A stretch of DNA of 64,000 bases from IMG/VR virus record IMGVR_UViG_3300032286_000710, positions 32,001 through 96,000 of that record. The stretch is one strand, 5' to 3'. Both the position numbers and the translations under genes were made by a program. Under the pieces are notes generated by a model. The model saw nothing but the letters and a program-made list of their open reading frames with translations, was not told where the DNA came from and made no database searches. This document shows, piece by piece, positions 1-64,000 of the stretch. This stretch comes from a virus. Numbering within the stretch: position 1 is the first letter of the stretch; the number at the start of each line of letters is the position of its first letter.

Positions 1-2
1 TA

Positions 3-224
3 ACCAACGTGGTTCCCGGTAGAGAAACAATTCAGAACGGTTCAGCCGTTGTATATTGCTTTTTCGGAAAGCCAGTAAGTGGAAGCGGCAGTTATCAAGC
101 TTTAATTAGTCCATTTGAATATGAAAAGTCTTATTCTTACACTGCTAACGAAAATAGACTAAAGAGTAGATTTGATGATGTTACTTATTACACTGTTGGA
201 AATTCTGGCGTAATTGGAGTCTAA
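3..224 (+). CDS. C-terminal fragment of a probable virion/structural protein (5'-truncated by window edge)
   Basis: Reading frame is open from position 3 through the GTG at 9; stop lies 2 nt before the next ATG. Confidence 0.55.
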   Translation, partial: TNVVPGRETIQNGSAVVYCFFGKPVSGSGSYQALISPFEYEKSYSYTANENRLKSRFDDVTYYTVGNSGVIGV

Positions 225-226
225 GT

Positions 227-1414
227 ATGGCACTTACTAGAATAAATCAATTACCATCTGGAGCAGCAGTTACTGATGATGATATATTTATTGTTATGGA
301 TGACCCGTCTGGAATTGCAGTAACAAAAAGAGTTTCTGCCAGCGTACTAAGAAGTTCAATTCTAAATCAAGCCGCACAATTACAGTTAAGACAGGGTACA
401 AATGTAGAAAGGGGCTTGATTACCCCAGCCAGCGGAGAACCAATTTGGGTTACTGATCAAAAGAAGCTTTATATTGGGGATGGTACTACAGTAGGAGGAC
501 AATTTATTGGGCCATATATCGAAACAGGTACTGAATTAGTTGGTAGAGATACAACTAATAGTGCTATTGCTGGAGGACAAAAAAATCAAATTATTTCTCC
601 TAACTACGGTGTTACAATAGGTGCTGGATACTACAACGTTGCTAAACCTGGAACTCAATTTAGTACTATTGGTGGAGGATATTATAACGAAGCTTCAACT
701 GGATCTATTAAAGGAACTATTTCTGGAGGCGAATGGAATACAGTAGTTGGAAGTCATTCAACAATTGGTGGCGGTGGAGGAAATACTACTAATGGACTTC
801 TTTCAACAATTGGTGGCGGTGGTAGTTTGGCTGGTGAGAGTAGGAATATTGGAAATATTGCTAATGGATACGCTTCAACAATTTGCGGAGGCGTTGCCAA
901 TAATTCATTGGGTGATTATTCAATAGTAATTGGTGGATATGGAGGAAAGTCAACTTTATATGGACAAGTTTCTCATGCTGCTGGAAATTTTGCTAATCAG
1001 GGAGATGCTCAACATTCTATTTTAATAGCAAGACGAGCAACATCAGACGCTACAGCAAATACAGTATTAACACTAGATGGTGGCACACCGGGGTCAACCA
1101 ATAGATTAACAATAGCCGCCTCAACAGCGTGGTCATTCCTAATAAAAATTAGTGCATATAATACTACTGATAATGCGGCAGCTTCTTGGTTTTTAAAGGG
1201 TGGTATAAGAAGAAATGCTGCTAATGGAACAGCATTAATAGGATCAGTTACTTCAGAAACATGGACAGAAGCTGCTATGTCAACTGCTACCGTTAGTGCT
1301 GTTGCCGATGACACCAACGAGGCTTTAGAAATAAGAGTAACTGGTATAGCTAGTAAATCTATAAGATGGGTAGCTGTAGTTGATATTACTCAAGTAAGCT
1401 TTGGATCACCATAA
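227..1414 (+). CDS. Tail fibre / receptor-binding protein with Mtd_N-like N-terminal domain and glycine-rich beta-roll repeats
   Basis: N-terminal RINQLP...TKRVS motif; LQLRQGT...GEPIWVTDQKKLYIGDG (Mtd-N/hyaluronidase-N-like); repeated STIGGGxxN units. Confidence 0.75.
   Translation: MALTRINQLPSGAAVTDDDIFIVMDDPSGIAVTKRVSASVLRSSILNQAAQLQLRQGTNVERGLITPASGEPIWVTDQKKLYIGDGTTVGGQFIGPYIETGTELVGRDTTNSAIAGGQKNQIISPNYGVTIGAGYYNVAKPGTQFSTIGGGYYNEASTGSIKGTISGGEWNTVVGSHSTIGGGGGNTTNGLLSTIGGGGSLAGESRNIGNIANGYASTICGGVANNSLGDYSIVIGGYGGKSTLYGQVSHAAGNFANQGDAQHSILIARRATSDATANTVLTLDGGTPGSTNRLTIAASTAWSFLIKISAYNTTDNAAASWFLKGGIRRNAANGTALIGSVTSETWTEAAMSTATVSAVADDTNEALEIRVTGIASKSIRWVAVVDITQVSFGSP
757..822 (+). repeat. 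21-bp direct repeat (TTCAACAATTGGTGGCGGTGG at 757-777 and 802-822) within tail fibre repeats
   Basis: Exact duplicate with a 45-bp (15-codon) period, encoding STIGGG. Confidence 0.85.
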
Positions 1415-2664
1415 TGGATAATGCTAAAGGCATTCCACTTAAATGTGGTTCTATATCTGGAGTTAATGCTCCAACATATATTTTTAAAAAACCTACATTC
1501 GGTGGAAGTAAAATACAATTATCAGTACAACCATTTACTAGAATAACATCATCGTCTTCTGCTGGAAATATTACTTCTTATGATGCTATTTTTTTAAGAA
1601 GTATTTCTGCCTCCACGATTACTGATTATAATACATTCATAAATAAAGATGAGGATGTACAATCGGTATCTGTATATAGTCTTAATAGTGGAATAATTTT
1701 AGGATCAAATTTTAACTTGGCGTCTGGAGTTTCTGGCGGAATCACATCTTTAGTAGCAACCGGAATTGGTATATCAAACTGTTTTAGTCTAGCTAGCGTT
1801 ACTGTTGATCAACTTGGACCATCAACGGTAGATTCATTTATATCATACTCTGGCGGAACTCTTGCTAAAAACTGCTATGATACAATTAATAATAGAATAA
1901 CTGGAAAAAATCCAACAATATCAAAACCAATTTTTTCAACTTTAAATCATACATTGTCAACCTATGTTAGAAATACTGGTTGTTGGGCATATGATTTAGA
2001 CTTAACCTGTATTAGTCCGTGGAATAGTGCTGGCGGTATTACTATGGGTGGCACACTCATAAGTCCATGTCATATAGCATTTGCTAATCATTATCAAATA
2101 AGTAATGGATCTAAGATTAGATATGTAACATCAAATAACGTTACTGTAGAAAAAACAGTTATTGATCAAATTAATGCCGTTGACGATATACAAATAGGTA
2201 TACTTGATAGCGACGTTCCATCATCTATTTCTTTTGCAAAAATATTACCAAACAACTGGTCAACTTATTTACCAAACTTATATAGAAATACTCAATATAA
2301 TACTAATTCTGCTGGATTACCCATAATGACTTTAGATTATGATAAAAAAGCCTCAATAATGGAACTCCACTATATAGCAAACAATGCTGGAGCTTTTGTC
2401 AGGGGGCCATCACCAAACTCAAGTTTTTATCCATTCCTAGAATCGGTAGTTGGTGGAGATAGCGGCAGTCCATCATTTTTAATTATCAATAATCAATTAG
2501 TTTTAATTCTGACTTGGACTAGTGTTATTGCTGGGCCATTTTATGGTGGAATTTATGTTAGTTCAATTAATACTGCCATGAATACCCTGTGGACAAGAAA
2601 TGGGCGATCTGGTGGTTCATATGCTGTAACCCTAATTGATTTAACTGGATTCACTCCGTTCTAA
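1414..2664 (+). CDS. Trypsin-like (S1) serine protease domain protein, probably virion-associated
   Basis: GGTLISPCHIAFANHY (His), DDIQIGILD (Asp), GGDSGSP (Ser); TAATG coupling to the tail fibre gene. Confidence 0.75.
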   Translation: MDNAKGIPLKCGSISGVNAPTYIFKKPTFGGSKIQLSVQPFTRITSSSSAGNITSYDAIFLRSISASTITDYNTFINKDEDVQSVSVYSLNSGIILGSNFNLASGVSGGITSLVATGIGISNCFSLASVTVDQLGPSTVDSFISYSGGTLAKNCYDTINNRITGKNPTISKPIFSTLNHTLSTYVRNTGCWAYDLDLTCISPWNSAGGITMGGTLISPCHIAFANHYQISNGSKIRYVTSNNVTVEKTVIDQINAVDDIQIGILDSDVPSSISFAKILPNNWSTYLPNLYRNTQYNTNSAGLPIMTLDYDKKASIMELHYIANNAGAFVRGPSPNSSFYPFLESVVGGDSGSPSFLIINNQLVLILTWTSVIAGPFYGGIYVSSINTAMNTLWTRNGRSGGSYAVTLIDLTGFTPF

Positions 2665-2665
2665 C

Positions 2666-2694
2666 TTGCAATACTGCTAGGATCGGACTATAAT
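2666..2694 (+). promoter_or_regulatory. Sigma70-type promoter TTGCAA-17bp-TATAAT, likely giving a leaderless mRNA
   Basis: -35 at 2666-2671, perfect -10 at 2689-2694, ATG at 2700 with no Shine-Dalgarno. Confidence 0.7.
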
Positions 2695-2699
2695 AGTTT

Positions 2700-3500
2700 A
2701 TGACTAGAAATTTGCACTATATAAGCGGATTACCAAGAAGCGGAAGCACCCTACTTTGTAATATTCTGTCTCAAAATCCAGACTTTTTTGTTAGCAAGGC
2801 TACTAGTGGTTGCCACGATATTCTATTCAGTATTAGAAATCAGTGGGATAGATTGCTAGAGCATAAAGCAGAAGGAGTTGACTACAATCAACTGAAAAGG
2901 GTTTTACAGTCAATATTAAATAGTTACCATACTACTGATAAAGATATTATATTTGATAAAGGTAGGGGTTGGTTAAGTTTGATAGAAACAGTCGAATTTA
3001 TAACCGGGAAAACTCCTAAAATTATTGTTCCGGTAAGAAATATTTCGGCAATACTCAGTAGTTTTGAAAAATTGTGGAGAAAAAATACTGGTTTTTCTCA
3101 GTGGAATATTGAGCAAGAAGACTATTTCAAAGCTCAAACTGTTGATGGTAGATGCGAAATATGGGCAAATCAAAATCAACCTGTTGGAATGGCATATAAC
3201 AGGGTTAGGGATGCTATAAGCAGGGGCTACAAAGATAGCCTATTCTTTTTAGAATTTGAAGATTTAACATCTCGCCCGTATCAGACCATGAGAAAGGTGT
3301 ATGATTATTTAGAACTACCATATTATGAGCATAATTTTAATCATGTGGAACAGGTCACAAGGGAAGATGACGAAAACGTACATAGAATTCCCGGTCTTCA
3401 TTCTATACGCTCAGTAGTTGAACCCGTAAAAAATGACTCTATAAATATTTTAGGAGAATTTTTGACTAAAAAATACTCTAACTTAGAAATATGGAAATAA
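2700..3500 (+). CDS. PAPS-dependent sulfotransferase
   Basis: 5'-PSB loop GLPRSGSTLL, 3'-PB-like VRNISAILSS, FEDLTSRP and VYDYLEL family motifs. Confidence 0.85.
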   Translation: MTRNLHYISGLPRSGSTLLCNILSQNPDFFVSKATSGCHDILFSIRNQWDRLLEHKAEGVDYNQLKRVLQSILNSYHTTDKDIIFDKGRGWLSLIETVEFITGKTPKIIVPVRNISAILSSFEKLWRKNTGFSQWNIEQEDYFKAQTVDGRCEIWANQNQPVGMAYNRVRDAISRGYKDSLFFLEFEDLTSRPYQTMRKVYDYLELPYYEHNFNHVEQVTREDDENVHRIPGLHSIRSVVEPVKNDSINILGEFLTKKYSNLEIWK

Positions 3501-3505
3501 TTATT

Positions 3506-3811
3506 ATGAAAAAATATATACTTTTATTGTTAATGCTATCTGGGTGTTCAAATAATATGTTTTGTGTCAATCCAGAAGATATAACAAATATGTACTCTTC
3601 TTACGTAACGGAGTGGCAAGAGAAGTGTAAGACAGCTTTTGACAATGCAGAAAAAGAAGTTTTTAAGGTAGATCCAAAACCGCAGCCGGTTGTGGATACT
3701 GATCCAGACCCAGTAAAATGCGTTTGCAAAGGCACAGGAATAATTGTTCAAGGAGATGGTCATAAAACAATATGTCCATTTCATGCAAAGACCACTAATT
3801 TAAAGAGGTAA
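3506..3811 (+). CDS. Putative lipoprotein with C-terminal Cys/His (zinc-finger-like) motif
   Basis: MKKYILLLLMLSGC signal peptide and lipobox from ATG 3506; CVCKGTG...GDGHKTICPFH. Confidence 0.6.
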   Translation: MKKYILLLLMLSGCSNNMFCVNPEDITNMYSSYVTEWQEKCKTAFDNAEKEVFKVDPKPQPVVDTDPDPVKCVCKGTGIIVQGDGHKTICPFHAKTTNLKR

Positions 3812-3815
3812 TAAG

Positions 3816-4091
3816 ATGGAATCGTGGAATATTTTGTTAATTGGAATTGCTTTACTTATATTAGCAACTAACTTTGTAGATATTCCATACTGGGTATCTA
3901 GACTATTTGCTAAGTCTAAGGTCAAAGTTGTAGAGAACAAAGAAGAAGGATTCTTGGAAATAGTTAGTTTATGGTATCAACTAAAAAATAAATGCGATGA
4001 ATACCATTTAACCGTAGCGTCTGATAAGTTAGACGAAGTATTTCCACTACTAAACAAAGTAATTGAGGACAACGATGGAAAAGTTTCTTAA
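3816..4091 (+). CDS. Small membrane-anchored hypothetical protein
   Basis: N-terminal hydrophobic helix WNILLIGIALLILATNFV. Confidence 0.6.
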   Translation: MESWNILLIGIALLILATNFVDIPYWVSRLFAKSKVKVVENKEEGFLEIVSLWYQLKNKCDEYHLTVASDKLDEVFPLLNKVIEDNDGKVS

Positions 4092-4542
4092 GGTTAAAAA
4101 TTTAATAGCACTAATTTTACTTGGCATAGCTTTATACCAACCAATATTAAATATAGTTCCAATCTCACCAAAACCAGATGTTGCTATTCTAAATATTGAT
4201 CGCCCTAGCGATGAAGTTATAGAATTAGTTAAACCAGTATCATCATTAATAATTGATCCAACAGATAGAGCAAAAGTTGCTATATATAGTCAAGAGTTTG
4301 CAAATAGAGTAAAGACCTATGACGCTCAGTTACAACAAGTAAATGATGTGCTAGCATTATCTGCAAGCGGATTCTTTGAAGGAACCATGAATGATAAGTA
4401 TAAAGATTTAGATGTGGCTATTGTAGATTTAATTACTTCTGCCGTTGGTGGTGATGAAAATCATAAACTAACAGATGAAGAAAAAAATAAAATCTCAGAT
4501 AGATTTATGGGCTTGGCTTGGTCACTAATACAGAAGAATTAA
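4075..4542 (+). CDS. Membrane-anchored hypothetical protein
   Basis: LIALILLGIALY N-terminal transmembrane segment; ATG 4075 preceded by GAGG. Confidence 0.6.
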   Translation: MEKFLKVKNLIALILLGIALYQPILNIVPISPKPDVAILNIDRPSDEVIELVKPVSSLIIDPTDRAKVAIYSQEFANRVKTYDAQLQQVNDVLALSASGFFEGTMNDKYKDLDVAIVDLITSAVGGDENHKLTDEEKNKISDRFMGLAWSLIQKN

Positions 4543-4543
4543 T

Positions 4544-5182
4544 ATGCCAATACCAATTTCACAAATTAAACAAATTGTTGATTTCATCTTTTCGAAGAAT
4601 GGTTATGACATTAAAAATCTAAATATAAGTTTCCCCCAACCATTAGATATTAAAGTTATAAAAGACCCTTCTGAAAATATTATTCTGTCATTCACTGAAT
4701 CTCTCCCAAAAGTAACTTGGAAAAAATACATCAAGTTAAGTGCTTATGTGCAGGGCTTGACTTTAGGTAAAGAGGGTGGTACACTCAAGCTAAAGTACCT
4801 ACCAGATATCAAGTTTTCCTATGATGAAAACTCAGAAACTCTGTTTGGTAGTTCTTTCGACACCAGCGACATAGAAGCTCAGATTGACGCTGAATATGCA
4901 GACTTAGAAAGAAACTTTTTAGCCAAAAAATGTTTGCAATACGGCAACGAATGGGCTACAATAGCTAGCCAAAGCGGAACAAACTTTACGGAGTGTGACA
5001 CATATAGTAAAAGGCAACTAAAAAGAGATTGCAAAGACTTCGTAATGTCCAATGTAAAACAAGATCCAGAAGTAATGTATGGATCTGTTATACTAACATT
5101 TTTGCTAATCTATGTTGTTTTGCCCGTTATATTAAAGTTTATACTTGAAAGATTGTTTAGAAAACTTTTTAACGAATATTGA
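4544..5182 (+). CDS. Hypothetical protein with C-terminal transmembrane helix
   Basis: VILTFLLIYVVLPVILKFIL near the C-terminus. Confidence 0.6.
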   Translation: MPIPISQIKQIVDFIFSKNGYDIKNLNISFPQPLDIKVIKDPSENIILSFTESLPKVTWKKYIKLSAYVQGLTLGKEGGTLKLKYLPDIKFSYDENSETLFGSSFDTSDIEAQIDAEYADLERNFLAKKCLQYGNEWATIASQSGTNFTECDTYSKRQLKRDCKDFVMSNVKQDPEVMYGSVILTFLLIYVVLPVILKFILERLFRKLFNEY

Positions 5183-5208
5183 TAGTTGATTAAAAGAAAG
5201 AGGGGATT

Positions 5209-7443
5209 ATGCGCGTTCAAAAAAGGAACGGTAGTTTCGAAGTCTACACAGTTGAGAAGATTCATAAGGTTGTAGAGTGGGCGATTAAAGACATCGCTAA
5301 CGTTTCTTGGTCAGATATAGAGATGAATGCCAACCTCTCTCTAAAAGATGGAATAACCACAGAAGAAATCCATCAAATCTTAATCAAATCTGCCAACGAT
5401 CTAACTTCTCCCAGCAAACCAAACTATCAATATGTCGCATCTAGACTATTGAATATGTCTCTTAGAAAAGACCTTTGGGAAAACCACGACGCTCCACCAA
5501 GTTTGTTTTCTCATATATCAACTAATGTAGAGGCTGAAATATATGATGATGCTCTATTATCAAAATGGAGTAAAGAACAAATAGATCAGATTGAGAAGTT
5601 CGTTGATCACGATAGGGATTACTTATATACTTATGCTGGATTACAGCAAATGATAGATAAGTATCTTATCAAGAATAGGTCTACCGGGCAGATGTATGAA
5701 ACACCACAATTTGCTTATGTAGCAATTGCTATGTCTTTATTTGATACCGTAGAGGAAGTAGAAGAGGCATATGAATGTTTCTCTACATTTAAGATCAATC
5801 TTCCAACCCCAATCATGGCGGGTGTAAGAACTAAAATTAAACAGTTTGCTAGTTGTGTTCTAGTAGACGTTGCAGATGATCTTGATTCCATATTCTCAAG
5901 CGTACATGCTGTTGGAAAGTATACTGCCAGAAGGGCTGGTATTGGTCTAAACATTGGTCGAATTCGCCCAATTAACTCTAGCATTAGAGGCGGCGAAGTA
6001 ATTCATACTGGTCTTATCCCATACTTAAAGATATTTGAGTCAACCGTTAAGGCAACAAGTCAGAATGGTATTCGTGGTGGTTCTGCTACTGTTCATATTC
6101 CATTTTGGCATTATGAAATTGAAGACGTAATGACACTAAAGAATAACGCCGGAACTGACGATAATAGAGTAAGAAAGCTAGATTACTCTGTTCAGTTTAA
6201 TAAGTTGTTCTATGAGCGTTTAATTAAAAATGAAGACATTACATTAATGAGTCCTCATGAAACTGGTGGTCTTTATAGTTCTATGAACAACAATGAAGAC
6301 TTTAAAAAGCTATATGAAAAATATGAAAACTCTCGCCATATAAAGATGAAGAAAAAAATTAACGCAAGAAAGCTTGCTGAAATTTTTACCAAAGAGAGAT
6401 TAGAAACTGGTCGCATTTATGTTATGAATATTGATAATGCTAATGAGCATGGATCATGGGATGCCCCAGTTTACATGAGTAATCTCTGCCAAGAAATTAT
6501 TCATCCAACTATACCCATATCATCCATAGATGACAAAGAGGGCGAAATTGGTATTTGTATTCTATCAGCATTAAACCTACTTGAACTAGAAGATAACAAG
6601 GATATAGAAAAGGCTTGTTCTATTGCTGTAAAGTCTTTGGAATCCATTATTGACTATCAAAATTATCCAGTAGCGGCTGGCGAAAACTTTACAAAGAATC
6701 GTAGATCACTCGGAATTGGTGTTACTAATTTTGCTGCATTTTTAGCAAAGCACAAGCTAAAATATGATGATGCAGAAACACTAAGATTAGTTCATGAAAT
6801 TATGGAAAAAATTCAGTGGTACTTACTAAACGAGTCTTGCAAACTTGCTGAACTCAAGGGACCATGTAATAAATTCAATGAGACTAAATATTCTCGCGGA
6901 TTATTGCCAATTGATTGGTATAAAAAGACAGTTGACGAACTGGTTAAGCCAGAGTATACTATGGATTGGGAAGGCTTGAGAACTAGGATCAAAACCCATG
7001 GTCTAAGACACTCTACCCTGACCGCTATAATGCCCTGTGAGTCTTCTAGCGTCATCCAGAACAGCACAAATGGAATTGAACCTGTCCGTAGCCTCATGTC
7101 TTATAAAAAGGCTAAGAACGGCATTCTCAAGCAATTAGTGCCAAATTATGCTTCTCGTAAAAATTACTATACTTTAGCATGGGAAATGCAAAATAACAAA
7201 GCAATATTAAATATTTGTGCCGTATTACAGAAATTTGTTGACATGAGTATAAGTGTTAATTTATACTACAATTATGCCCATTATCCTGACGGCAATATTC
7301 CTTTGAGTATTTTGATCAAAGATCAGATACAGGGGTATAAGTATGGTGTAAAGAACTTTTATTATTGCAATACGCCAGATTCTGATGGTAATACTGAAAA
7401 AGATTTGTTATCTACCTGTGAGGGTGGTTCTTGTGCAATATAA
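5209..7443 (+). CDS. nrdA: Class Ia ribonucleotide reductase alpha subunit
   Basis: ATP cone (VQKRNG), ETPQ, PTPIMAG, QFASC, SNLCQEI, MPCESSS..NSTNGIEP, C-terminal CEGGSCAI. Confidence 0.97.
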   Translation: MRVQKRNGSFEVYTVEKIHKVVEWAIKDIANVSWSDIEMNANLSLKDGITTEEIHQILIKSANDLTSPSKPNYQYVASRLLNMSLRKDLWENHDAPPSLFSHISTNVEAEIYDDALLSKWSKEQIDQIEKFVDHDRDYLYTYAGLQQMIDKYLIKNRSTGQMYETPQFAYVAIAMSLFDTVEEVEEAYECFSTFKINLPTPIMAGVRTKIKQFASCVLVDVADDLDSIFSSVHAVGKYTARRAGIGLNIGRIRPINSSIRGGEVIHTGLIPYLKIFESTVKATSQNGIRGGSATVHIPFWHYEIEDVMTLKNNAGTDDNRVRKLDYSVQFNKLFYERLIKNEDITLMSPHETGGLYSSMNNNEDFKKLYEKYENSRHIKMKKKINARKLAEIFTKERLETGRIYVMNIDNANEHGSWDAPVYMSNLCQEIIHPTIPISSIDDKEGEIGICILSALNLLELEDNKDIEKACSIAVKSLESIIDYQNYPVAAGENFTKNRRSLGIGVTNFAAFLAKHKLKYDDAETLRLVHEIMEKIQWYLLNESCKLAELKGPCNKFNETKYSRGLLPIDWYKKTVDELVKPEYTMDWEGLRTRIKTHGLRHSTLTAIMPCESSSVIQNSTNGIEPVRSLMSYKKAKNGILKQLVPNYASRKNYYTLAWEMQNNKAILNICAVLQKFVDMSISVNLYYNYAHYPDGNIPLSILIKDQIQGYKYGVKNFYYCNTPDSDGNTEKDLLSTCEGGSCAI

Positions 7444-7903
7444 TTTAAAAGAAATGTTATCATATGACCCCAACACTGGAAATATATTCTGGAAAATAAA
7501 TCCTAATTTGGGATATACAAAGGCGGGAGATATCGCAGGTACTATTGATAATAAGGGGTATATAGTAATATCAGTAGGATATAAAAGATATAAAGCACAC
7601 AGATTGGCATGGTATTTGTATTATGATGAATGGCCTAAAAATCAAATAGATCACATTGATAGAAATAAACAGAATAATTGTATTAATAATTTACGAGATG
7701 TCACACAAGAAATTAATCAAAGTAATTCACATGTTAGAAAAGATTCAACTAGTGGGTATAGAGGTATTTCTTGGAATAAAATAAGAAAAAAGTGGCAAGT
7801 AAGAATACAAATTAATGGTAAACGCAAAGAGTTAGGCTTTTTTGATGATATAAATAAAGCTATAGAAAGAAGATTGGAACATGAAAACAATATTAAATAC
7901 TAA
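7433..7903 (+). CDS. Free-standing HNH homing endonuclease with AP2 DNA-binding domain
   Basis: YKAHRLAW...IDHIDRNKQNN..NNLR (HNH); SGYRGISW..KKWQVRI...LGFF (AP2); start uncertain (GTG 7433 or ATG 7454). Confidence 0.9.
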   Translation: MQYNLKEMLSYDPNTGNIFWKINPNLGYTKAGDIAGTIDNKGYIVISVGYKRYKAHRLAWYLYYDEWPKNQIDHIDRNKQNNCINNLRDVTQEINQSNSHVRKDSTSGYRGISWNKIRKKWQVRIQINGKRKELGFFDDINKAIERRLEHENNIKY

Positions 7904-8960
7904 AAACGTTGACTACTTGAAGCAACCATTATTTTTAGGCGAAAACTTATCATTACAGAGATATGATAAATTTAAATATCCAGTATTTTTTGATTTGTAT
8001 AAGAAACAAATTGAATTCTTTTGGCGTCCAGAAGAAATAGAACTGAAGAAAGATCGTAATGACTTCAAAAATGATGATATTATGAGTGAGAATGAAAGAT
8101 TTATTTTCACATCTAATCTTAAATATCAAACTATGCTTGATTCAGTTATTTGTAGGGGTGTTCCAAGCTTTAATCAATATGTTTCTAATCCAGAATTAGA
8201 AGCCTGTATGAATGTTTGGCAATTTTTCGAACAAATTCATAGTTACAGCTATACATATATTATTAAGAACGTATATAACAATCCTAGCGAAATACTAGAT
8301 AGCTGTTTAACAGATAAAGAAATTCTTAAACGAGCCAATGTAGCAATCAAAGAATATAACGCTTTACGAGAAGTAGGTCATTCCGGCAAAGTTAAAGATA
8401 TAAAAAAGCAGATTTACCTAACTCTCATTAGCGTTAACATACTTGAAGCAGTTAGATTTTATGTCTCATTTATTTCTGCATTCGCGTTTGCAGAAAACAA
8501 GAAAATGATTGGCAATGCAGATATTATTAAACTTATTAAACGTGATGAAGCATTACATCTTTATAATACTCAGGAAATTATTAAGATTCTTCACAATGTT
8601 CCAGAAGAGGGATTTGTAAAGATAGCAGAAGAATGTCAAGAAGAAGCCGTAGCAATGTTTGAATCCGCAGCAAATGAGGAAAAGGCATGGGCAGAATACC
8701 TATTTAAAGATGGATCAATCATTGGTTTAAATGAAAAGGTTATGGCTGAATATATTGATTGGCTATGCATGACTAGAAGAAAAAACATAGGTTTACCATA
8801 CGATAAGGGTTGTAGAAATCCAATATCTGGATGGACTGACCCTTGGATGAATAGTGAATCAGTGCAAGTTGCACCACAAGAGCATGAAATTACTTCATAT
8901 AAGATTGGTGCTAGTAAGAACGATTTAGAGGATGTTGACCTAGGAGGATTCGATTTATGA
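7881..8960 (+). CDS. nrdB: Class Ia ribonucleotide reductase beta subunit
   Basis: FWRPEE, EQIHSYSY, LEAVRFYVSF, RDEALH, VAPQE. Confidence 0.97.
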   Translation: MKTILNTKNVDYLKQPLFLGENLSLQRYDKFKYPVFFDLYKKQIEFFWRPEEIELKKDRNDFKNDDIMSENERFIFTSNLKYQTMLDSVICRGVPSFNQYVSNPELEACMNVWQFFEQIHSYSYTYIIKNVYNNPSEILDSCLTDKEILKRANVAIKEYNALREVGHSGKVKDIKKQIYLTLISVNILEAVRFYVSFISAFAFAENKKMIGNADIIKLIKRDEALHLYNTQEIIKILHNVPEEGFVKIAEECQEEAVAMFESAANEEKAWAEYLFKDGSIIGLNEKVMAEYIDWLCMTRRKNIGLPYDKGCRNPISGWTDPWMNSESVQVAPQEHEITSYKIGASKNDLEDVDLGGFDL

Positions 8961-9376
8961 TTTCTGTTCAATTACTTGATAACAATGCCAAGATTCCAAC
9001 AAAAGCCAACCCAAATGACGCAGGATTTGACTTATACTCAGTGCTTGATACCGTCATACCACCAAAACAACGTAAGACTGTCAGAACGGGGATAGCAATA
9101 AAAATGCCAGAACACTTTGCTGGTTTAATTTGGCCAAGATCGGGCCTTTCAGTTAAACAAGGTATTGATGTTTTAGCAGGGGTAGTGGATAGCGGATATA
9201 GAGGAGAAATAATGGTATGCTTATACAACACTTCTGATGAAGTTGTAGGTATAAATACCGGGGATAGAATCGCTCAGATTATATTCCAAGAGGTTCCTCG
9301 CGTAAGTATGGAGGTCCATGAAACGTTAGGTTCCTCGCAACGAGGAGACAACGGCTTTGGCAGCAGCGGCAAATAA
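8957..9376 (+). CDS. dut: Trimeric dUTPase
   Basis: AGFDL, PRSGL, GVVDSGYRGE, RIAQ, RGDNGFGSSG. Confidence 0.97.
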   Translation: MISVQLLDNNAKIPTKANPNDAGFDLYSVLDTVIPPKQRKTVRTGIAIKMPEHFAGLIWPRSGLSVKQGIDVLAGVVDSGYRGEIMVCLYNTSDEVVGINTGDRIAQIIFQEVPRVSMEVHETLGSSQRGDNGFGSSGK

Positions 9377-10049
9377 CAATCCGAGAAAGAATAACAACAA
9401 CAAAAAAAATAAAAAGCAAACTCCTAAAGAAAATGTTTTAATAGCTAAAACGGACAATCAAAAAGAATATATCTTATCTATTGTTGAGAATGATATTATT
9501 TTTTGCACTGGCCCATCTGGTACTGGCAAGTCTTTTATTGCTGCCGGTATAGCTGCTGAACATCTTATGAAGGATAAGATAGAATCCATTATAGTAACAA
9601 GACCCTTAGTTTGCACTGGCAAAGATATTGGTTCTTTACCGGGAGAACTTGGTGATAAAATTAAACCATACTTACAGCCTATGGAAGAAAATCTTAAATA
9701 TTTTCTAGGCAGAGATAAGTTTGGCTTGTACTATAATACTAGAAGAATAAGATTTGAGCCGTTAGAAACAATGAGAGGATCAACATTCCATAATGCGTAT
9801 ATGATTTTAGACGAAGCCCAAAATTGCACATTAGAGCAGATTAAAATGTTTATAACAAGAATGGGCGAGAACTCTAAAGTTATGATCAATGGCGATACAA
9901 AACAAACAGATTTGTATCGCGGCAATGGGTTGTTAGAATGTATAGATAAATTAAGTAATATTAATGGTATTGGTATTTGCGGTTTAGGTTATCAAGATAT
10001 ACAAAGAAATGGAATATTAGGAGCAGTTTTACACGCTCTAGAATCTTGA
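9357..10049 (+). CDS. phoH: PhoH-family ATPase
   Basis: GPSGTGKS, IGSLPG, MRGSTF, ILDEAQN, TRMG, GDTKQTD. Confidence 0.95.
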   Translation: MAAAANNNPRKNNNNKKNKKQTPKENVLIAKTDNQKEYILSIVENDIIFCTGPSGTGKSFIAAGIAAEHLMKDKIESIIVTRPLVCTGKDIGSLPGELGDKIKPYLQPMEENLKYFLGRDKFGLYYNTRRIRFEPLETMRGSTFHNAYMILDEAQNCTLEQIKMFITRMGENSKVMINGDTKQTDLYRGNGLLECIDKLSNINGIGICGLGYQDIQRNGILGAVLHALES

Positions 10050-10056
10050 GGAAAAA

Positions 10057-10407
10057 ATGCTATATGACTACGTTTGTGATGAATGTTCACATGAAATGAA
10101 GGATGTTTATCAGTCTATAAAAGATGAATCTTTGACACAATGCCCAAGCTGTGGAAAAGAAGGTCTGAGAAGGCTAATATATGGTGGGATAGCTTCTTTT
10201 ATGTCAGAACCTAAGACTATTGGAAGTCTCGCGGATAGAAATTGGTCTAAAAAAGGTCACTACGAGAAGTCTGAGATAGAAGCCCAATCGAAGAAGAGTA
10301 CGGGTGATGACTCGTATTTTTCTTCATTGGGATCTGCCTCTAAAAAAGAAATAAATAAAATGTCAGAAACTCAAAGAACTAAATATATAATGACAGGTGA
10401 AAAATGA
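10057..10407 (+). CDS. FmdB-family zinc-ribbon protein
   Basis: YDYVCDEC...CPSCG...LRRLI. Confidence 0.75.
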   Translation: MLYDYVCDECSHEMKDVYQSIKDESLTQCPSCGKEGLRRLIYGGIASFMSEPKTIGSLADRNWSKKGHYEKSEIEAQSKKSTGDDSYFSSLGSASKKEINKMSETQRTKYIMTGEK

Positions 10408-10751
10408 AGTTTATTAGCTCATCAGATAATGTGGAAAATATTGACAAGAAAGAAATCAATGAAGTTTGTATTAATAAGATAGGGATGCAAATTATTGATG
10501 AATCTGAAAGGGTTTTTGCCAAGATAATCACCGCAGATATTGGTGATGGTAGAATCCAAATGAAGTATGTTATCCTTGTGTTTAATAGTCAGCCATATGA
10601 CCCATACGGTGCTGATAGTCACAGAGAATCAAATCTAAGATTAGAGTATAAAACTGTAAGTAAACAAACATATGATTATTATGTTTCATACTTGAAAAGT
10701 AAGAACTCATTATATATGACGAGAGCACAAAGGAGTTTTATTAATGGCTAA
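10404..10751 (+). CDS. Hypothetical protein
   Basis: ORF coupled to neighbours by ATGA-type overlaps. Confidence 0.6.
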   Translation: MKFISSSDNVENIDKKEINEVCINKIGMQIIDESERVFAKIITADIGDGRIQMKYVILVFNSQPYDPYGADSHRESNLRLEYKTVSKQTYDYYVSYLKSKNSLYMTRAQRSFING

Positions 10752-11028
10752 GACAGGACCACTAGGAAAAGCAGAAGCTTTTTATGTTACGGAAAAATTT
10801 AAATCTGGACAGTCGATGGAACAGATAGCAACAGATTTAGATAGGGCAGTTGGGGCTATAGAGAAATATATAAAAAAGAGTAAGGTTGAAGCACCAAGAA
10901 CGTTAATTGATCAGCAATTTGCTCGTCAGAGTGGTGCTACAATAATGACAGAAAGTGCATCTACAATGATAGATGAAAATAAAAAAAGCACCCCAATAAA
11001 GCACGACTGTGTGACCAAGATCAGATGA
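10744..11028 (+). CDS. Hypothetical protein, possible helix-turn-helix
   Basis: SMEQIATDLDRAVGAIEKYI; AAGGAG Shine-Dalgarno. Confidence 0.55.
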   Translation: MAKTGPLGKAEAFYVTEKFKSGQSMEQIATDLDRAVGAIEKYIKKSKVEAPRTLIDQQFARQSGATIMTESASTMIDENKKSTPIKHDCVTKIR

Positions 11029-11459
11029 AAAATTTCATAACATCATATAAAGATTGGCTAGAAGAATATAAAAAAGATAAGTATAATACTTGGATAAGAG
11101 CTATCTTATCTAATGACTTAGAAATATATCTAACAGATTATTCAGATTGGTTTGAATTAAAAACATATTGCAAAGAAAACAAGTTATCAATCAAGAAAAT
11201 AGGGCTACAATATCGATCTCATTCTATAGAGGTTGACACGCTAGACTCAGATGGTGTATACTTAACACGATCTATAATAGGGTCGTTCGGTCAATCAACA
11301 CGCCAAACATTCACCATTGGCATGTTGCATGATGATATTGTTAAGAAAACTATTTGGGTTATCCCAGAATTGATCAAAGAATTAGAAGATGAAGATAATA
11401 TTGCAGATTGTTTTGAGGAAGCTTTAATTTATGACTACACCGAAAAAAGAGAAACCTGA
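11025..11459 (+). CDS. Hypothetical protein
   Basis: ORF in coupled operon. Confidence 0.6.
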   Translation: MKNFITSYKDWLEEYKKDKYNTWIRAILSNDLEIYLTDYSDWFELKTYCKENKLSIKKIGLQYRSHSIEVDTLDSDGVYLTRSIIGSFGQSTRQTFTIGMLHDDIVKKTIWVIPELIKELEDEDNIADCFEEALIYDYTEKRET

Positions 11460-11952
11460 TCTTTTTAATCAAGACTATCAAAAGCAATGGTCTGAGACTC
11501 ATAAGTATAAGCATATCCATACTGGTGAATATTGTACTTTTGAAGCATACGTTGCAGAATATATAGTATTGAGAAGATCAGAGAAATTGAACTTGGGAAA
11601 ACCATCATATAAATTTTGGACTAAAGGTGATCCCCTACATTGGCTATGGAAGAAACAGCACGGTGCTGCGGTTCAGCTTAGAAAGAAATATAGCGAAGAA
11701 GCTATATTGCAAGCTATAAAATCAAAAGACTTTGATAGACTGCTGGTAATTGGGGTGCAGAATGGAAGAGGATATAAGATTAGTCCAGAAGCAGAAAAAG
11801 TAATTGCAAAATATCAAAAAAAGATTGAAGAAGAACAAAATAAACCCCAAATCAATCTTGAAGTTAAAGAAGAAAATACTCCGCTTGAAACTAGAGCGTC
11901 TAGCGGCTATAATACGAAAAGGACAACATTGAACCAACTGAGGAATTTATGA
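11431..11952 (+). CDS. Hypothetical protein
   Basis: ORF in coupled operon, GAGG upstream. Confidence 0.6.
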   Translation: MTTPKKEKPDLFNQDYQKQWSETHKYKHIHTGEYCTFEAYVAEYIVLRRSEKLNLGKPSYKFWTKGDPLHWLWKKQHGAAVQLRKKYSEEAILQAIKSKDFDRLLVIGVQNGRGYKISPEAEKVIAKYQKKIEEEQNKPQINLEVKEENTPLETRASSGYNTKRTTLNQLRNL

Positions 11953-13055
11953 GCAAAACCAAAAAGATAACAGGTAAGTTTTCAGAAGATGCGGTTAGTA
12001 ATTCTATAGTAAGTAAGTATGGTGATGTTGTTAGGAGTGGAACAGAAGTCCTTCAAAATATAAATAGTCTTGGCGTGATAGGAATATCTCCAGCTTTAGA
12101 TATTGCTCTTGGTGGTGGATTAAGAGAAGGGTCTGTTGTAGTAATGACAGGAGATCCAAAGAGTGGAAAGACCACCACGGCTTTGCACTTTGCTGCTAAG
12201 TGTCAAAAGCTTAGTAAGAGAATAATTTATATCAACACAGAGGGTAGACTATCTAAGCAAAACTTTGATGGTATTAAAGGTCTAGAGCCAGATAATATTA
12301 TCATTATAGAATCAACAGATGAGAGGGTTCTATCAGCAGAAGACTTTTTAAATATCATTGAGTTTTATATTAATAATGATCCCGGTTGCCTAATAATTAC
12401 TGACTCACTATCTAACATGGTTCCAGCATGTGAATTAGAGGGAGAAGTTAGAACGGGCGTAAGAAATGCTTTACCTAGATTACTCTCAATGTTTTTCAAG
12501 CGTATAAGTGGTACGCTCATGAAGAATAAGACTATATTAATTTGTATCACTCATAATATTGCTAATACCGGTGGATCTCCATATGCACCACAAAAAATGG
12601 CAGACTGTGGAAACATGTTACAATATCAAGCCGGTACAAATATGGTAATTACCCATCGTGGAAAGTGGCAAGTGCCAAAGGATACCGGTGTTCATGTTGG
12701 TCAAATAGCCAACTGGGTAATAAAAACATCAACCGCTGGCGGTAGGCCAAATAGCACAGCAGAAAGTTGGATCAAGTATGGAGTTGGCGTTGACGAAGTA
12801 CAAGAGATAATTCAGATTGCCTGTGAGTTTAGGCTTATAAAGGCGGCGGGTGCTTGGTATACTATACAGTGTGCTGTAGATGAGCCAGAAAATCCCATTG
12901 TTTCCAAGGTACTAGAAGAAAACCAAATAGGCAAGACTCCAGACGAAATAGAAAGATTCTTTAAATTTCAAGGCGTTAATAACGTAGCAGAATTCTTGAA
13001 TGGTAATCTAGCAATTTCATCATTTATTTATAATAAGATAAAGGAGCTTCATTGA
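11949..13055 (+). CDS. recA: RecA/UvsX-like recombinase
   Basis: SPALDIALGGG, Walker A GDPKSGKTT, YINTE, ITDSL, AGAWY. Confidence 0.88.
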   Translation: MSKTKKITGKFSEDAVSNSIVSKYGDVVRSGTEVLQNINSLGVIGISPALDIALGGGLREGSVVVMTGDPKSGKTTTALHFAAKCQKLSKRIIYINTEGRLSKQNFDGIKGLEPDNIIIIESTDERVLSAEDFLNIIEFYINNDPGCLIITDSLSNMVPACELEGEVRTGVRNALPRLLSMFFKRISGTLMKNKTILICITHNIANTGGSPYAPQKMADCGNMLQYQAGTNMVITHRGKWQVPKDTGVHVGQIANWVIKTSTAGGRPNSTAESWIKYGVGVDEVQEIIQIACEFRLIKAAGAWYTIQCAVDEPENPIVSKVLEENQIGKTPDEIERFFKFQGVNNVAEFLNGNLAISSFIYNKIKELH

Positions 13056-13474
13056 AAGTTACCGGCATAAATGGTAAGGAATATGCGTGGAACCTAACTG
13101 GATATGATGTCTTTAATGATGACAAACGTAAGCGATCTAAATATCATATTCGGGCTAGAAACCTATTAAAAGAAATCTATAATAGCTATAGAATACTAGA
13201 AGAAGTAAAGTTGCCGGGAAGTACAGCCCTACACAGAAAATCTGTACTGTATCTTGACTTTTACATTCCTTCTATTAAACTGGGAGTTGAGGTTCATGGA
13301 GAGCAGCACTATGATTACAATCCATTCTTTCATAGGAGTAAAGCAGACTTTATAAAAGGTCAAGTTCGTGACGATGATAAGATAAACTGGTGTGAGTTGA
13401 ATGGAATCGAATTGATAACCCTAAAATATTCAGAAAGTGACGATGAGTGGCGACAAAGAATTAAAGGCATCTGA
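13052..13474 (+). CDS. DUF559/Vsr-like PD-(D/E)XK endonuclease
   Basis: LYLDFYIP..KLGVEVHGEQHY...RDDDKINWC..NGIELI. Confidence 0.75.
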   Translation: MKVTGINGKEYAWNLTGYDVFNDDKRKRSKYHIRARNLLKEIYNSYRILEEVKLPGSTALHRKSVLYLDFYIPSIKLGVEVHGEQHYDYNPFFHRSKADFIKGQVRDDDKINWCELNGIELITLKYSESDDEWRQRIKGI

Positions 13475-13919
13475 CAAGTTAGCAGAATATATAGCATCAA
13501 TCAATGACTATATAAATTTGAGTAATACAAAGTTCTCTTCTTTTAGAGAAGAATATTTGTTTGTAGCAGATATGTCCTCTGACCAACTTAGGAAGTTAAC
13601 ACAAACAGAACTATTTGATGCCGCATATCTTCTATATGGTTATGCAACCTATATTCAAGATGAAATAAGTAAGAATAAAGTGGCATTGAATTGGTGCAAT
13701 GATCAAATGGAAAAGCTAATTGTTAAGAATAGTCAAGAGTTTGGTCAATATACTAAGCACGAATCTAAGAAGCATATATTAGCTAATAGTAATTCATATG
13801 CCGCATCTCTAGAAAATATGAGAGAAGTAGCAGAGGCTAGGCTACAATCATTAGACGGCAAGGTATTTGAACTAAAGAGAAAAGCCGATATACTACTTGA
13901 GAAAGGTAAAAGATCATGA
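13443..13919 (+). CDS. Helical protein, possible UvsY-like recombination mediator
   Basis: All-helical/coiled-coil pattern, ~160 aa, two genes downstream of recA; function inferred from context only. Confidence 0.4.
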   Translation: MSGDKELKASDKLAEYIASINDYINLSNTKFSSFREEYLFVADMSSDQLRKLTQTELFDAAYLLYGYATYIQDEISKNKVALNWCNDQMEKLIVKNSQEFGQYTKHESKKHILANSNSYAASLENMREVAEARLQSLDGKVFELKRKADILLEKGKRS

Positions 13920-14341
13920 GTATGAACGATTTTATAAACATGCTTAACGACGAACAAAAGCAAGCTTTGTTAAAGGCACTAGTTGGTGATAGTCCAACCG
14001 TAGCTAGTGTTCCAAAAGAAGTGAGAAAAGAAAGCATAAAGAAGATACAGTCTTCCACACCCCCTGCAAGTGTGAATGAAGATTTTACAATGTTTAAGCA
14101 GGATAGTAATTCTAATACTAATACTAGGAGAAAAGAAGCCGTGAGAGCTAGAAAGAATGAATGGAAAGATACGGGTGAGTCTAGGGATGTAGAAACTCCA
14201 CAGTTTGAAAGAACACCCCGTCGCCGTGAGCCATACAAAAAGGTAGAAGTAGAATGCCACGTTTGTGGAAAGTCTTTCAAGGAAGATCCCAAGATTATTC
14301 ATGGAGAATACTATCGTTGCAATAGATGCACCGGTAAATAA
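13916..14341 (+). CDS. Hypothetical protein with C-terminal zinc finger
   Basis: CHVCGK...CNRC. Confidence 0.6.
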   Translation: MSMNDFINMLNDEQKQALLKALVGDSPTVASVPKEVRKESIKKIQSSTPPASVNEDFTMFKQDSNSNTNTRRKEAVRARKNEWKDTGESRDVETPQFERTPRRREPYKKVEVECHVCGKSFKEDPKIIHGEYYRCNRCTGK

Positions 14342-14342
14342 T

Positions 14343-15809
14343 ATGGAAGTAACACTGACTGATATTGGATCAGAAAGAGCCGTTTTAGCTGGATTATTGC
14401 AGCACGGTATAGATGGATATGTAGCGGTATCTGACATAGTGAGTCAAGACACTTTCGGACATTTGAACAATCAAATATTGTTTAAGTGCATTGAAAAAGT
14501 TATTCTCAACGATCAGAAAGTAGACATACCATCCATATTATCCGCAGCAGATCAGTTAAATCTTTCTGAAAGTATAAATACAGATCAAGAGTTGAAGTAT
14601 ATAAAGTCTCTAATGGACTTCCCCATCAACAAAGATAATGTTTTTAGCTTTGCAATACAGATGAAGAAGTTTGAGTTTGCACGTAAAATAAAAGGTCTTA
14701 CTGCAAAGATTCATAAAGATGTAGATAGTGTTACTGGTGCTGAATCTATAAATGAGATTATACAAATACTTGAAAATCCAGTTACTGATTTCTTAAGGGA
14801 AGATGATAGCGGCGATCTTCCAGAAAAGATTGGCAAGGATGCTAAAGATTATATACAGTTTCTAGAAGAGAATAAATGTGATATCATAGGTATTCCAACG
14901 GGCTTCAATAAATATGATGAAGCAATTGGTGGCGGATTACGAAGGAAATGTGTTGATTTAGTATCAGCAAGACCAAAGGTTGGAAAAAGCGTATTCGCTG
15001 ATAATGTAGCATTAAATGTATCTTCCGGTGGCGTTCCAGTACTGATGTTAGATACTGAAATGAGTAAGGAAGATCACTTAAATAGACTATTGGCAAATAT
15101 CAGCGGAGTTCCAATTAATGAAGTTGCTACTGGTAAATTCACAGATGATGAAGAAAAACGACGCAAGGTGATGGAAGCAATCGAAAAGATTGAATCTATA
15201 CCTTACAGTTATGTTAGCGTTGCTGGAAAGCCGTTTGAACAAATACTTAACCTAATTAAGCGTTGGGTTATGCAAGAAGTCAGAATTGGCGACAATGGCA
15301 AGACAAACAACTGTCTTATCATATATGATTATCTTAAGTTAATGTCATCGACTTCTATTACTAATAATATACAAGAATACCAAGCACTTGGTTTTCAGAT
15401 TACATCACTACATAATCTTTGCGTCAAGCTTGACATACCATGTTTGTCCTTTGTACAATTGAACCGTGACGGCATAACAAAAGAAAGCACAGACGCTGTT
15501 TCTGGATCAGACAGATTGATTTGGTTATGTACATCATTTAGCATATTCAAAATCAAATCTCCAGAAGAACTAGCAGAAGATGGGCCAAATGCTGGAAACA
15601 GGAAGCTTGTACCGATTGTTTCAAGACATGGTGGAGGCTTGGACGATGGTGATTACATTAACATGGTAATGCAGGGATCTCACGCAAAGTTAAGAGAGCT
15701 GAAAACACGTAACGAATTTAAGAATCAGCCAGTTGGAGACACTGGCATGGTAGACCAGAACACATTAGATAAGCTAAAAATTAATGGACTTGCAGAAGAT
15801 CAAGAATAG
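14343..15809 (+). CDS. dnaB: DnaB-like replicative helicase
   Basis: SERAVLAGL, GIPTGF, ARPKVGKS, DTEMS, IYDYL, QLNR; probable start ATG 14343. Confidence 0.92.
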   Translation: MEVTLTDIGSERAVLAGLLQHGIDGYVAVSDIVSQDTFGHLNNQILFKCIEKVILNDQKVDIPSILSAADQLNLSESINTDQELKYIKSLMDFPINKDNVFSFAIQMKKFEFARKIKGLTAKIHKDVDSVTGAESINEIIQILENPVTDFLREDDSGDLPEKIGKDAKDYIQFLEENKCDIIGIPTGFNKYDEAIGGGLRRKCVDLVSARPKVGKSVFADNVALNVSSGGVPVLMLDTEMSKEDHLNRLLANISGVPINEVATGKFTDDEEKRRKVMEAIEKIESIPYSYVSVAGKPFEQILNLIKRWVMQEVRIGDNGKTNNCLIIYDYLKLMSSTSITNNIQEYQALGFQITSLHNLCVKLDIPCLSFVQLNRDGITKESTDAVSGSDRLIWLCTSFSIFKIKSPEELAEDGPNAGNRKLVPIVSRHGGGLDDGDYINMVMQGSHAKLRELKTRNEFKNQPVGDTGMVDQNTLDKLKINGLAEDQE

Positions 15810-16824
15810 TCTTAACGATCAGTCAGAAGAAGTATTCTCAAAACTAGGTATGAAATACGAGGTTTTGGGAGATAATATCTATTGTAATTGTCCTGTTCAT
15901 GAGGGTAGCGACAATCCAAGAGCTTTCTCATTCTCTAAAGATAAAGGTATATGGAAGTGCTGGACTAGAGATTGTCAACAACAATATAGAAATGACATAT
16001 TTGGAGTCATAAGAGGATCACTTTCAAAAGAGAGTGGAGTAGAGGCTGAATTTTCTGATGCTTTAAAATGGGCATGTGATTTTCTAGGTATCAAAAAGGG
16101 TAGAAGTTCATCTCAAAAACCCGCCGTAAAAGAACCAGTAAAAGAAGATGACTTTAATAAACTAGTAAACACAATAAACTCTAAAATTAAACTAGATGAT
16201 AATTATCCAGCCATTGAAATAGATGAGTGTGTAAAAACACCATCACAATACTTTATATCTAGGGGATTCAAACCAGAAACTTTAGTTCATTTTGATGTTG
16301 GAGATTGTTATGATCGTGTATCAAAATTATACGAAAGATCAGTAGTCCCCATTCATAATGATACGGGCGATAAAGTAATAGCTTGTATAGCAAGGTCTAT
16401 AAAAGAATATAGAAGCCCAAAGTTTCTTCTAGATCCAAAGGGGTTTGATAAGAGATACTTCTTTTATAACTATCACCGGGCTATAGAAAGCGTTAAGCAA
16501 ACATCATCATTGTTTCTTGTAGAAGGGCAGGGCGATGTTTGGAGACTATATGAAGCTGGTATTACTCAGTCAATGAGTCTTTTTGGTAGGAGTCTTAGCA
16601 AAGAACAAGAACTAAAACTGTCTAAAATGCCTCTCACTCATATAATAGTCTTACTAGACAACGATCAAGCTGGTCGAGAGGCAAAGGTTCAACTCCAGAG
16701 ACAATTGGGTAGAATGTATAAATTATCTTTCCCCAAAATACCAACCAAAGACGTTGGCGAGATGAGAGTTGAACAAATAAAGAATATTATTATACCACAG
16801 GTCAAGGGAACAATAAATGGTTAA
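15784..16824 (+). CDS. dnaG: DnaG-like DNA primase (CHC2 zinc finger plus TOPRIM)
   Basis: CPVH...WKCW..C, VVPIH, LVEGQGD, LDNDQAG, KDVGE. Confidence 0.9.
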   Translation: MDLQKIKNSLNDQSEEVFSKLGMKYEVLGDNIYCNCPVHEGSDNPRAFSFSKDKGIWKCWTRDCQQQYRNDIFGVIRGSLSKESGVEAEFSDALKWACDFLGIKKGRSSSQKPAVKEPVKEDDFNKLVNTINSKIKLDDNYPAIEIDECVKTPSQYFISRGFKPETLVHFDVGDCYDRVSKLYERSVVPIHNDTGDKVIACIARSIKEYRSPKFLLDPKGFDKRYFFYNYHRAIESVKQTSSLFLVEGQGDVWRLYEAGITQSMSLFGRSLSKEQELKLSKMPLTHIIVLLDNDQAGREAKVQLQRQLGRMYKLSFPKIPTKDVGEMRVEQIKNIIIPQVKGTING

Positions 16825-17557
16825 AATTATTGGTATTTCTGGTAGAAAACAGTCTGGAAAAAATACTGTAGCAAATTATATTAATGGTCAAGTGTTAAAG
16901 GAAAGGTCTATGATTAATGACTTTGCTATTAGCGATGATGGCAACTTGTTAATAAATACTCAGGATATAACTGGGACAAGTGGGTATGGAATATTTGATG
17001 TTACCAGAAAAGACTCAATTTTTGTGGAGTACGCACAAAGAGAATTGTGGCCTTATATCAAAGTATACCATTTCGCAGATTACTTGAAAGACATGTCAGT
17101 TAATCTATTTGGTCTTAATTCTAAGAACGTTTACGGTAATGATGACCAAAAGAATGAATCTACCCCTTTTCTATGGGAAGAAATGCCAACAGAAACAAAT
17201 AAAGTTGGAAATATGACACACAGAGAGTTTTTAGAGTACCTTGGGACTAAAATAATAAGACGAGTCAAATCAGATGCTTGGGTACATGCTACAATAAATA
17301 AAATATTAGATGAAGATTCTCAGTTAGCTATTGTTCCAGATGTTAGATTCCCTAACGAAGTTAAAGCCATAAAAGACAATGGTGGAATTGTTATTAGATT
17401 AACTAGAAACATATTTAGCAGTGATTCTGAGTCAGAGTCATCATTAGATAGTGATAAATTTGATTGGCATAATTTTGATACAGTAATTGATAATCATAAT
17501 ATGACACTAGAAGTTCTATGTGATGAACTCAAAAATAATAACTTTTGGAGATTTTAA
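16817..17557 (+). CDS. Deoxynucleoside monophosphate kinase
   Basis: GISGRKQSGK, FADYLK, REFLEYLGT, PDVRFPNE. Confidence 0.85.
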   Translation: MVKIIGISGRKQSGKNTVANYINGQVLKERSMINDFAISDDGNLLINTQDITGTSGYGIFDVTRKDSIFVEYAQRELWPYIKVYHFADYLKDMSVNLFGLNSKNVYGNDDQKNESTPFLWEEMPTETNKVGNMTHREFLEYLGTKIIRRVKSDAWVHATINKILDEDSQLAIVPDVRFPNEVKAIKDNGGIVIRLTRNIFSSDSESESSLDSDKFDWHNFDTVIDNHNMTLEVLCDELKNNNFWRF

Positions 17558-18577
17558 ATGCTAGTAACTTACATACGATCATCTAGTTATAATAATTATG
17601 CATATTGTCAAATGCAATATTTCATAACATATGTTCTTGGGCATCAACCAGATAGTGGTAAAAAGGCAGAGTTAGGGACTATTGTTCATAAGGTAATGGA
17701 AACATTAGCTCAACTCAAAAAGTATCAGCAAGACAATCCCAAGAAATTGACTTTATCAATAGAGGATGATGCTTTAAAAACAGTATCAATTAAAAAGAAT
17801 GAATTATTGACTAGCACACTGGTTGATAAACTTTTGTCTAGAAGCTTTGATTTTTATACTGAAGGATCTAAACATACTTTTACTAAAGGTGATAGAGATT
17901 TATGTTTAAAGCTTGTATGGGATACCTTAAAGTATAATGACGGTCAATTTGATCCACGATTAAGGAAAATAGTCGCAGCAGAACCTCATTTTGATATACC
18001 AATTGATGAAGATTGGGCTTTTTATGAGTATGAAGTAAATGGTCAAAAGGTTAAGGGGCAATTGGCTATTAAAGGTACAATTGACCTAGTAACGGAAACA
18101 GAAGAGGGGATCATTGAAGTAATTGATTGGAAGACCGGAAGAAGGCTAGATTGGGCAACCGGCGAGGAAAAGACATATGGTAAGTTGTGTTCAGATCCTC
18201 AGTTATTGCTATATAATTATGCAATTTCTAAGCTTTTCCCACAATATAAGCAGTCAATAATGAGTATCTTTTTCATTAAGGATGGCGGTCCATTTTCTAT
18301 GTGTTTTGACAAAGCTGATGAAAAAAGGTTCTTAGAAATGCTAAAAGATAAGTTTCTAGACATCAAGCATAACGAAAAACCACAGCCAATTTCGCCCAAT
18401 AGAGAGAACTGGAAATGCACTAAGTTGTGCCATTATTGCAAGAACAAGTGGCCCGAAACCGACCAGAACATGTGTATATATATAGAGAATAGTATAAAAA
18501 CTAAGGGTATGGATCAAACCATAAAGGATTGCACAAGGCCGGGATTTGATATTGGATTTTATTCTGCTCCCGGTTAA
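17558..18577 (+). CDS. Cas4/RecB-like PD-(D/E)XK exonuclease
   Basis: GTIVH, GTIDL, IDWKTG, QLLLY; N-terminal Cys plus C-terminal CxxxCxxC (Fe-S staple-like). Confidence 0.85.
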   Translation: MLVTYIRSSSYNNYAYCQMQYFITYVLGHQPDSGKKAELGTIVHKVMETLAQLKKYQQDNPKKLTLSIEDDALKTVSIKKNELLTSTLVDKLLSRSFDFYTEGSKHTFTKGDRDLCLKLVWDTLKYNDGQFDPRLRKIVAAEPHFDIPIDEDWAFYEYEVNGQKVKGQLAIKGTIDLVTETEEGIIEVIDWKTGRRLDWATGEEKTYGKLCSDPQLLLYNYAISKLFPQYKQSIMSIFFIKDGGPFSMCFDKADEKRFLEMLKDKFLDIKHNEKPQPISPNRENWKCTKLCHYCKNKWPETDQNMCIYIENSIKTKGMDQTIKDCTRPGFDIGFYSAPG

Positions 18578-18588
18578 GGAAAGGAAAT

Positions 18589-19461
18589 ATGAGTAAATTA
18601 CTTACAATCGGAATGGCTACATATGACGATTTTGATGGGGTGTATTTCACTACTCAATCGTTAGTAATGTATCAAGAAGTACTAAAAAATATTGACTATG
18701 AGATAATAGTCATAGACAATAATCCAAGCGGAAAACACGGGCAGGCTGTTAAGGATGTATCTGGGTGGCTTAGAAGTTATGTAAAATATATACCATATGA
18801 GGAAAAAGCAAGTACAGCAGTAAGAAACGAAATATTTGCTAATTCATCTGGTAAATATACAATATCTATTGACTGCCATGTTTTAATTAAACCCGGTGCA
18901 ATAGAGTCACTATTAAAATATTACGAAAGTAATCCAAATTGTAAAGATATAATACAAGGGCCAATGATATATGATGATCAAGTAAGTTATTCAACTCAAT
19001 TTGATCCATCTTGGCGTGGAGATATGTTCGGCACATGGGGTACAAACAAAGATGCTTATGAAAAGGGTGAACCTTTTGATATACCCATGATGGGGCTTGG
19101 GTTGTTTTCATGTGAGACAAAAAACTGGTTAGGATTTAATAAGCATTTTAAAGGATTTGGCGGAGAAGAAGGATATATACACGAAAAATTTAGAAGAAAT
19201 GGTGGACGAGCAATATGCTTGCCACAACTAGGATGGTTACATAGATTTGGTAGGCCAGAGGGTGTTAAATACAGGCTAGTCTTAGAGGATAGAGTTTGGA
19301 ATTATTTTGTTGGGTGGTTAGAAATAACAAAAGATCCAAATGATATAATGGTTTTGGGTGCATATAACTACTTTAGAAATAGAATACCTAGAGAAAGCTT
19401 AGATAACATTTTTAACGACGCTAAAAAACTAATACTTGGAGATAATTATGCCACTTCCTAA
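18589..19461 (+). CDS. Glycosyltransferase, GT2-like (GT-A fold)
   Basis: LTIGMATY, IIVIDNN, IDCH, GFGGEE, WLH. Confidence 0.8.
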   Translation: MSKLLTIGMATYDDFDGVYFTTQSLVMYQEVLKNIDYEIIVIDNNPSGKHGQAVKDVSGWLRSYVKYIPYEEKASTAVRNEIFANSSGKYTISIDCHVLIKPGAIESLLKYYESNPNCKDIIQGPMIYDDQVSYSTQFDPSWRGDMFGTWGTNKDAYEKGEPFDIPMMGLGLFSCETKNWLGFNKHFKGFGGEEGYIHEKFRRNGGRAICLPQLGWLHRFGRPEGVKYRLVLEDRVWNYFVGWLEITKDPNDIMVLGAYNYFRNRIPRESLDNIFNDAKKLILGDNYATS

Positions 19462-20419
19462 AAGAAACAAAGATGAAGATAAGAATAAATTCGTAGCACG
19501 ATGTATTAGTAGCGATGCTATGAAGAAAGAATATCCAGATAATTCTCAAAGAGTAGCAATTTGCATGAGCCAAGCCACGGCAGATTGTGGTTGTGTAGAA
19601 TCCGCAGATTTTTATATGCAAATGGAAGCTGGATATGAAGAAGAAATTGACGAAAATAATTTCTACATTCCTGCCGAAGCAGAGTATGAAGATTTTGGCG
19701 AAGAAACAGAAGAGTGGGACATTGCTGGAGAAAGGCCGGGACTTTGGGAGAACATAAGAAAGAAGAAAGAAAGAGAAGGCAAGAATTACAAACCAGCAAA
19801 AAGAGGCGATAAAGATCGTCCAGATCCAGAGTCTTGGAAAAAGGCTCAATCTGACGATAGCATAATGGCTATTGAGCAAGTTCAAAAAATGCGTGATCAA
19901 CTTGTTGAAATAGCATCAAAGATTGATGGAATGGTTGATACTCCAATAGAATTTGAAGATTGGACTAAGGATATGATTTCTAAAGCAGAAATATATGTAC
20001 AAAATATATATGATTTTGTTAAGTATTATAGTCCAGATAAGTATGAAGATGATGACTTGTCAGAAACAGAAGCCAAGTATGAATATCAAGATCCACAAAC
20101 TGGAGAAGTCTATCAATATAGACGAAAAGGATATTATGAACGTGATGGCAGAGTTTTAATGTATATGGGAGAAGGTAGTGAATATCAAGGAAGAAAAGTT
20201 ACACTAAATAAACCCTTTAGAACTCCAGATGGTCCAAAGAAGTTTAGCGTATATGTTAAGAACGATAGGGGCAATGTAGTCAAGGTAAACTTTGGCGATC
20301 CAAATATGGAAATCAAAAAAGATATTCCAGCTAGACGTAAAAGCTTTAGAGCAAGAATGAGATGTGATAATCCTGGCCCCAAATATAAAGCAAGATATTG
20401 GGCTTGTAAGAGTTGGTAA
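19448..20419 (+). CDS. Modular hypothetical protein, probable virion-internal protein
   Basis: Chain of small modules (MPLPKR..FVARC; PGLWENIRKK; DWTKDMISKA; EYQGRKVTLNKP...ARYWACKSW) separated by acidic linkers. Confidence 0.55.
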   Translation: MPLPKRNKDEDKNKFVARCISSDAMKKEYPDNSQRVAICMSQATADCGCVESADFYMQMEAGYEEEIDENNFYIPAEAEYEDFGEETEEWDIAGERPGLWENIRKKKEREGKNYKPAKRGDKDRPDPESWKKAQSDDSIMAIEQVQKMRDQLVEIASKIDGMVDTPIEFEDWTKDMISKAEIYVQNIYDFVKYYSPDKYEDDDLSETEAKYEYQDPQTGEVYQYRRKGYYERDGRVLMYMGEGSEYQGRKVTLNKPFRTPDGPKKFSVYVKNDRGNVVKVNFGDPNMEIKKDIPARRKSFRARMRCDNPGPKYKARYWACKSW

Positions 20420-20433
20420 CTTGAGGAGTAAAA

Positions 20434-21012
20434 ATGCCTTCTTTGAATAAAGATTTTATATTACAACTAAAAGATAACTATAAAAACTATAGTAATTTTA
20501 TAGAAACTGGTACATATATGGGTCAAACTATAATGGAAATGGAACCCATGTTTGAAAAATTATATACTATAGAAATTAAAGAAGATATTTATAATACTAC
20601 AAAAAATACTTATTCTGGAAACAAGATAGAATTTATACTTGGGGATAGTTCCACAGAATTAAAAAAGTTACTCCCCAAAATAATTGGTAAATCGTTAATT
20701 TTTTTAGATGGTCACTGGAGTGCTGGGGACACCGGAAAAGGTGTAAAAGATTGTCCACTAATAGAAGAAATTGATAGCATAAATTTATATCATAAAGATA
20801 AAGCAATTGTGATTATAGATGATGTTAGATTATTTGGCATGGGGCCAAACAAAAACAATGAAGTATGCAATTGGGAAGATATAGAAGTTAATAAAATACT
20901 AGATACTCTAAATAATAGGATAACAGATTATTATTATTTACCAAGTGAATTTTTTGAAAAAGACAGATTAGTATTACATATAACTGGAGAAAATTATGAA
21001 CAAAATAGATGA
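20434..21012 (+). CDS. Class I SAM-dependent methyltransferase-like protein
   Basis: [29 protein letters not shown]. Confidence 0.75.
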
Positions 21013-21523
21013 TCTTTTAGAACAGCAGTCACAAGCACAAGAAGTAGTAGTAGTTGGTTATTCTAGTGACCAAGTAATTGAATTACTAAAAAAATCTTTG
21101 AATATTCACTGGCAGCAGACAACTGTTTTAACTGCACAAGCAGAACATCTTGAACGATGGGGTTATAAGAAATTAGCAGCAGTTATTAAGGCAGATTCTA
21201 GACAAGAACAAGAACATGCTGCTATTAATATCAAAAGGCTTGAATTTTTTGATGCCGATTATCAACCATTAATAGTAAGTCCACCATCTTGGAAGAGGCA
21301 CGATATGGTGGCCATGATTGAATACAATCTTAATTCAGTCAGAGAAGCATCAGTCGCTGAAAGAAACACAATTGTTGCTGCTAGGGCGGTTGGAGATGAA
21401 ATTACTGCTAATATGATGATTCCATTATTACAGGGCAGTGAAGATGGAATTGAATTATATGAGGGCTATTTAAAGCTTATTGAAGAAATGGGTCTTGATA
21501 ACTTCTTGAGTATACAGGTTTAG
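20996..21523 (+). CDS. Bacterioferritin-like protein with degenerate ferroxidase centre
   Basis: WGYKKLA...EQEHA...KRL and C-terminal [11 protein letters not shown] match the Bfr pattern (WGLKRL..EMKHA..ERI; LIQKMGLQNYL). Confidence 0.8.
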
Positions 21524-21531
21524 TAGTTTTG

Positions 21532-21573
21532 CTTGGGGGTCATATTGACTTATGGCCCCCAAGATGGTATAAT
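21532..21573 (+). promoter_or_regulatory. Consensus sigma70 promoter (TTGACT-17bp-TGnTATAAT) embedded in a 13-bp inverted repeat
   Basis: -35 at 21545-21550 is the loop of CTTGGGGGTCATA/TATGGCCCCCAAG (21532-21563); -10 at 21568-21573. Confidence 0.8.
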
Positions 21574-21610
21574 AAGTTGTTGATCTCTTGATTTTGAAAT
21601 AAGGAAATAT

Positions 21611-23236
21611 ATGAATTGGTTCCCGTTGAAGAATTTTACTCATTATAGTTTGCTCAAGGGGTATTCCAAACCAGAAGAATTAGCAAAGAAATGCAAGGAT
21701 AATGGATATCCAGCATGTGGCATTTGTGATTATAAAACATTATCTGGTGCAGTTGCCTTCTATAAAGCTTGCAAGAAGCAAGGCATAAAGCCAATCATTG
21801 GATGCTCGTTTGATTTTGCTACACTTTTTGCCAAGAACAAAGATGGGTGGTACGAGTTAATTGAGATGGTTTCATCACTAGATGAAAATGGTAAGTTACC
21901 AGAGCAATATGACAATACAAATATCAGTAAAAATTTGATTAGTGTCTATAATGCTCCTACTGAATTAATGCCTATTAGTTATTATACAAATAGGGAAGAT
22001 GCCAAACTTCACAGAATATTATTATGTTCTGACATGAAGACTACGCTACCAAGAATAAAGAAGTGCATTAGGCCAGATAACAAGGGTGGTCTAAATATAG
22101 ATTCAAAATATCCAGAAGAGCATATGGATAAATTAGTATATTTTATGCAAGATTCTTTTTACGTCAAAGACAAGGATGAATCTAAGGGGTTAGACTCGTC
22201 TAAACTAAAAGAGATTTATGACCAGTGCGAAGACTATGATATTCTTAGCAAGCCAATGCTACCTAAATTTGAATGTCCAAAAGGGGCATCAGAAGAAGAT
22301 TATCTCAAAGAACTATGCCGTATTGGCTGGAAGAAAATACTAATAGATCAAAATAAGGTATCAAAAGAAGAAGATAAGCAGAAGTATTTGAGTAGATTCA
22401 AGGAAGAGTTTGATGTTATTAAAGATGCTAATCTATTCGGATATTTTCTTATTGTTCGTGATATTATAAAGCACGTTAATGATATGGGTTGGTTATCTGG
22501 TCCCGGTAGAGGATCTGCCGCAGGGTGTTTAATCTCATATTTAATTGGTATCACAAAGATTGACCCAATAGAGTTTGACCTTCTATTTGCACGATTTTAT
22601 AACGCTGGAAGAAATAGTGCTGATCATATATCTCTACCAGATATTGATATAGACGTTCCCGGTACTAAACGTGATGAAATTATCGCATATCTAAAGGATA
22701 AATATGGTCATAGTCGAGTCAGTCAAATGTTAACGTTTGGCAGACTTCAAGGCAAAAGTGCTATCAAAGAAGTCTTGCGTGTTAATGAGGCTTGTTCATT
22801 CTCTGAAATGAATGCTATAAGTAATTGTATTCCAGATGAAGCAAAGATTTCAGACCAGTTAGCAGAAATGGATGATGAAGATCGTTCTATTATTAAATGG
22901 GCATTAATCAACAACTCTGAGGATCTAAGAGATTTCTGTAGAATATCAGAAGATGGTAAACTTGAGGGTGAATACGCAGAATATTTTGAACAAGCTATTC
23001 AGATAGAGGGAACATTCAAAACTCAGGGAAAACACGCTGCCGGTGTAGTAATTTCAGCAGAGCCACTTCAAAAGGTATGCCCAATGGTAAAACAAAAAGG
23101 TTCATCAGAAAAGGTGGCTGGACTTGAAATGGCAGACTTAGAGGCATTAGGCCACGTAAAGTTTGACGTTCTAGGAATTAATTTGCTAGATAAAATTATG
23201 AAGATTGAAGAACTAACAGGAGTATCTAATGGCTAA
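21611..23236 (+). CDS. dnaE: DNA polymerase III alpha (DnaE) N-terminal part: degenerate PHP domain plus palm/thumb
   Basis: THYSLL, GPGRGSAAG, PDIDID, HAAGVVI, KFDVLG; stops shortly after KFDVLG. Confidence 0.92.
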   Translation: MNWFPLKNFTHYSLLKGYSKPEELAKKCKDNGYPACGICDYKTLSGAVAFYKACKKQGIKPIIGCSFDFATLFAKNKDGWYELIEMVSSLDENGKLPEQYDNTNISKNLISVYNAPTELMPISYYTNREDAKLHRILLCSDMKTTLPRIKKCIRPDNKGGLNIDSKYPEEHMDKLVYFMQDSFYVKDKDESKGLDSSKLKEIYDQCEDYDILSKPMLPKFECPKGASEEDYLKELCRIGWKKILIDQNKVSKEEDKQKYLSRFKEEFDVIKDANLFGYFLIVRDIIKHVNDMGWLSGPGRGSAAGCLISYLIGITKIDPIEFDLLFARFYNAGRNSADHISLPDIDIDVPGTKRDEIIAYLKDKYGHSRVSQMLTFGRLQGKSAIKEVLRVNEACSFSEMNAISNCIPDEAKISDQLAEMDDEDRSIIKWALINNSEDLRDFCRISEDGKLEGEYAEYFEQAIQIEGTFKTQGKHAAGVVISAEPLQKVCPMVKQKGSSEKVAGLEMADLEALGHVKFDVLGINLLDKIMKIEELTGVSNG

Positions 23237-23909
23237 TAGAGACTATATTATATTTGATTTTGAAACAGGATCACGTAATCCACACAAAACACAACCAACA
23301 CAAATTGCTGCTATTGCTTTAGATGGAAGAACATTGCAGATGAAGGGTCAATTCAATAGTGAAATCAAGCCTATTTTTGATGATGAAAAGGCTATAGCGG
23401 CTGGATTTGATCCTGTACAAGATGAAGCTTTAAAGATAACGAAGAAAACAAGAGAACAATTAGAATTAGCACCATCTTTAAAGTCTGTGTGGAATAAATT
23501 TACAAAATTTGTTGATCAGTACAATTGGAAGGGTGAACCATTTTTTAATCCTATCCCCGTTGGTTTTAATATAATTGGCTTTGATATGCACATTATACAT
23601 AGACTATGCAAGGAATTTGGACCTTGGGACAAAGAGAGAGAACAGCAAAAACTATTTAGTAGAGTCTATAAGATAGATATTATGGATAGTGTATTTGCTT
23701 GGACAGAAAGCGATCCAAGTGTTAGGTCTATAAGTATGGACTCATTACGCGAGAGAATGGGCTTGAGTTTTGATAATGCTCACGATGCTCTACAGGACGT
23801 TAAAGATGAGGCAAATATATTTATTAAGCTTATGAAGACTCATCGTGCGGTGTATCAGAACATGAATTTTGATAAGGCGTTTGCTGATGGAAATTTGTAT
23901 GTTAAATAA
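23229..23909 (+). CDS. DEDDh 3'-5' exonuclease (DnaQ/epsilon-like)
   Basis: ExoI DFETG, ExoII FNIIGFD, ExoIII HDALQD; AGGAG Shine-Dalgarno at 23218-23222. Confidence 0.9.
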   Translation: MANRDYIIFDFETGSRNPHKTQPTQIAAIALDGRTLQMKGQFNSEIKPIFDDEKAIAAGFDPVQDEALKITKKTREQLELAPSLKSVWNKFTKFVDQYNWKGEPFFNPIPVGFNIIGFDMHIIHRLCKEFGPWDKEREQQKLFSRVYKIDIMDSVFAWTESDPSVRSISMDSLRERMGLSFDNAHDALQDVKDEANIFIKLMKTHRAVYQNMNFDKAFADGNLYVK

Positions 23910-25470
23910 TTTAGACTATAATGATAAAGCAACTTGGCAACTGTTCGCAGAAGGCAAGACTAAGGGAATCTTTCAATTAGAAAGCAACCTTGGAAAATCA
24001 TGGTCTAAAAAATTAGCACCGACCAATATTGAAGAACTATCAGCACTAATTGCTATTATTAGGCCGGGAACCTTAAAAGCAATTGTTGATGGTAAAAGTA
24101 TGACACAGCATTACGTTGACCGTAAGCATGTTAGAGAAGAAGTAACATATCTTCATCCCGCATTAGAAGATATTTTAAAGCCAACATATGGCGTTCTTGT
24201 ATATCAAGAGCAGTCAATGCGTATAGCAGAAAAAATCGCTGGTTTTAATTTACAAGAGGCAGACGTTCTTCGTAAGGCTATTGGAAAGAAGAAAGCCGAT
24301 CTTATGAATGAAGTCAAAAAATCATTTATAGCGGGGGCAGAGCGTGTTGGAATCGTAAATAAGGAGAACGCGGAAGAAATCTTCGGATGGATTGAGAAAT
24401 CATCAAGATATGCATTCAATAAATCTCACAGTGTTTCATATGCTGTATGTTCTTATTGGAGTGCATATTTTAAGGCTCATAATACCAAGGAATTCTTTTT
24501 ATCTTATCTCTTTTATGCAAATGAAAAGCAAGATCCACATCAAGAAGTTTATGAATTGATATCTGAAGCTAAACTATTTGATATTGAGACAAGAACTCCA
24601 AGCTTAACGAACTTTGAAAGAAAGTTCAATATTAAACGTGGTAAGATATACTTTGGTATTAAAGATATAAAGTCACTAACTGGTGCAACCGGAGATAAGT
24701 TAATAGAGACTATAACTGAAGCAGAGAAGACTTTGAGTAAGCCAGTAAAGGAATTTACTTGGCTTGAAATTTTACTTTTTATAGGATCAAATATTAGCTC
24801 TACTGCATTCAAGGCTTTAGCTTCCATAGGATTCTTTAGGAATTTCAAAGGTAATGTTACTAGAAATAAAGCCCTTTATGATTATGAAATTTACAGAACT
24901 CTCACTAAAGCAGAACAAACTTGGATATTAAATCATTATAATGATAAAAAGTGGGATTCTTTTGTGGATTGTTTGAGAGATTTAGCACCAACTAAAAAAG
25001 AGGGCGGTGGAACTAGCAAAGCTGACAGGAAGCAGGCTATAGAAAATGAGATACAACTATTAGTAAGTCCACCATATGATCTAGAGGACGATCCAACTTG
25101 GATTATAGATCAAGAAGTTAAATTTTTAGGTTGTCCTGTTACAATGACAAAGGTGGAGACTTCTGATACGTCTGCCGCAAATACTACTTGCAAAGAAATA
25201 ATCAATGGCAAGAAGGGTAAGGATATGTGTATAGTAGCCAACATTCAAAGATTATCAGATTACACAATTAATAAGGGTGAATCTAAAGGTCAGGTAATGT
25301 CATTTCTAACAATAGAAGATGATACGTGCATACTTGATAGTGTTATAGTGTTCCCTAAGACCCGAGAAAAATATAAATATATTCTATATGAAGGAAACAA
25401 CTTAATTTTCTGTGGGTCAGTAAGTGATAAAGACACATCATTTATAGTAGATAAGATTCACGAAATTTAA
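23899..25470 (+). CDS. dnaE: DNA polymerase III alpha (DnaE) C-terminal part: fingers, HhH, OB fold
   Basis: GIFQLES, IRPG, YGVLVYQEQ, LRKAIGKK, YAFNKSH, MSFLTIED; start ATG 23899 (or 23887). Confidence 0.92.
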   Translation: MLNNLDYNDKATWQLFAEGKTKGIFQLESNLGKSWSKKLAPTNIEELSALIAIIRPGTLKAIVDGKSMTQHYVDRKHVREEVTYLHPALEDILKPTYGVLVYQEQSMRIAEKIAGFNLQEADVLRKAIGKKKADLMNEVKKSFIAGAERVGIVNKENAEEIFGWIEKSSRYAFNKSHSVSYAVCSYWSAYFKAHNTKEFFLSYLFYANEKQDPHQEVYELISEAKLFDIETRTPSLTNFERKFNIKRGKIYFGIKDIKSLTGATGDKLIETITEAEKTLSKPVKEFTWLEILLFIGSNISSTAFKALASIGFFRNFKGNVTRNKALYDYEIYRTLTKAEQTWILNHYNDKKWDSFVDCLRDLAPTKKEGGGTSKADRKQAIENEIQLLVSPPYDLEDDPTWIIDQEVKFLGCPVTMTKVETSDTSAANTTCKEIINGKKGKDMCIVANIQRLSDYTINKGESKGQVMSFLTIEDDTCILDSVIVFPKTREKYKYILYEGNNLIFCGSVSDKDTSFIVDKIHEI

Positions 25471-25473
25471 CGG

Positions 25474-25502
25474 TTGTTTTTTTAATCAGTCGCTGCTAAT
25501 AT
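25474..25502 (+). promoter_or_regulatory. Possible promoter TTGTTT-17bp-TGnTAATAT upstream of ssb and the glycan cluster
   Basis: Intergenic position, 17-bp spacer, extended -10; GAGGAG Shine-Dalgarno follows. Confidence 0.4.
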
Positions 25503-25522
25503 ATTAAGATGAGGAGACTAGA

Positions 25523-25834
25523 ATGAATATGTGTTCTTTTACGGGATACTTGGTTGAAAACCCAAGAATCTCTATGGTTGGAGATGTGGTTTTGGCGGAA
25601 TTTGTTATGGTGATATATACTTATCGCAAAACAAAAACCGGTGAAAAGAATAGAATTCCAACATATATACATTGTGAAGCTTGGCATACCGGTGCTGAGA
25701 CTTTAGAAAAGTATGCCACGCAAGGCACTAAGTTAGTTATTCATGCCTCTGCTAAAAATCCAGAAAAGGATAATGAAGATATTGTTTTTAGAATTAACGA
25801 GTTTGATTTCTGTCACAAGGACTTTGAAGACTGA
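25523..25834 (+). CDS. ssb: Single-stranded DNA-binding protein (short)
   Basis: MNMCSFTGYLVENP, TYIHCEAW, GTKLVI; acidic C-terminus DFED. Confidence 0.8.
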   Translation: MNMCSFTGYLVENPRISMVGDVVLAEFVMVIYTYRKTKTGEKNRIPTYIHCEAWHTGAETLEKYATQGTKLVIHASAKNPEKDNEDIVFRINEFDFCHKDFED

Positions 25835-27501
25835 TGAGAAAACCAAGAATATTATTTTGTAGCGAAGCTACGTTTTTAAATACTGGTTATGCAACATATA
25901 CCAGAGAAATATTAAACTATCTACACGGTACTGGAAAATACGAGATAGCTGAAATGGCTTCTTACGGAGAGCGTAATGACCCAAGAGCAAAAGATATACC
26001 TTGGAAATTCTACGGGGTAGTTCCAGACTCCACTTGTTCAGAAGAAGAAAAAAATCAATACTCACAGTATCCAACTGCACAATTTGGTGAAATGATTTTT
26101 GAGCATGTGTGTTTAGACTTTTTGCCAGATGTTGTTTGTGATATACGAGACTTTTGGATGTTGGATTTTGCTGAAAGATCACCATTTAGACCATATTTTA
26201 AATGGTGCATAATGCCAACAGTTGATGCTAGGCCACAGGCCAGACAGTGGGTTGCAACCTATAAATCAGCAGATGCCTGTTTAACATATTCAGAATGGGC
26301 TGGAGAAGTATTAAAACAACAGTCTGGTGATAAGATAAACTATATTGGCATTTCTCCACCGTCAGCACACGGTGCTTACCAACCCATAGAAGATAAGGCC
26401 GGGCTTAGAGCATCTATGGGAATTAATCCAGAGGCTAAAATCATTGGGACCGTCATGAGAAATCAGCGACGAAAATTATACCCAGATCTATTTCAAGCTT
26501 TTAGACTTTTGCTAGATAGCGTTGAAGACAATACTGATTATTATTTATATTGTCACACAAGTTATCCAGATTTGGGTTGGGATATTCCAGAGCTATTACA
26601 ACAATATCAATTATCATCTAAGGTATATTTTACATATATCTGTGGTCAAACTGGAAAACCGTTCCCATCGTTATTTAAGGGTGCTATTGCACAATCCCCT
26701 TACACTGGACAATTTGGGGCATCATTATCAAACGTAAAGCACGGCGTAGAATATGAAGACCTTTCCAAGATAATAAACTTATTTGATCTATATGTTCAGT
26801 ATGCTAACTGTGAAGGTTTTGGTCTGCCACAAGTAGAAGCCGCCGCATGTGGAGTACCAGTAATGGCTACAGATTATTCTGCTATGGAAAGCGTAGTAAG
26901 AAATCTAGGTGGTACTCCGCTCACTCCAAAAGCACTATATAAGGAACTTGAAACTGGTTGTTTTAGGGCGGTTCCAGACAATGTATTAGCAGCACAAAAG
27001 TTCAAAGAGTTTTTCGAACAACCAGCTAGTATAAGAAGAAGACTTGGATTTGATACTAGGCAAGCATTTTTAAAGCATTACCAATGGGATAAAAGTGGTA
27101 AAGCTTGGGAAAATTATTTTGATAGCATTGAAATATCAGAGACTTTTGATTCTTGGAGACAACCCTCTAGAATAAAAGAACCCCAACCAAAACCCGACAA
27201 GTTACCAGATAATGTTAGTCATCAAGATATATCTAGGTGGTTAATCTCAGAAGTTTTGTGTGAGCCAGAAAAGACAAATTCTTATATAGAATCTAGACTA
27301 GTAAGAGATTTAATGTATAGAAATTCCATGGCAACTACTGGCGGAATGTATTTCAATGAAAGTTCTGCTGTATTTGATGGGAAACAAACAAGAAACCCGT
27401 TTGATTTTGATATAGCGTATGATCAAATGGTAAATCTTTGCAATAGAAGAAATTTTTGGGAAAACAAGAGGCTTGAAATGTTGAAAGCTAGGGGCATGTA
27501 A
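25834..27501 (+). CDS. Glycosyltransferase family 4 (GT-B)
   Basis: TGYA, RNQRRK, EGFGLPQVEAAACGVPV. Confidence 0.88.
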   Translation: MRKPRILFCSEATFLNTGYATYTREILNYLHGTGKYEIAEMASYGERNDPRAKDIPWKFYGVVPDSTCSEEEKNQYSQYPTAQFGEMIFEHVCLDFLPDVVCDIRDFWMLDFAERSPFRPYFKWCIMPTVDARPQARQWVATYKSADACLTYSEWAGEVLKQQSGDKINYIGISPPSAHGAYQPIEDKAGLRASMGINPEAKIIGTVMRNQRRKLYPDLFQAFRLLLDSVEDNTDYYLYCHTSYPDLGWDIPELLQQYQLSSKVYFTYICGQTGKPFPSLFKGAIAQSPYTGQFGASLSNVKHGVEYEDLSKIINLFDLYVQYANCEGFGLPQVEAAACGVPVMATDYSAMESVVRNLGGTPLTPKALYKELETGCFRAVPDNVLAAQKFKEFFEQPASIRRRLGFDTRQAFLKHYQWDKSGKAWENYFDSIEISETFDSWRQPSRIKEPQPKPDKLPDNVSHQDISRWLISEVLCEPEKTNSYIESRLVRDLMYRNSMATTGGMYFNESSAVFDGKQTRNPFDFDIAYDQMVNLCNRRNFWENKRLEMLKARGM

Positions 27502-28145
27502 TGTATAATGCACAAACATATCAAGATCTTTTTGTAAACAAGTTATTAGATATAGACAATGGATATTTTGTTGATATAGGTGCTGGAACCGGCGGATTAC
27601 CACTATATAGCCCCGGTTTTTATAGTAATACATATTTTTTTGAGAGTCGTGGCTGGCGGGGAATAGCAATAGATTACGATCAGAATTATATAAAATCAGT
27701 AGAGGGTTTTAGAAAAGCAAAATGTATTCTTGCTGATTTAAACTTTGTAAATATAAATACAATATTGGAGTCTAATAATTGCCCAGAAGAAATAGACTAT
27801 CTATCTATGGACGTAGATGATGTTCAATTCAAAGTGTTTAATGATTTCAATTTTGAAAAATATAAGTTCAAGGTGCTAACACTAGAGCATAATCTATTTC
27901 AGTCATTTTCAGAGTGTAACCAAGATCATACAGTAGAATATAAAAATAAAATAGTAAAAGAATACAAAGAATATAGATCAAAATTGCAAGACTTGGGCTA
28001 TAAAATACTTTGGGGCAATATTATATTAGATGGTTACGGACCAGTGGAAGATTGGTATGTAAATCAAGACATATATGAGAAATATAAATATTTAGAAGCA
28101 GAAAACATAAATTGTAAAGAGGTAATAAATGCTATTTTTAGATGA
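27501..28145 (+). CDS. FkbM-like methyltransferase
   Basis: FVDIGAG, SNTYFFE..GWRGI, IDYLSMDVD, TLEHN. Confidence 0.8.
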   Translation: MYNAQTYQDLFVNKLLDIDNGYFVDIGAGTGGLPLYSPGFYSNTYFFESRGWRGIAIDYDQNYIKSVEGFRKAKCILADLNFVNINTILESNNCPEEIDYLSMDVDDVQFKVFNDFNFEKYKFKVLTLEHNLFQSFSECNQDHTVEYKNKIVKEYKEYRSKLQDLGYKILWGNIILDGYGPVEDWYVNQDIYEKYKYLEAENINCKEVINAIFR

Positions 28146-28809
28146 CATTAAAAAAACTCATGATAAAATAACTAATATTTTTGAAATAGGCGCACACCGT
28201 GGTTATGACATTGACGATATAGTAAAATATTGGCCAGAAGCAAATGTCTATGCTTTTGAGGCAGATCCATTCAATTATGATATATGCAAGAAAAGATGTG
28301 AACAATATAAGAATGTTTCTGTATTTAACTTGGCTGTGACTGATGAAAATGGACAAATCACATTTAATAGATTTTGTGATATAGAAAAAATTCCAGATAG
28401 TGCTACATTTGAAGGTTCTAACATGCAATTTACTGGATGTGGATCTATCAAAAAGCCCGGTGATGGTTTAAAGAATATATACAATATCAATGAAGTTACC
28501 CAAGAAATAGTTGTGGATGCCATCACTTTAGAACATTTTTGCAAATCAAACAATATATCATCTATAGATGCTCTTTTTATGGATGTTCAAGGGGCAGAAA
28601 TGAACGTATTAAATGGATGCAAAAATTTACTCAATACTACAAAAGCGATGACATTAGAATGGTCAACAAACAGAGTTTTATACGATGGAGAAACTGATTT
28701 TACAGTAATAAAATTATTTCTTGAAAGCATAGGTTTAACCGAACAGTGTAGAGAATATCAAATATACGGTTTGAATGGGGATTCATTGTTTGTAAGATTG
28801 GAGTCATGA
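28129..28809 (+). CDS. FkbM-family methyltransferase
   Basis: IFEIGAHRG, FEADP, MDVQGAE. Confidence 0.88.
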   Translation: MLFLDDIKKTHDKITNIFEIGAHRGYDIDDIVKYWPEANVYAFEADPFNYDICKKRCEQYKNVSVFNLAVTDENGQITFNRFCDIEKIPDSATFEGSNMQFTGCGSIKKPGDGLKNIYNINEVTQEIVVDAITLEHFCKSNNISSIDALFMDVQGAEMNVLNGCKNLLNTTKAMTLEWSTNRVLYDGETDFTVIKLFLESIGLTEQCREYQIYGLNGDSLFVRLES

Positions 28810-28810
28810 A

Positions 28811-29926
28811 GTGAAAATACTTTATATAGGACATTATAAAGAAAGTAGCGGTTGGTCAAAAGCCGCTATAGATTTGATATTAGCTATGGATTCAGTAGGA
28901 ATCGATGTTACGTGTAGAAATATAAAGCTAACATCTAAAAGTGCTGAAATTCCAAATAGAATTTTGGAGTTAGAAAAAAAACCTCTAAAAAATATTGATA
29001 TTTGTATACAGCATGTTTTGCCTCACCATATTGTGGGTACTTCCAAGTTTAAGAAAAATATAGCTTATTATGTGTCAGAATCAAGTACTATTAATTTTAA
29101 TAATTGGTCTTCTAGCTTAAAATTAGTCGATGAATTATGGGTTCCTAATAGCACCTCCTTAAAAAATATGCAAAAGGACGGATTTGAAAATATAAAATAC
29201 GTACCACACGCTTTTGATTTGTCAATATATAAAAATAAGACCAGCACCAAAATAAACTTTGGAGAGAAAAATAGCACATTTAAATTTTATTATATAGCAG
29301 ATTTAAATGAGAGAAAGAACATAGAATCAATTATTAAATGTTTTCATAGTGAATTCCACAGATATGAACCGGTATCATTGATATTAAAAGTCAAAAAATT
29401 TGGAGTTCATCCATCAGAACTACATAAACATGTAAAAGATATATGCAACTCAATCAAAAAAACTTTAAGAATATATCCTAGTGCGGAAGATTATCACGAA
29501 GAAATAATTATTCCAAATGATATGACAGGGGACGAGATTGACGCACTACATAATTCTTGCGATTGCTTGATTAATACAACTCATGGTGAGGGCTGGTCAA
29601 TACCAGCTTTTGATGCTATGTGCTTTGGGAAAACTCCAATCTGTGGTAATGAAGGTGGTCCAAAAGAGTTTATAAAAGATAAGAGTTCTGGCACATTGAT
29701 CAGTGGCGTAAGTGGAGTTTGCGAACATTCTGACCCAGCTTTTAATAACATATTCACTGGTAGGGAGTCTTGGTTTGTTCCAGATGAAGAAGAAGTAAAA
29801 TCTGCGATGAGATACTATTACGAAAACAAAGATTTAATTGATAGAGCTAGAGGTCTTAAAGATGCAGAAGAGTTTTCATACGAAAATGTAGGGAATCTAA
29901 TAAGGGGATTGCTAGATGTACAATAA
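28811..29926 (+). CDS. Glycosyltransferase family 4
   Basis: SGWS, ERKNI, HGEGWSIPAFDAMCFG. Confidence 0.85.
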   Translation: MKILYIGHYKESSGWSKAAIDLILAMDSVGIDVTCRNIKLTSKSAEIPNRILELEKKPLKNIDICIQHVLPHHIVGTSKFKKNIAYYVSESSTINFNNWSSSLKLVDELWVPNSTSLKNMQKDGFENIKYVPHAFDLSIYKNKTSTKINFGEKNSTFKFYYIADLNERKNIESIIKCFHSEFHRYEPVSLILKVKKFGVHPSELHKHVKDICNSIKKTLRIYPSAEDYHEEIIIPNDMTGDEIDALHNSCDCLINTTHGEGWSIPAFDAMCFGKTPICGNEGGPKEFIKDKSSGTLISGVSGVCEHSDPAFNNIFTGRESWFVPDEEEVKSAMRYYYENKDLIDRARGLKDAEEFSYENVGNLIRGLLDVQ

Positions 29927-30908
29927 TACAGTAGACAGACTGATTAGTATAGCAAATAAGGAAAAACCAGAAAAGTATAATATACTCACCTTTCCTACTC
30001 ATGAAAGATATGAGAGCGAATTATGCAAAACTGGCCATAATTTCTATGCGCTAAATACAAAAAATATGAAAAAGTGGAATGTTGAGCAAACACAAGTTCC
30101 TGCCAACTATCATATTCTTCCAGACGATCAGCTATGTGATTATTTAAACTATGACTTTATTCTAGTTCAAAGCAAATTTGGTCAATTTCAAGTTGCACAA
30201 AATATAAATCAGACTCTAAGTTTGCCAATTATATGTTTAGAGCATACCCTTCCAACCCCACAAACAATTTCTAAAAGTCAGTTAGAACAAATGCGTAATA
30301 TGCGTGGGGATGTAAATGTATTTATATCAAATTTTTCTAAAAAAGCTTGGGGCTTAGAAGGTATAATAGTGCATCATGGAGTAGATACTAAAATGTTTGC
30401 ACCAAGGGATAATCCAAAGAACTCTAAAATACTTACAGTAGCTAATGATTTCATAAATCGTGATTATTGTTTGAACTATTCTGGATGGAAACGTGTAACA
30501 GATGGATTAGAAGTAAGAGTAGTTGGAGAAACTAAGGGATTATCAGAGTCAGCAAAATCAATTGAAGATCTAGTAGATGAATATAATTCTTGCTCAGTAT
30601 ATTTTAATAGTTCTACATTAAGTCCAATACCTACCTCACTATTGGAAGCTATGGCTTGTGGATGTGCCGTTGTTTCTACTGCGACTTGCATGATACCAGA
30701 TATTATTCAAAATGGGAAAAATGGATACATTTCTAATGACGAAAAAGAGTTAAGATACTATTTGCAGCATATTATAAATGATGAAGGGATAAGAAAAACT
30801 CTTGGGCAAAATGCCAGACAAACTATAATAGACATGTTTTCAGAGGAAGGGTTTATTAATACGTGGAATTCAATATTTGACAACATATACGAGGTATCAA
30901 ACACATGA
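29916..30908 (+). CDS. Glycosyltransferase family 4
   Basis: HGVD, PTSLLEAMACGCAVV, IIQNGKNG. Confidence 0.85.
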   Translation: MYNNTVDRLISIANKEKPEKYNILTFPTHERYESELCKTGHNFYALNTKNMKKWNVEQTQVPANYHILPDDQLCDYLNYDFILVQSKFGQFQVAQNINQTLSLPIICLEHTLPTPQTISKSQLEQMRNMRGDVNVFISNFSKKAWGLEGIIVHHGVDTKMFAPRDNPKNSKILTVANDFINRDYCLNYSGWKRVTDGLEVRVVGETKGLSESAKSIEDLVDEYNSCSVYFNSSTLSPIPTSLLEAMACGCAVVSTATCMIPDIIQNGKNGYISNDEKELRYYLQHIINDEGIRKTLGQNARQTIIDMFSEEGFINTWNSIFDNIYEVSNT

Positions 30909-31321
30909 AATTACAGATATTAACAGACATAAAAGATTGTATAGATGGGTACAATCCAGCATTTTTAGATAATGAAGTTTTGAATGTAGATGTTCCAGAT
31001 AATTCCGTATCGTCAATATTAATGATAGGATCTATAGAGAGCGTATCATATAAGTCGCTAGACAATCTATTGAATTCTGTTAGGCGTATTCTCAGAAGAA
31101 ATGGTAAAGTTGTAATAAGTGGTATAGATATTAATTGTATTAGTAGAGATTTGATAAATAGAGTTATAGACGCAAAAACATATAATGAAGTTGTTTTTAG
31201 CAAAAATGGGATATATGATTCTAAAGAATTGTGCAATAAGTTGTCATTTTTAGGTCTTACTATAGAAAAAGTTACTTTAAAAGGATCAGTATATGAATTA
31301 CATGCCTCCCGATCCAACTAA
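30905..31321 (+). CDS. Degenerate methyltransferase-like protein
   Basis: PDNSVSSI...RRILRRNGKVVI resembles class I MTase C-terminal half; no GxG SAM-binding motif. Confidence 0.5.
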   Translation: MKLQILTDIKDCIDGYNPAFLDNEVLNVDVPDNSVSSILMIGSIESVSYKSLDNLLNSVRRILRRNGKVVISGIDINCISRDLINRVIDAKTYNEVVFSKNGIYDSKELCNKLSFLGLTIEKVTLKGSVYELHASRSN

Positions 31322-32027
31322 ACAAACCAGTTGTAAAAACTGTATATTTGCTATCTATGAAGATAACACACAGGTTGGGTGTGAAGATAATAGGGTTTCC
31401 AAATTTGGGGATTTAGTTATAGAAGCCTATGATGATTCAAAAGAGTTTTATGTAATAAACAGGCTATGTAATCTCTATAGAAATATTAAGTGGAATGATG
31501 GAATAAAAGACGTATCCAAAGCTAAGAAAGAGTCTTGCCTGAGTTTTGACGTATTAATAGATTGTGACGATATAAATGATCAGTATAGGAATAAAATCAT
31601 AGAAGAGATTAGCAAGTTAGACTATCCTAAAGAAAAATGCGTAATATCTCTTTTTCAATCTTATACTTGCGATAAGACCCAAAGAGAAGAAGCGATAGGT
31701 ATTCATGCCCATCATCCTACTACTAATTTATCGGTTTACTTCGACAGGACAGATTACATACATTCATTCCTATCAAAATCTAGGAATTCATTTCATTTAA
31801 TATTGAATAAAAACAACATAGATAATTTTTCTAATTTTATCATCAGTGTTGACAAATTAGTGAATGATGATCTAAAAAGATTTATTTTGTGTAAGGGTGA
31901 CAATAAGCTTACAATATCTAATACAGCCTGTAGAATTATATATCAAAATTTATATTCAGAATATGAAAATAATGTTGCTATTATGATAGAAGATGCTAAA
32001 AAGGAAAATTTATATATTGAGCTTTAA
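31293..32027 (+). CDS. Hypothetical protein: Cys-rich N-terminus plus degenerate GT2-like region
   Basis: CKNC..C..C; SKLDYPKEK resembles GT2 N-terminal LDYP motif. Confidence 0.45.
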   Translation: MNYMPPDPTKQTSCKNCIFAIYEDNTQVGCEDNRVSKFGDLVIEAYDDSKEFYVINRLCNLYRNIKWNDGIKDVSKAKKESCLSFDVLIDCDDINDQYRNKIIEEISKLDYPKEKCVISLFQSYTCDKTQREEAIGIHAHHPTTNLSVYFDRTDYIHSFLSKSRNSFHLILNKNNIDNFSNFIISVDKLVNDDLKRFILCKGDNKLTISNTACRIIYQNLYSEYENNVAIMIEDAKKENLYIEL

Positions 32028-32028
32028 G

Positions 32029-32805
32029 ATGTCTAAAACAAGAACAAAAAAGAACAACAAGATAAAAACTGTTCCAGTTTCAATAAAAGAAGATAAAGTA
32101 CTAGCAGACTTAATAAGCATAGTCATTTTATGCGACTTGCCGGGATATAGAATGAAATCTTATGGCCCAACGTCGCTAGTTAGCATAAACAACAAATGTC
32201 TAATCGACTTACAAATAGATGCCATAAAAAAGACTTTTTCAAACTACGAGATAATACTATGTGTCGGATTTGATTCAGAAAAAATATACAAATATATTAG
32301 ATCAAAATATAAAAACATAAATATCAGATTGGTTGAAAACCAAATATTTAACTCTTGCAACTCATGTGAGGGTGCTAGGTTAGCTATAAATAATACGCTT
32401 AATGACAAAATATTGATATTGGACGGGAGCCTATTGATTCATAAGAAAACCCTTATTAATATAGATACAACTAAAATATGTGCTCTAATAGAAAAACACC
32501 CATCTGAAAATCTAGAAGTTGGTATAAACATAAATTCTGAAAACAAAGCACAACATTTTTCATTTGGTGCTTATAGAACTTGGTCGGAACTAATATATAT
32601 AAGTGGAATAGACGCAATAGAGAATATAAGAAAATTTCTGAATAATGACGAGAGTAAAAAGAAGTTTATCTTTGAGGCTATGAACGATCTTTTAAAGAAT
32701 AAATATGAAATTCTTTGCATAGAGAACAAGTTTCCAATTTATAAAATAAGCAATATTAAGACATATCATAACATAAAGGACAACCATGAAATTTTTAATA
32801 TCTAA
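32029..32805 (+). CDS. Sugar-phosphate nucleotidyltransferase-like protein (degenerate motif)
   Basis: IVILCDLPGYRMKSYGPTSL corresponds to ILAAGxGxRM...PKxL. Confidence 0.65.
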   Translation: MSKTRTKKNNKIKTVPVSIKEDKVLADLISIVILCDLPGYRMKSYGPTSLVSINNKCLIDLQIDAIKKTFSNYEIILCVGFDSEKIYKYIRSKYKNINIRLVENQIFNSCNSCEGARLAINNTLNDKILILDGSLLIHKKTLINIDTTKICALIEKHPSENLEVGININSENKAQHFSFGAYRTWSELIYISGIDAIENIRKFLNNDESKKKFIFEAMNDLLKNKYEILCIENKFPIYKISNIKTYHNIKDNHEIFNI

Positions 32806-33595
32806 TTACAGCAACCCTTGGAATACTGAGCCTTATTATTTCAATGGTGGATTAAATTTGCTAGAGGGTGTAAGCTCTGAAATGTTTAACAATAATCAAA
32901 GTGCATATGACAACTTTGATGCAGTTAACCCCGATATTTTTATAACCCACCTAGCTCATATTACCAAAGATATTGTTTCTTACCTTAGTGACAATAAGAA
33001 AGTACATCCCATCATTAATACAAATTGGACTAAATTAGATAATATAAATGGCGTTTGCTCTGCCCTGTTATCGCAAAATATAACACCTATTTTCTTTGGT
33101 TTTAATGACATCAAGGTAGATAATGCTAAATATTTTAGGATATTGCCGGGAGCAGATACTTTTCTAAAAAATGACACCAAGCAGTACTCTATTAATAAAT
33201 TAATTTTTGTTAATAAACAAGAAGAAATTGTAGATCTTGATGGAACATACCACTACGCAACTATAAACCAAGAAGTGTCACAATATGTTGATATTTTTTT
33301 ACCCATTACATTGTTGAACAATATCTTTGACAACTATGACGAGATAGTTTTTAAAAATAGCCTCTACATTGGATCTCAGCTATCTTTTAATGCTATATAT
33401 AGTGGAACTAAGGTTATATTTGACACAAAGGATTCAAATGACTTAGACAAGATAGATAATATATTTAAAGGGCAAAAACTATTATCCTCTGTTAAAAATA
33501 AACATACATGTTTGCACAGGGTGAAGTCGCTGTTATCACAACTGTCTTTATCAGATTTGGCCCATAAGATGGAGGACGAAATAAACAAATCATGA
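32786..33595 (+). CDS. Hypothetical protein, possible degenerate CgeB-like glycosyltransferase
   Basis: C-terminal KHTCLHRV resembles HTYxHR of CgeB-like GTs; cluster context. Confidence 0.45.
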   Translation: MKFLISNYSNPWNTEPYYFNGGLNLLEGVSSEMFNNNQSAYDNFDAVNPDIFITHLAHITKDIVSYLSDNKKVHPIINTNWTKLDNINGVCSALLSQNITPIFFGFNDIKVDNAKYFRILPGADTFLKNDTKQYSINKLIFVNKQEEIVDLDGTYHYATINQEVSQYVDIFLPITLLNNIFDNYDEIVFKNSLYIGSQLSFNAIYSGTKVIFDTKDSNDLDKIDNIFKGQKLLSSVKNKHTCLHRVKSLLSQLSLSDLAHKMEDEINKS

Positions 33596-34329
33596 GCGTA
33601 ACAGTCATACTTAACGGTTATAGAAGACCGCAGGCTTTAAGAGAGCAATATGATGCTATAAAGAATCAAACCCATAAGGACATTAAAGTAATGTTCTGGG
33701 GCAATTATAATGAGGAAACATTCAATCTATTTCCACCAGAAGTTCTATCTCAATGCACTACCGCTTTTTGTAACGAGAACCTTGGTGTATGGGCTAGATT
33801 TGCTTTTGCTTTGAATGCAAATACTAAATATATTTGTATGATTGATGATGATACCATACCGGGAAAGAAATGGATAGAACATTGTCTCAATGTATCTCAG
33901 ACCACTAATGGATTAATAGGTGGTCGAGGAGTAAGATTTACTGATAGTGATTATGCTAATTATCCCGGTTGTAAATATGAGGGGGTTGGCAAAGGCAACA
34001 AAGAAATAAAGAGAGTAGATATAATAGGTCACTCATGGTTTTTTGAAAAAGATTGGCTAAGATTTTACTGGTTAGATATGCCAAATGTTCAGCTTCTTTC
34101 TGGAGGCGAAGATATGCATTTTTCTTACGTCTTACAAAAGAGATTAGGATTGTACTCTTACATACCCCCACAGCCAGAGGATGATCCAGACTTTTGGGCA
34201 TCCAAAAATCCCAGCAAGTATGGAGAAGACATGGTTGCTACTTCAAGAACATCGTCTGGTCATATGCAAGCAAATAGTTATTGGAATTTTATGCTTTCTC
34301 AAGGATATAAACTGGCAAAGGATTCATGA
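33592..34329 (+). CDS. GT-A fold glycosyltransferase (GT2-like)
   Basis: VILNGYRRP, IDDDT (DxD), GEDMHFS. Confidence 0.8.
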   Translation: MSVTVILNGYRRPQALREQYDAIKNQTHKDIKVMFWGNYNEETFNLFPPEVLSQCTTAFCNENLGVWARFAFALNANTKYICMIDDDTIPGKKWIEHCLNVSQTTNGLIGGRGVRFTDSDYANYPGCKYEGVGKGNKEIKRVDIIGHSWFFEKDWLRFYWLDMPNVQLLSGGEDMHFSYVLQKRLGLYSYIPPQPEDDPDFWASKNPSKYGEDMVATSRTSSGHMQANSYWNFMLSQGYKLAKDS

Positions 34330-35327
34330 TGTTACTTATAGCATTTGGCACTAGACCAGAATGGATTAAAATTAAGCCAGTGGTAGATAAAATCAATGGT
34401 AAAATTCCATTTAGACTACTCTGCACTGGTCAGCATAGTTCACTAATAGATGATAGTTTAAAACAATACTCTTTGTCTTATTTGAAGATACAAGATCAAG
34501 TAGCAAATAGATTGGATTCTATTGTTACCAGTATTTTAAATCAGGTGGATGATTATTTAGATGATATAACACACGTGATGATTCAAGGAGATACTACTTC
34601 CGCTTTTGCTATAGCGTTAGCAGCATTCCATAGAAAATTAAAAATAATTCATTTAGAAGCTGGGTTACGAAGTTGGGACAAAAATAATCCATATCCAGAA
34701 GAATTTAATAGAATTTCTATAGGATCTATGGCAGACATTCATTTATGTCCAACATTACAGTGCAAAGAAAATTTAAGAAAAATAAAGAGCATGTGGAGTT
34801 CACCCTTTGTTGTTGGAAATACTGTTTTAGATAATTTAGTAAATATAGAACCAAGTTTAAGTAATATGGTTTTTGTTACTATGCACAGGCGTGAAAACAT
34901 ACAATTAATAGATAAATGGTTTACAGTAATAAATAATCTAGCTATTTCTCACCCAGAATTAAAATTTGTATTTCCTATGCATCCAAATCCAGAAATAAGA
35001 AAGCATAAAGAGTTGCTCACTCATGTAGAAGCAATCGACCCGCTACCATATATTCAATGTTTAGACTATATTGCTAAATGTGGATTAGTTATAACTGATA
35101 GTGGTGGATTGCAGGAAGAATCCGCTTTTTTGAAAAAGAAATGCATAGTTTGTAGGCTAACCACAGAAAGAACAGAGGGAGAACATACATTCTCAGAGTT
35201 GTGCTATGAGCCAGATATGCTTGAAGAAATATTCAATAGAACAAAAATAGAATTAGTGGATGCTCCATGTCCATATGGAGATGGGAAATCTAGTGAAAAA
35301 ATACTAAAAATCTTGGAGAATCTATGA
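34326..35327 (+). CDS. wecB: UDP-N-acetylglucosamine 2-epimerase (non-hydrolysing)
   Basis: GTRPEWIK, TGQH, QGDT, HLEAGLRS, PEE, HRREN, TDSGGLQEE, PYGDG. Confidence 0.93.
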   Translation: MMLLIAFGTRPEWIKIKPVVDKINGKIPFRLLCTGQHSSLIDDSLKQYSLSYLKIQDQVANRLDSIVTSILNQVDDYLDDITHVMIQGDTTSAFAIALAAFHRKLKIIHLEAGLRSWDKNNPYPEEFNRISIGSMADIHLCPTLQCKENLRKIKSMWSSPFVVGNTVLDNLVNIEPSLSNMVFVTMHRRENIQLIDKWFTVINNLAISHPELKFVFPMHPNPEIRKHKELLTHVEAIDPLPYIQCLDYIAKCGLVITDSGGLQEESAFLKKKCIVCRLTTERTEGEHTFSELCYEPDMLEEIFNRTKIELVDAPCPYGDGKSSEKILKILENL

Positions 35328-36043
35328 AGAATTTTAGAAGTGACTTAATTACCTTCAAGGAAAAAATAAAAAACAAACAAAACTTTAGCTTTTCAAAGTA
35401 TGCTGATGGTGAATGGGCGGTCATACAGAATAAGCCATTAAACAATGGTGAATTTTGGTTTAATCCAGACGATCCAGAAGATCAGAAAAAGAGACAAGCA
35501 CTAATAGATTCATTTCAGTATAAACACCCTAACTATTATGTTGGAATTTCTTGTCCATGTTGCCAAGGAATAGATACTTTTAATGAAATGTATGATTTTT
35601 CTGGTCAAAACGATAACCATTTAACTTGGGCCAATCTATGGGTTAATAGCAATTATAATTATTATGTAAGCAACATATTGCCTCTTTATAAAGAGCGTTC
35701 AGTGGTTCTTTTCTGTAATAAAAATGCTACCGTAGAGAGGTTGCCATTTAGACCACATGTTATATTTCGTGTTGAGAATAATGCTTGGGCATATAATTGG
35801 GATGCAATATCATCCGCTAAAAAAATGATATCTAAGTTAACAGAAAAAAATGTACTTTTCTTGTTTTGTTGTGGTCCTTTTGGTAATATACTATGTCACG
35901 AATTAACGAATTATTGTGACGAACACACCTATTTAGATATAGGATCAACGCTTAATCCTTTCCTACAATCTGCTGGATTTGAACGACATTATTATATGGG
36001 AAACAATATTTTTTCAAATCTAACATGCTCTTGGGGAAAATAA
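35324..36043 (+). CDS. GT-D fold-like (DUF1792-like) glycosyltransferase
   Basis: FSFSKYADGE (cf. RFGDGE) and LDIGS motifs. Confidence 0.6.
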   Translation: MKNFRSDLITFKEKIKNKQNFSFSKYADGEWAVIQNKPLNNGEFWFNPDDPEDQKKRQALIDSFQYKHPNYYVGISCPCCQGIDTFNEMYDFSGQNDNHLTWANLWVNSNYNYYVSNILPLYKERSVVLFCNKNATVERLPFRPHVIFRVENNAWAYNWDAISSAKKMISKLTEKNVLFLFCCGPFGNILCHELTNYCDEHTYLDIGSTLNPFLQSAGFERHYYMGNNIFSNLTCSWGK

Positions 36044-36044
36044 T

Positions 36045-36533
36045 ATGAATTTAGGAATATACATAAGCAATTTGATGGATACCGAACAACTCAATAGTGT
36101 CAGTAAATTGGTAGACGATAATGTATCAAATAAACTAGTTCATGATATTAGTATATTTTATGATGATATCGCTTTTAATCCAAATAATACAAGGTGTGGG
36201 ATGTTTAACTCTACAGACTTGTGGAGTTTTAATGGTAATCTTGTAGTTACATCTTTGAATGCCCTAAATACCGCTTTGAATATAGTGAACAATATTAATA
36301 TATTTTATTATCATGGGTGGCAACAAGAAAAGAATGTATTAAACTTGGTAATGTCTACAAGAAACGAAGTAAAAATTATTTGTAGATCAAAAAAAGACCA
36401 AAAAGAAATATATAGACTAACCGGCAAGAAGCCTGTTGGAGTCTCAGAAAATTTTGAAAATATTGTAGACCTACTATCGGAGTGCAAAGATGAACACAAA
36501 TCAAATAATAACAATGTATACCAAACAGCATAA
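36045..36533 (+). CDS. Hypothetical protein
   Basis: ORF in coupled operon. Confidence 0.55.
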   Translation: MNLGIYISNLMDTEQLNSVSKLVDDNVSNKLVHDISIFYDDIAFNPNNTRCGMFNSTDLWSFNGNLVVTSLNALNTALNIVNNINIFYYHGWQQEKNVLNLVMSTRNEVKIICRSKKDQKEIYRLTGKKPVGVSENFENIVDLLSECKDEHKSNNNNVYQTA

Positions 36534-37257
36534 GAGTACTTATGAGATTGCGGAGGAGTTAAATACTTACCCCAATCGTATAAGGCGTATTCTTATCAAG
36601 AGTGGCGTTAATTTAAAGACTAAAAGTGAGGCACAGAAGAATGCAATAGAGAGTGGAACTGCTACTCATCCAACTAGCGGCAAGATAAGAACACAAGAAG
36701 AAAAGCTAAAGATTAGTTCTGGTCTTAAAAAGTATTGGGATGACATGTCAGATGAGATATACGAATCTCGCGTTGCACAATCTAAGAAAAGATGGGAAGA
36801 ATTATCCGATGTAGAAAAGGATAAAATGATGAGTGCTGCTATTAAAAGTATTCAAATTGCTGGCAAGGAAGGATCTAAATTAGAAAAGTTTTTATATGAA
36901 GAAATAACTCGGGGGGGATATAGTGTTGAATATCACAAAAAGCACCTTATCCAAAATCATGACATGGAACTTGACATGTACGTTCCGTCGATCAAGACTA
37001 TAATAGAGGTAGACGGCCCATCTCACTTCTTACCAATATGGGGAGAAGAGAAGCTTCAAAAGCAAATAAAAGCCGATACCCAAAAAAGTGGTCTAATTTT
37101 GAGCAAGGGTATGGTTATTTTGAGAATAAAAAACTTATCTGACTCGGTTTGTTTAGCCGATAAGGAGAAGTTGAGACTTGACATTTTGAAATGCTTGGGT
37201 AAAATAAAGGAGTCGTTCCCTCCAAAATCAGAAAGGTATATAGAGATTGAAATATGA
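36490..37257 (+). CDS. Vsr/DUF559-like endonuclease with HTH and NUMOD3-like DNA-binding segments
   Basis: STYEIAEELNT..NRIRRIL; RTQEEKLKIS; LDMYVP..IIEVDGPSH. Confidence 0.75.
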   Translation: MNTNQIITMYTKQHKSTYEIAEELNTYPNRIRRILIKSGVNLKTKSEAQKNAIESGTATHPTSGKIRTQEEKLKISSGLKKYWDDMSDEIYESRVAQSKKRWEELSDVEKDKMMSAAIKSIQIAGKEGSKLEKFLYEEITRGGYSVEYHKKHLIQNHDMELDMYVPSIKTIIEVDGPSHFLPIWGEEKLQKQIKADTQKSGLILSKGMVILRIKNLSDSVCLADKEKLRLDILKCLGKIKESFPPKSERYIEIEI

Positions 37258-38009
37258 GTAATATTGAAAGTATTTTTGAAGAAGTAGTATTATCGTCGCC
37301 TAGTAACACAAATACATCAGTTAAGGACGTTGTAGTGTCAGATGTTCCATCCATGCTTTCCCCAGAGTGGCATGACTATGCTATGACTCTATTCACTGAG
37401 TCGGAGATGGTTGATGGTCATCCTCTAGTTGCCGGTTTGAGGCGTGTAGCAGAGCTTGTGCTGGGTCCAATTATGTTTAGTGGGCCAACACAAGTCTTTC
37501 CAGTTCAAAGAGAAGATCATCACGGCAGAGCAACCGTTATATTTAGCGTAGAATTCGCTAATGGTATGAGATATGCAGAAGTAGCAGATTCTTGGGAAGG
37601 TAATACTGATGATATGTTCTGTGCTTTTGCTGTTGCTATTGCTAGCACTAGAGCAGAAGCAAGGGCTTTGCGTAAGGCACTAAAGATTAAGGGTGTTGCT
37701 GCCGAAGAACTAACTAAGAAGGATACAGCAAAGATCGTCAGGGATATTTCTAATACTAAGAATGCTAGCGAGGGCGAGTATGACGATCAGAGTAGAATGA
37801 GTGATGCACAGTACAACTTTATTGATGTAAAGTGTAAGCAACTCAATATTGATGGAGAAAAGCTATTTGCACGTTTTAGTGTTGATAGCGGTAAGAAGGT
37901 TTCTAAAAAGATCGCTAGTGAAATCATTGATTCACTAAACGATTACCAGCGTGATAAGAGTTCAATTCCACAAGATATTACAGGCTATAAACAGGAGTGG
38001 CGTAAATGA
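37254..38009 (+). CDS. Rad52/Sak-like single-strand annealing protein (putative)
   Basis: GLRRVAE, ATVIFSV, AIASTRAEARALRKALKI. Confidence 0.55.
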   Translation: MSNIESIFEEVVLSSPSNTNTSVKDVVVSDVPSMLSPEWHDYAMTLFTESEMVDGHPLVAGLRRVAELVLGPIMFSGPTQVFPVQREDHHGRATVIFSVEFANGMRYAEVADSWEGNTDDMFCAFAVAIASTRAEARALRKALKIKGVAAEELTKKDTAKIVRDISNTKNASEGEYDDQSRMSDAQYNFIDVKCKQLNIDGEKLFARFSVDSGKKVSKKIASEIIDSLNDYQRDKSSIPQDITGYKQEWRK

Positions 38010-38341
38010 AGATTCTATATACAACAAAGAATGGCAGACTACAGGCAGAAATAGAGGGTGAGTCACAGAAGGATCTATTTAATGAACTAAGTAGATTTCA
38101 AGAAGTATTTGAGGAAACCACATGTGCAAAGTGTGGATCTGATGATATTCGATTTGTGGTTCGCACCGTAGATGATAATCAGTACTATGAACTTCGTTGC
38201 ATGAAGTGTGGTGCTAGACTATCATTTGGTGTCCATAAGAAGGGTGGCGGTCTATTTCCAAAGCGTAAGGATAATGAAGGTAACTGGCTTTCCGATAACG
38301 GTTGGGTTAAGTGGAATCCAAAGACGGAGAAGGCAGAATGA
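38006..38341 (+). CDS. Zinc-ribbon hypothetical protein
   Basis: CAKCGS...CMKCGA. Confidence 0.65.
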   Translation: MKILYTTKNGRLQAEIEGESQKDLFNELSRFQEVFEETTCAKCGSDDIRFVVRTVDDNQYYELRCMKCGARLSFGVHKKGGGLFPKRKDNEGNWLSDNGWVKWNPKTEKAE

Positions 38342-38619
38342 GATGTTTAGCACTACTATTTATGCTGATAGGAATATCAAATGAGGGATTTGCTAATTAT
38401 CCAGTTTACATTGTTCCACAACCAGTTCCAGTTGTTCAGCAACCGGTGGTTGTCCAAACTATGGTATACCAAGCACCACAATTAATAGTTACGGTTCCTG
38501 TACCAGTAGTAGTTTATCCTCAACCAATTATTGATCAAAGAATTTATTGGGGGTATCCTTACTATACAACAACACCTATGCCGGTCGAAAGACACAGACA
38601 TAGGTGCTGGAATTATTGA
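38338..38619 (+). CDS. Secreted Pro/Val/Tyr-rich small protein
   Basis: Signal peptide MRCLALLFMLIGISNEGFA, then PQPVPVVQQPVVV low-complexity sequence. Confidence 0.55.
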   Translation: MRCLALLFMLIGISNEGFANYPVYIVPQPVPVVQQPVVVQTMVYQAPQLIVTVPVPVVVYPQPIIDQRIYWGYPYYTTTPMPVERHRHRCWNY

Positions 38620-38626
38620 TGATTTG

Positions 38627-38650
38627 GGGGCGGGAAACCGCCCCTTTTTT
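38627..38650 (+). terminator. Rho-independent terminator at the convergence of the two gene blocks
   Basis: GGGGCGG-GAAA-CCGCCCC stem with GNRA loop followed by T6. Confidence 0.9.
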
Positions 38651-39378
38651 CATATATATTCTACTGTGAAATATAAACCGTAGTTGGTCTTGCTACCAAT
38701 GCTCTGAGGTTCAGAACTAAGAGCAACATACCAATCGTGTCTCGTTGCAGTTAAAGATATTCCACTGTTGGAAGCATATCCAAGTGTCGTATCTGTATCT
38801 GTGGTATCTGTATTTAAACCACTCATACCGGGAGAGTTTGTTAATGGTAAATCTAGTTGAATTAGAGTAGGATCAAATTCAGTCCATCTAAATCCAGCAC
38901 TTGCTGTGGTATCTTTATTTGCCCTAAAACCTAAACTAGTCATAGTCTGAGAATTAGATGGATGTCTAGCCTCATAAACATAAGTTGAAACCCCACTTGC
39001 TGGTTTTGAAATGTCATTTCTATCAAATATACGAAGCTTGCAATTTTGAACTCTTACGGGAGTAGAGTGTGTGAATCTAAGATTTAGTGGGCATAAATAA
39101 TTGGGTAATTTATCTAAATCTATTGGTGTGCTACCATTTATGGCTACTGTTCCTTTTGCAAGAATAGTACCACTAGTATTCATAGCAGTATTGTTAAGCT
39201 GAACACCTTGAGATGTTCCATTAGCGTCTGTAACGTATGTTGATCGTTGCTGTGAGCCTACTGGTACAGAAACTCCGAATGCAGAACCATAGAAACCCAA
39301 TCCCGATCCGAGAGTGTGTTCTATTAGGGTGGCATTTGTATCACCCAAAACATTAGCATAGAATTTGATTTCAGCCAT
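38650..39378 (-). CDS. Virion structural protein (hypothetical)
   Basis: Ser/Thr/Gly-rich, beta-rich; AGGGAG Shine-Dalgarno; structural gene block. Confidence 0.6.
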   Translation of the reverse strand: MAEIKFYANVLGDTNATLIEHTLGSGLGFYGSAFGVSVPVGSQQRSTYVTDANGTSQGVQLNNTAMNTSGTILAKGTVAINGSTPIDLDKLPNYLCPLNLRFTHSTPVRVQNCKLRIFDRNDISKPASGVSTYVYEARHPSNSQTMTSLGFRANKDTTASAGFRWTEFDPTLIQLDLPLTNSPGMSGLNTDTTDTDTTLGYASNSGISLTATRHDWYVALSSEPQSIGSKTNYGLYFTVEYI

Positions 39379-39424
39379 AAAAATCTCCCTGTATTTGTGG
39401 GTTATACTGTATTATACACTTTTA

Positions 39425-42400
39425 TTAGTTTGCACTTATATCTAGATTTACGTAATTTGATAGCGATAAATTGCTCACATAATCTGGTCCAGTTAGGGTG
39501 TGAAGAATATCATTCACAAAGAAGAAAAATACATCGTACTTTCCTGTTGAGTTCTTATTAAGAGTAATTGTAGTATTTTTAGCACTATGAACATATCCAC
39601 CTTCATCTCCAGCACCTTTATTACTAGATGGTGTTAAAATATGCATTCCATAATATTCTAACTTATCTTCTTTGATAGTTTGGTAAATCTTGCCTGTTGT
39701 TATTTTTACGCTACCACCAGTTCCAAAACTCTGCACATCGCCCTTATTTGGGGTTCCAAAAAGAGGATCATTAAAAGTGGATTCCGTATATTCTCCATAG
39801 GAAATAATTTCGTAATCACTAATATTTCTTGATAGTGGCCCATCCTTTTTTAATTTCAAAATTGCTGGGGTTTTGCCACCACCAAAAGTGAATGTATTTC
39901 CAGCAATATAGCCTTCTCCAACTTCTATAACTTCAAAAGAAGCAGGATTTATACCTATTGTTTTTTTGAGATATCTAAAACCATCTCCTCCCGTCAATAA
40001 CATTCCCCTTCTGCAAGTATTATTTTCCATAGTAATATTAGTATTTTTACTAATTATTGATCCAACGCCAAGTGAAGGTTCTTTAAAATCAACAGTATCA
40101 TTATTTGGATTTAATTGTATTGGTGAAAAATATCTAGCGTCAAACACTGTGTTTGGACAATGATCATATACTTTACAAAATAAAGCAGTTGTTCCTAAAG
40201 ATTTTGGATCACCCTCTTCATTAGCACCCCACTGTTTTACAGAACTATCTCGACTTTTACCAGAGAGATCTAAAATAAATGAAACAAATGGAGCAACACT
40301 AAATTCGGAATTAGCCACACTAGTTAAAGTATATGCTTTTAATCCAAAGTAAGAACTAGTATCGAATGATAATATGCCACCATTAGCTAAGTTAAAAGTA
40401 GCTTTAGCACCAATGATTCCAGCTATATTAGACTTTTCAAGCGCACCGTTCGCTGGAGGAATTAAATTTGGACCACCTCTTGGTTCATTAAATGGGGGTT
40501 TTTCTATGTTCCCATTTGTTACATTTATTAATTTATCGCTAGACAGACCAATTCTACTATATACATTACTTCCAAGATCTTTTCTTTCAGATAATTTATT
40601 CCTCTTCCAAAAAGCAGAAAGCAATTTATCACTCGTATAATCTTTAATTCCAAAAACACTTTCAAATATAGTCTCTAGTTCTGCTTTTAGAGAACCATAC
40701 CCATTTTGAAAATATAGTATACCATCCTTGGGGAGCTTTAAATCAGATAGAGCTAACTCCAATGGAAGTGGAGAAAACTGAACAGCTGTTGAACTCGCTG
40801 GTTTAAGAGCATAAATATCCATATTTTCTGGATTTCTTAAATAACTGCCGCCAGCTTTGTAATTACTAATAGTATTAGATAAAGATGCAACAAAGTTAGA
40901 ACCAACTTGACTATGAAATGTCCAAATATTGTTAAAATCAATAGTTGGATTTCCAGAAGAATTAAATGCAATCTGGGCTGGCATATGGTATAAGTTACTA
41001 TCATGTATATCAAACATTGGTTGTGGTAAATCTCCAGCCATCAAGGTAAGATCACCTCCAGTATAAACTGTGCCATAGCTAGTTATAGATCTACCATCAT
41101 TAGACTTAAATTTTGCAACGCTAGAGCGAGTATAACCCTCCCTAAAAAATAAACCCCAGTTAAAAGGCGTACTAGAATAGTAAGGTAAACTAGAATCTAA
41201 ATCGTCGGCAGGTGTTTTGCTGATATTTGTTCTGAATAAATAATCTCTTTCAGAATTGCCACCTAAAGTTTTTCGTATCAAGTCTGCATCAAAAGATATT
41301 AAATATCCAGTGCTGGGAACAAGATTTTTCATATTAATATTTTCATACTTATTTATATCATAATTAGCTAAGTTAATATTACCTTGTTGATCCATAATGC
41401 CGCTGTCAAGACCAAATATATTTATTTTAGCATTATCTGAAGCATTTTTAGTAGTAGCAGAACTTAATCCATGATAGAATTTTGTTCTTAAATAATTTTC
41501 ATAATCTTGATGTGTAATGTATCTAGAGTTTGTCATATCTCTAAAAAATGAATTAGCATTAACAATATATTTTTGAATTTGTGACCACTCTACTTCTAGT
41601 TTTTTAGATGCTGTGGTTGGTATACCAAAACCCATAGGAATCCACTCACCATTGATGAGACTTGCTAGTACTATTTCTCCCTTCACATAATTTCTGGGGG
41701 TTCTATTTACCATCAATACCTTTTCTTTTGGAGATGAAGCACATCCTACAGTATTTGGACCAAACAAATAAGGGTTCCCATTCTCCACACTCATAGCCAT
41801 ACCACTTCCGGTTGTGAAAGTAGATGCTAATCCACCAGAATAAAAATCATTTATATCTCTTTCATCAAAATCGTCTGGTATATCTGCTATTGGAACCCCG
41901 TCTAAATCTGTGAGTAATCTAAATAGCATTTGTTGGGTTCCAGATTCCCACTGTCCAGTAGATGAATCATAACTCATCCTCATTTTTCCTGCTACTGTAT
42001 TTTGAGGATTGTTATTGCCGCCGGGTAATACTGGAGAATATTGTCCCGGCCCAGTACTCTGCGTAGGTGCATAAGCCCATTTTCCCTGAGTAGCCCTTAC
42101 TGGAGGTCCAGCCCAAACGTTTGATGTTTGCTGTGCAACTCCTCTATCTGCTGTTGCTCTACCGGCTGATTGAAAATATATTTTAACTAAACCACTTTGA
42201 GAACATGTCAAGGCAGTATAATTAGCTGTAAATGTTATACAACCAGAAAAGCTTGTTTGTATATTAGTCCAAACGTGACTTAGTTTATATTTTGTAGCAT
42301 CGTCTGTTATGAACCCTTTTTGCCATAAATCAAAGTCCTCTTGAAACTTTTTTAAGCCAGTAATATTTCCACTAGGAGTGTACCATAAATTATCTTCGTC

Positions 42401-42688
42401 AGCCCCAGCAGAAGTTCTTAATACATATCTTTTGTTATCTTTATCAAACTTTAAAATAGATAAAGTCGCACTATCTCCAAGAAGCTGACCGGTTGGTATT
42501 GATCCGCCAAAGTATTCAAGCACATCTTTATTTGTACTTTCAACCCCATTCTTTTTTTCTTTTCCAAATCTTGCTAAAGAATTTCTAGTATATGAAGCTA
42601 GTCCTATATTCTGAAGAGTTTTTTCTTCAGCTATATAAGAATGATAACTTACAGCAACTGGTAGTCCCGGTCTTCCAAATTGTCCCAT
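39425..42688 (-). CDS. Large virion structural (tail/baseplate) protein
   Basis: 1087 aa, structural block, GEGYIAG motif. Confidence 0.6.
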   Translation of the reverse strand: MGQFGRPGLPVAVSYHSYIAEEKTLQNIGLASYTRNSLARFGKEKKNGVESTNKDVLEYFGGSIPTGQLLGDSATLSILKFDKDNKRYVLRTSAGADEDNLWYTPSGNITGLKKFQEDFDLWQKGFITDDATKYKLSHVWTNIQTSFSGCITFTANYTALTCSQSGLVKIYFQSAGRATADRGVAQQTSNVWAGPPVRATQGKWAYAPTQSTGPGQYSPVLPGGNNNPQNTVAGKMRMSYDSSTGQWESGTQQMLFRLLTDLDGVPIADIPDDFDERDINDFYSGGLASTFTTGSGMAMSVENGNPYLFGPNTVGCASSPKEKVLMVNRTPRNYVKGEIVLASLINGEWIPMGFGIPTTASKKLEVEWSQIQKYIVNANSFFRDMTNSRYITHQDYENYLRTKFYHGLSSATTKNASDNAKINIFGLDSGIMDQQGNINLANYDINKYENINMKNLVPSTGYLISFDADLIRKTLGGNSERDYLFRTNISKTPADDLDSSLPYYSSTPFNWGLFFREGYTRSSVAKFKSNDGRSITSYGTVYTGGDLTLMAGDLPQPMFDIHDSNLYHMPAQIAFNSSGNPTIDFNNIWTFHSQVGSNFVASLSNTISNYKAGGSYLRNPENMDIYALKPASSTAVQFSPLPLELALSDLKLPKDGILYFQNGYGSLKAELETIFESVFGIKDYTSDKLLSAFWKRNKLSERKDLGSNVYSRIGLSSDKLINVTNGNIEKPPFNEPRGGPNLIPPANGALEKSNIAGIIGAKATFNLANGGILSFDTSSYFGLKAYTLTSVANSEFSVAPFVSFILDLSGKSRDSSVKQWGANEEGDPKSLGTTALFCKVYDHCPNTVFDARYFSPIQLNPNNDTVDFKEPSLGVGSIISKNTNITMENNTCRRGMLLTGGDGFRYLKKTIGINPASFEVIEVGEGYIAGNTFTFGGGKTPAILKLKKDGPLSRNISDYEIISYGEYTESTFNDPLFGTPNKGDVQSFGTGGSVKITTGKIYQTIKEDKLEYYGMHILTPSSNKGAGDEGGYVHSAKNTTITLNKNSTGKYDVFFFFVNDILHTLTGPDYVSNLSLSNYVNLDISAN

Positions 42689-42701
42689 AATTTGTTCCTA
42701 T

Positions 42702-45700
42702 TTATGTTGGTAGTGTTATATCATCATCATTAATGGTAGTTTCGCCGGTTTCATACAACCTATTATTAGCTCTATAATCTGTATATCTAATGTTGGGCAT
42801 ATTCGGGTGGTCAGGTTCATTAGAAAATGGAATAAACATTTCATCAAAAGCAACAGATCCCGCATTATATTCTGCTGTTTGTCTTTGATTGTCACTATCA
42901 AATTTATTTGCCGTGTCGAATATATCTTGTTGATTTTGCATAGAGGCGGCATAAATATTATCTAATCCATTGACATTACCCAAAGTGGGGCTATAAGATT
43001 GAGATTCATATCTTGCAACAGATGCTACTATATGATTCATTGCTCTTGGGGCGGTGGGAACTGTTCCATTATTTCCAAACAAATTAACAGATCCGACTAT
43101 ATTAATACTAGTTTGACCCTTACCTATACCCTTTCTAATAAGGGCATTTCTTTCATCTCTTAGTCTTTGTCTCTCTCTGCTAATTTTAGAAATCATATCC
43201 TGTTTCTGCTTTTGCAACTTCCCAAAACTAGCTGTATATAAATCCATTTTATATGTTGTCTTTATTCCGCCCTCTGATACATCTACACTCACATTTGTAA
43301 CAAGTGGACCACCAGATAGTAACACTTGACACAAAGAGGCTGTTGGTATACCGGGATAAGTAAATCCGCCACGTTCTGAGAATAATAGTAGACTATTTGC
43401 AAACTGGGCTTGTAACATTCCAGCACTGTGCATTAGTTCATAACCAGCATAATTCCAAGGAGATAAATTTTCATCTTTGATAAACTCTACTCTACCGCCA
43501 ATGTTTACATATGCTGAACCTTGAGGATCAACCTGAGAAGATACCCAAGGTCCATAACATCTTTCGTTAGATATCATTGGTATAACTACTAAGTCTGGAT
43601 AAACTGGTGATGGTGCATTATTTTGTATTTGTTGAGGAAATCCAAACTGTAAAGATGATTTTGCTTTTTTAGCAGCTAACCAAGCAACACTTCGGGCTTC
43701 GGCAGAATAAGTAGAGCAAGTAGAATCACCAGCTAAAATATTTGTTTCAGAAGCTGCTTTTGCAAATGCTGGTTCTGCAAATTCTGGCAAACCCTTAACA
43801 ACGTCTACAGTGAGATAATGTTTAATATCATATGTATTATCTTTTTGATTTGCAGAGTCTCTGTATCTAGCATCTTTCGTGGGAATTACTTTGCTTGGTA
43901 GTGTTATCAATGCATAAACATTGCTGGTATCTAAGTCTGCCATATCAGATTTAATAATATAACTTCTAAGTACAGGTTCATATTTTTTACCAAAAACTAA
44001 TCTATTAGCTGTTGGTCCAGCACTAGTGTTTGGATAATAATTTTTTTCTATATATCTAAAACTATCAACATTAACTCCAGTTCCCGGTACGAATTTTGGT
44101 GGATCAGTTACATATGTAATGCCAGAGCATGGAACAAAAATCTTTCTAGGTCTTGAAACTTTCTTTTTATAATCACCTTCTCCGACTTGCCCATAAGTTT
44201 GTATGCCGCTAGTTATCATCTTTGGCGGCATGTAAAACTTTTCATCAACACTGCATTTAACAAAGGCACACTGTTTGGGAGCGTGAGGATTATTATCTGG
44301 CCTATCTGCGTCTGCTTCATTAAAGCTTGTCCATTTATCTTCACCAACATTATCTAAAAATTCACATAAATCTGGAACCATTCCCTGTAGTGTAATTAAC
44401 TGCTGAGTAAAATCTTCCGAGTTCATAGACCCCAATGCTAAATGTTGACTGTTATCAAATCTAACATAAGCAGACATTCTACCATTTTCATCTAAAAAGT
44501 TGGTTAAATCTTGAGGTATCAAAGCTTGATTCACAGCTTTTGGTATAGCGTTATCTGGTAATCTTGATATTTGATCTATAGTTAAAGTATTAGCATATAA
44601 ATCAAATGGAAAATATCCCCCAAGATTTGTTGGGATATAATTAAATTCATACTTATCAGAAATAGGATTGTAATTTGTTCTTAAAGCTCCATTATATTTA
44701 GCCTGTTTATCATCTATGCCACTATTAAGAAAATACTTAATCATATTTTTACCACTATCTCTATCTCCGCGATATTGAGATAAAAATGTTGTAGAAAACT
44801 CATCACCTATACCAGATGTTGACGGTCTTGGTTTGAAACCAAATGGTCCGACCGCATATTCACCGGCAGTTGAGCCACCCTTCCAAGTGATTTGATTTTC
44901 ATGAAATAAGTTAACTTTATTTGGTATTTTAACCAAGAACTTTTTGCCTAAATTTTCATCAGCCACTTTTTTAAGAAATTCATAAACCTTAAGGGCATTT
45001 TCTGTTCCTTTTTTGGCTAATCTTGGAAGAATAGCACCTATAGAATGTAAGGCTTCTTCTGCCCTGTTTAATAAATCAATATCGGGCTGACTAGACATCA
45101 AAGCTCCACTAATAGCAGCATAGTAATTTTTTTCTGCTTGTGTCAAAGTGCCATATTCTTCAGCAATATATTCTAACTCTTTTAATTGATTATTTCTAAT
45201 TTCTTGATAGTTATCAGCGTTTGAATCACGCATTGTAGCAGCACCGGTAATCATGCCAGTAAGTCTAGATTGAAGCTTTGTTAAACCGCCCTCTGGTATT
45301 CCTAGCTTAGTCATGCGTTTATAATAAAGTGGGTATCCATATGGTGGATTACACGGGCTTTTAGGTAATTTATCTGTTCCAAACGGTGTGTCAGAATATG
45401 TTTCAAATACTGATCTTGGAACTGTGACGGCATAGTTATTAGATATATTGGTTGGTTCTGAAATACCCCCAAAAGATGCTGTTTGATTTAAAGCTGATCC
45501 TTCAATACTATCATCACCCTCTATGGATTCTAAATAAGTATCATTGTATTGTTGTAAGAAATTTTTCCAACAATCATAAGAAATTGATGCACACCTTAAT
45601 TCCATTTCGGTAGCAACATAATATGATCCAACACCATTTGCATTCAAGCCAGTTGTGTCTAATAATATTTGCTGATAAGCACCCCAACCCTTTGGAATAG

Positions 45701-47384
45701 TAATGGCATTCTGCCCAAGTGTTCCGTAGTATGGTAGTACTTGTTGTTCTAATTGTTTTTCTAATGTCCATTGTTTCCAATCCGCATCATCAGATTCACC
45801 GCCACTACGTCTATTTCTGGCATTTATAAAATCTCTATCAGCATTAGCTGAAAAACAATACATATCTACTTCTTGTGCGCCAACAACAAACTTATCAGTT
45901 GTCACATTAGAAAGCTCGTAACCAACATCTTGATTTTCTACTAATATTCCAGAAGATGCTAAACTATCTATATAGGTTTTTATAGCCCCATAAACTGGAG
46001 CATGTGATCTATCTATACTATCTAATCTAATAATTCCAGCAATAAGCTTTCTAGGGTCTGCACTTTGGTTATTGTATAAAAATTGACAAGCGGGATGATT
46101 GATAACAGGTAGCAAAGATACAAATAAGTCTCTGCTTGTCACATCGCAAACTTCTAAAGCTAAATCTAACAAATTAATCTGATCAAAATCTAAGAAATAC
46201 ATAGGTGGCAAGTTTGGCAATCCGCTAAAATCTACAACGTAATTGTAACCTCTGAAATTGATAACCTTACCAAAGCCCATATTTTCATACTCTGCTGGAA
46301 GAGTATATTCTAAAGACATTAATGCCCCAAGTGCTTGTTTAATTCTATAAAATGGTATCCCCTGCGGACCTCTTCTTGAAAATCCAGTTCCAGTTACAGG
46401 AAATGAAGATTCTGTAGATCCAAACATTCCGCCAGTAGATGTAAACCAGCAATCTACTTGACTAGTAGCACTCATAGATCCGCTATAAGAAATGTACCCG
46501 TTGGTTGGATTAACATATTTAGTAAGAATATTGTAATTATGAAAATTACTTTGTAAAATACCAGACAGTGCTGGTGTCATATTATATTCTAAAAATCCAT
46601 GAATATTAAATACATTTTGGGTGTTAAATGTAGTACCGGCGTAATTATTTAGAACCAATACAACATTAGAAAGTATTTCTCTTGGATCTGTTACTTGTAT
46701 AGAGTATAGTGGATTTCCACCGGGACCACGGTTTTGCATATATGATTGTAATATACCGCCAAAAACAATATGATCTGCTCCGCGAGCTTGAGATATATAT
46801 GAAGAAAAATCATAAATTGTTTTATTTTCTAGATCTACATATTGATTTGGACTTAAAGATGTAAAATTATCTTTATCAAAACTGCCACCACCGCCAACAT
46901 TTCTAGTACCTATAGTATCAAAACCATAAGTTTGATCAAAAGTTTTTATATAAGCTTCTTCTACTGTGGCAAGATTAGGGCCAAACTTAAAATATACCGG
47001 TGTTCCAGCTATTGGTGGCACAAATCTATCACCATTACCACTATGATAAACATCATCACCCTGACCTTGAGCAGTTTTATCAGAATTATTGAACTCATCA
47101 TTAATTAGGTCTATAGACAAGCTAGAACTGCTATCACCAAATCCACCATTCATACTAAAATTACGAATAGAAGCTCCAAGAAAAGTTTGTTGTGGATATC
47201 CTCTATCATATGTATTTGGAGTAGTTGGATCTATTGTCCAACCGCCACCACCCAAACCTTGAGGTATTACGCTACCACTTTTAGCTGGCCAACTTGTACC
47301 GTAATAACCAGAAGCTGGAATAACACTATTGCCATCAATACCGGCTTGAACTGTTATTTGATTTGGTGTTCCGCTTGTTAACAT
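42702..47384 (-). CDS. Large tail/baseplate hub-like protein
   Basis: 1560 aa; FLGASIRNFSMNGGFG..SSLSIDL N-terminus and PLVTNVSVDVSEGGIKTTY C-terminus resemble hub/tail-tip proteins. Confidence 0.55.
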   Translation of the reverse strand: MLTSGTPNQITVQAGIDGNSVIPASGYYGTSWPAKSGSVIPQGLGGGGWTIDPTTPNTYDRGYPQQTFLGASIRNFSMNGGFGDSSSSLSIDLINDEFNNSDKTAQGQGDDVYHSGNGDRFVPPIAGTPVYFKFGPNLATVEEAYIKTFDQTYGFDTIGTRNVGGGGSFDKDNFTSLSPNQYVDLENKTIYDFSSYISQARGADHIVFGGILQSYMQNRGPGGNPLYSIQVTDPREILSNVVLVLNNYAGTTFNTQNVFNIHGFLEYNMTPALSGILQSNFHNYNILTKYVNPTNGYISYSGSMSATSQVDCWFTSTGGMFGSTESSFPVTGTGFSRRGPQGIPFYRIKQALGALMSLEYTLPAEYENMGFGKVINFRGYNYVVDFSGLPNLPPMYFLDFDQINLLDLALEVCDVTSRDLFVSLLPVINHPACQFLYNNQSADPRKLIAGIIRLDSIDRSHAPVYGAIKTYIDSLASSGILVENQDVGYELSNVTTDKFVVGAQEVDMYCFSANADRDFINARNRRSGGESDDADWKQWTLEKQLEQQVLPYYGTLGQNAITIPKGWGAYQQILLDTTGLNANGVGSYYVATEMELRCASISYDCWKNFLQQYNDTYLESIEGDDSIEGSALNQTASFGGISEPTNISNNYAVTVPRSVFETYSDTPFGTDKLPKSPCNPPYGYPLYYKRMTKLGIPEGGLTKLQSRLTGMITGAATMRDSNADNYQEIRNNQLKELEYIAEEYGTLTQAEKNYYAAISGALMSSQPDIDLLNRAEEALHSIGAILPRLAKKGTENALKVYEFLKKVADENLGKKFLVKIPNKVNLFHENQITWKGGSTAGEYAVGPFGFKPRPSTSGIGDEFSTTFLSQYRGDRDSGKNMIKYFLNSGIDDKQAKYNGALRTNYNPISDKYEFNYIPTNLGGYFPFDLYANTLTIDQISRLPDNAIPKAVNQALIPQDLTNFLDENGRMSAYVRFDNSQHLALGSMNSEDFTQQLITLQGMVPDLCEFLDNVGEDKWTSFNEADADRPDNNPHAPKQCAFVKCSVDEKFYMPPKMITSGIQTYGQVGEGDYKKKVSRPRKIFVPCSGITYVTDPPKFVPGTGVNVDSFRYIEKNYYPNTSAGPTANRLVFGKKYEPVLRSYIIKSDMADLDTSNVYALITLPSKVIPTKDARYRDSANQKDNTYDIKHYLTVDVVKGLPEFAEPAFAKAASETNILAGDSTCSTYSAEARSVAWLAAKKAKSSLQFGFPQQIQNNAPSPVYPDLVVIPMISNERCYGPWVSSQVDPQGSAYVNIGGRVEFIKDENLSPWNYAGYELMHSAGMLQAQFANSLLLFSERGGFTYPGIPTASLCQVLLSGGPLVTNVSVDVSEGGIKTTYKMDLYTASFGKLQKQKQDMISKISRERQRLRDERNALIRKGIGKGQTSINIVGSVNLFGNNGTVPTAPRAMNHIVASVARYESQSYSPTLGNVNGLDNIYAASMQNQQDIFDTANKFDSDNQRQTAEYNAGSVAFDEMFIPFSNEPDHPNMPNIRYTDYRANNRLYETGETTINDDDITLPT

Positions 47385-47389
47385 TATTA

Positions 47390-47806
47390 TTACCTAAATT
47401 GTCTACCATATATTTCAAATCTATTAGAAGCCAAAACGATACTTCTCATTACATTAATTCTTGTTCCTTGACCATCAGCTGGTGCAGAAAAATTACTAAT
47501 TCCAGCATTACCCAAAGCTCCAGCAATATTCCCAGCACCATTGTTGCTAACCGTAATATGATGTATATATGAATTATATGCAGTAAAATCTGTTATACCA
47601 CTAATAGCAGATAAATATCCATTTGAAATTCCAGCAGATGGAAAATTTAAATAATTTGGGGCTATAGAACTTCTATTGCTTTCTAGTGGCGAGTATGTTA
47701 AACCATTTGTCAATCCAATAATGCCACTAGACATTGGCCTCATTAGCTGAATAGAGTTATCAGCATAAGTTTCTTCAATGTTTGCTTGTTCTGATGTTGT
47801 TACCAT
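47390..47806 (-). CDS. Small structural protein (hypothetical)
   Basis: Coupled ORF in structural block. Confidence 0.55.
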   Translation of the reverse strand: MVTTSEQANIEETYADNSIQLMRPMSSGIIGLTNGLTYSPLESNRSSIAPNYLNFPSAGISNGYLSAISGITDFTAYNSYIHHITVSNNGAGNIAGALGNAGISNFSAPADGQGTRINVMRSIVLASNRFEIYGRQFR

Positions 47807-49626
47807 TATCTATTTAACTCATATGTCCAGTTTACAGTTAGTGAATATCTACCAGACTTAGCATCCCAACTCTCTTGAGGTGGACTAACAAAGTATTTTC
47901 TTATACCTTGCTCTTGTACAGGACTATAAGCATGAATTATTGAGTTGATCTGACTCTTAAATGGTTCATTTAAGCTTGGTTTAGATAAAACTCCAAACTG
48001 CCGTATCCCTTGTGTTCCAGCAACGCCAGATGAATAATACTTATCCATAACTAATTCTACATTTAGATTACGCTGATATTCTGTTCTTCCCCCTATATAT
48101 TGAAGAACTGGTCCAGTTTGTCTTCCAATAACTGGTATAACTGCAAATACATCGCCGGGGTAAGTATCACTATAAGTAATACTCTCAGATAAAGCTCCGC
48201 TAATTATATTTGTTGGGCGACTATCATATTCAACATTATATGTGATTTCACCCGTGAATTCATTACTTCCTAAAGCTATAGATAAAGGAATATGATTTAA
48301 GCCTTGATGAGTAAGAGATTGTGATCTTTTAAATAAATGGCAACTTGGTCCATACTGACCAGTATTACTAACTTGATGCCACTTATATAAAGCGTTTTGA
48401 TATTGAGTATTTACATTACCACCACCTAGATTTATGGGAGTTGTTGTGTTAGATCCCCCGTATAGTTTTCCACCAGCGGATTGACTAGACAATCCTTTAA
48501 TAGTTCCATCTATACTAACTTTGTATAGTCCAACGTCAGAACCTTTAGATAGCGACATTCTATAATCTTCATAAGCAGAACCACTAGACAATAACCAAAC
48601 ATCGGTTAAAGTAAATGTACCAGCAGTAACATCTATGGATTCTGTTCTTAGATGATTATATCCACCCCAAACTTCTTTGGCTATATTTAAATATCCACTA
48701 CCAAAATATGGGCCTAAAGTATATTCTGGAAATTGTTCATATCCAGTTGAGTTATCAGTAGATACATTATTAGTATCTTTCAAAACGCTTAGATATACAT
48801 AATTTTTAGCCTGCTCCCAAGCTTCTTTTCTTTTAGTAACAGTTCCAGTAGGATAATACATTGTTCTTCCGGTAGCACTTATATTCCTCGTTAATCTATA
48901 AGTTCTTATGGAAGTGATATCTCCATTATTGTAAGTAGTATCTGTTTTAGTTCCGCCCTTACCTTCTTCAACATCAATAGACCAGCTTTCACTATAATCA
49001 TCAATAAAACCGCTGGCGGCTAATGCTGAAGCTAATTCTACTCTATTTCCATTGTTATTTCTATATGGTTGACTATCTGTTCCCGTTGGAGTGTGCGTGG
49101 AGTTGACTAAACCATCAGAAATAATTTTATCACCTTGATCTAAGAGTACTTCTGCTCTTAAATTAATAGTATATTTACAAGTATTTACATATAGTCCTTC
49201 TTCAAAACTTATAGATTGCACCGTAGGGTAGAATCTCAACACTGGAGTTTCGGGACCAGAGCCATTATTTTCAAGATCATCATCTACTTTTACTGGTAGT
49301 AATTCAAAACGTTGTCCGTCTTTTTTAAAGACTTCTCTAATTAAATTTTGTTTATGTATTATAGAAGCCATGGCACTGCCAATACCTACTGATTCATGTG
49401 CTGGCCTGTTATAAGTTTTTGCCCAAGGGGCTGAAGGGTCGCTTATAGCAGCACCAGCACTATAAAAGGGAGATCCTTCGTCAGACAAGATAGTGCCATT
49501 AAGAGTTATATCATAATAACTGCCGAGCATACCGGTTTTATTTCTGATTGCATTCTGTGTAATAGAAATAAATGGAGTGGGTCTTAAAACTATATAAGTA
49601 CCCGGCTGATATTCAATAGATAGCAT
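47806..49626 (-). CDS. Virion structural (tail) protein
   Basis: 606 aa, beta-rich, downstream of tape measure block. Confidence 0.55.
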   Translation of the reverse strand: MLSIEYQPGTYIVLRPTPFISITQNAIRNKTGMLGSYYDITLNGTILSDEGSPFYSAGAAISDPSAPWAKTYNRPAHESVGIGSAMASIIHKQNLIREVFKKDGQRFELLPVKVDDDLENNGSGPETPVLRFYPTVQSISFEEGLYVNTCKYTINLRAEVLLDQGDKIISDGLVNSTHTPTGTDSQPYRNNNGNRVELASALAASGFIDDYSESWSIDVEEGKGGTKTDTTYNNGDITSIRTYRLTRNISATGRTMYYPTGTVTKRKEAWEQAKNYVYLSVLKDTNNVSTDNSTGYEQFPEYTLGPYFGSGYLNIAKEVWGGYNHLRTESIDVTAGTFTLTDVWLLSSGSAYEDYRMSLSKGSDVGLYKVSIDGTIKGLSSQSAGGKLYGGSNTTTPINLGGGNVNTQYQNALYKWHQVSNTGQYGPSCHLFKRSQSLTHQGLNHIPLSIALGSNEFTGEITYNVEYDSRPTNIISGALSESITYSDTYPGDVFAVIPVIGRQTGPVLQYIGGRTEYQRNLNVELVMDKYYSSGVAGTQGIRQFGVLSKPSLNEPFKSQINSIIHAYSPVQEQGIRKYFVSPPQESWDAKSGRYSLTVNWTYELNR

Positions 49627-52600
49627 TATTTACCTCTTACTTGTAAGTTAAGATTGTCGTTGAGACTTCCTATCCCGCTAGGTGCAAATAGATTTAGAGA
49701 AGATGTGATTCCAGAGGGACTTTCTATGAATAGATTTAGTCCAGATGGAGAGGTAGAAACCACATCTGTCATGACGCTACCGTACAATCCTAATGTATTA
49801 TACACATAAGCTGAATTTTCAACATCTATAAATAGGTTGATTTGTGAGCTTGGGGGCGGGTTTTGCCCTTCACAAAACAAAATCATGCCATTTTCTAGAA
49901 TTTGACCATACTGGTACTGACCGATAATAGATTCAATATATGGCCTATGAGATATAAAACCTCTTGTTGATGGATCTTGCCCTGATACTTCAACGAAAAT
50001 TTCACCATCTGAGTTAGAAACCACTACTCCGCTACCATAGTATGAGATATTATTACCACTATTACTAAATCTTAAGTTTACTATATGATCATCACCTGAC
50101 CATGTATCGCCAAATACCTTTGCGTCTATCCATGCACCAGAATTAGCCAGAGATGGTCGCTGCTTTCTTAACATTATATCTTTAGAGTATGCTGCCCCGA
50201 TATTTAGTATGCCGTCGCCAGAAGCTGTATAACATCCGGCAAATATTGTATAATCAGCATCACTTCTATAGGGTCTAGATAGGTATACATTACTACCAAA
50301 TCTTTCAGAAATTGATAGAGATCCACTTGGAACCTTTGGAGATGGTAAAATCTTTTCTATCAGCTTCCATCCCTGTTTCTTGTTTTCCCAATCAGTAATT
50401 TTATTTTCATAAACATAAATCGCTCCGGTATTCTTACCATAAATACCATCACTATTTAGTGTTGCTCTAACTCCAGAATATCCTAAATCACTAACATTAT
50501 AAGTTGGTATATCAAACTGTGGGTTGAAGTTCTTTCGTGCAAACGAGCCACTATTAAACACAACCCCATAGTAATTTCCATAATCATGATTTGGGGAGCC
50601 AACAATTATAGTATCATTTTGCATAGCAACAGAATGACCAAAGTGATCTGATAATGTATTAACTCCGCTTAGTTGTCCCATTAATGATTGTGGTCTAAAT
50701 TTCCTAGAGCATGTCCAAGAATCTTCGCTAGGCTTTTCAAACATATAGACTGAGCCAGCACCACCATCATACCCAAGACGTAATTGCAATCCACTTGACC
50801 AAGGTGTAATACTTTCAGAACCAAATGCAGAGAATGGAGAACCAACAAGAATCTTTTCTCCTCTTACACATACTGAATATCCGAATAAATCACCGCGATA
50901 TCCAGATGGCAATTTGTCTAGATCTAAATAATCGTAACCTTTATCTTTTAATAGCTGTGGTAATCCACCAGCAATAGTAGCGTCAGAATACATAATGCCA
51001 TCTACAATACCACTAAATCTAGCGGTAGACGCGCTACTTATTTGACTACTCAAGAATCCACTTATAAATTGATTTTTAATTTCAAGTATTTTCTTTTCTT
51101 CTGTTTCGTCTTTCCAAGGAATATCTGGACGAGTTACATACTTAGGATCATATTGTGATTCATATTGGTTAATAGTAGATAGTGCTACTGTTCCAGCATT
51201 ACCAAAATTGACATTAAGACCACTTAAAGCACCCTGACCAAAGTATTTACTTGGACTTCCACGTTCTGGAGAAATTAATTTCTTGTATTTATCAAATTGT
51301 CTACCATATGTTGTTGATGGGAAATTTGTTTCTGGATATAAACTTCTGATAAAAGTGAGAGTATCTACTGGTATTACTCCACCTTCATCTGCCACATATC
51401 TACCCTGTAATATACTAGAGTCTGTTATAACAGTAATTCTTGATCTAGCAACACCAACATTAAATGGTGAGAGTATTTCTACTTCTTGTGCCGCCACAAC
51501 TGGACCATCATCTATAAGTTGACCACCAAGCCCCTTGGCTAAACACTTATCTGAACAGTACTTGGTATTATCTGTGCTTATTGGTCTAATTAGTTGAACA
51601 GTTTCTGTAAAAGCTGGTTCTTCTTCAGATATCTTAACTGTCTCAAATTGATTTGTTGGAATTTGCGATCCAACTACAGTATTAGATTGATAAACTGGAA
51701 TTAATACTCCAGATATACCCATTAATTTAGTTGTCTTGGGAATAAATTGGGAACCAATTGCAAATCTCTGAATGGCGCAAGAGATATAAACATTTATATT
51801 ATCTACACCACTGCTAACCTGTAAATCAATAGTTTTTGTTGCAGTCCCTTCGCATCTGGCAGTCGGAACACCATTTTCAATTAATTTGTAAGGGGTAACT
51901 TCTCCATCACTATTTAACTCATTCACTTGAGAAGAAGCGTAGTCAATAGGATATGGTAAATTGGGAAGATATGTGGCATTTTCAATATCAATATCTAAAG
52001 GTGCAGTTTCTGATGATGTTTCAGATAGTGTTGTTATAAATAGTTTGTAGCCAGAGCAAGGAATAGCTGGAATAGATAGCTTTGTTACTCCAGCATTCAT
52101 GTCCCAATATATATTTGTATTTGTTTTTGGAACGTCATCATAAATTGGTTGATCATTATAGGCTACCCCTATGCCACCAGATGTTAGTTTTAACGGATAG
52201 AAAGTTACTCCAGCTGTGAAGTATTCGATCTTATTATTATTAAATTGTCCACCAGCTTGATGACCATCATTAATTTCAAAACCAGAATTGTTCTGTGCAT
52301 ACTGATCTAAGTATGTAAGGAAAACTGGCCCAACGGATACGCCGAGCTTAGAGCATAATGTTTGTGCGTTCTTAAGACTATCTAGATCATTACCACAAGT
52401 TATAATAAGTTTTTTATCTCCATAGGCTAACCAAGTTTTAATGTCGCCTAATTCTAGTGAAGATGGTTGACTAACTATATTTGCGACCCAAGCCACATTA
52501 AACACGTTAGTAAGACAAACTCTATCTGCTACTGTGAATGATGTATCAACATCTTCTACTACCTTATTTCCATTTCTGAATACAGTCTTCAACAACGAAT

Positions 52601-55600
52601 TAGCATATCCATCAGTGAAGCTTTTTCGCCCCGTCCAAGCACCGAGTTGGGCAATATCAGAATAGCCCTTAGTCTTTAGATTCTTTGATACTAGATTAGC
52701 ATAAAATTTAACATTTTGATCCCCTTGACCACTATATAACGCGGATTTAGATTCTGTTTCAACACCAGCCAAAATTATAATTTTAGATGTTGTTTTTGCG
52801 TATGAATGTTCAACACAATAGTAGTTCTTATCTGCTACAACTTCTTTAGATATATAGGGTGTTACATTTATCTTAGAAATTCCCTTGGCTTGTAATAAAC
52901 CTTCTTCTGGTTGATAGAATCTTCCTTCACTGATGCTGCTGCTAACATTTAGAGATAGGCCCGATGGAACAGTGCCAGAATCCCATATGAAATCTGGAAC
53001 TTGACTAACTGGGCTACCAAATGTATAGTATGGTGTGCTTGTATATACAGTTTCGTAAATTGGAAAGTTTTTATACTGTGCTGGAACTGCTGGGTAATTC
53101 ACATCATAAGTAACTTTCTCTGCCGCTGCCAATAATGGAATCGGTTCAAAATTAGCTTTTGGATTATCTGGGAATTCAGTATCACCACATGCGGGTTTAT
53201 ATGATCCAAATATGAAAGGCCAGTTATGACCGTATATTAATAATCCGCCGTTTGTGCAGCAAGATGCATTCCATTGAGATCTCAAATCACCGTAATGAAT
53301 AAGAGGCATTTCGCACCGTGACTGAATTTGTACTGTAGTTTGCTCGGGAGTACAATCACCAACTTCTTCGCATGGCATTATTTCTTTGTAGCCGGGATAA
53401 TAAATCTTGATATCAGCCACACCACTTCCTCTCAAAGAAGTTCTTTGAACATAAGTGGATGTAGAACCTTGTGGTATAAAAGATGGAATAATATTATTGA
53501 AAGTTGAGTATCCAACTGGTAAAGATTCATATTTACTTCTAGCTGGAACAATTCTCATGCGAGAGTTGAGTCTTTCAAGTAGCTTATTAAGAATGTCATT
53601 AGAGTTTTTGTATTTTCCAGCATCTTCCCAGATTGGATCATTTGCTACTAAAACTAAATTTCTATCTCCAAGTGCTAACCAATTATAAATATTATTGTAT
53701 ACTTCATCGCTTTCAGTTATTGCGTCCTCTTTTGGAGTAATAATGAATACTAATCCGGCTTCCTTTGGAATACTATTCTGAGCAAATTCTGTTTTAACAA
53801 AGTTTTTATCTTCAAAGATATCAGCTAAATAATGGAAATGACCAGAATCTGGAGTGTTATTACTATCAATTTCATGTAAATTTCCAAATCGCCCGTACTC
53901 TATAGCTTGATTATGTGGATAATACTTACGTGACTCAAATACATGAATTGATCCAGCATTAACGCTAGATGACCAAGATGATTTGACATTGTTTGGAACT
54001 ATACTATATGGATCATTATATCCAGTTGAATACTTACCACCATAGTTATAATAAATATTACTATCATTATATAGATTCAAACTATCTGTTGGTGCGCTAG
54101 CGACTACAACGCTACCATCTTCGTTAACGTCAACACTATAACCTAATCTTGAAGTTGGCGCGACAGCATCGGGAATAAATGACCAACTCCCATTTGGTTG
54201 CATACTGCTATAATCAAACGTATAGATATTTTGATATTCTTCTATACCAAGATCAACTCTAGACTTGAATTTATGTTCTGGTGTTAATGCCAGATATAAA
54301 GATTTAATATCTTCAGAATTTTTAATGGATTGATCGTATGAGTATAATGCAGGAGCGTATTTTTCTGGATAATTTCTAATCACCCAATCTGGTAGTAATG
54401 AATAGAACCTATCTCTTTCTTCTTCTTTTCTCTCGTACATTGTTACAGCTTGATTTATATATGGAGAACCAATTACTACTAATTCTCCATCATCGCTGAT
54501 GCTGACAGCGTGACCAAAACGATCTGGATTTGAATAAGTAACATTTGGAGATCTTATTTCTTGTATAAGATTCCAGTTGCCACTTTCTTTTTCAAAAATA
54601 TACGCTTTTCCGCCACTTTCTGGAGGAATATTGAAAGCCCCAAGATTAGTATTAAATGTTCCAACGCTAGCGGTTAAAAATCTAACTTGATTATTTTTTA
54701 CTAGGTTGCCGGTATCTAAAACTTCAGAAAGTATTGATGTGGACATTTCTACCCAATTTTCAGCATCATAAGTATCTGGAATATACTCAATTACTTGTCC
54801 AGATTCCTTTACTCCATTGAAATCTCTAAGCCCATTATCAAAACTATATTTCTTGTAAAAACTAATAAATTGATCAATAGCTGGCTCTAGAGAATCTCTT
54901 CCTAAAGAACTACTGTTATCTACATATAAACCAAGGATTGGAGGTATATTATTATGAATCTTAGTAGCGTCATAGGGGAAAGCTTCAAAGAAAGCATCTT
55001 TCATTCCACTTACAATAGCTTCTGTTTTTGTAAGATTTAATTCATACCCATCATTTCTACTTATAGAATTTAAAACCATGAAATCCGGTTTATCTGGAAA
55101 GCTTGGCGGAACAATATCTGGACTGTCAGCAATTGGTTGACAAATCATTAACTTAGTATTGAATTTAATTCTTGGATTGCCAAAGTAATTAAATATTATA
55201 TCTTTATCTTTTATGGCCTCAAGAACTTCTTCATATCCTATAGTTCTGAATGGTCTATTAGGAAGTGGTGCGTGAATTCTAGGTGTAAATTCATCTGTGA
55301 AAACCATTAATCCAATATTAACACCGGATGGTGGATTATTATCAAATATTCTTGGAGTCCATTTAGCACTTGGGCCACCGACAACAATTGTCTGACGAGA
55401 ATTCTCGCCTAATGACTTTTCATTTTTATTTACAGATAGATCTACTGAATGTCCGAACTGTCTTCCCTCTTGACCAACAAACCACTTTGTTTGAGTTGGT
55501 TTTAAGTTATACGATAGACCCAGATCTAGTTCTGATTGAGTATAGTAATCCTTCAACATGCCAGATGGTAATGTTAGGGCGGTTTCTAATACCCAAGGAG

Positions 55601-58600
55601 ACTTGTAATTATCCAAAGGCCAATTATATCCACTCGGTCTTTCTTGTCTTCTATATACAAATACAGTGCCAGCTTCTTGTAGTGTTAAGTTTGATCCAAC
55701 CCCACTATTATATACTATTGATCTTTTTGGTGATCCTATTGCTAGTAAATTATCTTTAGATGCAATTGATTTTCCAAATTCATCGCCAGAAGTTTTAGTA
55801 ACACTAGATAGTAATCTAAATCCACTGTAATCTGTTGAAACTTGATTGGTTTCATTTTTGTTATATTCTACTTCTACTATTTCTGTTGGTATATCTATAG
55901 GATTTGTAGAACCAGACTTGCCAGTTATATTGATAGAGTAGGGGAGGTTGGGAGCCAAACCTGTATATTTTCTAATTCCATAGAAGTGACCACTATATGG
56001 CATAATGTCATAAACAACTGTGTTGAGAGATGACTCAGTGGAGATGAAGTCATTACTTTCTGTAGAAAGTGTAAATAGGTTTTCTGTGGCTATATTAGTA
56101 GCTTCGTTTTGACTAATAGTATGTCTGAATGACCCACTAGGATAAGAAAGGTTTGTATATGTAGATTTAGCTCTGAATATACCGCCATCAACACAAACCT
56201 CTGGGTCATACCACTTTACTCCATGAATATCTACCACTGCTTCTGAGCATCTGTTGTTATAAGAGCAAGTTCCATAGCATAGTAAATCAACTCCACGAAT
56301 ATTATCGTCAGAATCAACATAAGCATAGCTATTATCTTGAACTGTTATATTTTGACCAACATTATCATGAGTCCACTTAATAGATGCACTACTGTTAGCA
56401 AGAGAATCAGATATTGGATAATTTACAGTATGTAAGCTTAAAGATCCAGAATCTACAACTCTACTAAAATCATCGCTCAATACAAACAGTGGGGTGTAGT
56501 TATTTATTTCAGTTGAAAATTCTTGTCCATATACATAGAATGGCATACTAGAATATGGGTAAAAATCTTGAGACTTAGATATTCCCCGAATAGCCAAGTT
56601 TATATATTCATTTTTAACAATATCATCTTGTACTAAAGTGCTTAAATTGACATATGATTCAGAATAGTATCCAGATCCATATATAGATAAGGGCATATTT
56701 GTTTCTGTCATGAATTGACCACTAACAGATAATCCTAATCCCTTTATTGGAGATGAGCCAAACATATCTCCAAATACTTGATCTTCTGTAGAAATTGATC
56801 CAATAGATATAGTATGCATAGTTAGATATGGACTATAGCAAGGATATCCGCTACTACCAACAAACATATTAAGACCAGATCCAATTGGTCCATTTCCACT
56901 AACAAATAGATTAACACCAGAGTAAATAATAGGCCCATTTTCTGGAGCAAATAGATTTAACTTTGATACTTGATATTGTTGACCGCTGGTAACTAAATTT
57001 AATTGACCACTTGATTTTTCACTAATATATATAGCATCGTCTAGCCGAACATTTGAACTATGTAATTTAATCAGTGATGAAAATGGTCTTCCAGATGGAT
57101 AAACTAAATCGTATTGCAAAAACATATCGTCTATGTCTTGAGAAAAATATTTTTCCTTAAATTCTTTTGTATACGATTCTTTATCAAATAAAGCCCAAGG
57201 CTCTGAATCATCTAACAAATCCGTAAAAGAGAATTTACTAGTAAGTTTTCTTATACATCCAGATGGTTCTAAATAATGAGTTGATCTATTTATTAAACCA
57301 AATGATTTACTTGGTCTATCGGCATTATCTTGAGTCTTGGCATATAAACTAACAATTAATTTGGGGCCAATTTTCCCATTTGGCCATACTATATCATTGC
57401 TTGTGTCATGCTCTACAATAGTATCAACACAAATAGCTTCTTCATTGAATTTATAACCCCGTGGCAATGTTTTAGATATTCTAGGAGCAATTGCATAGAA
57501 TCTATCTTTGTCAATAGTTGGAATATTAGATAGATTAAATCTTAAAAAATCATTTTCTATTTGAGTGTGATATGCAACTCCAGAAAGATTTACATTTGAC
57601 GGGAGTGGTAAATTAGTAATTTGACTATAACCAGAACCATTGTGCTTCAAATTAAAACTTAAGAAATCCTTGCTATCTCGCTTGGTGAAAAAATCAAAGT
57701 CTGGAGAGAATTGACATACTCTGAAGTCTCCAAGATGCCATAACGAAATGTCATCATCAACATATGAATATTGATTTGATCTTGCATTGGCTGAGAATAT
57801 ATTGTTAAAGTGCATCCTATGAGAAGAAAAGAACTCAGATGCTGTTAATTGATTTAAAAAGCCAAAAGCGTTTGGATTATATTCTACAATATTGCATCTA
57901 CCATTAGACCAGCCCACTTCATGCAAGAACATTGGCAACGGAGGGGATGCTGAATACTGATTTGAATAACCAATATAAGAAGTACCACCAGTTAATATTT
58001 TAGTTGATATTTGTGGCTGAGATGCCGCCCTCATATTATTGAATGATGTAGCTAACTCATTCTCTGTATACAATTTATATCGATAAGTATTATCATCATT
58101 ATATGTAATTAAGACGGATAATGGAAATTGATACTGACTTATATTTTGAGTATCACTTAGTGTAATAATATTGTCATTAGAGTCTTTAACTTTAAGTTTT
58201 AACACTCCGCTTTCATACACAAGAACAATTGACCAAGTTATATTATTTTCATAAGCAAAAATTAAATTATTATTTAATAGCGTATTTGTTACTTGGTCTG
58301 GAGTAAATCTAAGGAATAAAGTGAATCCAAAATTTTTAGAAGTATCTCCATAATTAGTAAATGAGTCATTATTTAATATGTATAGTTCTAATTGATCATC
58401 TGATGATATTCTAGCTGCTCTATCAAAAGCATCAAATATATTATCTTTCCAAGATATGGTTTTATATGGGGTTGTAGTAAGAGTAAAAAGCTGATTAGAA
58501 GAATATCTCCAGCCAAAATTAGATAAAATATTTAAATTGTTCTCTGTTTGACCAACAACAGTTCCGCTTGATGATAGGATATTGTCACCAACGACGTTTG

Positions 58601-60839
58601 TGAAATCTACATAAGAAGTTAGGAATGGGCTTAGTGAAGGAGTATGATTAAACGAAAGATCAAATTGTTTTGGATTAAAATAATCTCTACCAGAAAGAAC
58701 ATTTCCATCATTACCCCTCCATCGTCTGGAATAATTTGATTTTATATACTCTGGTGTTGTTAATCCTGTTAATACTCCGCTAAGTTTTACATTGGTGTTT
58801 ACCTGTGTTCCATTAACATTTGATGATGGTAATAGAGTAATATTTTTACGTAAAGCATTTTTATCTACCGGACTACCAAGAGTATGCATTTGAAGTGCAT
58901 TAGCAGGCTTATAATATACAACTAATTTGACACTGCAAATAGATGCCCCACTAGGAATAGGACAAATATCTAAATATAGATTTTCAAAAAGAGAACTAAT
59001 AGAGTATTTCTTATATCCAAGTTCATATGGATTTTGATAAATGTCTAGTGGGATAGTATATTCTTGGAAAGATGTACTATTAACCAGCGGGGTGCTATTA
59101 AGTATATAATGATCACCTTCTGGAGAAGAGTCTTTTTTAAAGTACTCGGATTGATCTGAAAGACTACTATCAGAAATACCAAATGTCTTATAGGTGTAAC
59201 CAGAGATATCTGGCACTGAATTAGTATCAAAAACTAGCGCACCGCTATTTTGTACAAATCCGCCAACTGCCTGTGTAACATTTAATAATTTATCATCACT
59301 GTATCCAACAACATCTATTGTATAGTCTGGAGTACCGGTAGCTTTTTTAGCAATTACTTTTAGTTCTAAACTGTCTATATCAAAGAAGTTATCGTTATCT
59401 AAATAATTTACAAGTTTGGCATCATTAAAGTCTTTACTGCCGCCAAAAGAGAATGCCCCATCTATATAATTGTCATAAGCTTCTCTGTCGGGCTTTGTAT
59501 TAAACTTTAATACTATTCTTCCACTATCTGAAACCGGGGAAGAATTTATTACAGTAATATAATCTCCAGTTAAGTCATTTCTAATTTTATTTAGTAAATG
59601 GGAAGCACCAGAAGATGCTGTGTTATCATAGTTTATGTTATTTGTAGTTGATCGCCAAATGCTGCTAGCCTGTGGATAAATACCATTATCAAAATTATAT
59701 GTTAATAGTTCAGTTGGAAGTAGTGTTCTCTTTTCTCGTTCAGATTTGTCTCTAACTTGAGAGTAAAAGTTTAGGTAACTATCACGAAGTATTCCAACAC
59801 CGCCACTGCTACCAATTTCAAGCGATGATATATTTAGGCTAATGAATGGATTGGGGCTTATATTATTTGGATTGATTATACACGATTGTTCGTAACCAGT
59901 ATCAAAATTGCTAGTAAATGGGTAAGCATTACAATCATATGCTATATTTAATGTAATAGTATAAGAACCGGCAGCATCCATCAATGGATATTTGCTGTCC
60001 CAAGTTGGTAGCAATAGATTATTAACTAGCGGTTTAGATAAATAGGTAGTATAATAAGTATCACCACGGATTAGCATATCTTCATATTGAATTATTAAAT
60101 TGCCGCTAGGATCTTCAAATTTAATATCATATATTTTATACTGTTGTGGTTTTCTTTGTATATAACTATCAAATGGTGCTGATGCTCTAATAGCTAAATA
60201 GCTTAGTTTAGCAACTGATACTGGCTTTGCAACGCGAAACTTATACTGAATATCACCAGAAGTAAAAATTGTAATAGTAAGAGCAAATGATTTTGAATCA
60301 TCAGATATAACAGATCCAACCTTGCCATTATCTACATAGTCTCCAGTAAAAACCCCCTCATCAATACTGCTATATATGTTAGTTGGATTAAATATATTAT
60401 TTTCAACTTTGTAGACATTTATACTAGTATTAGTAAGTTTACTTTTGAAAGAAATATCTTGAATAGGATATAGTTTTTCATAAGCTCTAAAGCCGGGTTT
60501 GTATCCAGCAAACTTATCTGTATAAGAACTCTTAAAATTTCCAGAAGAGGATATTCTTGAATTAACACCAAGGTTGGCGGTTGTATATCCCCTAATATTT
60601 CCAATGCCAAATTCAGAAAAATCTTCTTTGGGCGAGAAATCGACATTCTCATTAGCTAATAATTTAGCAGTACCAGATAGCGAGGTCTTTAGGTTTCTAT
60701 AAACACCTTCTTGTAATCTGATAGTTGCAATAGAAGAGGGTCTAGACGAAAGACCATGATTAAAAGATAAAGTTGCTAGCAGGCGACTATCAGCACCTAG
60801 CCTAGTCTTATCGTTTGTACTGCAAAGTAAAGAACTCAT
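49626..60839 (-). CDS. Giant (3737 aa) virion protein with FG-GAP beta-propeller repeats and probable LamG-like domain
   Basis: Seven FG..GSP/SAP-type motifs (e.g. EFGKSIA..AIGSP, RFGHAVS..IGSPY, HFGHSVA..VGSPNHD); directly downstream of tape measure gene. Confidence 0.7.
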   Translation of the reverse strand: MSSLLCSTNDKTRLGADSRLLATLSFNHGLSSRPSSIATIRLQEGVYRNLKTSLSGTAKLLANENVDFSPKEDFSEFGIGNIRGYTTANLGVNSRISSSGNFKSSYTDKFAGYKPGFRAYEKLYPIQDISFKSKLTNTSINVYKVENNIFNPTNIYSSIDEGVFTGDYVDNGKVGSVISDDSKSFALTITIFTSGDIQYKFRVAKPVSVAKLSYLAIRASAPFDSYIQRKPQQYKIYDIKFEDPSGNLIIQYEDMLIRGDTYYTTYLSKPLVNNLLLPTWDSKYPLMDAAGSYTITLNIAYDCNAYPFTSNFDTGYEQSCIINPNNISPNPFISLNISSLEIGSSGGVGILRDSYLNFYSQVRDKSEREKRTLLPTELLTYNFDNGIYPQASSIWRSTTNNINYDNTASSGASHLLNKIRNDLTGDYITVINSSPVSDSGRIVLKFNTKPDREAYDNYIDGAFSFGGSKDFNDAKLVNYLDNDNFFDIDSLELKVIAKKATGTPDYTIDVVGYSDDKLLNVTQAVGGFVQNSGALVFDTNSVPDISGYTYKTFGISDSSLSDQSEYFKKDSSPEGDHYILNSTPLVNSTSFQEYTIPLDIYQNPYELGYKKYSISSLFENLYLDICPIPSGASICSVKLVVYYKPANALQMHTLGSPVDKNALRKNITLLPSSNVNGTQVNTNVKLSGVLTGLTTPEYIKSNYSRRWRGNDGNVLSGRDYFNPKQFDLSFNHTPSLSPFLTSYVDFTNVVGDNILSSSGTVVGQTENNLNILSNFGWRYSSNQLFTLTTTPYKTISWKDNIFDAFDRAARISSDDQLELYILNNDSFTNYGDTSKNFGFTLFLRFTPDQVTNTLLNNNLIFAYENNITWSIVLVYESGVLKLKVKDSNDNIITLSDTQNISQYQFPLSVLITYNDDNTYRYKLYTENELATSFNNMRAASQPQISTKILTGGTSYIGYSNQYSASPPLPMFLHEVGWSNGRCNIVEYNPNAFGFLNQLTASEFFSSHRMHFNNIFSANARSNQYSYVDDDISLWHLGDFRVCQFSPDFDFFTKRDSKDFLSFNLKHNGSGYSQITNLPLPSNVNLSGVAYHTQIENDFLRFNLSNIPTIDKDRFYAIAPRISKTLPRGYKFNEEAICVDTIVEHDTSNDIVWPNGKIGPKLIVSLYAKTQDNADRPSKSFGLINRSTHYLEPSGCIRKLTSKFSFTDLLDDSEPWALFDKESYTKEFKEKYFSQDIDDMFLQYDLVYPSGRPFSSLIKLHSSNVRLDDAIYISEKSSGQLNLVTSGQQYQVSKLNLFAPENGPIIYSGVNLFVSGNGPIGSGLNMFVGSSGYPCYSPYLTMHTISIGSISTEDQVFGDMFGSSPIKGLGLSVSGQFMTETNMPLSIYGSGYYSESYVNLSTLVQDDIVKNEYINLAIRGISKSQDFYPYSSMPFYVYGQEFSTEINNYTPLFVLSDDFSRVVDSGSLSLHTVNYPISDSLANSSASIKWTHDNVGQNITVQDNSYAYVDSDDNIRGVDLLCYGTCSYNNRCSEAVVDIHGVKWYDPEVCVDGGIFRAKSTYTNLSYPSGSFRHTISQNEATNIATENLFTLSTESNDFISTESSLNTVVYDIMPYSGHFYGIRKYTGLAPNLPYSINITGKSGSTNPIDIPTEIVEVEYNKNETNQVSTDYSGFRLLSSVTKTSGDEFGKSIASKDNLLAIGSPKRSIVYNSGVGSNLTLQEAGTVFVYRRQERPSGYNWPLDNYKSPWVLETALTLPSGMLKDYYTQSELDLGLSYNLKPTQTKWFVGQEGRQFGHSVDLSVNKNEKSLGENSRQTIVVGGPSAKWTPRIFDNNPPSGVNIGLMVFTDEFTPRIHAPLPNRPFRTIGYEEVLEAIKDKDIIFNYFGNPRIKFNTKLMICQPIADSPDIVPPSFPDKPDFMVLNSISRNDGYELNLTKTEAIVSGMKDAFFEAFPYDATKIHNNIPPILGLYVDNSSSLGRDSLEPAIDQFISFYKKYSFDNGLRDFNGVKESGQVIEYIPDTYDAENWVEMSTSILSEVLDTGNLVKNNQVRFLTASVGTFNTNLGAFNIPPESGGKAYIFEKESGNWNLIQEIRSPNVTYSNPDRFGHAVSISDDGELVVIGSPYINQAVTMYERKEEERDRFYSLLPDWVIRNYPEKYAPALYSYDQSIKNSEDIKSLYLALTPEHKFKSRVDLGIEEYQNIYTFDYSSMQPNGSWSFIPDAVAPTSRLGYSVDVNEDGSVVVASAPTDSLNLYNDSNIYYNYGGKYSTGYNDPYSIVPNNVKSSWSSSVNAGSIHVFESRKYYPHNQAIEYGRFGNLHEIDSNNTPDSGHFHYLADIFEDKNFVKTEFAQNSIPKEAGLVFIITPKEDAITESDEVYNNIYNWLALGDRNLVLVANDPIWEDAGKYKNSNDILNKLLERLNSRMRIVPARSKYESLPVGYSTFNNIIPSFIPQGSTSTYVQRTSLRGSGVADIKIYYPGYKEIMPCEEVGDCTPEQTTVQIQSRCEMPLIHYGDLRSQWNASCCTNGGLLIYGHNWPFIFGSYKPACGDTEFPDNPKANFEPIPLLAAAEKVTYDVNYPAVPAQYKNFPIYETVYTSTPYYTFGSPVSQVPDFIWDSGTVPSGLSLNVSSSISEGRFYQPEEGLLQAKGISKINVTPYISKEVVADKNYYCVEHSYAKTTSKIIILAGVETESKSALYSGQGDQNVKFYANLVSKNLKTKGYSDIAQLGAWTGRKSFTDGYANSLLKTVFRNGNKVVEDVDTSFTVADRVCLTNVFNVAWVANIVSQPSSLELGDIKTWLAYGDKKLIITCGNDLDSLKNAQTLCSKLGVSVGPVFLTYLDQYAQNNSGFEINDGHQAGGQFNNNKIEYFTAGVTFYPLKLTSGGIGVAYNDQPIYDDVPKTNTNIYWDMNAGVTKLSIPAIPCSGYKLFITTLSETSSETAPLDIDIENATYLPNLPYPIDYASSQVNELNSDGEVTPYKLIENGVPTARCEGTATKTIDLQVSSGVDNINVYISCAIQRFAIGSQFIPKTTKLMGISGVLIPVYQSNTVVGSQIPTNQFETVKISEEEPAFTETVQLIRPISTDNTKYCSDKCLAKGLGGQLIDDGPVVAAQEVEILSPFNVGVARSRITVITDSSILQGRYVADEGGVIPVDTLTFIRSLYPETNFPSTTYGRQFDKYKKLISPERGSPSKYFGQGALSGLNVNFGNAGTVALSTINQYESQYDPKYVTRPDIPWKDETEEKKILEIKNQFISGFLSSQISSASTARFSGIVDGIMYSDATIAGGLPQLLKDKGYDYLDLDKLPSGYRGDLFGYSVCVRGEKILVGSPFSAFGSESITPWSSGLQLRLGYDGGAGSVYMFEKPSEDSWTCSRKFRPQSLMGQLSGVNTLSDHFGHSVAMQNDTIIVGSPNHDYGNYYGVVFNSGSFARKNFNPQFDIPTYNVSDLGYSGVRATLNSDGIYGKNTGAIYVYENKITDWENKKQGWKLIEKILPSPKVPSGSLSISERFGSNVYLSRPYRSDADYTIFAGCYTASGDGILNIGAAYSKDIMLRKQRPSLANSGAWIDAKVFGDTWSGDDHIVNLRFSNSGNNISYYGSGVVVSNSDGEIFVEVSGQDPSTRGFISHRPYIESIIGQYQYGQILENGMILFCEGQNPPPSSQINLFIDVENSAYVYNTLGLYGSVMTDVVSTSPSGLNLFIESPSGITSSLNLFAPSGIGSLNDNLNLQVRGK

Positions 60840-63800
60840 ACTACTCCCGAATTTTCCTTTAGTCTTCCGCCGTCACCGGCAACTAATCTAGTTTTGACAA
60901 GGTTAAAAATCTCTTGTTTTACTTGAGATGTTACAGCCTTTAATAAACCGCCATCATTTAGGTTAATATTTACGTTTGTAGAATCTAACTTGATAGTGAT
61001 CTTACTATCCCTTAAAGACTCAACATTCTTAGATAATTCTCTATTGAAATTTTCAAGGGCGGTAGCAAAGTTTGACATTCCTTGGCTTTGCTGTTCTGGA
61101 CCATTACTACCTTGACCTCTATATCTAACCACGCCACCGCTTGCCATAAGGGCTGTGCCACCACTACTAGATACACCTCCAAGCCCACTATTCATCGCTT
61201 GTAATATTTGTAAATTATTGCCCCGCTGGACTGCACCCCTATTTACTACAAATTCACCGGGAGTTAGCATCGCTGGGATAGTATCAGTTCCGCGAGGCAC
61301 GAAAATACCACGACTTGCATATACCATGCCACCTCTAGACATTGCTTTTTGGTCTTCTATTGCTTGAGCCTCTGCCGCAGCCTTATTACCCTTGGCCATA
61401 ACCTCCTTAAACTTCAAATCAGCACTATTTACATTAATTGTGGCTGTTTCAACTTGCATTTCGGCCATTTGAGTTCCCATATTGCCAGTTTCGCCTAGCA
61501 TTCCACCTAATTCACGAAGCCTAGCCTTACTAGCCTCTTCTTCTGCGGTAGTTCCAGCCATAACTTGGGCGGCTCTCATGTCTGTTACACCCCTAGATGA
61601 TAAAGCAGCATTGGCAGCAGTTTCTGATAGACCACCAGCACCAGCTAATTGCTGACCATATAAACTTTGAACGCCAGCTTCTTGTTGACGTTGAATATCT
61701 TGAGATGCCATTCCAAGAGCATCAGCACCATAAAGATTTTGTAATCTGGTATCACCACTAGCTATAGCAGCGGTAGCACCAACGGCAGATTGCTTCTTGA
61801 AAAAATCTTCTACATCTCCCTTAATAAGAGATTCCATAGAATCTTTTTCAAGTTTATTCTTTTCTTGAGTAATCTTAAGTTGTTCTTCTTCTAGCTTGAT
61901 TAAGCCCCTAATGGTATCAATTTGTGTTTTGTATGCTTTCTGTAGATCTTTTTGTGCTTCATCTGCTTCAACGCCAGATCTCTTTTCCATACCGCCCTGC
62001 TGAGTTCTTCTTCCTTCTATATTAGAGAATCCTGCCATAATCTCAGCATTTCTTCTTCTTAAATCTCCAACATCTCCACTCTTCATATTTGTTAATCCTA
62101 GTCTGCTGCTTTCAACATTAGACTTAGCTAACAAATTATCTTTTCTCTCTCGTCCAGTAACGGCTTGACCGCCATACTTACCTTGAATTTCTCTACCTTC
62201 CATCACAAGATCAAGAGCTTCTTGTTGTGCTGCTACAAGATTTCTCTCAGAATCAATTCTCTTCTTGGTAAAGTCAATTAATACCTGTTCTGCTTTTGCC
62301 CTTTCTTGAGAAATTTTCATTATGGGTTCAAGCATTTTTTGCTGAGATTCAGTGAGCTTATCTCCAAAAGCACTTAAATCTCCACCAATTATCTTATCTA
62401 CATCACCCGGTTCTAATTCTAATGATTGTATAACTTTCTTGAGGTTTTCTTTTGCTTCACCATTTCCCATATCTTTAGTTAATTCTTCTGCAAATTTATC
62501 CTTTAGCTTATTAGCATTTAAACCCTTAAAATCTTCAGCTTTCATTGACTTTTTGATATTGGCAAATGCTTGAGTATAATTAGACTGAGCTTTAGTAAAT
62601 GCAGCAACATTGCCTTCAAACTTTTGAATATATTTTTCAGAAGATCCAAACTCTCTAAGATTATCTGAAACTCCCTTTACAGCACTTTGGATTTCACCAG
62701 AATCCATAGCCTGTGCAGCACTACTCATTGCTGATTGTAAAAACTCAACGTCATTTACGAATGATGATCCGCCCACTTCTAAACCGGCAGAGAATTTACT
62801 CATGCTAGCTGATAATGCAGTAGCGGTTGCTGTTGCAGAACGTAAACCAAGATTTAAGGCATTATATAATTCTTTCTGACGTTTAACTTCTTTTTCTATA
62901 TTCTCTATTTCTTTATTAACTTGTTTTAACTGTTCTTCCATTTGAGCAGCAGCGGCAAAAGCTGCTTTAGCTCCTTGTTCATCTCCCTTTAATGCTAAGT
63001 CTCTACCTAATGCTTGTTGAGATTTCATTCCAGCCAATAAGCCTTTAGTGGCTTCGGCTTTAACCTCATTTGTACTTTTACCCCTAGCTACTCCAGATCT
63101 AATAGCGGCTTGTCTAGCTGGAGCTTCAATATTAAAAGCTTCTTGCTGTTGCTTGGCGGCTGAGTTTATTTGATCTGCACTTTCTTTTCCTAATCTTGTA
63201 TTACGCGCCCCCGTAGTCTCCATAAATGGATTTAAACCACCTAAAGCTCCAACATTTCTTAGAAAACCACTATCACTATAAGCATTTGATCTATTTTTGA
63301 CATTTTCTTTCGCAAATGAAGAAGCCCGATCCATTTGAGCATTTGCTTCTCCGCTTTTAGCTCTAATCTTTGCCAAAGCATCAGAAGCTGAAATAGTTCC
63401 TTTTTCAAAATCGCTCATTGCTTCTGTAGAAACTTTTTGAGCTTCTTCTAATGACTTTTGAGTTTTTACCGCTCCAGCTTGGGCTGCGGCTAACGCTACA
63501 ACGCTATCAGTTGTTGTTAAAAATGATTGACTAGCGTTAATAAGACCAACGCTAAAACCAACAATAGCACCAGCTGCTGCACCCACCGCTGTTCCTAGAA
63601 CCGGAATAATACTACCAATAGCAGCACCAGCCGCTGTTGCTGATAATACTCCACCAGCACCACCGGCACCTTTTTCAAAATTTGCTTTTTCAAGGGCAAC
63701 CTTTTTAGCACCTTCTACGTCGCCTGATTCTATAGATTTTTTTAATCTACCATCAAAATTGTAAATACTTTCTGCAACAATCTTAAAAGCTTCTTGAGCA

Positions 63801-64000
63801 AGGTATGCACCACCAGCAATAGCGAGTAATGGGCCAGCCAGTTGAGTTACAGCATTAACAGTTTTCATAATGGCTACAGATGAATCTCTGCCAAATCCCA
63901 ATCCTTGAGATGCGCTAAGAATACCTTTTTTAGCACCTGTACCTAAACCACTACCGCCAAAAAATTTCATAATAGACTGCGATTTTAATTCTATGCCAAA
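60836..64000 (-). CDS. Tail tape measure protein, C-terminal part (start lies beyond the window)
   Basis: Ala/Gly-rich hydrophobic segments, long coiled coils, GTDTIPAMLTPGEFVVN motif; frame open to window edge. Confidence 0.85.
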   Translation of the reverse strand, partial: FGIELKSQSIMKFFGGSGLGTGAKKGILSASQGLGFGRDSSVAIMKTVNAVTQLAGPLLAIAGGAYLAQEAFKIVAESIYNFDGRLKKSIESGDVEGAKKVALEKANFEKGAGGAGGVLSATAAGAAIGSIIPVLGTAVGAAAGAIVGFSVGLINASQSFLTTTDSVVALAAAQAGAVKTQKSLEEAQKVSTEAMSDFEKGTISASDALAKIRAKSGEANAQMDRASSFAKENVKNRSNAYSDSGFLRNVGALGGLNPFMETTGARNTRLGKESADQINSAAKQQQEAFNIEAPARQAAIRSGVARGKSTNEVKAEATKGLLAGMKSQQALGRDLALKGDEQGAKAAFAAAAQMEEQLKQVNKEIENIEKEVKRQKELYNALNLGLRSATATATALSASMSKFSAGLEVGGSSFVNDVEFLQSAMSSAAQAMDSGEIQSAVKGVSDNLREFGSSEKYIQKFEGNVAAFTKAQSNYTQAFANIKKSMKAEDFKGLNANKLKDKFAEELTKDMGNGEAKENLKKVIQSLELEPGDVDKIIGGDLSAFGDKLTESQQKMLEPIMKISQERAKAEQVLIDFTKKRIDSERNLVAAQQEALDLVMEGREIQGKYGGQAVTGRERKDNLLAKSNVESSRLGLTNMKSGDVGDLRRRNAEIMAGFSNIEGRRTQQGGMEKRSGVEADEAQKDLQKAYKTQIDTIRGLIKLEEEQLKITQEKNKLEKDSMESLIKGDVEDFFKKQSAVGATAAIASGDTRLQNLYGADALGMASQDIQRQQEAGVQSLYGQQLAGAGGLSETAANAALSSRGVTDMRAAQVMAGTTAEEEASKARLRELGGMLGETGNMGTQMAEMQVETATINVNSADLKFKEVMAKGNKAAAEAQAIEDQKAMSRGGMVYASRGIFVPRGTDTIPAMLTPGEFVVNRGAVQRGNNLQILQAMNSGLGGVSSSGGTALMASGGVVRYRGQGSNGPEQQSQGMSNFATALENFNRELSKNVESLRDSKITIKLDSTNVNINLNDGGLLKAVTSQVKQEIFNLVKTRLVAGDGGRLKENSGVV

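Follow-up and report, generated by a model that had tools for sequence, protein, structure and literature searches.

C-family DNA polymerases replicate all bacterial chromosomes, and to our knowledge their alpha subunits have been studied only as single chains or as chains ligated by inteins. An uncultured freshwater phage with a complete genome of 166,604 bp raises the question of how such an enzyme is made when its gene is broken in two. In the window, the whole stretch of 64,000 nucleotides that was analysed (positions 32,001 to 96,000 of IMG/VR record IMGVR_UViG_3300032286_000710), dnaE is divided into two open reading frames, and a gene encoding a DEDDh (DnaQ-like) 3'-5' exonuclease occupies the break. 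Given that the split is real and free of inteins and introns, that the exonuclease is complete, that purifying selection acts on the genes and that the unit is conserved, the best reading of the locus is a three-chain replicase core, in which the two DnaE halves and the exonuclease would in all likelihood associate non-covalently, with no splicing. In a large and abundant group of aquatic phages, Pol III alpha appears to operate as two unlinked chains with the proofreader gene in the cut, an arrangement for which we found no published description in the literature.

Anatomy of the locus

The three plus-strand reading frames lie where the original prediction placed them. The N half (21611-23236; 541 residues) comprises the PHP, palm and thumb regions, and ends 19 residues past the palm motif KFDVLG. 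The exonuclease gene (23229-23909; 226 residues) is complete, overlaps the N half by 8 nt and the C half by 11 nt, and has an AGGAG ribosome-binding site of its own, read from the sequence, within the end of the N half (plus strand, 23218-23222, 6 nt 5' of the ATG at 23229). The C half (23899-25470; 523 residues) comprises the fingers, a helix-hairpin-helix (HhH) region and an OB-like C-terminus, with FQLES close to its start. That start had been assigned to the TTG at 23869; we moved it to the conserved ATG at 23899 (MLNNLDYNDK), because the residues upstream are not conserved and relatives bearing inserts at this point begin at M(D/E)YNDK. The reading frames of the three genes shift by +1 at each junction.

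A promoter-like site (TTGACT, a 17-nt spacer and TG-TATAAT; plus strand, 21545-21573) precedes the N half and is the top sigma-70-like match within 21300-26000 (11/12, with an extended -10), an interval in which the total number of such sites is not above that in shuffles. No plus-strand terminator-like site was detected ahead of 25858. An SSB gene (plus strand, 25523-25834; Pfam SSB, 4.7e-7) lies just 3' of the C half and, as its synteny with relatives L077 and L085 indicates, belongs to the syntenic replication module of the dnaE halves, which also contains DnaB. The complete 166,604-bp genome holds a single DnaE and a single RNase_T match, the exonuclease described here; PolA, PolB and a second DEDDh exonuclease are absent from it. 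A clamp gene (PF02768) was not detected.

The N half matches Pfam PHP (3e-20, 73.6 bits) and DNA_pol3_alpha (1e-68, 232 bits) and retains all three catalytic aspartates (PDIDID and KFDVLG, aligned with the Taq and E. coli motifs), while the C half matches DNA_pol3_finger (1e-48, 165 bits) and, weakly, HHH_6, and aligns with residues 591-852 and weakly with 1010-1059 of E. coli alpha. On full-length profiles the halves abut, at positions 617 and 621 of phrog_405 and at 569 and 584 of NCBIfam PRK05673, of whose 1146 positions the C half covers 584-1051; on single alphas the break falls between residues 564 and 591 (E. coli) or 628 and 647 (Taq). This maps it to the variable linker between palm and fingers; no segment of the polymerase is missing, in line with the earlier view that little or nothing had been lost. 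The PRK05673 scores (N, 340 bits; C, 280 bits) are both under the equivalog cut-off of 1002 bits and, judged from these matches, the two halves are a divergent phage lineage of the C-family DnaE polymerase. All regions of a DnaE-type enzyme are found across the two chains, with PHP, palm and thumb in N and fingers, HhH and OB in C; the single continuous polypeptide is interrupted by a stop codon (23234-23236), a separate gene and a new start.

The PHP domain had been described as short and devoid of metal ligands, and both points held. It is ~90 residues shorter than that of most relatives, and HMMER alignment against Taq alpha places K7, F9, K16, Y41 and S66 where the ligands H, H, D, H and E would stand. 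The motif of an active PHP site, HHDHEH[C/H]DH (PMC12926913), is thus lost in the window; it is canonical in basal relatives and in L077, the decay being confined to some subclades. Decay of the PHP domain does not account for the gene arrangement, as basal split lineages and the L077 group have canonical ligands and still carry the exonuclease.

The exonuclease matches RNase_T (1.4e-14; 55 bits against a cut-off of 24) and phrog_192, 'DNA polymerase exonuclease subunit' (3e-23), and its DEDDh residues D10, E12, D119, H185 and D190 show no variation in sets of 71 and 24 sequences. Its AF2 model (pLDDT 88.5) has the RNase H-like DnaQ fold, and Foldseek returned 8h18 (DnaQ domain), 1fxx (ExoI), 2p1j (PolC exonuclease) and RNase T at a probability of 1.00. 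The C-terminal peptide is conserved, low in pLDDT and flexible. The best dnaQ epsilon model gives the protein 27 bits against a cut-off of 236; since it falls under every curated epsilon equivalog cut-off, its designation as a proofreader rests on the fold, the catalytic residues and the linkage to dnaE. This linkage is constant, even where the polymerase junction is continuous (in L077 the exonuclease gene lies upstream, with a 4-nt overlap).

Conservation of the break and traffic at its junctions

The genomic context of relatives was sampled by lineage through related-loci searches. Related phages, in which the original prediction had proposed to look for the break, show it with an unchanged gene order in ~95 independent viral contigs, a recurrence far beyond chance. 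Of the 23 loci retrieved with P0123 as query, 21 have the N-exonuclease-C order, as do 73 close loci, L100 and the deep lineages L102-L107 and L112-L114; the order persists down to ~39% identity in the N half. Among the best 150 representatives of 50%-identity clusters, 138 are N halves only, ending at the break, and conservation of the halves spans hundreds of clusters. Because the intervening gene is full-length each time and the contigs were assembled independently from many samples, the proposal that assembly or sequencing indels created false stops is refuted, and we give it virtually no chance.

The original prediction had named intact relatives, together with relaxed selection on the halves, as evidence against it. 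Close continuous relatives do exist, but the prediction stands on this count, as the split halves show no relaxed selection: dN/dS is 0.083 for N, 0.046 for the exonuclease and ~0.065 for C (range ~0.01-0.10). Seven C-half pairs with dN/dS of ~1 or more are an artefact of an in-frame stop within the tblastn match, which shifted the codon register. One continuous group, L077 and L078, is a syntenic sister group in which the exonuclease gene lies upstream of the continuous junction. FastTree and IQ-TREE place the continuous forms in three positions; we do not claim repeated re-fusion or an ancestral split, because the AU test leaves a single continuous clade unrejected (p = 0.22).

Beyond this group, a blastn search of the region against cultured phages returned no relative, and a tblastn search with the exonuclease returned only seven cultured phages, at 26% identity, in which the exonuclease and dnaE are ~15 kb apart or unrelated. 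Bacterial and archaeal genomes yielded only six matching MAG contigs; these come from unrelated phyla and are probably mis-binned phage DNA, and therefore give no clue to the host.

Both junctions are hot spots where homing-type nuclease genes and accessory genes have inserted. Extra genes are present at one or both in 49 of 68 relatives, the junction between N and exonuclease being occupied in 23 of 73 loci and that between exonuclease and C in 42 of 68. The inserts encode Endonuclease VII-like proteins (28 loci), HNH_3, HNH + HTH and TnsA-like proteins, as well as FkbM methyltransferases and a GT34-like product. In L105 and L107, ~3.8 kb with about nine unrelated genes, one of them on the other strand, separate the exonuclease from C. 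The idea that translational coupling fixes subunit stoichiometry must be given up as a conserved requirement, in view of these inserted genes and of that gap. The window itself has no endonuclease gene at either junction.

Separate chains and the alternatives

Could the halves nevertheless be joined covalently? Introns and inteins are frequent in phage polymerase genes, and the +1 offsets in the window might suggest a programmed frameshift; an atypical mini-intein, RNA splicing or translational bypass would be other unrecognised means. As originally predicted, however, no intein termini mark the break, with no Hint domain in N, exonuclease or C, and there is no intron, the interval being filled by a conserved coding gene and no Rfam family matching at E<=1 in 21000-26000. 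The N half runs only ~7 residues beyond the last position that aligns with continuous relatives, and the C half starts only ~4 residues ahead of DYNDK, which leaves no room for an intein. Inteins were readily detected at other sites in relatives (L091, P0142, P0157, P0269 and L077, the last with a Hint domain and a Vsr-like NUMOD3/DUF559 ORF). The N half of L035 carries a textbook split intein between GPGRG and SAAG, yet the palm/fingers break of this relative is bare. The frames of the three genes relative to one another differ between relatives, and entire genes, one of them on the opposite strand, lie in gaps of up to 3.8 kb, so that a conserved frameshift, bypass or cis-splicing is excluded. 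In-frame fusions of N, exonuclease and C, whose existence had been thought worth searching for, were found neither among the 150 representatives, none of which carries an exonuclease domain, nor in a search for longer homologues. The one hit of the latter search, P0121, was rejected: on a contig of 1.8 kb, it has 239 unrelated residues ahead of exonuclease residues 36-226, and it is probably a chimera. Covalent joining by a hidden mechanism is thus largely refuted, and we consider it extremely improbable. We rate as scarcely more probable the view that the halves are decaying remnants, or have been separately repurposed, while a host polymerase replicates the phage. The degenerate, shortened PHP of the window's subclade and the failure to detect a clamp would fit that view, but dN/dS values of 0.05-0.08 on all three genes, the retention of every catalytic aspartate and of the finger motifs, conservation over hundreds of clusters, and DnaB and SSB in the same module all argue against it.

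We infer instead that three separate chains assemble into an active, proofreading enzyme. The three genes of this phage would share one promoter and be translated from their overlapping frames. The N half would supply the palm active site with its three aspartates, the thumb and the PHP remnant, and the C half the fingers, the HhH module that binds the duplex and the OB domain, and together they would rebuild a Pol III alpha-like enzyme non-covalently. The break falls in a variable linker at the surface, and neither half has gained a docking sequence; the native palm/fingers interface would therefore be what brings the halves together. The DEDDh protein would proofread as epsilon does in E. 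coli, with its conserved, flexible C-terminal peptide as the probable tether.

The same three-protein enzyme can be read in two ways as to its origin. The gene order may be a historical accident of mobile-DNA traffic rather than an adaptation: a homing endonuclease or similar element would have cut dnaE at a tolerant linker, as in 'genes in pieces', trapping the neighbouring exonuclease gene, and the junctions would since then have been ordinary intergenic landing sites. The frequent occupation of both junctions by nucleases and unrelated genes, the 3.8-kb gap in L105 and L107, the upstream position of the exonuclease in syntenic L077 and L078, and the breaks at other sites in phage DnaE (Cellulophaga phi13:1 and Bacillus Jayan) are consistent with such an origin. 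Against it stand the empty junctions of the window and the persistence of the order at the lowest N-half identities, which accident alone does not predict; as for the direction of change, the best trees need three changes, yet the AU test allows one clade. On balance we give an accidental origin a somewhat less than even chance. It is unlikely, though conceivable, that fission was adaptive and not neutral, with the exonuclease a third structural subunit that the enzyme cannot do without, docking on N and aiding the recruitment of C, the gene order of the compact form a co-translational assembly line, and the two intein-free junctions safe landing pads for homing-endonuclease-driven exchange of polymerase modules between co-infecting phages. 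If so, the C-family replicase of these phages would have an architecture of its own, distinct and specific to phages.

Relation to other divided or nested polymerase genes

In PolC of Firmicutes a single polypeptide carries the exonuclease as a domain set in frame within the PHP domain. PolC and the phage locus both nest a DEDDh exonuclease in a C-family polymerase gene, but the phage exonuclease is a separate reading frame at the palm/fingers linker, after the palm. DnaE is also annotated as two reading frames in Cellulophaga phage phi13:1 (gp038/gp039) and in Bacillus phage Jayan; there, however, the break lies in the palm/thumb region, near N residue 410-430, with no exonuclease gene between. 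Group 2.2 jumbo phages likewise encode Pol III alpha as two proteins, a minimal split module with predicted reconstitution (Iyer et al. 2021, PMC7824862). That module lacks the PHP, the fingers-to-OB region and a linked exonuclease, and its genes lie far apart and accompany a PolB, whereas the split enzyme described here has the full-length architecture and is the only polymerase.

Fractured genes with split inteins include three DnaE loci (Dassa et al. 2009, PMC2677866). Like these and cyanobacterial dnaE, the phage gene is in two reading frames, and split inteins do occur at other sites in relatives of the window (L077 and L035); the palm/fingers break carries no intein halves, and the halves would hence stay unligated. 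Further parallels are gp43 (PolB) of Aeromonas phages 25 and 44RR and NrdA of phage Aeh1, essential, intein-free replication enzymes in two reading frames that reassemble: gp43A and gp43B of phage 25 co-purify and polymerise, and NrdA split by mobE is active (PMC2988022). In some relatives of such 'genes in pieces', free-standing homing endonuclease genes lie at the break (PMC2988022). Those systems differ in that gp43 is of family B, whereas the phage enzyme is of family C, and in that a selfish endonuclease or untranslated spacer intervenes, rather than, as here, the enzyme's own partner subunit, kept across a very large clade. The E. coli Pol III core (alpha, epsilon and theta) also combines a C-family polymerase, an inactive PHP and a separate DEDDh exonuclease, and a flexible segment at the C-terminus of its epsilon serves as the tether (PMC2528190, PMC3664792). 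In E. coli a single chain forms alpha, and dnaQ is not linked to dnaE; in the phage, the polymerase is two chains with the exonuclease gene in the break, and the exonuclease scores below the epsilon equivalog cut-off.

Should assembly be confirmed, the phage enzyme would be a Pol III alpha divided by nature into two pieces, with which to study how palm and fingers communicate and how the exonuclease is tethered. It would also be a natural case of protein complementation that a replicase achieves without an intein. This one gene family has bare breaks side by side with split-intein breaks and contiguous inteins, a useful set for asking how mobile elements break essential genes apart and fuse them again. 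New here are the junction hot spots, the continuous sister group with an upstream exonuclease, the subclade-specific decay of the PHP domain and the finding that strict translational coupling is not conserved. The halves are routinely named 'DNA polymerase III alpha' or 'PHP domain protein' in annotation, and could be confused with pseudogenes.

Anatomy of the three genes and position of the break

The dnaE gene, encoding Pol III alpha, is divided in the window into two plus-strand ORFs with a DEDDh exonuclease gene (exo) between them, where the original prediction had placed them. The N half (21611-23236, 541 aa) matches Pfam PHP (3e-20, profile positions 6-122 of 164) and contains a complete Pol III alpha NTPase/palm domain (1e-68). 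The exonuclease gene (23229-23909, plus strand, 226 aa) encodes a complete RNase_T/DEDDh domain (1.4e-14) that also matches phrog_192, 'DNA polymerase exonuclease subunit', and in the C half (23899-25470) the Pol III finger domain is recognised (1e-48), with a weak HhH match. Exo overlaps the N-half stop by 8 nt and, as predicted, has its own AGGAG, located 6 nt ahead of its ATG; its stop overlaps the C half by 11 nt. The C half stands as a separate ORF, but its start had to be revised. Residues further upstream are not conserved and insert-bearing relatives begin at M(D/E)YNDK, and the correct start is therefore the conserved ATG at 23899, from which the protein reads MLNNLDYNDK. One strong promoter-like site precedes the N half, and no plus-strand terminator-like site was found before the end of the C half. 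A ferritin-like gene (20996-21523; Pfam Ferritin, 5e-12) immediately precedes this promoter and is not at the equivalent position in the related loci L077, L085 and L100.

The break falls between KFDVLG, the last palm element, which holds the third catalytic Asp, and FQLES, the first finger helix. The halves abut at positions 617|621 of phrog_405 and 569|584 of NCBIfam PRK05673, and at residues 564|591 of E. coli alpha and 628|647 of the Taq protein. As the halves meet on all of these full-length references, the cut falls within the variable KFDVLG-FQLES linker and nothing is missing, in agreement with the original prediction.

Joining elements and insertions at the junctions

Neither half nor exo matches a Hint/intein profile, and Rfam detected no intron or other RNA family between 21000 and 26000 (E<=1). 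Only ~7 residues of the N half extend past the last position alignable to continuous relatives, in which dnaE is unbroken at the palm/fingers junction, and the C half begins ~4 residues ahead of the conserved DYNDK; the break is thus free of intein and intron, as first proposed. Among relatives, the relative frames and spacing at both junctions vary freely, and in L105 (8817-12625) and L107 exo is separated from the C half by ~3.8 kb containing roughly nine unrelated genes, including cytidylyltransferase-like, YopX and glyoxalase-like fragments and one minus-strand ORF. This free variation and the long interval together exclude a conserved frameshift, bypass or cis-splicing. L105 additionally has a 77-aa ORF between the N half and exo. 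In-frame N-exo-C fusions, also suggested as a check, were not found: none of the best 150 representatives from a 50%-identity library contains an exo domain. The sole 'longer' match, P0121, was considered as a fused product and is a probable chimera.

Inteins elsewhere in the family served as positive controls. Contiguous inteins were detected in L091 (C half), P0142 (PHP domain), P0157 (palm, with LAGLIDADG) and P0269 (C part). L077 and L078 contain a split intein at C-profile position ~174 with a NUMOD3/DUF559 (Vsr-like) endonuclease ORF, a break that matches the 'fractured genes' of Dassa et al. 2009 (PMC2677866). In L035 (2581-5345), L064 and L045 a textbook split intein interrupts the N half at GPGRG|SAAG: the first piece runs ...GPGRG-CFLPDT..., the second ...GVHN-SAAG..., and a 291-aa DUF7487/TnsA-like endonuclease ORF separates the two; P0125 and P0143 are separate proteins corresponding to such pieces. 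The L035 phage has DnaE in three pieces, plus exo, and its palm/fingers break, 0.7 kb downstream of the split intein, is still bare.

Both junctions are insertion hot spots. A gene is inserted at N|exo in 23 of 73 loci and at exo|C in 42 of 68, and both junctions are tight, as in the window, in only 19 of 68. The inserts include homing-type nucleases (Endonuclease VII-like, in 28 loci; HNH_3; HNH plus HTH; TnsA-like) and accessory genes for FkbM methyltransferases and a GT34-like glycosyltransferase, and most re-use the same overlapping start/stop contexts at exo. The FkbM-like methyltransferase gene of the window (27501-28145) belongs to a glycan cluster; its product is 43% identical (E 2e-54) to that of L035 (5338-5991), where, as in L064, the gene sits between the N half and exo. 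On this sequence similarity, accessory methyltransferases move between sites within the phage group.

Conservation, continuous relatives and loss of the PHP ligands

Recurrence of the break and gene order in related phages, suggested as a check, holds down to ~39% N-half identity. All 73 IMG/VR loci retrieved with exo (59-98% identity) have the order N-exo-C, with the N stop at the same place; the N-exo-C order is also seen in 21 of 23 loci retrieved with P0123 (exceptions, L077 and L078; the L099 contig ends before exo), L100 (found with P0248; N half only ~39% identical) and the deep lineages reached through P0163 (L102-L107) and P0128 (L112-L114). More than 120 clusters of ~540 aa in a 90%-identity library match the N half at 68-96% identity. 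Among the best 150 matches in the exhaustive 50%-identity library (39-68% identical), 138 are N-only proteins ending <=25 residues from the break and seven are continuous N+C chains without exo between. P0231 (762 aa) consists of an N half up to the usual break position, fused to an extra, unrelated ~155-aa C-terminal domain. Relative to the window, the N half has a dN/dS of 0.083, exo of 0.046 and the C half of ~0.065 (0.01-0.10 in properly aligned C-half pairs).

A sister group, L077/L078 together with the P0123/P0124/P0155 group, is laid out differently: exo directly precedes dnaE (4-nt overlap in L077, 6312-11687, and L078), which runs unbroken across palm/fingers, within the same helicase-to-SSB-to-GT4 synteny as in the window. 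The exo-dnaE linkage thus predates the nested position or is more tightly kept. FastTree and IQ-TREE place continuous forms in three positions among split ones; a single clade of continuous forms is not rejected by the AU test (p = 0.22).

The short, ligand-less PHP domain originally described is borne out: the ligands and ~90 domain residues are missing in the window, P0122, P0126 and P0132. By the motif rule of PMC12926913, HxH...D...DH...E is kept in basal split forms, in the L077 group and, in part, in L100, and PHP decay is, as judged from these motifs, subclade-specific. Since basal split forms keep the ligands, loss of PHP proofreading cannot explain the presence of exo; the decay is more likely a consequence of having it.

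The exonuclease and the predicted replicase core

The exonuclease residues D10, E12, D119, H185 and D190 are invariant. Its AF2 model is confident (pLDDT 88.5), with the DnaQ domain, ExoI, the PolC-type exonuclease domain and RNase T as best PDB matches. Exo reaches none of the curated epsilon equivalog cut-offs and is therefore a distinct DEDDh lineage. Its C-terminal peptide (residues 212-226; 23862-23906) has low pLDDT and a conserved KF(D/E)KAFA, kept also in L077, where exo overlaps no C half; the analogous C-terminal tether of epsilon (PMC2528190, PMC3664792) makes this peptide a candidate for docking on the polymerase or a clamp.

By every sequence criterion, the split dnaE with its nested exo is real, conserved and functional, and we class it as an intein-free 'gene in pieces' in a C-family replicase, with the proofreader gene nested in the break. 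Gene order, dN/dS and the lack of a joining element uphold the separate genes of the three-subunit replicase originally proposed; its assembly we infer. N half, exo and C half would form a non-covalent three-protein core, a prediction well supported by inference. Functionally, its nearest counterpart is the alpha-epsilon core of E. coli. In gene structure, the closest are gp43 of Aeromonas phage 25/44RR, split without an intein, and NrdA of Aeh1, split by mobE; both have been shown to be active (PMC2988022). DnaE is split too in Cellulophaga and Bacillus phages, but at other sites, and jumbo phages have a published minimal split Pol III module (PMC7824862). Full-text searches of open-access papers turned up no account of a full-length DnaE interrupted between palm and fingers by an exonuclease gene.

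The genome, a complete virus record of 166,604 bp with direct terminal repeats, encodes one DnaE, one RNase_T-type exonuclease and a DnaB-type helicase (14265-15809; PF03796, 2e-25) that heads the replication module; no PolA, PolB or beta-clamp C-domain was detected in it. With one DnaE and no PolA or PolB, the split enzyme is its only recognisable replicase. An SSB gene adjoins the C half, and L077, L085 and L100 share the module's layout, in which the helicase is followed by three ORFs, the dnaE module, SSB and GT4. Exo (54-70% identity) is also carried by L117 (VFHP01000007.1, a 152,655-bp contig in a SAR202 MAG) and L118-L120 (Flavobacteriales MAGs), MAGs of unrelated phyla; the L117 contig, at 152 kb as long as an entire phage genome, is probably mis-binned.
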